A stretch of DNA of 31,428 bases from Candidatus Micrarchaeota archaeon (GTDB lineage: Archaea > Micrarchaeota > Micrarchaeia > Norongarragalinales > UBA8480). Position numbers and translations under genes: made by a program. The notes beneath the pieces are model-generated. The model was not told the DNA's origin. It worked only from the letters and a program-made list of their open reading frames with translations, and ran no database searches. The stretch is taken from the NCBI GenBank assembly GCA_040753335.1, contig JBFMEM010000001.1:1-31428 (forward strand), read 5' to 3'. Shown here piece by piece: positions 1-31,428 of this stretch (position 1 is its first letter; every line of letters starts with the position of its first letter).

Positions 1-168
1 AGTGAAGTTCTCGAGAAAGCCAAAGTACTCCTCGGACTGCTGCTGCGTCTCGTTCGCGCCAGGCGCCAGCACGTAGGTCTTGATTACGGTAATGACTATT
101 ACCACAAAAAGCACTACTGCGCCAGCCAAGAGAATGTATTCAATCGCGCCCTGCGCCTTGTCGTCCAT
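1..168 (-). CDS. Class III signal peptide (archaeal pilin-like) protein; C-terminal part runs off the window
   Basis: Not in the ORF track. Translated by hand from ATG at 168: MDDKAQGAIEYILLAGAVVLFVVIVITVIKTYVLAPGANETQQQSEEYFGFLENFT..., open to base 1. K-A-Q-G-x-x-E-Y plus a hydrophobic helix is the prepilin motif. TTTAAA at 191-196 lies 22 nt upstream. Confidence 0.85.
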   Translation of the reverse strand, partial: MDDKAQGAIEYILLAGAVVLFVVIVITVIKTYVLAPGANETQQQSEEYFGFLENFT

Positions 169-202
169 GACCGAAGTAAAGGCGAAGCGGTTTAAATGCC
201 TT

Positions 203-337
203 AGGCCCGGGAAATCCTCCGGCTGATAGTTGTGGAAACATGGTTTTAACCCTCGGATGAAAGGGCCACGGTCCCGGCCAAAAGGCAAGCGTCTTCGTTG
301 AAGCAGGAAGCCAAGGGCTTTAGCCCTCGTGGTTCAC
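203..337 (+). mobile_element. IS200/IS605-family right end / TnpB omega-RNA-like scaffold with no tnpB or tnpA ORF
   Basis: Ends ...TTGAAGCAGGAAGCCAAGGGCTTTAGCCCTCGTGGTTCAC: subterminal hairpin (AGGGC-TTTA-GCCCT, extendable to 309-334), GAAG at 307-310 at its foot, terminal TCAC at 334-337. Upstream GTTGTGGAAA and GGCAAGCGTCTTCGTTGAAGCAGGAAGCC resemble archaeal tnpB 3' ends as I recall them. Left boundary is approximate. Confidence 0.65.
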
Positions 338-349
338 AAGAGTTTTGCC

Positions 350-2431
350 TCAGCCGGCGGAAGTCTGGGTGGGGTCGCCGTACAAAACAAGGGCCTCCAC
401 GTCCGAAAACGCCTGTTTCTCGCCCAGGGTTAACCCACGCCTGCTGTGCCGTTCGATGTCGCTTATTTCGCTTTGAAGAAAATCCTGTCGAAAGAAAGCA
501 TCCTCGATTGCGTCGTCCAGTTTCCTGCGGACGCAGCTCCGCGCGTCTCCTTGCCCCAATAATTCTTCCATCCAACATGCTCTGTAGTACGCGGGAACCA
601 GTGACGGAATCAGGTCCTCCCAGTTGTCCGCCTCCAAATAGGTTTTGTATTGCTCCAGCTGCACGACAGTTGAACCAAGCGCTGCACTGTCTGCCCTAAG
701 TTGCGCGATGGCCGCGTCAACCCTCGCTTGGCGCTGGGCATAGCCCGCGCGCTTGTATTCCCTGACGCGCTGGCCGAGCGTCTTGGACGTACTGGTGAAA
801 AACTGTTTTATCAAATCAAAATACGCCGGGCCAGCACCCCAACTGAGGCGGGTGTGTCCGACTACGGCTCTCGCCCCGGCTTCAGCGAAGTATATTACGA
901 GGGTAGGCCGCGCCTGCGTAACATCTATGGCGCCGCCGTAACAAGCGGTTGAGAAAACCGCGGGCGCACCTGTGAATGCAGTGTTCTCAAAATCCATGCT
1001 TTCGAGCACGACGTGGTAGCGCTCTTCCTGCCCGAACAGCGAGGCGAGCACGGGGTCTGGCTCGCTCGAGCTGCTTGCGCCAAAGCTCGCGCCGCTTCCA
1101 TGCAGTAAAAACACCAGCCCAAGCTTGTGCTTGAATTCTTCCATTGGCAGAGGAAGGCTGCACGCGCCTTCGACCACTTCGCTTCCTTGGCGGGCGTACT
1201 TGCAAAACGTCGGCGTCAGCCTGCAGTGCCCGGTTGCTTCCTCCTCGTCTTCGCAAGAGCGGCCGAAAAACGTTTGCGACACGTATTCAACATCCTCCCT
1301 GATAAAACAATCTGCAACGGCGCCGCAGGAATCGCCAACCACGCTCACTAACGTAAAATCGTCCGGAATTGGTTGCGCGCTCAGCCCGCTCATTATCATG
1401 CTCGTGATTGGCGGGGAATAGTCGAGATACGACGGAAGGCGGGCGACGATGACCTCTGGAATCTGGCCGTCCGCACGCATTGCGTACAAGTCGTCTGAAG
1501 GCACTTTGCCGTCGCGGCTTGCGAAGTACGCGCCGGGGGCTCCCTCGTCCGAATGGAAGGGCATTGGAATGACGTCAACGCCGCCTAGAAGGACTAGGTA
1601 AGAGGAGCGCGTTTTCTGCAGCACTTTCCTGATGGGCGCCACGAGGCGCTTTGCAGCGGTTTCGCTCTCCATTGAAGGTGCGGGGTTGTAGGGATAGGTG
1701 TAGCCGAATGACTCCTGCGCATCCAAAGTATCCAATTCTACGTAGGCGACTTTCTTGCCGCCAGCGCGCAAGTGTGTTATGTAAGACGCAATCGCGTCGG
1801 CTAGAATAACCTCCCTGCCGCCGATAGACGCCGTGGGCGCCGTGACGTCAATGCCGACGCCGAAGCCCAGGCCCCCGTCTTTCACGGTCACCAGCGTCAC
1901 GTCCGCAGCGCACGGAATTGAAAACGGGACGTGCAGGTAGTACCGGCGTTCGACGGCGTCGCCAGCCACCTTGAAGCCGACGCGCACAAAATAATCGCGG
2001 CCGCACGACTGGCACGCAAGGTACGGGAAGTTAGATCCTCTTGAAGGGTCGTAGTCAATATTGAAGTGGTTGTACTGCACGCTCAGCCTAAGCGCGCCTT
2101 GTTCGTTCGCGGGGCGCAGCGAAAAGCAGTCCGGGTCAAGGGGCAGATACGACGGCGCTTGCGCGGTGCCGTTGTTGTATTCAACGCGGTATTCGTTGGC
2201 CTGCGAAGGAAACAGCGCGACCACGCCTACCTTCGGTAAAACCAGCGCCTGCCCCTCGCGCGCAGTCGAGTCAAACGATAGGCCGGCTGCCGGCACGTAA
2301 GCGACGGTAACGTAGGGGTTGTCGCGGTAGTCTAGGAAGACGTCGGCCTCCTCGTAGCCGTAGTCGCTGTCTGCTGCATTAACTAAAGCAAGCAAGAAAC
2401 AACTGACAAAAACGGGGAAAAGAGCTTTCAC
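350..2431 (-). CDS. Secreted C25 (gingipain-like) cysteine peptidase
   Basis: N-terminal signal peptide; C25-like motifs YLVLLGGVDVIP, SDDLYA, PEVIVARLP, FLLHG (putative catalytic His), STACYGG (putative catalytic Cys), C-terminal LYGDP. GTG start 22 nt after TTTTAAA (2454-2460). Confidence 0.75.
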   Translation of the reverse strand: MKALFPVFVSCFLLALVNAADSDYGYEEADVFLDYRDNPYVTVAYVPAAGLSFDSTAREGQALVLPKVGVVALFPSQANEYRVEYNNGTAQAPSYLPLDPDCFSLRPANEQGALRLSVQYNHFNIDYDPSRGSNFPYLACQSCGRDYFVRVGFKVAGDAVERRYYLHVPFSIPCAADVTLVTVKDGGLGFGVGIDVTAPTASIGGREVILADAIASYITHLRAGGKKVAYVELDTLDAQESFGYTYPYNPAPSMESETAAKRLVAPIRKVLQKTRSSYLVLLGGVDVIPMPFHSDEGAPGAYFASRDGKVPSDDLYAMRADGQIPEVIVARLPSYLDYSPPITSMIMSGLSAQPIPDDFTLVSVVGDSCGAVADCFIREDVEYVSQTFFGRSCEDEEEATGHCRLTPTFCKYARQGSEVVEGACSLPLPMEEFKHKLGLVFLLHGSGASFGASSSSEPDPVLASLFGQEERYHVVLESMDFENTAFTGAPAVFSTACYGGAIDVTQARPTLVIYFAEAGARAVVGHTRLSWGAGPAYFDLIKQFFTSTSKTLGQRVREYKRAGYAQRQARVDAAIAQLRADSAALGSTVVQLEQYKTYLEADNWEDLIPSLVPAYYRACWMEELLGQGDARSCVRRKLDDAIEDAFFRQDFLQSEISDIERHSRRGLTLGEKQAFSDVEALVLYGDPTQTSAG

Positions 2432-2477
2432 AGAACAAGAATTGATTTAGAACTTTAAAAACAATTGGAAAAGAATG

Positions 2478-2486
2478 AAAAAAAAA
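2478..2486 (-). terminator. Oligo-T archaeal-type terminator candidate
   Basis: T9 run on the minus strand 7 nt after the stop of 2494..3432. Confidence 0.45.
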
Positions 2487-2493
2487 GTCGCAA

Positions 2494-3432
2494 TTATGCC
2501 GGCGTCACTGAAACGCAGCCAACTTGAACGTTGCCGGTTACGCCGTCTACTACTCCCCTGAAAAGCCAGTCTGGAGTAACCCGCCACTGACTGCCGCCTG
2601 CAACGACGATTGTGGAGCGTCCTTCTGTAAAAGTTAAAAAGACGGTTCCTTCGCCGCCGTGCAGTGAGAAGTCCGCCGTTCTAGGCCACACCCTCTCCAG
2701 TCTGAGCGAATGGCTCTCACCTAAAGCAAGCGCGTCTCCAGGCCGCAAAATCGAGCAAGTGCGCAACTCCAGAGCGTCTCCGCTCTCTCTAACTGAAACG
2801 CCTGCAAACACAACATGGCCTACCCCGCGGTCTATTCCGCTGAAAAGCCAGGTTGGGATAACGCGCCACCGGCGGCCGATTTCGCCAACGATTTCAGGCC
2901 GTCCTTCAGCAATGCGGTACAGCGCTATGGGCGAGGAACTTGCGTCAAGCAAGGAGAACAGCGCCTCCCGCGTATTAGCCTCCCCGACTACATGACCGGA
3001 TACTGCCTCCAGTCGAAGAGAGTAATTCGCGTCTAAAGCGAGCGTCTCTCCCGCACCCAAAGTCGGGTAACGCAGCAGCATAAGACCGCACCGGCCTCGT
3101 TCAACTGAAATAGTTGCGTACCCGCCCCACCACCAAAAAGTGGAAGCGTCCCTCAACGTAATGCCATAACAGGAAGAGCCTAAGCCGTTCGAGAGCCAAA
3201 GAGTATTGTTTTTGTTTAAGCGAAAGTGGAATGAACGCCCAGGCATGTCAACTCTAACCAGCGCGTCTCTGGTGAGGCTCGGTCCTACGTCAATAGGACT
3301 TACTGACTCGAGAGTCATCGCCCACGAACCAACAGGAATCGCGTTGCCCACGTACACCGTTCTTAATCCCGCTGACGCAGTGGACGCAAAAAGCATTACT
3401 GCCGCTAATACAAGCGAAATATGTTGGCGCAT
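2494..3432 (-). CDS. Secreted protein with about three internal repeats, S-layer-like beta domains
   Basis: Signal peptide; repeats LGAGETLALDANYSLRLEAV...WRVIPTWLFSG and LRPGDALALGESHSLRLERV...WRVTPDWLFRG, with a weaker first copy. Confidence 0.55.
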   Translation of the reverse strand: MRQHISLVLAAVMLFASTASAGLRTVYVGNAIPVGSWAMTLESVSPIDVGPSLTRDALVRVDMPGRSFHFRLNKNNTLWLSNGLGSSCYGITLRDASTFWWWGGYATISVERGRCGLMLLRYPTLGAGETLALDANYSLRLEAVSGHVVGEANTREALFSLLDASSSPIALYRIAEGRPEIVGEIGRRWRVIPTWLFSGIDRGVGHVVFAGVSVRESGDALELRTCSILRPGDALALGESHSLRLERVWPRTADFSLHGGEGTVFLTFTEGRSTIVVAGGSQWRVTPDWLFRGVVDGVTGNVQVGCVSVTPA

Positions 3433-3456
3433 GCTTCTTTTACTCCCAGCCTTTGA

Positions 3457-4776
3457 TTAAAAGCCTTCCGGCGCAGGCGCGCCGGCTGCGTCGCGAATGG
3501 ATTTGAGCTTGCGTTGGTACGCCTGCTTGCGGTAGAAGGAAGTGATTTCCTCTTCGTCAGCGCGCCAGCGCGCGGCCATCAGGGCGACGAGCAACGCGAT
3601 TGCCACGATGCCGAGAATTATCCACATGTTCTGCGACAACGCGGCTGCAAACAAGCCAGTCATTCCACTCTTACGGGGCTGGATTGCGGGCAGCTGCTTT
3701 TCGTAAATCTTGTTGCCGCCGGCAGTGAGCACGAGAATCGGCTTTTCAGCGCCTTCGTCGGTGTTCTGGCGCACGTAAAGCGTGAGTGCCTTGGTTTCGC
3801 CTGGGGCAACGTCAACCGGCATCGGGCTGAGGACGTCCCAGCCTGCCGGAATTCCGGCCACGGTTGCGGTAACGTCTGCCAGCGCCTGGCTTCCTGCGTT
3901 GGTCACCGTTGCAACCAAGCGCAGGAGCGAGCCGTTCGCGTCCTGTTGGGGAACGACGAGTGCAGCTGCGTGCGGCACCGGCGCCTGGGGCTGGACTACG
4001 TTGAAGTAAAAGTGTTTCTGCGCAATAACCTGCTTGTCGTGCAGCACCTGCAAGTACAAGTCGTACTGACCGAGAGCCAGGTCTTTCGAGTGGACGTCGA
4101 AGTAAAGCTCCTTGGCTTCACTGCGCTGCAGCGCCACCTGGTCTTGGGAAAGGAAGGGACGCAGTTCGGCGGCGTCGCCGACGAGCCGCAGCTCGAAAGA
4201 GCCGGCTGCGCCAGCGTTCTGGACGCCGAAGTGGACGCGCCTGAAGAGAGTCGGCTCCATTTTCAGGACTTCGGAACGGGAGGTTATTCTGACGGCGTAC
4301 TGCGAGGGGTCGAAGTAGGCGTGCCTGCCGTTGTAGATGTTGTCGTTCGAATAGCCGTGCTCGTAGGAAGCGCAGTAACGCGCGGGAGCGACTTGCACGC
4401 TTACCGTGCGCGAACCGGTTTCCTGGCCTCCGTTGTGGTTGGTCAAAACAACGGTTACTGGAACGCTGAATGTTCCCTCAAGGCAGGGAGAAGCGCTTAT
4501 TTCAAGCGTGACTGCCTTGGTTGCGCGGCCGGCGACCTCGCCAAAGGCGGGGTCGACGGTCACGTAAAGCGCGTCGCTTGCGTCCGCCTGGACGGCGTAA
4601 GCGCGGGCTTCGTTCGCCTGGTTTTCGAACCAGATTACCACGCGGGCTTCAGTAGTGTCCCGAATGGTCACGGAATCCGCTGAAGACTGCAGGGAAAGCG
4701 CTGAAGCGGCGCCTGCGAGCGCCAGCATCACCAGCGCGATTCCTCCTGCAAGCAAAGCAAAATTGATTTTGTTCAA
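3457..4776 (-). CDS. Membrane-anchored surface protein with Ig-like (CARDB/NEW3-type) domains
   Basis: Signal peptide, beta-rich repeats (VTNAGSQALADVTATVAGIPAGWDV), C-terminal TM helix (MWIILGIVAIALLVALMAA) then a basic tail; TTG start with AAGGTGG SD. Confidence 0.7.
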   Translation of the reverse strand: MNKINFALLAGGIALVMLALAGAASALSLQSSADSVTIRDTTEARVVIWFENQANEARAYAVQADASDALYVTVDPAFGEVAGRATKAVTLEISASPCLEGTFSVPVTVVLTNHNGGQETGSRTVSVQVAPARYCASYEHGYSNDNIYNGRHAYFDPSQYAVRITSRSEVLKMEPTLFRRVHFGVQNAGAAGSFELRLVGDAAELRPFLSQDQVALQRSEAKELYFDVHSKDLALGQYDLYLQVLHDKQVIAQKHFYFNVVQPQAPVPHAAALVVPQQDANGSLLRLVATVTNAGSQALADVTATVAGIPAGWDVLSPMPVDVAPGETKALTLYVRQNTDEGAEKPILVLTAGGNKIYEKQLPAIQPRKSGMTGLFAAALSQNMWIILGIVAIALLVALMAARWRADEEEITSFYRKQAYQRKLKSIRDAAGAPAPEGF

Positions 4777-4816
4777 GGTTCAAACCACCTTACGCCGCGG
4801 CCCACCCGCGACGCAT

Positions 4817-4881
4817 GTTACTATTTAGGAGTTACTACATTTAAATACTTTTGCATTTGTTACTATCCTACTGTAATTACA
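4817..4881. promoter_or_regulatory. Divergent promoter region with three GTTACTA direct repeats and a TGTAATTACA palindrome around a TTTAAAT box
   Basis: GTTACTA at 4817, 4831 and 4859; TTTAAAT at 4840-4846; TGTAATTACA at 4872-4881; lies between the surface-protein genes and the TrmB-family gene. Confidence 0.55.
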
Positions 4882-5005
4882 TTTATATAGGGGCGGCGGC
4901 ATATCTTCTACTGCCCTTCCGTACGGCAAAAAGAGTGATTTCTTGACAGACGCGCGCCAGAACGGCAACTTTAAAAATTCGGATTCAGTGAACTCTCCGA
5001 ACGCC

Positions 5006-5752
5006 ATGCCCCAGAACCCTGAACTTCTCAACAGCCTGCGGAGGCTGGGACTCAACCAGTACGAGGCCCGCGCCTACTACGCACTCCATGCAACTAACAC
5101 CAGCACCGCCGGCGAGCTCAGCGAAAAAGCCGAACTGCCGAGGCCAAGGGTCTACGACGTGCTCAGCAGCCTGCAGGACAAGGGATTCGTCGTGCTGCAG
5201 CCGGGAAGGCCCGTGCGCTACGCCGCGCTGCCGATTACGGAAGCGGTCCAGACGCTGTGCAAGCAGAGGCGCGAGACGGCTGCGCAGGAAATAACGGCGA
5301 TTGAAAGGATTGCGACGGACCTCGGCGCCAAGATGAAGGGCGCGCGCATGGCCGACAAGTTCAAGGCCGACGAAAACGTTTGGACGCTCAAGGGCCGCGA
5401 CGCCATTTACTCAAAACTCGGCTCGATGATTGCGGCCGCGCAGAAGCACGTAATACTCAGCTCAACTGCCCAAGGCCTGGCGCGCAAGATGAAGGCGCAC
5501 GGCTCCGAACTGGCTGCCGCAAAGGGCCGCGGCGTCGACGTGCGCGTGGTTTCACCCGCCGCCGCCCCCGAAGTAGCTAAAATCGCTTCGGTTCACAAGA
5601 GGGAACTGCCGACCCGCCTCGTCGTAGCCGACGACCAGGCGCTCGTTTTCCTGACCGACGAACGCGTCCACCCCGAGGAGGAAGTGGGCATTTGGGTGAA
5701 CAGCCCGCACTTGGCTTCCACGTTCAAGCAACTGATTCTAGAGAAAAAGTAA
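5006..5752 (+). CDS. TrmB-family transcriptional regulator
   Basis: LRRLGLNQYEARAYYAL...AGELSEKAELPRPRVYDVLSSLQDKGFV winged helix plus PLD-like C-terminal domain (LVVADDQALV). Start moved from TTG 4943 to ATG 5006, downstream of TTTAAA at 4970-4975. Confidence 0.9.
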   Translation: MPQNPELLNSLRRLGLNQYEARAYYALHATNTSTAGELSEKAELPRPRVYDVLSSLQDKGFVVLQPGRPVRYAALPITEAVQTLCKQRRETAAQEITAIERIATDLGAKMKGARMADKFKADENVWTLKGRDAIYSKLGSMIAAAQKHVILSSTAQGLARKMKAHGSELAAAKGRGVDVRVVSPAAAPEVAKIASVHKRELPTRLVVADDQALVFLTDERVHPEEEVGIWVNSPHLASTFKQLILEKK

Positions 5753-5815
5753 GCCCGCTTACAAAAACGCCACATTCACTTAGGCTTGCGCAGCACGAAG
5801 TGGTGTAAAGAAGCT

Positions 5816-6472
5816 TTACTCGCCGGCTGCTTCAGCGGTTTCCTCGACGGCGGCCGGCTTTTCCGCTCCAGCAACCGGGACCTCTTGTTTTTCTGCGACG
5901 TCGAAGACTTCCGTCAGCTCCGTCTTGTAGACTTCGACCCGGCGCAGGGGCGCGATTTTCCTCAACGCGCCATAGACTTCGGTGCTCGCTTTTCCGTACA
6001 GCACTTCCTGAATAAATTGGCCGAACGGCTCTCTGGCGATTTTCTTCTTGAGGAAATCGACGGCAGTGTTGCGCAACGCGGTTTTCTGGCGGCCGCTGCA
6101 GCCGTGCACCGTCACCGCCAATAGCTTGACCGTAAAGTCGACGCCGTCGCCGGAAGTCGCATCGAAAACCGCGTACAACGCGTCGCGGCGCGCGCGCACT
6201 AGCGTGTGCAGGTATTCCCTGGCTATCGAGTGGCCGATGAACTTCGTGAAAGCGGTTTTTCCCTTTATTTCCGTCACGCGCAGGCGCACTGAAGTGTGCA
6301 TGTGGCCTATGTCGCGCGTTATTTCCTTGAGGGGAATGTTTATGACGCGGTTCATCAGGTGCTCGTCGTCCACCGACGGCACTTCCGCGACCTTGGCTTC
6401 GTTGAATACCTTTGGCGCCATGACGGCGTACCAGCTTTTTGCCTTCCACGTGTCAACGACTTTCTTCGCCAT
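5816..6472 (-). CDS. rps3ae: 30S ribosomal protein S3Ae (eS1)
   Basis: KKVVDTWKAKSWYAVMAPKVF, KIAPLRRVEVYK; directly downstream of uS15. Confidence 0.93.
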   Translation of the reverse strand: MAKKVVDTWKAKSWYAVMAPKVFNEAKVAEVPSVDDEHLMNRVINIPLKEITRDIGHMHTSVRLRVTEIKGKTAFTKFIGHSIAREYLHTLVRARRDALYAVFDATSGDGVDFTVKLLAVTVHGCSGRQKTALRNTAVDFLKKKIAREPFGQFIQEVLYGKASTEVYGALRKIAPLRRVEVYKTELTEVFDVAEKQEVPVAGAEKPAAVEETAEAAGE

Positions 6473-6473
6473 T

Positions 6474-6926
6474 TTACTTCACCAACAGCGCCGCTTCCTC
6501 GGGCACGTAAGCCCAGTTGGCGGGCAGCTTCTTGCCGCGGTAATAGCGCACGAGCCTGCGTATCTTGCTCTCGACGTGAGATAGCTTCGTGCGGTTGTTT
6601 TGGTCGCGCGGGTTTGCCTTCAAGTGCTTCCTCACCGCAATGGCCTTGCGCACCAGGTCAATCAAGTCAGCGGGGTACTTTGGGGCGGCTTTTCTCTCCG
6701 CGAGAATTTGGGAAACGCTTTTTCCCGTGGCTGCCTTGGCCGAGGGAATGCCGTGCTGGTCGCGCAGAATCATTCCTATCGCGGCCTCGCCCTTTCCTTC
6801 CTTCGCGAGCTTTTCAACCAAGGCGTAAACCTCTTCCTTCGACTGCTGCACCCACGCGGGCGCGGTTTTTGACGCCGGCTTGCGCGAAGCGCTGCGGCCC
6901 CTTTTTCGCGAATGCATTCTCGCCAT
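6474..6926 (-). CDS. rps15: 30S ribosomal protein S15 (uS15, S13e type)
   Basis: MARMHSRKRGRSAS, GMILRDQHGIP, HLKANPRD, ESKIRRLVRYY. Confidence 0.96.
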   Translation of the reverse strand: MARMHSRKRGRSASRKPASKTAPAWVQQSKEEVYALVEKLAKEGKGEAAIGMILRDQHGIPSAKAATGKSVSQILAERKAAPKYPADLIDLVRKAIAVRKHLKANPRDQNNRTKLSHVESKIRRLVRYYRGKKLPANWAYVPEEAALLVK

Positions 6927-6938
6927 TAAAACAACCTC

Positions 6939-9332
6939 TTAAACGCTTACCGTGACTTCGACTGCCCCCTCTTCCTTCGGCCTGAAAGAAACCGTCTTTA
7001 CCCTCCCGACGCAGCGGATTTCCTCCTCGACGTCGGCGAGTTCCTTCAAGACTGTTTCAGGCGCGGAAACGGATGCAGAAGAAAGCTCTTCGTTCAACGC
7101 GAGCGCGTTGGATGCCTTGAACTTGCGCACTGCAGAAATCACTTCATGCAAGCCGGCAACAATTTTTTCCACGCCCTCATTTAAATACTCTTCTTCAGCC
7201 TCGGGCCATTCCGAGCGGTGGACGCTCTCCCCCTTCGGGGCAAAGAGCTCGCAGTAGATTTCCTCGGCCGCGTAAGGCGCGAAGGGCGCCAGCATTTTCA
7301 ACGAACCCTCCAGCACCTTGCGCAGCGTCCACTGCGCCGCTTCCTTGTCTAGGCCGCCCTCGCCGTAAACGCGGTACTTCACGTCTTCCAAGTAATTGTC
7401 GCACAAGTCGTGCCACACGAAAGAGTGAATTGCCGTAATCGCGGAGTAAAAATCGTAGTTGCGCAGGTCCTCCGAAACCTTTTTCGCCAAGCGGGCGTGT
7501 TTGCTGAGAATCCACTCGTCCGTCAAGCGAAGTTTTTCCGGCTTCTTGCCCCCGAAGCCCTCGCACGCCTTTTCAACGAACTTCGAGGCGTTCCACAACT
7601 TGTTCAAGAAGCTTTGAGCAAAGAGGACGTCTTTCCAGTAAAACACGTTGTCCTTTCCAGTCGAGCCGCTCAACGCGGCCCACTGGCGCAACGCGTCTAC
7701 CGACGCGCGGGCGATGACGTCCTTGGCCTCCACGTAGTTGCCGAGGCTCTTGCTCATTTTCTTTCCGTCTTCGCCGCAAACCATTCCGTTGACAAGCACC
7801 TGCTTGAACGGCGGAACGCCGGTAAGCAGCGTGCAGCGGTGGATTGTGTAGAACGCCCAAGTGCGGATTATGTCAGTTCCCTGCGGCCTCATCGTAGAAG
7901 GATAGAGCCGCTCGAACTTTTTTTCGTCAAAAGGCCAGCCGGCCACGTACAACGGAGTAATTGAGGAGTCGACCCAGCCGTCGCAAATGCTTTTCTCCCC
8001 GACGTAAGAACCGCCGCACTTGCATTTTTCCTTCGGCGGCTCGTCCTTCGCAGGGTCGACCGGAAGAGCTTCGACGGCGGGAGCCAGCACGCCGCCGCAT
8101 TTTTCGCAGTACCAAAACGGAATCGGAATGCCGAAGGCGCGCTGGCGGGAAATGCACCAGTCCCACTCGAGTCCGTTCACCCAGTCTGCAAGCAGTTGGT
8201 AGGTGTGCTCGGGATACCACTCCATTGAAGACGCGGCTTTCTTGACCTGGTCCTCAAAGCCCTTTAGCCTGATGAACCACTGAAGCGAATTCAACAACTC
8301 AATTGGCTTCTTGCACCTGTCGTGCAGCTTTACGGTTTGCAGCAGCTTTTCCTGCTTGTCAACCAAGCCCGCTGCCTGCAGGTCTTCGACTAACTTTAGC
8401 TTGGCCGAGTGAACTGGGAGGCCGTCGTAAGCGCCGGCGTTCTTTAGCCGGCCCCTGTCGTCCATTGCCTCGATTACGGGAAGTTTGTGGCGGTAGGCCC
8501 ACACGACGTCGGCCTTGTCTCCGAAGGTGCAGACCATGACGGCGCCTGTGCCGAATTCCTTGTCCACGTCCGCGTCGGCGATTACCGGGACTTCTTTCTC
8601 GAACAACGGCGTGACTGCCGTCTTGCCGACGAGCTTCTCGTACCTCTCGTCCGTCGGGTGCACGAACACAGCTACGCACGCGTGCAGCAACTCCGGCCTG
8701 GTGGTGGCAATCAAGAGAACGCCGTCCGGCGCGGCGGAACACTTGAACCGCAGGAAATTCAGGGCAGTTTCGCGCTGGGTTTCCTCGGTCTCGGCCTTTG
8801 TTATTGCGCTGGCGCAGGCAGGACACCACAACACAGGGTGTTTCGCGTGGTAGACCTGGTTTGCCTCAAGCATTTTCACGAGCGAGTACTGCACGGCCTT
8901 GTGGTAGCCTTTGTCGATGGTGTAGTACTCGTAGTCCCAGTCCATCGAGAAAGCCATTTGCTTCATCTGCGCCTTTATGCTGCCGACCATTTCATGCGTC
9001 CATTCCAGGCAGCGCTTGCGGAACTCTTCCCTGGAAAGGTCGCGGCCGTATTTCTTTTCGACCTTGATTTCGGTCGGAAAGCCGTGGCAGTCCCACCCCT
9101 GGGGAAACAAGACGTTGTAGCCCCGCATTCTGTGAAAACGCGCGGCAAAATCGATGTAGCACCAGTTCAGCGTGTTGCCGGTGTGAAACTCTCCGGTCGG
9201 AAAAGGAGGTGGCGTGTCGATGAAGTAAACCGGTTTCTTGCGGTCCTTGGCGTCGAATGCGTAGGGCTTGGATTTTTCCCACTGCGCCTGCCACTTGGCT
9301 TCCAACGCGCGGCAATCGAGTTTTCCAAGCAT
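6939..9332 (-). CDS. valS: Valine--tRNA ligase, archaeal type
   Basis: IDTPPPFPTGEFHTGN (HIGH), IATTRPELL, WDWCISRQR, RPQGTDIIRTW, KMSKSLGN. Confidence 0.95.
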   Translation of the reverse strand: MLGKLDCRALEAKWQAQWEKSKPYAFDAKDRKKPVYFIDTPPPFPTGEFHTGNTLNWCYIDFAARFHRMRGYNVLFPQGWDCHGFPTEIKVEKKYGRDLSREEFRKRCLEWTHEMVGSIKAQMKQMAFSMDWDYEYYTIDKGYHKAVQYSLVKMLEANQVYHAKHPVLWCPACASAITKAETEETQRETALNFLRFKCSAAPDGVLLIATTRPELLHACVAVFVHPTDERYEKLVGKTAVTPLFEKEVPVIADADVDKEFGTGAVMVCTFGDKADVVWAYRHKLPVIEAMDDRGRLKNAGAYDGLPVHSAKLKLVEDLQAAGLVDKQEKLLQTVKLHDRCKKPIELLNSLQWFIRLKGFEDQVKKAASSMEWYPEHTYQLLADWVNGLEWDWCISRQRAFGIPIPFWYCEKCGGVLAPAVEALPVDPAKDEPPKEKCKCGGSYVGEKSICDGWVDSSITPLYVAGWPFDEKKFERLYPSTMRPQGTDIIRTWAFYTIHRCTLLTGVPPFKQVLVNGMVCGEDGKKMSKSLGNYVEAKDVIARASVDALRQWAALSGSTGKDNVFYWKDVLFAQSFLNKLWNASKFVEKACEGFGGKKPEKLRLTDEWILSKHARLAKKVSEDLRNYDFYSAITAIHSFVWHDLCDNYLEDVKYRVYGEGGLDKEAAQWTLRKVLEGSLKMLAPFAPYAAEEIYCELFAPKGESVHRSEWPEAEEEYLNEGVEKIVAGLHEVISAVRKFKASNALALNEELSSASVSAPETVLKELADVEEEIRCVGRVKTVSFRPKEEGAVEVTVSV

Positions 9333-9348
9333 CCGTTTCCCTCGGAGG

Positions 9349-9522
9349 CTAGCCGCCCTTTACGTACTTGGCAGTCCACTTTTGCCTGCGGGGAGCGCGG
9401 CCCATTTCCGCGTTGCGGCGGCATTTTTTCGAGCAATAGTGCAACGCCGTTCCGTCGCGCTTGAACACGGTAAAGCCGGTTCCCAGCCGGAGTTCGTTTC
9501 CACAATGAGTGCACTTGGCCAT
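9349..9522 (-). CDS. rpl24e: 50S ribosomal protein L24e (eL24), 57 aa
   Basis: Not in the ORF track. Hand translation MAKCTHCGNELRLGTGFTVFKRDGTALHYCSKKCRRNAEMGRAPRRQKWTAKYVKGG; CxxC...CSxKC and KWT motifs; conserved rpl7ae-rps28e-rpl24e order. Confidence 0.93.
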   Translation of the reverse strand: MAKCTHCGNELRLGTGFTVFKRDGTALHYCSKKCRRNAEMGRAPRRQKWTAKYVKGG

Positions 9523-9528
9523 TGAAGC

Positions 9529-9807
9529 TCACTTTCTCTTCGTCTTCAAGGGCCTTGCCTCGCGCTCGGTCTCCAAAAGCATTATCACGTCACCCTTGCG
9601 GACGGGTCCCTTGATGTTCCTGCGGATTACTCTCCCCTGGTCCCTTCCGGCCAGTACCTTGCACATGACTTGGTTGACTTCCCCGAAAACGCCGGTCTTG
9701 CCCACTATTTCCATTATCTCGGCTGGAGACGCCTCTATCTGCATTGGCGCCGGCTTCGGCGCTTCCGCGGGCTTCGCCGGCTCGGCCGGCTTCTTTTCTT
9801 CAGGCAT
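9529..9807 (-). CDS. rps28e: 30S ribosomal protein S28e (eS28) with Pro/Ala/Lys/Glu-rich N-terminal extension
   Basis: [20 protein letters not shown]...[27 protein letters not shown]. Confidence 0.95.
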
Positions 9808-9814
9808 TCAAACC

Positions 9815-10312
9815 CTACTCCGCTTTCTTCTCTTCCTTTTTCTCGGCCGGCTTTTCCTCTTTCTCCTTCTTCGGCTTCCTGGCCTTCTTCTCGGGCTTTT
9901 CCTTGGGAGCCTCTTTTGCCGCAGCCGGTTTCTCCGCTTTCTCTGCCGTCGCCGGCGTTCCGAGCTTGGAAAGCACTTCCTTCAAAGCAGCTTCAACAGC
10001 GCCTGCCTTCGTCACCGCAATCGCGGCAGTGCCGACGTTCAAGCCAGCTGCCTTGCCGAGAGTCGCTTTTTCCGCCACGTAAACGAACGGAATCTTCTTT
10101 TCCTCGCACAATCCCGGCAAGTGCATGACTATCTCTTCGGGGTCGACGTCTTCCGCGATTGCAACGAGCTTTGCGTCTCCGCGCTCGATTGCCTTCGTCG
10201 TTTCATTGGTTCCCTTGCGCACTACGCCGGAGTTTCGCGCGCCTTCCACTATTTCAAGGACTTTAGACTGCACGTCCGCTGGAGTCGAGAACTTTACGTA
10301 AGACTTCGCCAT
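9815..10312 (-). CDS. rpl7ae: 50S ribosomal protein L7Ae with Lys/Glu-rich C-terminal tail
   Basis: RKGTNETTKAIERGDAKLVAIAEDVDPEEIVMHLPGLCEEKKIPF; GAGGTGA SD. Confidence 0.96.
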   Translation of the reverse strand: MAKSYVKFSTPADVQSKVLEIVEGARNSGVVRKGTNETTKAIERGDAKLVAIAEDVDPEEIVMHLPGLCEEKKIPFVYVAEKATLGKAAGLNVGTAAIAVTKAGAVEAALKEVLSKLGTPATAEKAEKPAAAKEAPKEKPEKKARKPKKEKEEKPAEKKEEKKAE

Positions 10313-10384
10313 ACTAACTTCACCTCATGTCATAGGCTCGCAAAAAAAGGAGCACGATAAATATGGCTCGCTAAGTTTAAAAAC

Positions 10385-10822
10385 TTGCTGAACACTAATA
10401 GCGGCATACCCTACCGCGGCAGTCCTGGATACCGCATCAGAGCGGCTGCAAGACAACGAGCGCGGCCCTCGCGCGTGGCGGCGTGGCTCGAGGCCCGACG
10501 GGCACAGAGCATACAACAACAGCACGCGCGGTTCCTCGAAACTTTCGGGCCGAGGGTAGAAGCAGGCAAGCCCATCTTCGTTCCAATGTCGGCGCTACAC
10601 TCTTCTTTGGTTGACTACATCCACGGCGTGAAGCAACAAGCGCTTTCCTCGCGGCTTAAAACAGGGACGCTGGGGACGGTCACTCCCGTGCTCGCGGCCT
10701 ACACAGAAGACAGACTGCGCAAACAGCATGGTGAAGAGCTCCTCAAAACCTTTGCGGCCAAATACCAACCGCACCGCCTGGGCCTCTTCAAAGCCGGCAT
10801 GTGGATGAAACGAAAAAGCTGA
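10385..10822 (+). CDS. Hypothetical basic protein; start uncertain
   Basis: Only ORF filling the gap between rpl7ae and the next gene; no motif recognised. Confidence 0.4.
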   Translation: MLNTNSGIPYRGSPGYRIRAAARQRARPSRVAAWLEARRAQSIQQQHARFLETFGPRVEAGKPIFVPMSALHSSLVDYIHGVKQQALSSRLKTGTLGTVTPVLAAYTEDRLRKQHGEELLKTFAAKYQPHRLGLFKAGMWMKRKS

Positions 10823-10857
10823 CCTTCCGCCCGCCAGCTAAATAAGCTGCCGACGCG

Positions 10858-13236
10858 CTAGGGGCAAATGGCGCTGCAGTTTCCAGCGCCGGCAAGGGGG
10901 GGAGTACAAAGCGTGTAAGCGTCCACTTGGTAACACAAGTTTATTCCGCACGTGTCGGCGGCGCTCGTTTGGTTCGCGTAAGCCGTTGCATCATTGTAAA
11001 CGTCGTAGAGCGCAGCGCTATTACAGTAGTTGTTTCCGCTGAACGAGTTCGAGAGAGAGTAGTTGAGAACCCTGAGGCCATAGGCGGCGCTTCTCCTAGC
11101 AAAGTTGTTTTGCAGCGTGTTCTGCGTGACGTTGTACATCACGCCGCTTGTCGCGTTGTAACAGCCGGAAAGGGCCACGCCGTTTCCGTTTGAACTGTCG
11201 TCAAAATAGTTTCCCGCTATCACGTTGGCAGCGCAGTTTCCGCTCTCGTATCCTGGCATACAGTTAGTCTGCATCAAAAGGCCAAAGCCGTTTGCGCTGG
11301 CGTTGTTGTTGGAAACCGTGTTGTTTTGGCCTCCGGAAAAAGAGACGCCGTAGTAGAAGCCAGTAATGTTGTTGTCGTCGACAGTGTTGTTCGTCGCGTC
11401 GAAGTACTGGAAGGCTATTCCTGACCCCCCCCATCCGCACGGCCCGGCGCCACAGCTCGTCAAAGTGTTTTGTGAAACGACGTTGTTTTGCGACCTAAAT
11501 ATGTCTATTCCATCACCCGGGTTTTCGGTTACGGTTATAGAGTTGTTTCTTACGGTGCTGTTTTCCGCGCCAAGGCGGACGGCTCCCTTTACGAAGGCCG
11601 AACCCCGCGAGTAAATGGTGTTGTTTTCAACCAACGCGCCGCACGCCGTGCAGCCGAAGAAAGCAAAATTGCAGTCAAAGTAGTTGATTACCGTTTGCGC
11701 GCTTGAGTTGAAGAAATTGTTTTTAATGTCGGCCTTCATTTCCGACATTCGAATGCCTCCCGTAAAGTTGTTGCCGTCAACAGAATTGTTGTCGTTCACT
11801 GTGTTGCAATTTGGGTCGAACCACAGTGAATAGATTCCCTCGTCCTCGAAATAATTCTGTTCGAAAGAATTGTCGGCAATTCCGTTCCCCCAGTTAGGCA
11901 ATAGCATCACTGACATTTGAACATTGTTTACGACTGTGTTGTTTTTGAAACTCGAGTTTTCAAAGCCGCCGCCGTAAACGCCGTAATTGTTTTCGTTGAA
12001 ATAATTGTAAGAAGCATTCATTGCCTCTATTCCGTCGCCTAAATGCAGTCCCGCGCCCGCGAGGCCGTAGCCGTTGACGTACAAGTTGTTGTTGTAAAAA
12101 CTAAAGTTTTCTGGAATAACTAGCCACACGTCTTTTCTTCCGAAGTAAGCGCCGAAGTCGAACTTGGTTATGTTACAGTCGTGAACCGTGACGTTGTTGA
12201 CGTCGTTTGCCTTTATTCCATACGAGTCCACGGCCGCCGGCCCCGTAAGCGTGTTGCCCAAGCAGTCTATTACGACGTCCGACGTGTTTACTATCACGCC
12301 GTTTCCCGCGCACAACAAGCTCGTGTTCACGTGGTACTCTCCCGAACAATTGATGGTGTAAGGACAGTAACTGATGTTGGTCACGCCACCGCCGCAAATG
12401 ACGAAAGACCACGTCGTAGACCCCGTGCACTGCGCAACGCTGTCGCAAACAGTCACGTTCCACGAATAGCTTCCAGGGGAAGAAACGTCGAAGGAAATCG
12501 AGTTAACAGAGTTGTTCGTCAAAGGAGTTCCGTTCACAGCAGAATACGTTCCGCTCGCGTTCGTCACGTAAAGAGTAGCTCCGGAAAAGCCGACGTCGTC
12601 CACAGGAGTATAGTTGAACAAAACCGTTCCCGGCAAAACGCTTCCGCCGTCAGGAGGCTCGTTTAACGACGCAGTTGGAAAAACGTCGCCGCCTCCCCCT
12701 CCGCCGGCGCCGCCTCCGTAGCCGGCTGCCGAGCACGCAGTGCGCAAGCCAAGCGACCACGAGAAGTAAACAGACGGGTCTCCGTCCCAGTAGGACACGT
12801 AGCAATGGTCCTTCCAGTAGCCGACCGGCCCAAATGGATTGCGAATGTCGAACACCACCTTCCCCTTAGGGGGCACGACCTGATTATATACGGTGACTGG
12901 CTCGGAATAGCGGACTACGGTCAACAGCCTTGCGGCGTCTCCGTCATTGTAAACATGCACCGGCTTGCACTCCAAGATTTCGTCAGTTGACCTGCAGCTG
13001 ACGTACGCGCTCGAGTTGGCCGTGTAATTAGACGCGAGAACTTGGAACGGCGCGGCGTACTCGGGGTCGGCCAGCAAGCCGACGTCCAACCCCGCCGCGC
13101 GGACCGTCGCCTTCGTCTCGGTGGGCACGCTCCGCAGGAAGACGAGAATCAACACCACCACTAGGAGAATGACGCTGACAGTAAGAATGTAGTCAAGCGC
13201 GCCCTGCGCCTTCCGTCTTTCTTCCGGGTTATCCAT
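10858..13236 (-). CDS. Class III signal peptide protein with an Ig-like domain and right-handed beta-helix (NosD/PbH1-like) repeats
   Basis: RRKAQGALDYILTVSVILLVVVLILVFL; many N/G-rich repeats (NNTVSNNNASANGFGLLM); Cys-rich C-terminal cap; GAGGT SD. Confidence 0.8.
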   Translation of the reverse strand: MDNPEERRKAQGALDYILTVSVILLVVVLILVFLRSVPTETKATVRAAGLDVGLLADPEYAAPFQVLASNYTANSSAYVSCRSTDEILECKPVHVYNDGDAARLLTVVRYSEPVTVYNQVVPPKGKVVFDIRNPFGPVGYWKDHCYVSYWDGDPSVYFSWSLGLRTACSAAGYGGGAGGGGGGDVFPTASLNEPPDGGSVLPGTVLFNYTPVDDVGFSGATLYVTNASGTYSAVNGTPLTNNSVNSISFDVSSPGSYSWNVTVCDSVAQCTGSTTWSFVICGGGVTNISYCPYTINCSGEYHVNTSLLCAGNGVIVNTSDVVIDCLGNTLTGPAAVDSYGIKANDVNNVTVHDCNITKFDFGAYFGRKDVWLVIPENFSFYNNNLYVNGYGLAGAGLHLGDGIEAMNASYNYFNENNYGVYGGGFENSSFKNNTVVNNVQMSVMLLPNWGNGIADNSFEQNYFEDEGIYSLWFDPNCNTVNDNNSVDGNNFTGGIRMSEMKADIKNNFFNSSAQTVINYFDCNFAFFGCTACGALVENNTIYSRGSAFVKGAVRLGAENSTVRNNSITVTENPGDGIDIFRSQNNVVSQNTLTSCGAGPCGWGGSGIAFQYFDATNNTVDDNNITGFYYGVSFSGGQNNTVSNNNASANGFGLLMQTNCMPGYESGNCAANVIAGNYFDDSSNGNGVALSGCYNATSGVMYNVTQNTLQNNFARRSAAYGLRVLNYSLSNSFSGNNYCNSAALYDVYNDATAYANQTSAADTCGINLCYQVDAYTLCTPPLAGAGNCSAICP

Positions 13237-13247
13237 CTGACCTCACG

Positions 13248-16124
13248 CTACGGACACGCGTTCGTGCAGTTGCTTGTCGGAAAAACGTTCGGGTCACACG
13301 CGTAGTATGCATCCATCTGGCTGCACTTGTTTATTCCGCACGTGTTGTTAGTCGAACTGCTTGACTGCATTTGAGCCGCGGACACGTCGTAGGTGTTGCC
13401 GCACAGCGTGTTGTGGCTGAAGAGTGAATCATAGGCCGAGCTTAACGTTATTCCGTTGCCGCTGTTGCTGTTCATCGTGTTGTACTCGATTATAGTGCCA
13501 ACTGCATAAGTGGAGCCGCACAAGCCGTCACCGCTTCGCGTGTAAGAAAACTCGTTGTAGGAAATGTTGTGGTAGGGAGCGCCTGCCGGGCCGTACAAGT
13601 ACAAGCCGCACCCCGCGTTGTCGGAAGCATTGTTGTTGAAGACCGTGCTGCCCGTGCCCGGCGTGAAGAAATCTATTCCATAGTGGTTGTTGTGGCTAAT
13701 GTTGTTGTTCTGGATAGTGTGGCCGCCGCCGTAGTAAGCGGATATGCCTTTGCCTCCGTTGTTGCTTACTTCATTAGAGTCTATTGTAATGCCAGAGGCA
13801 CTCTCAGCATAAAGCCCGTTTCCCGAGTTGAACGAGATATTGTTGTTCGTGATGGCGTGGCCGCCCCCCCAGTAAGCGTATATTCCGGTGGGGTTGTAGC
13901 TTATTTCACTCGAGTCGACGATGGCGCCCGTAGATTCTTGGAGTTTAATGCCGTAAATGGTGTTGCTTGAAATGTTGTTGTCAGTAAAGTTGTTGCCGGC
14001 GGATGGCGGGTAGAGCGAAGCGCCTTCGCTGTTTTCAACCAGCGAGTTGTTTATGAAAAAGTTGTTTGAAGAAGAAACGGTGACGCCGGAAGAGAAGTGT
14101 TTGATGACGCAGTTTTCGACCGTCACGTTAGTGGCGTCCGAAATGGTGACTCCTGCGCCGCTTCCAGTCGGGCCGGTCAGCGAGTGTCCCTGACAGTCAA
14201 TAACTGAGTTGGAGCCCCCTGAGTAAACGCTTATTCCATTGCCCAAGCAAGACAAGTCTGAGTCCAGCACGTACTCGCCGGGACAGCCGTTTATGTAGTA
14301 ATCGCAGTAGGAGATTGTTTGAGGCCCGCTTGAACACGCGCTGAAATAGTCGGAGGAATTCGTGCACTGGCCGTCGTTGTCGCACACTTGAACAATCCAG
14401 AAGTAACTTCCCGCGCTCGCGACGTCGTACTCCAAGGTGTTCAGCGAATTGTTGTAAACCGACGTAGTCGAATTCTGCAAAACGTACGTCATGCCGCCGT
14501 CGCTTGACAAGTACAACTCCGCCTTCGACGGGGGAGTAAAGTCCTCGTCGTCAGTCGGAGTAAAGTTGAACGCAATTACTCCAGTGTAAACGCCTGCGCC
14601 GCCGACTGGCGCGTTGAGCGTGACCACCGGCCACTGGCTGTAGCCGGCCGCAAACTTTTCCCGCGTCGAGTTCCTGCACTGGCCGTCGTCGTCGCACACT
14701 TGCACGAACCACTGGTAGTACTGCGAAGGAACCGTCAAAGTGTATTCCAGCGTGTTCACCGTCCCGTTGGCCACCGACGTAGTCGAATTGACGAGCGGCA
14801 GGTCGCTCACGGGCGCGAGGGAAACGCGCGGCTCGGCGGACGCGAAGCCCGCGGGAATTCCTGCGTAAAGCTCTGCCTTCGAAAAACCGTGGTCGTCAGT
14901 TGGAGTGAAGTTGAAGCCAACGGTTCCCAAGTAAACGAATGAATTAATCGGCTCGTTGAGCGTCACCTGCGGATAATTGCTTGGGCCGCACGAACTGTGG
15001 CAGTTGGCTCCCCCCACGTTTGCAAAGGAAAGCCGCTTAAGCCACGAAGCAAAACCTTTCTTTATCTGGCCGCCGCCTGCGCACGCCGCGTTTGCTTGGC
15101 ATAAGCCGCCGGTCGCGGTGTTGTCCACGCAACTGCATTCATCGCACGCGTCGCCAGTGAAACTCGCTTGAGCAGCGTCAAAAGTGAATCCCGCCCCAGT
15201 GTTGCTGCAAGCACGATTGCCGCTCAAAACGTTGTTGCTTCCCGCGAAGTAGAAGCCCTGGTTGTTGTCGTGCGCGTAATTGTTCGCAAACTCTGAATCA
15301 GTTGAAGCGGAGTATATTCCGCTGCAGAAGCCGGTTACCACGCAGTTTTTGACGGTAATTCCCGACAAGCCGCCGCCGACTTGAATGCCGTAGTAGTTGT
15401 TGAGGCACTCCGCGTCGTTTCCGGTAATAAGGTGGTTTTGGCAGTCCAGTTCGACGTTCGAAGCCCCGATGACTGCACAAGTCTGGGGCGCGTTCTGGTC
15501 TGCCTCCAGGCAGTACTTGTTGTACTGGCCTCCCCCGAGGGTCTGGGTTCCCGTGCTGCAGTCCAACACAACCGCGCCGGGAACGTTGTCGCACATTTTA
15601 ACGTACCCCTGTGCCTCGCACAGGCTCGAGTCGCCATACGCCCACGCCTGAGCGCTTCCTATGCCGGGCTCTTGGCCGGAGCCGGCGTCAACTGCCGCGA
15701 AGGCGTAACAATGGTTAGGCAGGTAGTCCGGCAAGTCTTCGGCAGAGAGCGTGCCGCCGGGCCGGAGCGTCGTGCTGAAAATTTCTTGCGGCTTCGAATA
15801 ACGCCATATTGACAACAGCATTTCGCCTGTCGCGTCGTTGAAAATCTCGAGGGGACGGCAAACAGTTATTTCCTCCGTCGACATGCAAGTCAGGTTGTAG
15901 AACGTGCCTGGAACAATGCCGGCAACAAACAGCCTTTCCGGCGTTGCGTAAGTAGTGTTCGCGAGCAAACCCAAGTTCGCTCCCGCCGCTTGAATGTTTT
16001 CCTGGGTTTCACCCAGCGTGCCGCCGCGGATTATCACCATCGCGATTACTACAATCAGCAGAACGCCGCCGACAATCAGAATGTACTCGAGCCCGCCTTG
16101 CGCCATTTTCTTCACTTTCTTCAC
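13248..16124 (-). CDS. Class III signal peptide protein with two Ig-like domains and two beta-helix blocks; paralogue of the downstream gene
   Basis: Likely start GTG 16124 (MKKVKKMAQGGLEYILIVGGVLLIVVIAMV), downstream of TTTTAAAAA near 16162-16170. The ORF-track extension to 16346 overlaps gltX and is unlikely. Confidence 0.8.
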   Translation of the reverse strand: MKKVKKMAQGGLEYILIVGGVLLIVVIAMVIIRGGTLGETQENIQAAGANLGLLANTTYATPERLFVAGIVPGTFYNLTCMSTEEITVCRPLEIFNDATGEMLLSIWRYSKPQEIFSTTLRPGGTLSAEDLPDYLPNHCYAFAAVDAGSGQEPGIGSAQAWAYGDSSLCEAQGYVKMCDNVPGAVVLDCSTGTQTLGGGQYNKYCLEADQNAPQTCAVIGASNVELDCQNHLITGNDAECLNNYYGIQVGGGLSGITVKNCVVTGFCSGIYSASTDSEFANNYAHDNNQGFYFAGSNNVLSGNRACSNTGAGFTFDAAQASFTGDACDECSCVDNTATGGLCQANAACAGGGQIKKGFASWLKRLSFANVGGANCHSSCGPSNYPQVTLNEPINSFVYLGTVGFNFTPTDDHGFSKAELYAGIPAGFASAEPRVSLAPVSDLPLVNSTTSVANGTVNTLEYTLTVPSQYYQWFVQVCDDDGQCRNSTREKFAAGYSQWPVVTLNAPVGGAGVYTGVIAFNFTPTDDEDFTPPSKAELYLSSDGGMTYVLQNSTTSVYNNSLNTLEYDVASAGSYFWIVQVCDNDGQCTNSSDYFSACSSGPQTISYCDYYINGCPGEYVLDSDLSCLGNGISVYSGGSNSVIDCQGHSLTGPTGSGAGVTISDATNVTVENCVIKHFSSGVTVSSSNNFFINNSLVENSEGASLYPPSAGNNFTDNNISSNTIYGIKLQESTGAIVDSSEISYNPTGIYAYWGGGHAITNNNISFNSGNGLYAESASGITIDSNEVSNNGGKGISAYYGGGHTIQNNNISHNNHYGIDFFTPGTGSTVFNNNASDNAGCGLYLYGPAGAPYHNISYNEFSYTRSGDGLCGSTYAVGTIIEYNTMNSNSGNGITLSSAYDSLFSHNTLCGNTYDVSAAQMQSSSSTNNTCGINKCSQMDAYYACDPNVFPTSNCTNACP

Positions 16125-16180
16125 CTCAAACGCCCCCTCCACGGCAAATAAGATACCCTCCTTTTTAAAAAAGACGTGCG

Positions 16181-17380
16181 TCACGCGCGCTCTTTGTACT
16201 TGCGGTTGAACGCCTCTAGCTTTGCTTCGTCGAGATAAGAATCGCTTTTCCCGATGCCGCTGCTTATGATGTACTCCCGTATTGCGCGGGGGTCGATTCC
16301 CTTGGCGCGCATTCCCCGCAGCGTCGGCGCCCGCGGGTCCTCCCACCCCGTCAGCTCTCCTTTTGCTATCGCCTCGCGGATGGCCGACTTGTGCTCGAGT
16401 CCACCCCGTATTTTCAGCACGCCTGTTTCAACCGAGTGCGGCTGAAGCCAGCCAAAGGCCTCGTAGACAAAACGCTGTTTCTCGGCGTTCAACTCGTGTT
16501 CCTTCCCCCGGATCACGAGGTTTATCTGCATCTCGTGGTCGTCAACTGCCGCAGCAAAGTTGTACAACGGCCAAACGCGGTACCTCGTTCCAGTAACGGG
16601 GTGGGCCTCGTCGATTATTCTTAGCATCACCCAGTCGCGAATCGACGAATTCGGGTGCGCCATTCCGGTCTTCATGCGCACCACCGCCTTTTCTTCGGCG
16701 TGCGCGCCGTCAAGCATCTTCCGCCACTCGCCCAGGTTTTCTTGGGCAGCGCGCAGGCGGCAGCCGCACTCCCTTGCTTCGACGCGGTTGCGCTGCATTT
16801 CGTCCTTCGAGCAGGTGCAGACGTAAGCCTTTCCTTCGGCCAGCAGCTGCTCGGCGTACTCGTAATACAATTCCATTCGCTCGCTCTGCTTCACGACTTT
16901 GAAGATGTTGCAGCCGAGCCACTTCAAGTCTTCTTCAATGAGTTTGTAGAACTCGGGAACCGGTTTTTTAGTTCGCGGGTCGGTGTCTTCGAAGCGCAGC
17001 CAAAACTTGCCGCCGTATTTCTTGGCGTACTCGTCGTTCAAAACCGCTTGCTTGGCGTGGCCCATGTGCGCGTAGCCGCTTGGGTTCGGCGCAATCCGCG
17101 TGTTCACTGCCTCGCCCGGCTTTACCCACCGCAAGTCAGGCAGGCCTTCGCGCTGTTTTTTTTCCGGAAACTCGTATTGCGCAACTTCCGCTTCCACCTG
17201 CTTGCGGGGCAGCTCGTTGACTTCCGCGACTACTTTCACCACGAGCGCCATCGCCGCCTTCATGTCTTTCTTTGCTTCGGGCGATTCGGCAACCACTTTC
17301 GCGACCACCGCCCCAGGCTGGGCTTTGCCGTAGTCGAAGGCGTTTTTCAAAGCGTGCTTGCGCACGACTTGCTCGAGCAT
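16181..17380 (-). CDS. gltX: Archaeal-type glutamate--tRNA ligase, catalytic portion only (399 aa)
   Basis: Archaeal N-terminus (KHALKNAFDYGKA), TRIAPNPSGYAHMGH, LRFEDTDP, YVCTC...CGCR, VWPLYNFAAAVDDH, IRGKEH, GWEDPRAPTL; ends just after LEAFNRKY. Confidence 0.85.
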   Translation of the reverse strand: MLEQVVRKHALKNAFDYGKAQPGAVVAKVVAESPEAKKDMKAAMALVVKVVAEVNELPRKQVEAEVAQYEFPEKKQREGLPDLRWVKPGEAVNTRIAPNPSGYAHMGHAKQAVLNDEYAKKYGGKFWLRFEDTDPRTKKPVPEFYKLIEEDLKWLGCNIFKVVKQSERMELYYEYAEQLLAEGKAYVCTCSKDEMQRNRVEARECGCRLRAAQENLGEWRKMLDGAHAEEKAVVRMKTGMAHPNSSIRDWVMLRIIDEAHPVTGTRYRVWPLYNFAAAVDDHEMQINLVIRGKEHELNAEKQRFVYEAFGWLQPHSVETGVLKIRGGLEHKSAIREAIAKGELTGWEDPRAPTLRGMRAKGIDPRAIREYIISSGIGKSDSYLDEAKLEAFNRKYKERA

Positions 17381-17407
17381 GCAAGCTTTGGGGCGAGAGC
17401 CTATAAA

Positions 17408-18100
17408 TTAGTGGGGGGGCTTTACGCCCTCTTGGGCTTGAATGCGGCGGATTGCCTTGTGCAGCTTGTCGTAAGCAATCGCGGCGTCGGCGTCGTGCAG
17501 GAAGAAGCTAATTATGCGATAGGTCGAGAAACACCCCAGTATGGTGATGCCGTGGGCCGCCAGCTGCTCGGTCAAGAAATTCAGCAACCCCGGAGTTTCC
17601 AGCGCGCCCGGGTCGTAGAAAACAGTCAGCACGGTAACGTCGTCAACGCGCGCAAGCACGTCCTCGGGCCCGACGAAAGCCAGCACGTGGTCCATGAACT
17701 TGTGGTTGCCGGCGACAGTGATTTCGTCGCTCCTCATCAGCAAATACTGTTTCTCGCCGACCGCCCAGTTCACGGTTTTCTCGAGTTCAAGCAACTCGTT
17801 GTAGAGCCGCGGCACCGGCTTGAGGTGGAGGACGAAAAACCCGGCGCGGAGAATGAGCTTGCAGCCGGCTGCGTACGCCAGCATCTGCTTCTGCTCCCGC
17901 CATGAAACGTTTTTGTAACCCCGGCGTATGGCCATGACTATGGCGTCGATGGAAACCGGTTCGCCGGCCTTGCGCTCAATGTCGCCATGAATCAACCGCG
18001 CCAAAGCCGACAAGTTCACCAAGTCGTACTTGAACGGAAGGCCCAGGAACTGCATTTCGCCAAGAATCTCTTCCACTGCGTCGGAAACAGACGTGCCCAC
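17408..18100 (-). CDS. ACT-domain-containing regulator-like protein
   Basis: N-terminal VNLSALARLI...IDAIVMAIRR helices and C-terminal ACT-like ETPGLLNFLTEQLAAHGITILGCFSTYRIISFFL. Start moved to GTG 18100 (GGGGGT SD). Confidence 0.7.
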   Translation of the reverse strand: MGTSVSDAVEEILGEMQFLGLPFKYDLVNLSALARLIHGDIERKAGEPVSIDAIVMAIRRGYKNVSWREQKQMLAYAAGCKLILRAGFFVLHLKPVPRLYNELLELEKTVNWAVGEKQYLLMRSDEITVAGNHKFMDHVLAFVGPEDVLARVDDVTVLTVFYDPGALETPGLLNFLTEQLAAHGITILGCFSTYRIISFFLHDADAAIAYDKLHKAIRRIQAQEGVKPPH

Positions 18101-18491
18101 TGCTAAAACCCCCTTCTGAATACTGAAAAAGACGCCAGATATTATTACTAACACGAATAAAAGCCTTTGCATTATGAACAGAACCCCCCACAAACAAACA
18201 AACAGTGAAAATAACCACAGATATTCGTTCGTAAAATAACACTTTTTCAGAAACCAAAGCAAACAGTTGTTTTTACAACTCCTTCGTCGGTAAACAAAAG
18301 GCTTTTATATGGGGGGCGCTAAAGGAAGTGGAAGGAGGCAAAAAAGCAGTAATGTTGTTGGGCTTCGGCCCGACGGTGGGTTGAAAGAGGATTTGCGGCG
18401 AACCCCAAGGAGGTAATCCTAAAATTGCCAAAACCTCTTTCTCCCTTACACTAACCGCAGCAACAAAGCCTCACCGAGGAGGTGAAGCGCG

Positions 18492-18713
18492 TTGTACGGG
18501 GTTGAGAAAGCTGAAGAACAAGGCTTCAGCCCAAGCTCCCTAGTTTCCACGCCGGTTTTGCTTAGCGCAATCGGGGCCTTCGAGCTGGTCGCGGCGTCAA
18601 ACGCCGGCGCGGCAACCGTGTTCTTCGGACTCGCTGCCCTGGCGGCCTTTTGGCCAAAGACAAGCGCGGACGCGGTGGTTGGAAACAACCACAAGCCGGA
18701 CTACGGCTTCTAG
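18492..18713 (+). CDS. Small hydrophobic (about two-TM) hypothetical protein, 73 aa
   Basis: GGAGGTGA SD 6 nt before TTG; two hydrophobic stretches. Confidence 0.55.
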   Translation: MYGVEKAEEQGFSPSSLVSTPVLLSAIGAFELVAASNAGAATVFFGLAALAAFWPKTSADAVVGNNHKPDYGF

Positions 18714-19546
18714 AAAAACGCGAGCGACGCGTAGTCGACTACCGCCAGTTCTCCGGTTGCAGGACCCGAGTTACTGAAGTGCAGCAGCCTCGCCTTCTTC
18801 GCGCCCCGCAGCCCCGCGAATTCTATTGCAGTTGCTATTGCAGCCGGGCCGCAGGCAGTGACCCTCCGTTCTTCAATGCGGCGCAGGAACTCTCTTGCGT
18901 CAAGCTCCAGCGCCGCTTCGAGGGCGTAACGGTCTTTTTCAGCCGCCTGGCGCGCCGGCTCGTAGTGAGTCAAGTCGCTGCTCGCCACTACAAACAGCGG
19001 CTGCTTAGTTTTCTGGCCAGCAAAGGCAACTGCTTTCGCCAGATCTCTTGCAACGTCGAGGTCTTGGCGCAGCAATGCAACTGCGACGAACTCGAAGTCG
19101 CTTCCAAACAAGTGCTGCAGGAAAGGCAGCTGCACCTCCGCCGAGTGCTCGGCCTCGTGCGCGGGCTCGTCGACAGAAGCGAACTCCGACTTTTCCAGAA
19201 TGGCCGCCGCGACTTTCTGCGAACACTTTGCTTTACCCAACGGCGTCAGCCAGTCTTCAGTGCTTACCGCAACTTCCGCGCCGTAACCGGAGTGATTAGG
19301 GCAGGGAATGACAAAAACCGGCTGGGTCACCTTGCGGCGATCGCAAGCTTGCTTCAGCGCCTTGAACGAATGCATCGCGGTAAAACCGGAATAAACCCAG
19401 CCGGCGTGCGGAACAACGCAAGAAACCACTTTTTCCTTGACATCTACTTTACAGCGTTCGTCGAAGTCCGAAAGCATGCGCTCGCAATCCTTTCTCGTCG
19501 AGGGATAAAAGGCTCCTGCGACCGCGGGGCCGCGCATGCGAATCAC
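18710..19546 (-). CDS. amrB: AmmeMemoRadiSam system protein B (MEMO1 family)
   Basis: RGPAVAGAFYP, VVPHAGWVYSG, PNHSG, EHSAEVQLPFLQ, VASSDLTHY, TACGPAAI. Confidence 0.92.
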   Translation of the reverse strand: MIRMRGPAVAGAFYPSTRKDCERMLSDFDERCKVDVKEKVVSCVVPHAGWVYSGFTAMHSFKALKQACDRRKVTQPVFVIPCPNHSGYGAEVAVSTEDWLTPLGKAKCSQKVAAAILEKSEFASVDEPAHEAEHSAEVQLPFLQHLFGSDFEFVAVALLRQDLDVARDLAKAVAFAGQKTKQPLFVVASSDLTHYEPARQAAEKDRYALEAALELDAREFLRRIEERRVTACGPAAIATAIEFAGLRGAKKARLLHFSNSGPATGELAVVDYASLAFF

Positions 19547-19794
19547 TTCCCGCCTCCCGCCCGAGCTTTTTCAAGCGCGAGGCTCACTTCATTTTTCACC
19601 TGGTCGTACGGAGGCAGGAACGCGAGAAGGCTTTTCAGCCCAACTTCGTATTCTTGCTGGCCCGGGAACTTGACTGCCGCGAGGCTTTCCTCGCGCAGTT
19701 TTTCGGCCAAGAGCGCCTCGTCTATGCCGACGCTGTTTTGCAAAAGCATCCAAACGTCGTAAAGGTCGCGCTGCTCAAGCACACTCAATTGCAT
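19543..19794 (-). pseudogene. C-terminal fragment of an AbiEii/DUF1814-type nucleotidyltransferase
   Basis: 83 aa with RDLYDVWMLL near its start, a motif typical of the C-terminal part of AbiEii-like proteins; no N-terminal catalytic region upstream. Confidence 0.55.
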
Positions 19795-19808
19795 TTTTCT
19801 TTCAATCC

Positions 19809-19847
19809 AGTAGTTTTTCTACTAAAAGAACACAAAACTACTATAAA
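19809..19847. promoter_or_regulatory. Inverted-repeat operator-like site next to a TATA box
   Basis: AGTAGTTTT (19809-19817) / AAAACTACT (19834-19842) perfect 9-bp IR; nested AGTAG-N5-CTACT; minus-strand TTTATA at 19842-19847. Confidence 0.5.
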
Positions 19848-19892
19848 GGCGTGGGGGCGGCGCGACCGCAGGCGGCCCGAGGGCTCACCGCG

Positions 19893-20204
19893 TTATTTAC
19901 CGAGAGGATATTTTTCGAAGTGCCCGCCCGTAAGCGACTTTAGTTTTTTGATTTGCGCTAGAACAGCCCGTCTCCGCAGTTCAGCTTCGGCAGGGCCTTG
20001 GTGAGAGGTCTCAAGAGTCTGTTCTAATCGCTCAATCATTTTTTGGATCCTAAGCAGACGCATACGCGCGTCAGTATGTTGTTCACCGAGCTCTTCATGT
20101 CTTCTTGACTGGAATTCCAGTTGGTCCAAAGTATTGCGAACTTCGTCCAGCTTTGCTTTAATCACATAATGAGGTTCAAAACGTCGTTGTTCTCTTTCGT
20201 CCAA
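19893..20204 (-). CDS. Hypothetical coiled-coil protein, 103 aa
   Basis: Heptad-like L/I pattern; GGAGGGGGT SD before TTG. Confidence 0.55.
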   Translation of the reverse strand: MDEREQRRFEPHYVIKAKLDEVRNTLDQLEFQSRRHEELGEQHTDARMRLLRIQKMIERLEQTLETSHQGPAEAELRRRAVLAQIKKLKSLTGGHFEKYPLGK

Positions 20205-20247
20205 ACAAACCCCCTCCTAAAATCAAGTTAGCCCGAAGTTATTAAGT

Positions 20248-21981
20248 TTACTCACCTGCTGAAATGCGGCGGATTACGCCATGCGTAGCATCGACGTGCA
20301 CTAAGTCGCCGTCCTTGAACGACTTGGTTGCAGTCCTCGTTCCAACGAGGCACGGAATGCCGAGTTCCCGCGAAACTATTGCCGCGTGGCAAGCAATTCC
20401 GCCCATGTCCGTGACTATCGCGGAAGCTTTTTTCATTCCCGTGACCAGCGACGGGTCGGTCGCGTGCGACACCAAGATGTTTCCATCCCGCATTTTAGTC
20501 AAGTCACTTGGAGAATTTACTACGCAAACGGCTCCGCGTCCCTGGCCAGGACTCGCGCATAATCCCTTGAGCTCGCGCACTTGCTCGACCGCCTTCTCGG
20601 CTTCGACGGGAAGTGTTTTCATGAATTCTCTCGCCGCGTCCCCCACGTAAACCTGTTCCCTCTCATCCTCGATGAAGAGCACGTGCAAGGCGTGGCGGGC
20701 GTCCATTTCGTGCGCGGCGACTTTCTTGCCCTGCTTGAGCAAAGACGGAATCTCCCAAGGATACAAGTAATTGGCACGCTCTCGCGTCAGGCCCAGCCTG
20801 CGGCCGACTTCCGCGTGAAAAGAATGGAGTTTGTAGAAAGCAAAGTACAGCGAGTCCTTGCGGAATCCCCGCCCCCACACTATTTCGCGCGCGATTTCAA
20901 GCAAGCGCGCATGCTTTTCGTCAACGCCGAATTCCTTCAACAACGCCTCCTGTTTTTCTGCCAGCAAGTCACTGCGAACGCGCAGTTCATTCCTTAAATA
21001 AGCGAGGTTGGGGCGGTCTTTCAAGAGGCCGGCGAGGGTTTGTGCAAAGTACTCGTTCGACCACGCGGGCCCCTCGTACATGAAGGGCAGCCAGCGGAAG
21101 GAATCCGCGTGCGTGCAAAAAGCGCGGTAAAGCCGGGGGCTGGCTCCAAAGGCGTCGAAAAAACTCGGGTCGAACTTCTTAGAAGTAGTGAACAGACGAA
21201 AAGCCTGTTCGTCACCCTGGATTCTCGCGGCAAGCGCTACGAGCGCCTCTTCCTCGCGCTGGGCGTTGCTCTGCTTGCACGGAGTAGTCAGAACTGCGAA
21301 CGCGCTTCCAGCTCCCTCGGGCTTGCGCTTGTTCAAGTAAGTCATCAAATAATTCACTAACGGCGGCTCGCGCGCCAAGTCTAGGGCAAGCCAGCCCACG
21401 CCACACTCCTGGGCGCCGAGCCTAACGCGCGTCACCTCCTCCATCCACTCGGCCAACTCGGCATTGGAGTAAGACGAAAAATCTTGGGGGAAACCGCCGA
21501 AGTAAGCAAACACTGCGGAGGCAGTGTTCGCAACCCGGCGGTTTACGGCTTCCGCCCACTCGGGTTCTTCGACTACTTTTCTAAAAGTGGCGTTTGCCGC
21601 GCGCAAAAGGGCTCCTTTTTCAAGCAGCCATTCTACCTTTCCTCCCTCGTGATAAAGAATGCCCTTGCCGAAAGAAGGTATTCCGGCGAAACTCTTCAAC
21701 GAAAAGGGCTTCATTCCAGCTTCTATTAAAAGCGGCCTCGCGCGGCCAGGCGGCTTTACAGGAAACTCCTCAACGACGCACCACTCTTCCGTTTCGGCCA
21801 GTCCCTTAACATGCGCTTGTTCCTGCAGCTCCTCTTCCGCCGCCTTCACTTGCGCTTCGGAAGGCGCGCTGGAGCCGAAGTACTTTCTCAGCTTCTTCCA
21901 GCCGCCGCCTGGAAGGCGGTGGCTTGCAGTGACAAAGTAGTAGTCGCTTCCCGCCCGCACGGCTTTTTCAACGAACGCCAT
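20248..21981 (-). CDS. PEP-utilising-enzyme mobile (phospho-His) domain protein with a small N-terminal putative DNA-binding module
   Basis: C-terminal LKGLCASPG...GNILVSHATDP...IVTDMGGIACHAAIVSRELGIPCLVGT...GDLVHVDATHG; no ATP-grasp or PEP-binding domain recognised. Confidence 0.8.
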   Translation of the reverse strand: MAFVEKAVRAGSDYYFVTASHRLPGGGWKKLRKYFGSSAPSEAQVKAAEEELQEQAHVKGLAETEEWCVVEEFPVKPPGRARPLLIEAGMKPFSLKSFAGIPSFGKGILYHEGGKVEWLLEKGALLRAANATFRKVVEEPEWAEAVNRRVANTASAVFAYFGGFPQDFSSYSNAELAEWMEEVTRVRLGAQECGVGWLALDLAREPPLVNYLMTYLNKRKPEGAGSAFAVLTTPCKQSNAQREEEALVALAARIQGDEQAFRLFTTSKKFDPSFFDAFGASPRLYRAFCTHADSFRWLPFMYEGPAWSNEYFAQTLAGLLKDRPNLAYLRNELRVRSDLLAEKQEALLKEFGVDEKHARLLEIAREIVWGRGFRKDSLYFAFYKLHSFHAEVGRRLGLTRERANYLYPWEIPSLLKQGKKVAAHEMDARHALHVLFIEDEREQVYVGDAAREFMKTLPVEAEKAVEQVRELKGLCASPGQGRGAVCVVNSPSDLTKMRDGNILVSHATDPSLVTGMKKASAIVTDMGGIACHAAIVSRELGIPCLVGTRTATKSFKDGDLVHVDATHGVIRRISAGE

Positions 21982-22026
21982 GCACTATTGTGTCCACTTT
22001 AAAAAATAAATAGTTTTGTGTCCACA

Positions 22027-23082
22027 CTAGGAAGACAGCTTCTTTAGCGCCTCTCTTATGGCCCTTGCCCGCCTTCCGAGTCTTGCTGCGCGGAGGACGG
22101 CGCGGGCTTCGGCAACTGCCGCAGATAGCCTTCTCTGAGCGTCTTGAAGCGCGGCATGGCTGGCCCGCGCTGCTTTTAACTCTTCTCTCGCGCCAGCGTG
22201 CTCCTTCACCAATTCGGCCAGCTTGGCGCCGACGTTTAAATTGGCCGCTTGCGTTTGACGCGCTTGGGTTTCCCACTCCCTAAGTGCCTCGTTTACGCTC
22301 GCTAACTGTGCTTCCGCCGCCGCGCGGCGGCGTGACTCTTCAACCAGTTTTTGCTCTGCGGCGGACGCGGCTTCCCTGGCTTCGGCCAGCTGCTGTCTCG
22401 CGGTTTTTCCAGGCAGCGCCTTCAAGGCTTGCGGCGACTCGACGAACACGAGGGGCGTATTCGTGTCAGCAAACGAGCGCGCCAAGATACTGAAGTAACT
22501 TTGGGCGGCTGAGTCTGCGCCAAAGCTTTGAACAACGTGCGTGCCTGTCTTGCCAAAATCATAAACGTCTTTCCTCGACAGCGACCAACCTCGGCTCTCA
22601 GGAGGCTCCTGAAACACGGCGTGCACAAAAGCCTTTCCTTCTTCTGGCCCTTTCCCGAAAAAAACTGCTGCGCCGGTAATATTTACGTCCGCTGGTTTTT
22701 TTCCAGTTGCTTGCCCAACGCTTCTCAAAAACAAGTCTCGAATGCTCTCGGCAGAAATGTTTGCGCCCGTAGCGGTTTTAAGCGCTTCCCACAAAGGAAC
22801 TGGCTCCCTTGCTCCTTTTCGCGCCGTAGCCCAGACCTTCCAGTCATGTGGCCGCGCAGCCGCAAAAGAGCCATAGTAGTCCGCCGGCCGCCCAGTGTAC
22901 TTAACTACGTTTAGTTCTGTGAGGTGTGGATCCAGCATTTCGTAGTGGCGTAAGACAGCGTGTCTTTCCCTTGTCTTTGCTCCAATAAAGTGACCGCGCT
23001 CAAGCACTTTTGCCCTCAGCTCGTCGCCGGCTAGTTTTCCTCTCTCTGGCACCAACACTCTAACTTCAGCCACTTGCACCAC
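22027..23082 (-). CDS. Hypothetical protein with a C-terminal Ala/Arg/Glu-rich coiled coil
   Basis: 351-aa ORF downstream of an AT-rich promoter-like tract near 23106-23116; no family recognised. Confidence 0.65.
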   Translation of the reverse strand: MVQVAEVRVLVPERGKLAGDELRAKVLERGHFIGAKTRERHAVLRHYEMLDPHLTELNVVKYTGRPADYYGSFAAARPHDWKVWATARKGAREPVPLWEALKTATGANISAESIRDLFLRSVGQATGKKPADVNITGAAVFFGKGPEEGKAFVHAVFQEPPESRGWSLSRKDVYDFGKTGTHVVQSFGADSAAQSYFSILARSFADTNTPLVFVESPQALKALPGKTARQQLAEAREAASAAEQKLVEESRRRAAAEAQLASVNEALREWETQARQTQAANLNVGAKLAELVKEHAGAREELKAARASHAALQDAQRRLSAAVAEARAVLRAARLGRRARAIREALKKLSS

Positions 23083-23122
23083 CTAACATGAGAACGACAA
23101 GAAAGTATTATAATATACGGCG

Positions 23123-24442
23123 TTACAGAAGGCCGCGCTCGCGCAGGATTTTCTTCAGCTCGTCGTTGGCGTCAACATACTCGTAGGCGACGCGGTACGC
23201 CGGCTTTGCTATCCTAACGTGCTTAGCCAAGTCGATCGGCGTCCCGATGATTACGGCGTCGGCATCTTTTGCCGCGGCAATGGTTTGCTCGAGTTCGGAC
23301 ATCTGCTGTTTTCCGTAACCCATGGCGGGCAAAATCGCGTCCAAGTGGGGGTACTTCTCGTAAGTAGCTTTAATGGACCCGACTGCGAAGGGCCTTGCGT
23401 CGACGATGACCGCGCCGGCTCTTTGGGCGGCAATCATTCCAGCGCCGTACTTCATTTCGCCGTGCGTCAAAGTCGGGCCGTCTTCGACGACAATGACTTT
23501 TTTTCCTTTGAGCTCGGCTTCGCGTTCTACAGTAATCCTGCTTGCGGCCTTAATGATTTTTGCTCCGGGGTTGGCTTTGCGCACGTTCTCCTCCACTAAA
23601 GCAACGTCTTTGGGCCTTGCGCTGTCGACTTTGTTTATTACCACGACGTCGGCCATGCGCACGTTGACCTCGCCAGGATAGTAGGCGGTTTCGTGGCCGG
23701 GCCTGTGCGGGTCTGCCACGGTAATCAGCAAGTCGGGCTTGTAGAAAGCAAAGTCGTTGTTCCCGCCGTCGAATAGAATCACGTCGGCTTCCTTCTCGGC
23801 TTCGCGCAGGATGGCGCCGTAGTCCACCCCTGCGTACACCACGAGGCCGCGTTCGACGTAGGGCTCGTACTCCTCCATTTCCTCTATTGTGCACTCGTGC
23901 TTCTCGAGGTCGGCGTAAGACGCGAAGCGCTGGATCGCCTGCTTGGCCAGGCTGCCGTAAGGCATCGGGTGGCGTACCGCGACGCACTTCCTGCCCGCTT
24001 CGTTCAACAGTTTCGAGATGTACCGGCTGGTCTGGCTTTTTCCCGAGCCAGTGCGAACTGCGCAGACTGCAATGACCGGCTTGCTGGCCTTCAGTTGGGT
24101 TGCCTTCGGCCCAAGCAGCCAAAAGTCGGCGCCGGCTGCGTTGACGCGCGCGGAAATGTTGCCGACCGCTTGGTAGGAGAGATCGCTGTAGGAAAGAACT
24201 CCGACGTCAACGCGTTTTTCGGCAATTATTTTCTCGAGATTCTTTTCTTCCTCGACTGGAATGCCGCTCGGATAAAGCCCGCCGGCCAGGACGGAGGGGT
24301 ATTTCCTGCCGGCAATGCCCGGAACTTGTTCGGCAGTGAAGCAAACAACTTCGTAGGCGGCGTTGCCGCGGAAGAAGGTGTTGAAGTTGTGGAAGTCCCT
24401 TCCAGCCGCCCCGATTATGACCACGCGCCGCTTTTCAGCCAT
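23123..24442 (-). CDS. COG2403-type P-loop protein, cyclic 2,3-diphosphoglycerate synthase-like; probably the arginine synthetase (ArcE) subgroup
   Basis: IIGAAGRDFHNFN N-terminus, AVRTGSGKSQT P-loop, RHPMPYG, DGGNND, EDGPTLTHG, LPAMGY; GGAGGT SD. Confidence 0.75.
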   Translation of the reverse strand: MAEKRRVVIIGAAGRDFHNFNTFFRGNAAYEVVCFTAEQVPGIAGRKYPSVLAGGLYPSGIPVEEEKNLEKIIAEKRVDVGVLSYSDLSYQAVGNISARVNAAGADFWLLGPKATQLKASKPVIAVCAVRTGSGKSQTSRYISKLLNEAGRKCVAVRHPMPYGSLAKQAIQRFASYADLEKHECTIEEMEEYEPYVERGLVVYAGVDYGAILREAEKEADVILFDGGNNDFAFYKPDLLITVADPHRPGHETAYYPGEVNVRMADVVVINKVDSARPKDVALVEENVRKANPGAKIIKAASRITVEREAELKGKKVIVVEDGPTLTHGEMKYGAGMIAAQRAGAVIVDARPFAVGSIKATYEKYPHLDAILPAMGYGKQQMSELEQTIAAAKDADAVIIGTPIDLAKHVRIAKPAYRVAYEYVDANDELKKILRERGLL

Positions 24443-24537
24443 GCTCCAACCTCCTTTCGTCCACTAAAGGCTAGCAGTCAGCAACTTGCCTTTCTTGGTT
24501 GAGGAAAAAAACGGAGGCCGCGGCTTTAAATCCTTGC

Positions 24538-25125
24538 TCACGCCTCGAAGTCGCTCTGCTGCACCAAATACTCTTCGTCGACGGTTATCTTAGCCTGGTG
24601 CTTCTGCACTTCGCGCGCAAGCAGCCACATCAACAACGCAATGGCCTTGCGCCCCTTGTTGTTCGTGGGAACGCACACATCTATCTTGCGGAGGTTGTTA
24701 TTGGTGTCGCATAACGCGACGACGGGAACGTTTATCTCGAACGCCTCATTGACTGCCTGCTTGTCTACAGCCGGGTCGATTACGAACACCATTTTCGGCT
24801 CCACGAAGTCCGAGCGCGCTGGGTTGGTGAAGCGGCCGGGCGTAAACCTGCCAACGAGCGGCCTGCAGCCAGTAATTTCACAGAACTTTACAACCGCCTT
24901 CTTGGCGTTTTCCTTGGCGCCGACTACGTAAACGCCGTCGCACTCGATCGACGAGAGAAACTTGGCGGCTGCGCGGAGCCGCTCGTCCATCTTCTTGAGG
25001 TCAAGCACGTGCAAGCCGTCTTCCCTTGCCTTGAAAATGAATTGCCTCATGCTGCCGTTCTTCGTCTTAGTGCCAATGTGCACTCCTGCCTCGAGATACT
25101 TTTCCTGCGGAACCAAGAAATTCAC
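24538..25125 (-). CDS. rps2: 30S ribosomal protein S2 (uS2)
   Basis: YLEAGVHIGTK, GRFTPGRFTNP, PVVALCDTNN, VPTNNKGRKAIAL. Confidence 0.96.
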   Translation of the reverse strand: MNFLVPQEKYLEAGVHIGTKTKNGSMRQFIFKAREDGLHVLDLKKMDERLRAAAKFLSSIECDGVYVVGAKENAKKAVVKFCEITGCRPLVGRFTPGRFTNPARSDFVEPKMVFVIDPAVDKQAVNEAFEINVPVVALCDTNNNLRKIDVCVPTNNKGRKAIALLMWLLAREVQKHQAKITVDEEYLVQQSDFEA

Positions 25126-25330
25126 TGCCTAAACACCTTGTTTTCTGCGCCAGTCGAACCGAAAGACGCCGTTTAGTCTGCGCCGAAACAAATAGGGCGG
25201 CGCAGCCGACAATTATTTGGCAAAACCGCTTATTAAACGATGCTAACCCCCAAAGCATCATGCGAAAAAGCCGGAACAAAGGCATTTTATTCCTGCTCGC
25301 CGAAAAAGCAGTCGGAACCCGCGTGATCGA

Positions 25331-25906
25331 ATGGAAGAAGAAAAAACCGAGTTGGACGAAGAGCCAACCGAAGCAGCGCAGCCAGAAGCTACAAAAGAAG
25401 AAGTGCAAGAGCTTCAGACAAAGCTGGCCACGGCCAAGCACGATCCCCTCCGCGTCATCGAAGCCGCTTTATTTCTCTCGAACAAGCCACTTGCGCTGGC
25501 GGACCTGGCAATGACCGCCAACAACATCCGCGTAAACGAAGCCAAGCGCCTAGCGGAACAACTCAAGAAGGAGTACGACGAGCGCCAGAGCGCGGTTGAG
25601 ATTGCTTTCGCTGCAAACGGCGAAGTCACTCTGCACGTACGCCCTCAGTTTCTCGCGCCCGTCGCAAGGCTTTCTAAGCAAATTGAAATGACGCGCAAGG
25701 CCTCGCGCATGCTCGGGCTGATTGCAAAGAAGGGGCAGGTGCTGCAAAGCGAGTTGAAAAAATACTTTCGCGGCGAAATCTACGCCTACGTCCACGAACT
25801 AAAAGAACTGGATTACTTGACTGCAGAAAAGCACGGCAACACGCGCCTGCTCAAGCCAACCAAGAAGTTCCACGAAACGTTTCAGATAAGCGCAACGAGT
25901 GACTAA
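25331..25906 (+). CDS. scpB: SMC-Scp complex subunit ScpB
   Basis: RVIEAALFLSNKPL, LKKEYDERQSAVEI, second winged helix ending LLKPTKKFHETF. Confidence 0.85.
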   Translation: MEEEKTELDEEPTEAAQPEATKEEVQELQTKLATAKHDPLRVIEAALFLSNKPLALADLAMTANNIRVNEAKRLAEQLKKEYDERQSAVEIAFAANGEVTLHVRPQFLAPVARLSKQIEMTRKASRMLGLIAKKGQVLQSELKKYFRGEIYAYVHELKELDYLTAEKHGNTRLLKPTKKFHETFQISATSD

Positions 25907-25908
25907 AA

Positions 25909-26304
25909 ATGGCAAGATCATTAGAAGAAATATTATCTGTTTCCTCGGAAAACCGACGCGTGCTAACACCTGAAGAATTAGAGGTTTGGCAAGCATTTTT
26001 CGGCGCCCGGCTAGCCGCTGCTTTGCACTACGAACACGAGGAGGTAAGCAAAAGCAAAAACGTCGTCCACCTGAATCAGTTCTTAGTGAAATGCATAAAC
26101 GAAGGCCGACTCGATTACGGCGACACTATGAGAAGAATAAAAAACCCCCTTTATTTCAAGGAATGCGCGATTACCGAAGCCAGAAACACGGTCGCGGCAG
26201 CGAAAGCCTATGACAAGACGGTGAACGAAACTCGTTTACGCGAGTTAATTGCGGCAATTCACCCACGACTGGTTGAACATGCTGAAAAAATTTTAGAGCG
26301 CTAA
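25909..26304 (+). CDS. Hypothetical protein, 131 aa
   Basis: ATG 2 nt after the scpB stop; more AT-rich than flanks; no motif recognised. Confidence 0.55.
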   Translation: MARSLEEILSVSSENRRVLTPEELEVWQAFFGARLAAALHYEHEEVSKSKNVVHLNQFLVKCINEGRLDYGDTMRRIKNPLYFKECAITEARNTVAAAKAYDKTVNETRLRELIAAIHPRLVEHAEKILER

Positions 26305-26966
26305 TAAGACTTACTCACCACTCTTCTTATTTCCTTCGCCTTGTCTTCGCCGATGCCGGAAACTTCGGCCAGTTCGTCCTCGTGCGCCTCGAAAACCGCT
26401 TCAACGCTGCCGAAGTGCTCCAACAACTTTCGCGCAGTAGACGGACCGATTGCAGGAAGGCTTTCGACAACAAACTGCTGCTGGTCCCGGACTGAAAACG
26501 CTTTTTTCTCAAGCCGCAAGCGGTGTTCCTTGTGAGGCGAAAGCTGTTCGCGTTCAGCCAAGTGAAACAAAAAATCTCCTAGCGCAACCTCGTCTTCGAA
26601 GAAAAGCACTGGAATCCCGTAGTCCACGCACAATGAAATCAACGCGCCTTCCAACGCCTTTTCGTTCAAGCGGCAAAAACCGTTTCCCACTACGGTTATC
26701 AGCGGGCGTTCGAAGTTTTGCTTCAGTTCCTGCGCCTGGCTGAACAGCCTGCCGTCAACCACGCTTGACTCCAAATCTCCGCGCTCCTTGCGCTCCACTC
26801 CGACGCGCTGGGAAACAACGAAGTCAGCTACGTTCAAACGCTGGACCCTCAACTCGGCGCCCAATTCACGCAAGCGCGCGACGCACTCGTTGGAAGCCTC
26901 GCGGTCATCGACAAAAACAATCGGCTTTCCCTTCTGCGGCGAAAAAACAAGTTCCTGCATTTTCAC
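26301..26966 (-). CDS. xpf: Stand-alone XPF/ERCC4 nuclease with helix-hairpin-helix domain
   Basis: VFVDDRE, LNVADFVV, GVERKERGDL (ERKxxxD), LPAIGPSTARKLLEHFGSV, VSGIGEDKA. Confidence 0.9.
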   Translation of the reverse strand: MKMQELVFSPQKGKPIVFVDDREASNECVARLRELGAELRVQRLNVADFVVSQRVGVERKERGDLESSVVDGRLFSQAQELKQNFERPLITVVGNGFCRLNEKALEGALISLCVDYGIPVLFFEDEVALGDFLFHLAEREQLSPHKEHRLRLEKKAFSVRDQQQFVVESLPAIGPSTARKLLEHFGSVEAVFEAHEDELAEVSGIGEDKAKEIRRVVSKSY

Positions 26967-29320
26967 TTGGCTCCTTCCTTAAGTTTTTGCTTAGCGAATT
27001 CAATTATTTGACGCACGCGCTCGCGCGTCAGCCCAAGACGACCTCGTTTCCGCCGGGTTATTAACGACCCGAGTTTCAAGCCTATCTCTTCGAGAGTGCC
27101 GCCGCCAGGGTTTTTGTCAATAAATTCATTCACCGCTCGTTCAGGCGTTCCTTCCGCGTGTTCTCCAGGGTAAGGAATTCCGAAATACGCGCGTATGGCC
27201 GCGGTGTGCGGTGACTCCAAGGCCGCAAGCGCGTTCTCTCCCGCCTCCCGCACCAAAAGTTTTTCCTCCGGCGAAGCCTCGGCGGAAGGAACGAAGTCGC
27301 TTAACGTCTTACGGCCAATTGCTTTTTCAAGCGAGGCAGGACTTTCTTCCGCCGCAAGAATTGCCGCCAACCCTTTTGCGCTCAACCCCGTTTCGGCGCG
27401 CAGTTCTTCAAAGGTAGGTATTTTGCCTTGCTCCAAGTACCTTTCGCGCGCGGCGGCAACCGAACGCATTTTTTCCACGAGGTGGACGGGAAGCCTTACC
27501 TCCCTGGCCAGCCGATCCGCCAAAGCACGGGTAATCGCGTGCCTAATCCACCAAGTTGCGTACGCGCTGAAGTGAAAGCCGCGTTCCTGGTCCCATTTCT
27601 CAACGCCTTTCATCAAGCCGATGTTGCCCTCCTGAATCAAATCCAGCAATTCCACTTTCGGCCGAAGATACCGGCGCGCAATGGGCAGAACCAGCCTCAG
27701 GTTGTGTAAGATCATTTTTTCTTTCGCAGCCGCGTCTCCTTCGCGCGCTTTCCTCGCGAGTTCCTGCATCTGCTCGTGAGACAAAACGGGGTGGCGCCCG
27801 AGTTCTTCGAAGTACAGGTTTCTGGCATCTAGAGACGCGTCCTTCTCAAGGTCTTCGATTTTCCTTCCCTCTCTCGCCGCCTTGTCTTCAGCGGTTTGCA
27901 GCCGTCTTAAAACCGAGACGGCGTGCCCCCTGGCGTCAATGCCCGCAGCGTCTATGGCTTCCAAAACGCGCTTGAGGCGCCCGCATTTCCATCTCGCCAT
28001 TGCGTCGGCCTTAGCAGGCGAAACTCCTTTTGCGAGCAGTTCGCTTCGCCTGCGCAACGCCCTTTCCTTTAGCGGCGCAATCACTTGCGCAATGCGCTCC
28101 AACGACCAACCCAACGCCCACAAGTGGTCTTGGACGCGGAGCGGCGTGCCCTCGAATTCTTTGCTTAAGGCAAGAATGCGCGGCTCGGCCATTGCTGGCG
28201 AGAGCTTGGAAACCGAGTAAGGCAACCGAGTCGACAGGCCGTGTTTTGCTAGCAGTTCCCGCCACGCGTTTTCCTTGGCAACGGCAGCGTCATGGCGGCC
28301 GACGAGCGCATTTATGTTGCGGCGAAACGCTTCGCCGGAATACTGGTTGAAACGCCACCAGTGGCCATCCGCCTTCAGGCCGCGGACGCCGACTACGTCG
28401 TAGAAAATGCGTAAGTGCCGCAGTATTTCGTCCGGAGCGCGCTGGGCCGTCAGATACTCCGGCGGCTCGCCAATTTCTTTTTCGGCAACAAAGTCAGCCA
28501 GCGCCTTTTCAGCGGCTTCGCGGCGCTCTTTTTGCCTGCGAAGGCGTTCGACGTCGGCAGTAATGAATTCCTTCGACCTCATCAACTTGGGAAGTTGAAC
28601 TGGAAGGCCAGCGTTGACGAAAAGCATTGCCTTCTCCAAAGCAGTCCGCGACGACAAACGGCTTCTCTTCAACGTACGACGCACTTTCTTTTCCGGCAAG
28701 CCAAGCCCGACCAGTTTTTTGATTGCCCCCTCGTTACCGAGCTTCGCCTTATCCTTTTCAACAAGGCGGCGGACAACCTCATCGATCCTCGATTCCGCGC
28801 CTATTCTCGCAAAAAGAAGCTCGCTGGCCCCAAGCGGCCGACCGATTCTTTCTTCAAGCGCCCTTATTCTGTTCCACAAACGAACCGGCCGCGGCCAGTA
28901 GCCGAAAAGACGAGTCACCCCCCTTTTAGTCAAACCCATTCGCTCAAGCGTTGCGCGGACACCCTGTTCTGCTTCTTTTTTTTCAGCACGCTTTCTTGCC
29001 GCGGCTTCCCTCTGCGATGCGCGCGTCTTTCTCGCACCAACCAGCCGACGCGCTTCAGAAACCAACAAGTCATCGCGACGCGTAATCAGCCGCAAGTCAG
29101 TCAGTTGAACTGGCCGCTCAAGAGTCTCTTCAAGCAAACGAATCCGACGAAGCGAAGTCTCGGGATGGACTGTCTTGAACAAAATCCGCTCGTGATTAGG
29201 CGAAAGCTTGCCAAGCCCGCGCGATTCAAGGAACTCACGCAAGTCGCCCGCTGCTTTCTCGCGGGCATCCAAAAAAGCCTTCTTGCGTGCCTCAGACCAA
29301 GCAGGCGAAAACCTAGGCAT
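26963..29320 (-). CDS. Sigma70-family (RpoD/RpoS-like) protein with about 490-aa N-terminal helical repeat extension
   Basis: Region 1.2 DARNLYFEELGRHPVLS; region 2 NLRLVLPIARRY...LLDLIQEGNIGLMKGVEKWDQERGFHFSAYATWWIRHAITRAL; VRLPVH; region 3 PTFEEL; region 4 TLEEIG...LTRERVRQI. Start set at ATG 29320. Confidence 0.9.
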   Translation of the reverse strand: MPRFSPAWSEARKKAFLDAREKAAGDLREFLESRGLGKLSPNHERILFKTVHPETSLRRIRLLEETLERPVQLTDLRLITRRDDLLVSEARRLVGARKTRASQREAAARKRAEKKEAEQGVRATLERMGLTKRGVTRLFGYWPRPVRLWNRIRALEERIGRPLGASELLFARIGAESRIDEVVRRLVEKDKAKLGNEGAIKKLVGLGLPEKKVRRTLKRSRLSSRTALEKAMLFVNAGLPVQLPKLMRSKEFITADVERLRRQKERREAAEKALADFVAEKEIGEPPEYLTAQRAPDEILRHLRIFYDVVGVRGLKADGHWWRFNQYSGEAFRRNINALVGRHDAAVAKENAWRELLAKHGLSTRLPYSVSKLSPAMAEPRILALSKEFEGTPLRVQDHLWALGWSLERIAQVIAPLKERALRRRSELLAKGVSPAKADAMARWKCGRLKRVLEAIDAAGIDARGHAVSVLRRLQTAEDKAAREGRKIEDLEKDASLDARNLYFEELGRHPVLSHEQMQELARKAREGDAAAKEKMILHNLRLVLPIARRYLRPKVELLDLIQEGNIGLMKGVEKWDQERGFHFSAYATWWIRHAITRALADRLAREVRLPVHLVEKMRSVAAARERYLEQGKIPTFEELRAETGLSAKGLAAILAAEESPASLEKAIGRKTLSDFVPSAEASPEEKLLVREAGENALAALESPHTAAIRAYFGIPYPGEHAEGTPERAVNEFIDKNPGGGTLEEIGLKLGSLITRRKRGRLGLTRERVRQIIEFAKQKLKEGAK

Positions 29321-29343
29321 GAACAAAGAAAGGAAAGGCAGAG

Positions 29344-29350
29344 TTTAAAA
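29344..29350 (-). promoter_or_regulatory. TATA box of the large sigma70-like gene (leaderless spacing)
   Basis: Minus-strand TTTTAAA 23 nt upstream of ATG 29320, just after the stop of the smaller sigma gene. Confidence 0.6.
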
Positions 29351-29356
29351 CAACTT

Positions 29357-30337
29357 TTATGCAGCCTGCCTTCGCAGGTCGTGAAGCGCCCGGTCTAACT
29401 GTTGTTTTACCGCCTGGTGCGAGACCCTGCTCTTTTTCGCGCCGACGAGCGGCATGATTACTGAACCGATTTCCGTCAACGACACGGCCCCCGCCCACGA
29501 CGTGCGCTTTTTTGCCTCGGCCCTTCGTTTCGCCTCGGCTATCAAGCGGTTTACCTCGAAGTGCACCCTGTTTCTCACTTCTGGAAAGCGAATTCCGTAA
29601 TACGCGCGCAAAACCGCTTCCTGCGCCGGACTCTTTTCACCCAGTTTTTCCAGCAACGCGTGCGTGAAGCGCGCGCGGTCCCTGCTCAAAAGCACCTGCT
29701 CAGGCGAAGGCCGCTTCGAAACCGCCGCCCGCCGCTGCACCTTGCTCAGCGTTTCTTCCATTCCCGCCTCTTCCGCATACGCCACCGGCTGGCGCAAGGC
29801 GGCCAGCGCTCCCCGCAGCGTGTCCGCGGCGAAAGCGTGCGCGCCAGCATAACCCCTTCTCTCCCCGCGGACTGCCTTCAGCAGTTGCGTGAAAGACAAC
29901 TCACCTTTTCCGGCTGCCGCGCGTTTTTCACGCACCCTCTTAACTGCCGCCATTGCCTCGACAACGGTAGGCGTGATTCTGGCGCCCCTTCCCCCTAGTT
30001 CGCTTGTAATCGCCTCGATTATTTGCCCGCGAATGCGCGGCACCGCCCACGTGCTAAAGCGGCCTCTTTTAGGGTTGAAGGAATTCAGGGCGCGCACCAA
30101 GCCAACGTTGCCGGCTTGATGCAAGTCTTTTTTCGGAAAGCCCAGCTCCAAATACTGCCTGGCAACTGACTTGACGAGCCCCTGGTTGCGCTCGACGAAC
30201 TCCTTCCTCGCCTCGGCGTCGCCAAGGCGCGCCCTGCGGCCAAGCCGTCGCTCTTCTTCCAGCGTCAAAAGCTGGGGAGGGCGCGGACGCTCAACTGGAG
30301 CCGCGGGGAGTTCGCGCCGCGCGGGATAAACCGCCAT
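29357..30337 (-). CDS. Divergent sigma70-family protein (326 aa) with FliA/SigB-like region 2.3-2.4
   Basis: LLTLEEERRLGRRARLGDAEARKEFVERNQGLVKSVARQY, DLHQAGNVGLVRALNSFNPKRGRFSTWAVPRIRGQI, SPEQVLL, SLTEIG...VSHQAVKQ. Start set at ATG 30337. Confidence 0.85.
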   Translation of the reverse strand: MAVYPARRELPAAPVERPRPPQLLTLEEERRLGRRARLGDAEARKEFVERNQGLVKSVARQYLELGFPKKDLHQAGNVGLVRALNSFNPKRGRFSTWAVPRIRGQIIEAITSELGGRGARITPTVVEAMAAVKRVREKRAAAGKGELSFTQLLKAVRGERRGYAGAHAFAADTLRGALAALRQPVAYAEEAGMEETLSKVQRRAAVSKRPSPEQVLLSRDRARFTHALLEKLGEKSPAQEAVLRAYYGIRFPEVRNRVHFEVNRLIAEAKRRAEAKKRTSWAGAVSLTEIGSVIMPLVGAKKSRVSHQAVKQQLDRALHDLRRQAA

Positions 30338-30360
30338 GCGAAAATAAGAAAGCGGCAAGC

Positions 30361-30368
30361 TTAAAAAA
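30361..30368 (-). promoter_or_regulatory. TATA box of the small sigma70-like gene (leaderless spacing)
   Basis: Minus-strand TTTTTTAA 23 nt upstream of ATG 30337, the same spacing as for the large sigma gene. Confidence 0.55.
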
Positions 30369-30433
30369 CGCGGCTAGCCGCCCCCCGCGCCGCACGGAAA
30401 TATTTTTATACTATAGCAACTATATAAGTAGCC

Positions 30434-30652
30434 ATGTACACTACCATTCAGTTGAGCGACGGCCTCAGGAGTATGCTGCAGGCAAGGAAAATGAGCGCGA
30501 AGGAAAGCTATGAGGAAGTGATCAGGGACCTGCTTGAAGACTCCAGCGCGCTGTCTGACGAAACGAAGAAAGAACTGACGGAAGCCCGCGCCGAAGTAGC
30601 CGCGGGCCGCTTCAAAACCCTTTCTCAAGTGAAAAAACGACTTGAAATATAG
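30434..30652 (+). CDS. Putative antitoxin (ribbon-helix-helix-like N-terminus)
   Basis: TTIQLSDGLRSML...ESYEEVIRDLLE; overlaps the RelE-type toxin; AT-rich promoter with ACTATA repeated near 30409-30424. Confidence 0.8.
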   Translation: MYTTIQLSDGLRSMLQARKMSAKESYEEVIRDLLEDSSALSDETKKELTEARAEVAAGRFKTLSQVKKRLEI

Positions 30653-30914
30653 CGGCGCGGCATTTGAAGTAATTCTGTCCGAGAAAGCAGAGCGACAGCT
30701 CAAAAAACTGGACAAAAGCATTCAACGCCGCGCGATCGCGGTCCTCGAAAGAATTCGGCTCAGGCCTGAAGCACACCTACAAAAACTTGTTGACGACCCT
30801 GGCTTCAAACTCAGGATAGGCGACTACCGCGCCATAGTCGATGTCGACAAGCAGCAAAAACGCATCGCCGTACTAAAAATAGGACACCGCAAAAACATTT
30901 ACAAAAACCTCTGA
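30642..30914 (+). CDS. relE: RelE/ParE-family toxin
   Basis: FEVILSEKAERQLKKLD, KLRIGDYRAIV, VLKIGHRKNIY. Confidence 0.9.
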   Translation: MKYSGAAFEVILSEKAERQLKKLDKSIQRRAIAVLERIRLRPEAHLQKLVDDPGFKLRIGDYRAIVDVDKQQKRIAVLKIGHRKNIYKNL

Positions 30915-30917
30915 TAC

Positions 30918-31427
30918 TCAAAAATCGCCGAGCGAACGCTGGCGTGCCTCAAACGGAGCACTGCCCGCGATTTCGCCCTTGATTTTCTTCAACAATTTCT
31001 TCATCTTGGTTTCCTTGCGCTTTGAAACCCAGTGGTAAGCCTCGTCCTTAGTCCCCCTCGCGACGATCGCGGTTACTTTGCCTGCCTTAATCCTTCCGGC
31101 ACGCCCTCGGCGTTGAATCAACCGCACTTCCGAGGGAACTGCTTCGTAAAAAATCACCTCATCCACCGAGACGACGTCCAATCCTTCCTCTCCCACCGCA
31201 GTAGCCACCAACGTATTGAATTGCTTTGCGCGAAATTCGTCAAGCAATCCAATCTGCTGTTTCTGCGCCATCCCGTCTTCCCCCGCTTTTCCCACCAACA
31301 GCCTCGCGTTGACTCCCTGCAAGGCATTGAGCTCCGCAAGGATTTTTTTGGCGGAGTCGCGGAAGTGCACGAAAACAATCAATGCCTCTCCCTTCAACGC
31401 CGCTTCGCCGACGAGTTTCTTCAACGC
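30918..31427 (-). CDS. Hef/FANCM-like superfamily 2 helicase, C-terminal part (N-terminal part outside the window)
   Basis: ALIVFVHFRDSA, LVATAVGEEGLDV, VIFYEAVPSEVRLIQRRGRAGR, GTKDEAY; ends QRSLGDF (PIP-box-like) with no fused nuclease. Confidence 0.88.
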   Translation of the reverse strand, partial: ALKKLVGEAALKGEALIVFVHFRDSAKKILAELNALQGVNARLLVGKAGEDGMAQKQQIGLLDEFRAKQFNTLVATAVGEEGLDVVSVDEVIFYEAVPSEVRLIQRRGRAGRIKAGKVTAIVARGTKDEAYHWVSKRKETKMKKLLKKIKGEIAGSAPFEARQRSLGDF

Positions 31428-31428
31428 C

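Follow-up and report, generated by a model that had tools for sequence, protein, structure and literature searches.

Two adjacent sigma-70-like genes in an archaeal chromosome, here called sigBig and sigSmall, truly belong to the bacterial group-1/2 sigma-70 family, within a branch of it that is adapted to archaea. They lie on a cassette linked to a toxin-antitoxin pair, and our preferred though tentative reading, held at somewhat less than even probability, is that these family members are transcription factors that bind DNA within the archaeal cell, where they are accessory and dispensable.

The sigma pair resides on an archaeal contig

The window, that is, the whole stretch of 31,428 nucleotides analysed, belongs to a DPANN-like genome of ~1 Mb, which was assembled from a metagenome in 151 contigs and is 86% complete. 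The first-pass annotation reported two adjacent same-strand sigma70 ORFs surrounded by archaeal core genes. Both ORFs exist on the minus strand with the boundaries reported there, the sigma-70 homologues are genuine, and so is the archaeal nature of the contig. By its TIGR01012 match (257 bits), the uS2 protein belongs to the archaeal/eukaryotic type; the other neighbours named, ScpB, the XPF/Hef nuclease and the C-terminal domain of the Hef helicase, are all confirmed by Pfam and NCBIfam. The sigma genes are thus flanked by uS2, ScpB and a split Hef. The hef nuclease gene (XPF-type ERCC4 and HhH2; 26301..26960, minus strand) is defined by Pfam, NCBIfam and the junction relative to the related genome G002. 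The hef helicase gene is represented by its 3´ part (30918..31428, minus strand; Helicase_C and NF010337 matches); the contig ends within the gene, and contig C127 carries the 5´ part.

TBP, TFB and TFE are all encoded in the same genome, with TBP in a single-repeat form that is the only one detectable in the lineage. A search of this 86% complete genome found no bacterial rpoB or rpoC above the bacterial cut-offs, and with them no bacterial core RNA polymerase from the same organism; only archaeal-type Rpo1 and Rpo2 were detected, with scores below those cut-offs.

sigBig retains the sigma-70 signature residues

sigBig (26963..29320, minus strand) was assigned from its ORF, Pfam, NCBIfam and a phmmer search of the PDB. 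It encodes 785 aa from a likely ATG start at 29320, in agreement with the public gene call of 785 aa; a TTG at 29326 is also in frame. The protein begins with an orphan helical N-terminus of ~490 aa, after which come regions 1.2, 2, 3 and 4. Pfam recognizes Sigma70_r2 with an E-value of 1.8e-19, r3 with 25.6 bits (cut-off 25.3) and r1.2 with 25 bits (cut-off 22), and the TIGR02937 match of NCBIfam reaches the C-terminus with 81.8 bits (cut-off 42.9). The sigma2 domain (PF04542) scores 69.8 bits in sigBig and 60.3 bits in sigSmall against a cut-off of 24. The best PDB match of sigBig is SigA (7l7b; E 3e-45).

The residues were compared column by column with E. coli RpoD (NC_000913.3). In regions 1.2 and 2, which contain the sigma2 domain (27512..27817, minus strand; Pfam and residue comparison), sigBig is identical to E. 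coli sigma70 at all 11 equivalents of residues 403–413 of region 2.2 and keeps the equivalents of Y430, W433, W434, T440 and R441, with Q437 replaced by H. Region 3 (27263..27457, minus strand; Pfam r3) keeps the equivalents of H455 and E458. Region 4 (26966..27220, minus strand), as delineated by alignments, carries two insertions: insertion 1 is located between helix 4.1 and the helix-turn-helix, and insertion 2 forms a basic loop within the turn. The recognition helix, which aligns to SigA in the PDB alignment, retains the equivalents of R584, E585, R586, R588 and Q589. By this residue comparison, the predicted core-binding, -10 and -35 residues of sigBig match those of E. coli sigma70. Pfam Sigma70_r4 matches neither sigBig nor sigSmall at E≤0.01, because region 4 carries the insertions.

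The N-terminal domain (27850..29320, minus strand; ~490 aa) is all-helical and composed of weakly repeated modules, as seen in an HHalign self-match of residues 25–158 to 119–253 (E ~0.01). It has no Pfam match, no homologue in a word search of 5.8 billion proteins, no match in the ESM Atlas and, by Foldseek against the PDB, nothing at E≤0.001. Its single-sequence AlphaFold model (pLDDT 55.8) shows helices throughout, and the domain weakly resembles the N-terminus of a sigma paralog on contig C64.

sigSmall keeps the fold but lacks the reading residues

sigSmall (29357..30337, minus strand) is a degenerate family member that was assigned from Pfam r2, TIGR02937, alignment, AlphaFold and Foldseek. 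It likely starts at the ATG at 30337 and comprises 326 aa in the public gene call. Pfam recognizes only r2 (E 1.6e-16), and the TIGR02937 match (70.3 bits, cut-off 42.9) covers ORF residues 49–331. The AlphaFold model (pLDDT 83.8) contains a helix-turn-helix with an inserted helix and is matched by Foldseek to full-length sigmaS and sigmaA chains with a probability of 1.00 over ~300 columns. Regions 3 and 4 are therefore present, as established by the TIGR02937 span, the alignment and the AlphaFold/Foldseek model, and the sigma4 helix-turn-helix expected of the sigma-70 family is found without a Pfam r4 match. sigSmall also carries both region-4 insertions of sigBig. It has P/R in place of W433/W434 and other residues in place of those for -35 recognition; as a whole, sigSmall is a full sigma2-sigma3-sigma4 fold minus the core-binding, -10 and -35 residues. 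The earlier assignment of regions 1.2, 2, 3 and 4 to both ORFs thus holds for sigBig (1.2–4) and for regions 2–4 of sigSmall, in which region 1.2 is unrecognisable.

The pair is part of a species-specific cassette

The sigma pair and a ParE-type toxin-antitoxin module form a 3.95-kb cassette that separates hef helicase from hef nuclease, with junctions at 26961–26966 and 30914–30918. The putative antitoxin (30434..30652, plus strand; 72 aa) was identified as an ORF that shares its last 11 nt with the start of the toxin gene; its VapB_antitox and DUF7557 matches are weak and below cut-off. The ParE/RelE-family toxin (30642..30914, plus strand; 90 aa) exceeds the PF05016 cut-off (41.1 versus 23 bits) and matches a PHROG RelE-like toxin (E 5e-17). 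Toxin paralogs are located on contigs C47 and C64, and the C64 copy lies 1.4 kb from another sigma gene, a neighbourhood that G002 lacks. No integrase, terminal repeats or viral genes were found in the cassette.

The cassette is accessory and present in this species only; it is missing from four related genomes, including two of the same genus, which indicates that the function of the pair is dispensable. G001, G002 and G005 carry uS2, ScpB, hef nuclease and hef helicase as one uninterrupted run, in G004 the hef genes are likewise neighbours, and the hef spacer of G002 is 24 nt. The pair had also been described as retained, a term that does not suit a species-specific insert from a patchily distributed family.

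An artefact, either bacterial contamination or a chimeric contig, is a very remote explanation, even though the genome is metagenome-assembled in many contigs and one contig end falls inside hef. The flanks of the insert are the halves of one archaeal hef gene pair whose members lie side by side in four relatives, which makes the chimera considered in the first-pass annotation unlikely. The cassette is ordinary in composition (78th percentile of genome windows), with GC content and tetranucleotides that fit the genome. Sigma paralogs on other contigs adjoin archaeal genes such as PcrB and DUF2240, and the orthologs of one paralog occur in an identical context in G002 and two independent public assemblies. 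Nor do near-identical bacterial proteins exist among 1.84 billion representatives, where the closest bacterial matches plateau at ~45% identity.

The sigma operon and the toxin-antitoxin pair diverge from an intergenic region (30338..30433, from sequence reading) that contains A/T-rich TATA-like boxes ~24–31 nt upstream of both start codons, and similar boxes lie ~25–33 nt upstream of four sigma paralog starts. This layout would be archaeal and of the leaderless type. Sigma70-type promoter matches are not in excess in the locus (2 found versus 1.3 expected). The ATG of hef nuclease lies 2 nt past the sigBig stop codon, and because of this proximity the nuclease gene now probably shares a transcript with the sigma genes. 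An operon of sigSmall, sigBig and hef nuclease may thus be driven by a divergent promoter of archaeal TATA type.

An acquired and diversified sigma family

The genome contains six sigma paralogs, and the family is distributed patchily, in 18 of 41 relatives. sigBig and sigSmall share ~32% identity, and the closest relative of sigBig (54%) is a paralog on another contig, which argues against a tandem duplication, if the first-pass annotation meant one by "duplicated"; an acquired and since diversified family is borne out. Both region-4 insertions are common to sigBig, sigSmall, two paralogs, a G002 ortholog and one metagenomic protein; none of the aligned bacterial sigmas has them. They mark an archaeal clade, and a 7-member clade is supported with an SH-aLRT of 95. 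Insertion 1 is also seen in sigma-like genes from other families and from another order of the same class. Region 2.2–2.4 is nearly invariant among paralogs that are otherwise 41–54% identical, and the dN/dS of one syntenic ortholog pair is 0.38 (neighbouring genes, 0.06–0.14), which together indicate functional constraint on the family within archaea. The N-termini of the paralogs vary: sigBig has the orphan repeat domain, and two others carry HNH_repeat. sigSmall and several paralogs are degenerate and on long branches.

Possible functions of the sigma proteins

The clamp coiled coil of Rpo1, the docking site of TFE and Spt5, is homologous to that of beta-prime (30% identity, ungapped). Single substitutions at beta-prime R275, E295 and A302 impair formation of the sigma70 holoenzyme (PMC8321222). 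The archaeal coiled coil has I, L and H at these positions and thus differs at all three, which makes canonical bacterial-style docking of sigBig on the archaeal clamp doubtful and weakens the earlier idea of an RNA polymerase modulator acting via the clamp. The coiled coil is invariant across sigma-positive and sigma-negative relatives alike, so there is no sign of co-adaptation.

If the sigma proteins are accessory factors, they would act in the archaeon by recognising promoter-like sequence. sigBig would read -35-like and -10-like DNA via its intact sigma4 recognition helix and the aromatic residues of sigma2, and its N-terminal repeat domain may replace region 1.1 as a regulatory or partner-binding module. 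Since sigSmall has lost the DNA-melting and -35 residues and kept the fold, it could be a partner or competitor that does not read DNA. A polymerase-independent role is less likely, because free bacterial sigma factors bind DNA poorly without the core enzyme. The residues kept in sigBig are exactly those used with the bacterial core enzyme, an observation that counts against the accessory-factor view.

Alternatively, the sigma proteins could be effectors made for the polymerase of another cell, a bacterium that is either partner or prey, whose transcription they would redirect in the way of phage sigma factors. sigBig retains the bacterial interface and promoter-reading residues whose counterparts are missing from the archaeal clamp; the family is multi-copy, fast-evolving, patchy and toxin-antitoxin-linked, as is typical of host-interface genes, and its N-terminal domains differ among paralogs. 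Moreover, the genome encodes bacterial-type peptidoglycan hydrolases (SLT and two Peptidase_M23), which none of four model archaea does. These hydrolases are, however, found throughout the order whether or not sigma genes are present (M23 in 10 of 18 sigma-positive and 7 of 23 sigma-negative genomes; SLT shows no trend). No signal peptide or known delivery system was found, region 4 with its insertions may dock poorly on the beta flap, and the known hosts of DPANN archaea are, to our knowledge, all archaea so far. Such an effector is therefore unlikely. About as improbable is a bacterial-type sigma branch domesticated by DPANN archaea to work with the archaeal RNA polymerase, in which sigma2 would sit on the Rpo1 clamp as an alternative initiation factor, with sigma2 and sigma4 choosing special promoters. 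The homology of the coiled coil speaks for it, as does the conservation among archaeal paralogs of the core-binding helix and of the residues that bind single-stranded -10 DNA, a binding that requires clamp contact in bacteria. Against it stand the three divergent clamp positions, the lack of excess sigma70-type promoters in the locus and the dispensability of the genes among congeners. This genome and 40 of 41 relatives have TFE, which means that the sigma genes supplement it and have replaced nothing. If true, this would be a third, hybrid initiation mode in which sigma acts beside TBP, TFB and TFE in a single-repeat-TBP lineage; the variant in which the proteins are delivered to a bacterial partner and commandeer its polymerase carries similar weight.

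The sigma genes could also be functionless, decaying cargo of a mobile cassette stabilised by its toxin-antitoxin pair and kept by addiction or drift. The species-specific insertion with such a pair, the second sigma-plus-ParE neighbourhood missing from G002, the degenerate long-branch members and a dN/dS above that of neighbouring genes are consistent with this. We nevertheless consider it rather improbable, since the reading frames are intact, the motifs of sigBig are fully preserved despite 46–59% divergence from its paralogs, dN/dS is below 1, the family persists over a class-level group, and the cassette has neither an integrase nor detectable terminal repeats. An accessory, dispensable DNA-binding factor within the archaeon thus remains our tentative choice.

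Comparison with known systems

Like the group 1/2 sigmas C. difficile SigA (7l7b) and E. coli sigma70, sigBig has colinear regions 1.2–4.2 and conserved -10, extended -10 and -35 reading residues. In contrast to them, it lacks region 1.1, has an interrupted region 4 and an unrelated N-terminus, scores far under all equivalog cut-offs, and resides in a genome in which no bacterial core enzyme was found. Assignment to primary sigma RpoD/SigA was rejected (best models 182 bits versus cut-offs of 555–572; no Sigma70_r1_1 match), and so was RpoS (TIGR02394, 186.7 bits for sigBig and 86.3 for sigSmall versus 378.7). sigBig shares with MzaA of the MZA anti-phage system a long N-terminal extension before the sigma domain and an accessory gene neighbourhood, but its N-terminus is unrelated; the MzaA model (NF041931; PADLOC PDLC02203) matches the sigma domain alone (159.7 bits versus 800), and a PADLOC scan of cassette genes found no MZA components or other defence-system proteins. 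A functional analogy is possible with TFE (and TFB), the native clamp-binding factors that stabilise the open complex, as bacterial sigma2 occupies the clamp coiled-coil site that archaeal TFE uses, although the sigma proteins are unrelated to TFE in sequence.

The system is not, as had been supposed, undescribed: a 2021 paper (PMC8204110) already reported sigma-70 genes in DPANN archaea, and a 2025 paper (PMC12647753) added two rpoS-like genes from DPANN viral contigs, of which one is a prophage. Similar to phage and DPANN viral sigmas, the genes described here are on mobile DNA, and sigBig matches PHROG 351; unlike them, the cassette has no viral or integrase genes, and viral contigs match only at the plateau level (31–44% identity). 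Castelle et al. (2021, Front Microbiol) defined the DPANN sigma-70 family fam00359, excluded mis-binning, and reported its presence only, on archaeal contigs of small genomes beside TBP/TFB/TFE and with no known anti-sigma factor (PMC8204110). Compared by description, our locus resembles fam00359 in having sigma-70 domains on a contig with the archaeal markers uS2 and Hef. Beyond what is reported for fam00359, one gene of the pair is intact and the other degenerate, the N-terminal domain of 490 aa is an orphan, region 4 carries two insertions specific to the clade, the 1-Mb genome has six paralogs, and the pair came as a toxin-antitoxin-linked insert between the hef genes.

Sequence anatomy of the two sigma-70 homologues

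sigBig, the larger and intact sigma-70 family gene, lies on the minus strand at positions 26963–29320 (785 aa in the public gene call, counted from the ATG at 29320, with an in-frame TTG at 29326), and is adjacent on the same strand to the smaller, degenerate sigSmall at 29357–30337 (326 aa in the public gene call, counted from the ATG at 30337). Pfam identifies Sigma70_r1.2, r2 and r3 in sigBig and r2 alone in sigSmall. Both proteins score above the cut-off of TIGR02937, the general sigma-70 model of NCBIfam, with matches that extend to both C-termini; RpoD, RpoS and the other NCBIfam equivalog models score far under cut-off for both. The neighboring genes are archaeal and include an archaeal/eukaryotic-type uS2, ScpB, a Hef/XPF nuclease and the C-terminal domain of a Hef helicase, which confirms the first-pass annotation of two adjacent same-strand sigma70 ORFs amid archaeal genes. 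Also nearby in the window are genes for a TrmB regulator and for surface proteins that bear a class III signal peptide. The minus strand at 10858–16346 encodes two right-handed beta-helix (NosD-like) proteins of very large size; one has a class III (pilin-type) signal peptide of the archaeal kind, and the two probably serve a symbiont as adhesins on its surface.

Residues 490–787 of sigBig are colinear with solved primary sigma factors from region 1.2 through region 4.1. The top structural-database match is C. difficile SigA (7l7b, E 3e-45), to which the 4.2 recognition helix is also aligned, so that the regions 1.2, 2, 3 and 4 annotated earlier are borne out for sigBig. Residues were compared column by column with E. 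coli RpoD from NC_000913.3, whose numbering is used here. At 403–413, the beta-prime clamp-binding helix, sigBig is identical to RpoD at 11 of 11 positions. It also retains Y430, W433, W434, T440 and R441, H455 and E458, and R584, E585, R586, R588 and Q589, with substitutions at Y425 (to F) and Q437 (to H). In bacterial sigma factors, these motifs bind the clamp helices of beta-prime, the -10 element in single-stranded form and the -35 element. The first ~490 residues of sigBig have no match in Pfam or the ESM Atlas and no homologue in a word-based search. A single-sequence AlphaFold model predicts this part to be all-helical with low confidence (pLDDT 55.8), Foldseek found no fold match for the model in the PDB, and an HHalign self-match (E ~0.01) gives weak support for internal repeats.

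The sigSmall model, built from 22 aligned sequences, reaches a pLDDT of 83.8 and is predicted to contain sigma2, sigma3 and sigma4, the last preceded by a disordered linker that resembles region 3.2; over ~300 columns it matches the entire chains of sigmaS and sigmaA. A proline-rich stretch replaces region 1.2. E407 is changed to A, W433 and W434 to P and R, and Q437, T440 and R441 to G, I and E, and the -35 reading residues R584, E585, R586 and R588 are changed to H, Q, A and K. Judged by its sequence, sigSmall is thus degenerate, with functional residues lost.

An insert between the hef genes

The sigma genes separate the hef nuclease (26301–26960, minus strand) from the 3′ part of the hef helicase (30918–31428, minus strand). 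Three related genomes (G001, G002 and G005, the first two congeneric) share the gene order uS2, ScpB, hef nuclease and hef helicase with the hef pair directly adjacent, and the pair is adjacent in G004 too, so the synteny check proposed in the first-pass annotation shows an uninterrupted pair in all four. In G002 the stop codon of the helicase and the ATG of the nuclease are 24 nt apart; the spacer is 3.95 kb in this genome. The insert starts 2 nt past the helicase stop codon. Its plus strand carries a small putative antitoxin gene (30434–30652) overlapping a ParE-type toxin gene (30642–30914), and its minus strand carries sigSmall and sigBig. As the insert ends 2 nt ahead of the nuclease ATG, the nuclease is probably now read together with the sigma genes. 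Neither terminal direct or inverted repeats nor an integrase were detected at the cassette ends, and the GC content and tetranucleotide composition are in line with the genome. Membership of the cassette in a defence system was considered and rejected. A second ParE-like gene is located 1.4 kb from the sigma gene on contig C64, and G002 has neither gene at that position.

An ORF of 131 aa (25909–26304, plus strand) lies in the gap that separates ScpB from the 3′ end of the hef nuclease, and has no family match and no counterpart at that position in G001, G002 or G005. It is another small species-specific insert at the hef locus.

A/T-rich TATA-like boxes are found ~25–33 nt upstream of the start codons in the divergent intergenic region of the insert, the one on the sigma side at ~30360–30370, and are placed likewise upstream of the paralogs on C64, C52 and C104. 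Matches to sigma70-type promoters show no excess in the locus.

Insertions in region 4 that mark an archaeal clade

sigBig and sigSmall share two insertions in region 4 that are missing from the bacterial sigmas aligned and are present in the C64 and C52 paralogs, the G002 ortholog and one metagenomic protein (P0017). Insertion 1 (~20–30 aa) lies between helix 4.1 and the helix-turn-helix, is predicted to form a long helix in the sigSmall model (residues 264–282), and also occurs in sigma-like genes from other families of this order and from another order of the class (G014, G035 and G352). Insertion 2 (~8–11 aa) lies within the turn. These clade-specific insertions mark adaptation within archaea. 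In a maximum-likelihood tree, sigBig, sigSmall, C64, C52, the G002 ortholog, P0017 and a G001 gene form one clade (SH-aLRT 95), with sigSmall on a long branch. The nearest relative of sigBig is the C64 paralog (54% identity), and sigBig and sigSmall are ~32% identical; on these grounds a recent tandem duplication, one way to read the earlier description of the pair as duplicated, was rejected. The C64 gene (C64:946-2649) itself carries a tandem duplication of region 4, giving two insert-bearing sigma4 copies.

Searched exhaustively with HMMER, 1.84 billion representatives yielded nothing closer than the clade members, artefactual duplicated sequences aside, and beyond the clade the scores drop to a plateau at ~45% identity. 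A scan of genome contigs with a single protein, whose result is biased by the chosen search patterns, returned only bacterial sigmas (31–54% identity), and viral contigs yielded no close relative.

The genome encodes six sigma-like genes on five contigs, and the paralogs have archaeal or housekeeping neighbors (PcrB, a DUF2240 OB-fold protein, PGK and a GAF-cyclase). Two of the six are fused to HNH_repeat (homing-endonuclease-associated repeat) arrays at the N-terminus (C97:2-1798 and C104:610-1863); with a further fusion on contig C48 of G014, this is a second, recurrent N-terminal architecture of the sigma family. Sigma70_r2 was found in 18 of 41 relatives (this genome included), sigBig-like proteins (E<=1e-10) in 8 of the 68 genomes of the order, and the region-4-insert profile in 5 of 401 genomes of the phylum. 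Among the congeners, sigma genes occupy the hef locus in this genome only. The PGK locus carries one here and in G001 and not in G002, and the cyclase locus carries one here, in G002 and in two public assemblies of independent origin. The syntenic sigma pair of the cyclase locus has a dN/dS of 0.38, compared with 0.06–0.14 for the adjoining genes, which indicates a gene that is constrained yet fast-evolving. Adjacent same-strand sigma-like pairs are also present elsewhere in the order (G061:C56:2565-4078 and G013:C54:7217-9973); paired sigma genes therefore recur. A PP2C/SpoIIE-type phosphatase gene (C104:3146-3565) lies two genes away from a sigma-like gene. In bacteria, phosphatases of this type provide input to the partner switching that controls sigma factors; on C104 the two genes may lie close together by chance.

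Transcription machinery of the host

The window is the first contig of a 0.99 Mb genome (151 contigs, 86% complete, 1.3% contaminated). Bacterial rpoC and rpoB models matched only the archaeal-type Rpo1 and Rpo2 in this genome, well under the bacterial cut-offs, and behaved the same in four model archaea used as controls. TFB, TBP and TFE are encoded, and thus the initiation set is complete and archaeal, with no bacterial core enzyme detected. Replacement of TFE by sigma was rejected, since 40 of 41 relatives possess TFE.

A canonical archaeal TBP contains two repeats. The sole TBP homologue here (C3:9130-9378) has a single repeat in an open frame of ~108 aa, beyond which come a stop codon and a membrane ORF unrelated to it. 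This single-repeat state is shared by 35 of the 41 genomes of the order, this one included, with one strong TBP match each, in frames of 93–182 aa. The lineage may use a homodimeric half-TBP; published single-repeat TBP-domain proteins coexist with full-length TBP (PMC3597702). One open frame of 1665 aa encodes Rpo1 (C59:1196-6133), as in G019 and G022, so that its A′ and A″ parts seem fused. The protein is ~1130–1185 aa long in other relatives, and the ~500 extra residues of some genomes may be an intein or an insertion.

Possible roles of the sigma proteins

The motifs preserved in sigBig are nearly invariant among archaeal paralogs that are just 41–54% identical overall, which argues for selection within archaea. 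In our ranking, which is tentative, the leading reading is that the sigma proteins would act as an accessory DNA-reading transcription factor inside the archaeon, a plausible role that falls short of probable. An effector aimed at the polymerase of a bacterial partner is unlikely. The genome does encode bacterial-type peptidoglycan hydrolase domains, one SLT and two Peptidase_M23 (C5:76-474, C8:15844-16212 and C70:3682-3945), which hints at dealings with bacterial cell walls; SLT occurs in 24 and M23 in 17 of the 41 genomes of the order, and neither in the four model archaea. However, these hydrolases are spread across the order independently of sigma presence, with no significant association between the two.

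Next in rank, and also improbable, is a true factor of the archaeal polymerase. The clamp coiled coil of Rpo1 gives a gap-free alignment with E. coli beta-prime 250–313 (30% identity), but in place of R275, E295 and A302 it carries I, L and H; single substitutions at these sites impair holoenzyme formation (PMC8321222). Because these three positions differ and the coiled coil is invariant across relatives with or without sigma, canonical docking of sigBig on the archaeal polymerase is doubtful, and TFE is not replaced. A complex prediction of sigBig sigma2 (490–624) with the Rpo1 clamp (1–340), run without controls, scored 0.00 and speaks neither for nor against binding. Ranked lower, we consider it improbable that the genes are functionless cargo of a cassette stabilised by its toxin–antitoxin pair. 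An assembly or contamination artefact is very unlikely to account for the locus: a chimeric contig, the refutation envisaged at first, is disfavored because both flanks form a gene pair that is adjacent in relatives.

Comparison with known sigma-70 genes of archaea

Sigma factors and TBP/TFB are textbook markers that divide bacterial from archaeal/eukaryotic transcription, and intact sigma genes kept by archaea without a bacterial polymerase form an exception, recognised in 2021 and as yet unexplained. The locus provides a well-defined test case, in which sigBig, whose bacterial promoter-reading and core-binding residues are intact, stands beside a degenerate sister, and congeners without the insert serve as natural minus-insert comparisons. 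The first-pass interpretation is supported in part: the tandem sigma ORFs stand, and the notion of an undescribed system does not, since the phenomenon has been published. Castelle et al. (2021; PMC8204110) described sigma-70 genes in DPANN archaea, especially Woesearchaeota, excluded mis-binning, did not find anti-sigma factors and left the mechanism open, and a 2025 paper (PMC12647753) reported rpoS-like genes on DPANN viral contigs and a prophage. As far as we have found, the new features of this locus are its architecture, the occurrence of an intact gene paired with a degenerate one, the region-4 insertions that define the clade, and the toxin–antitoxin-linked insertion between the hef genes.
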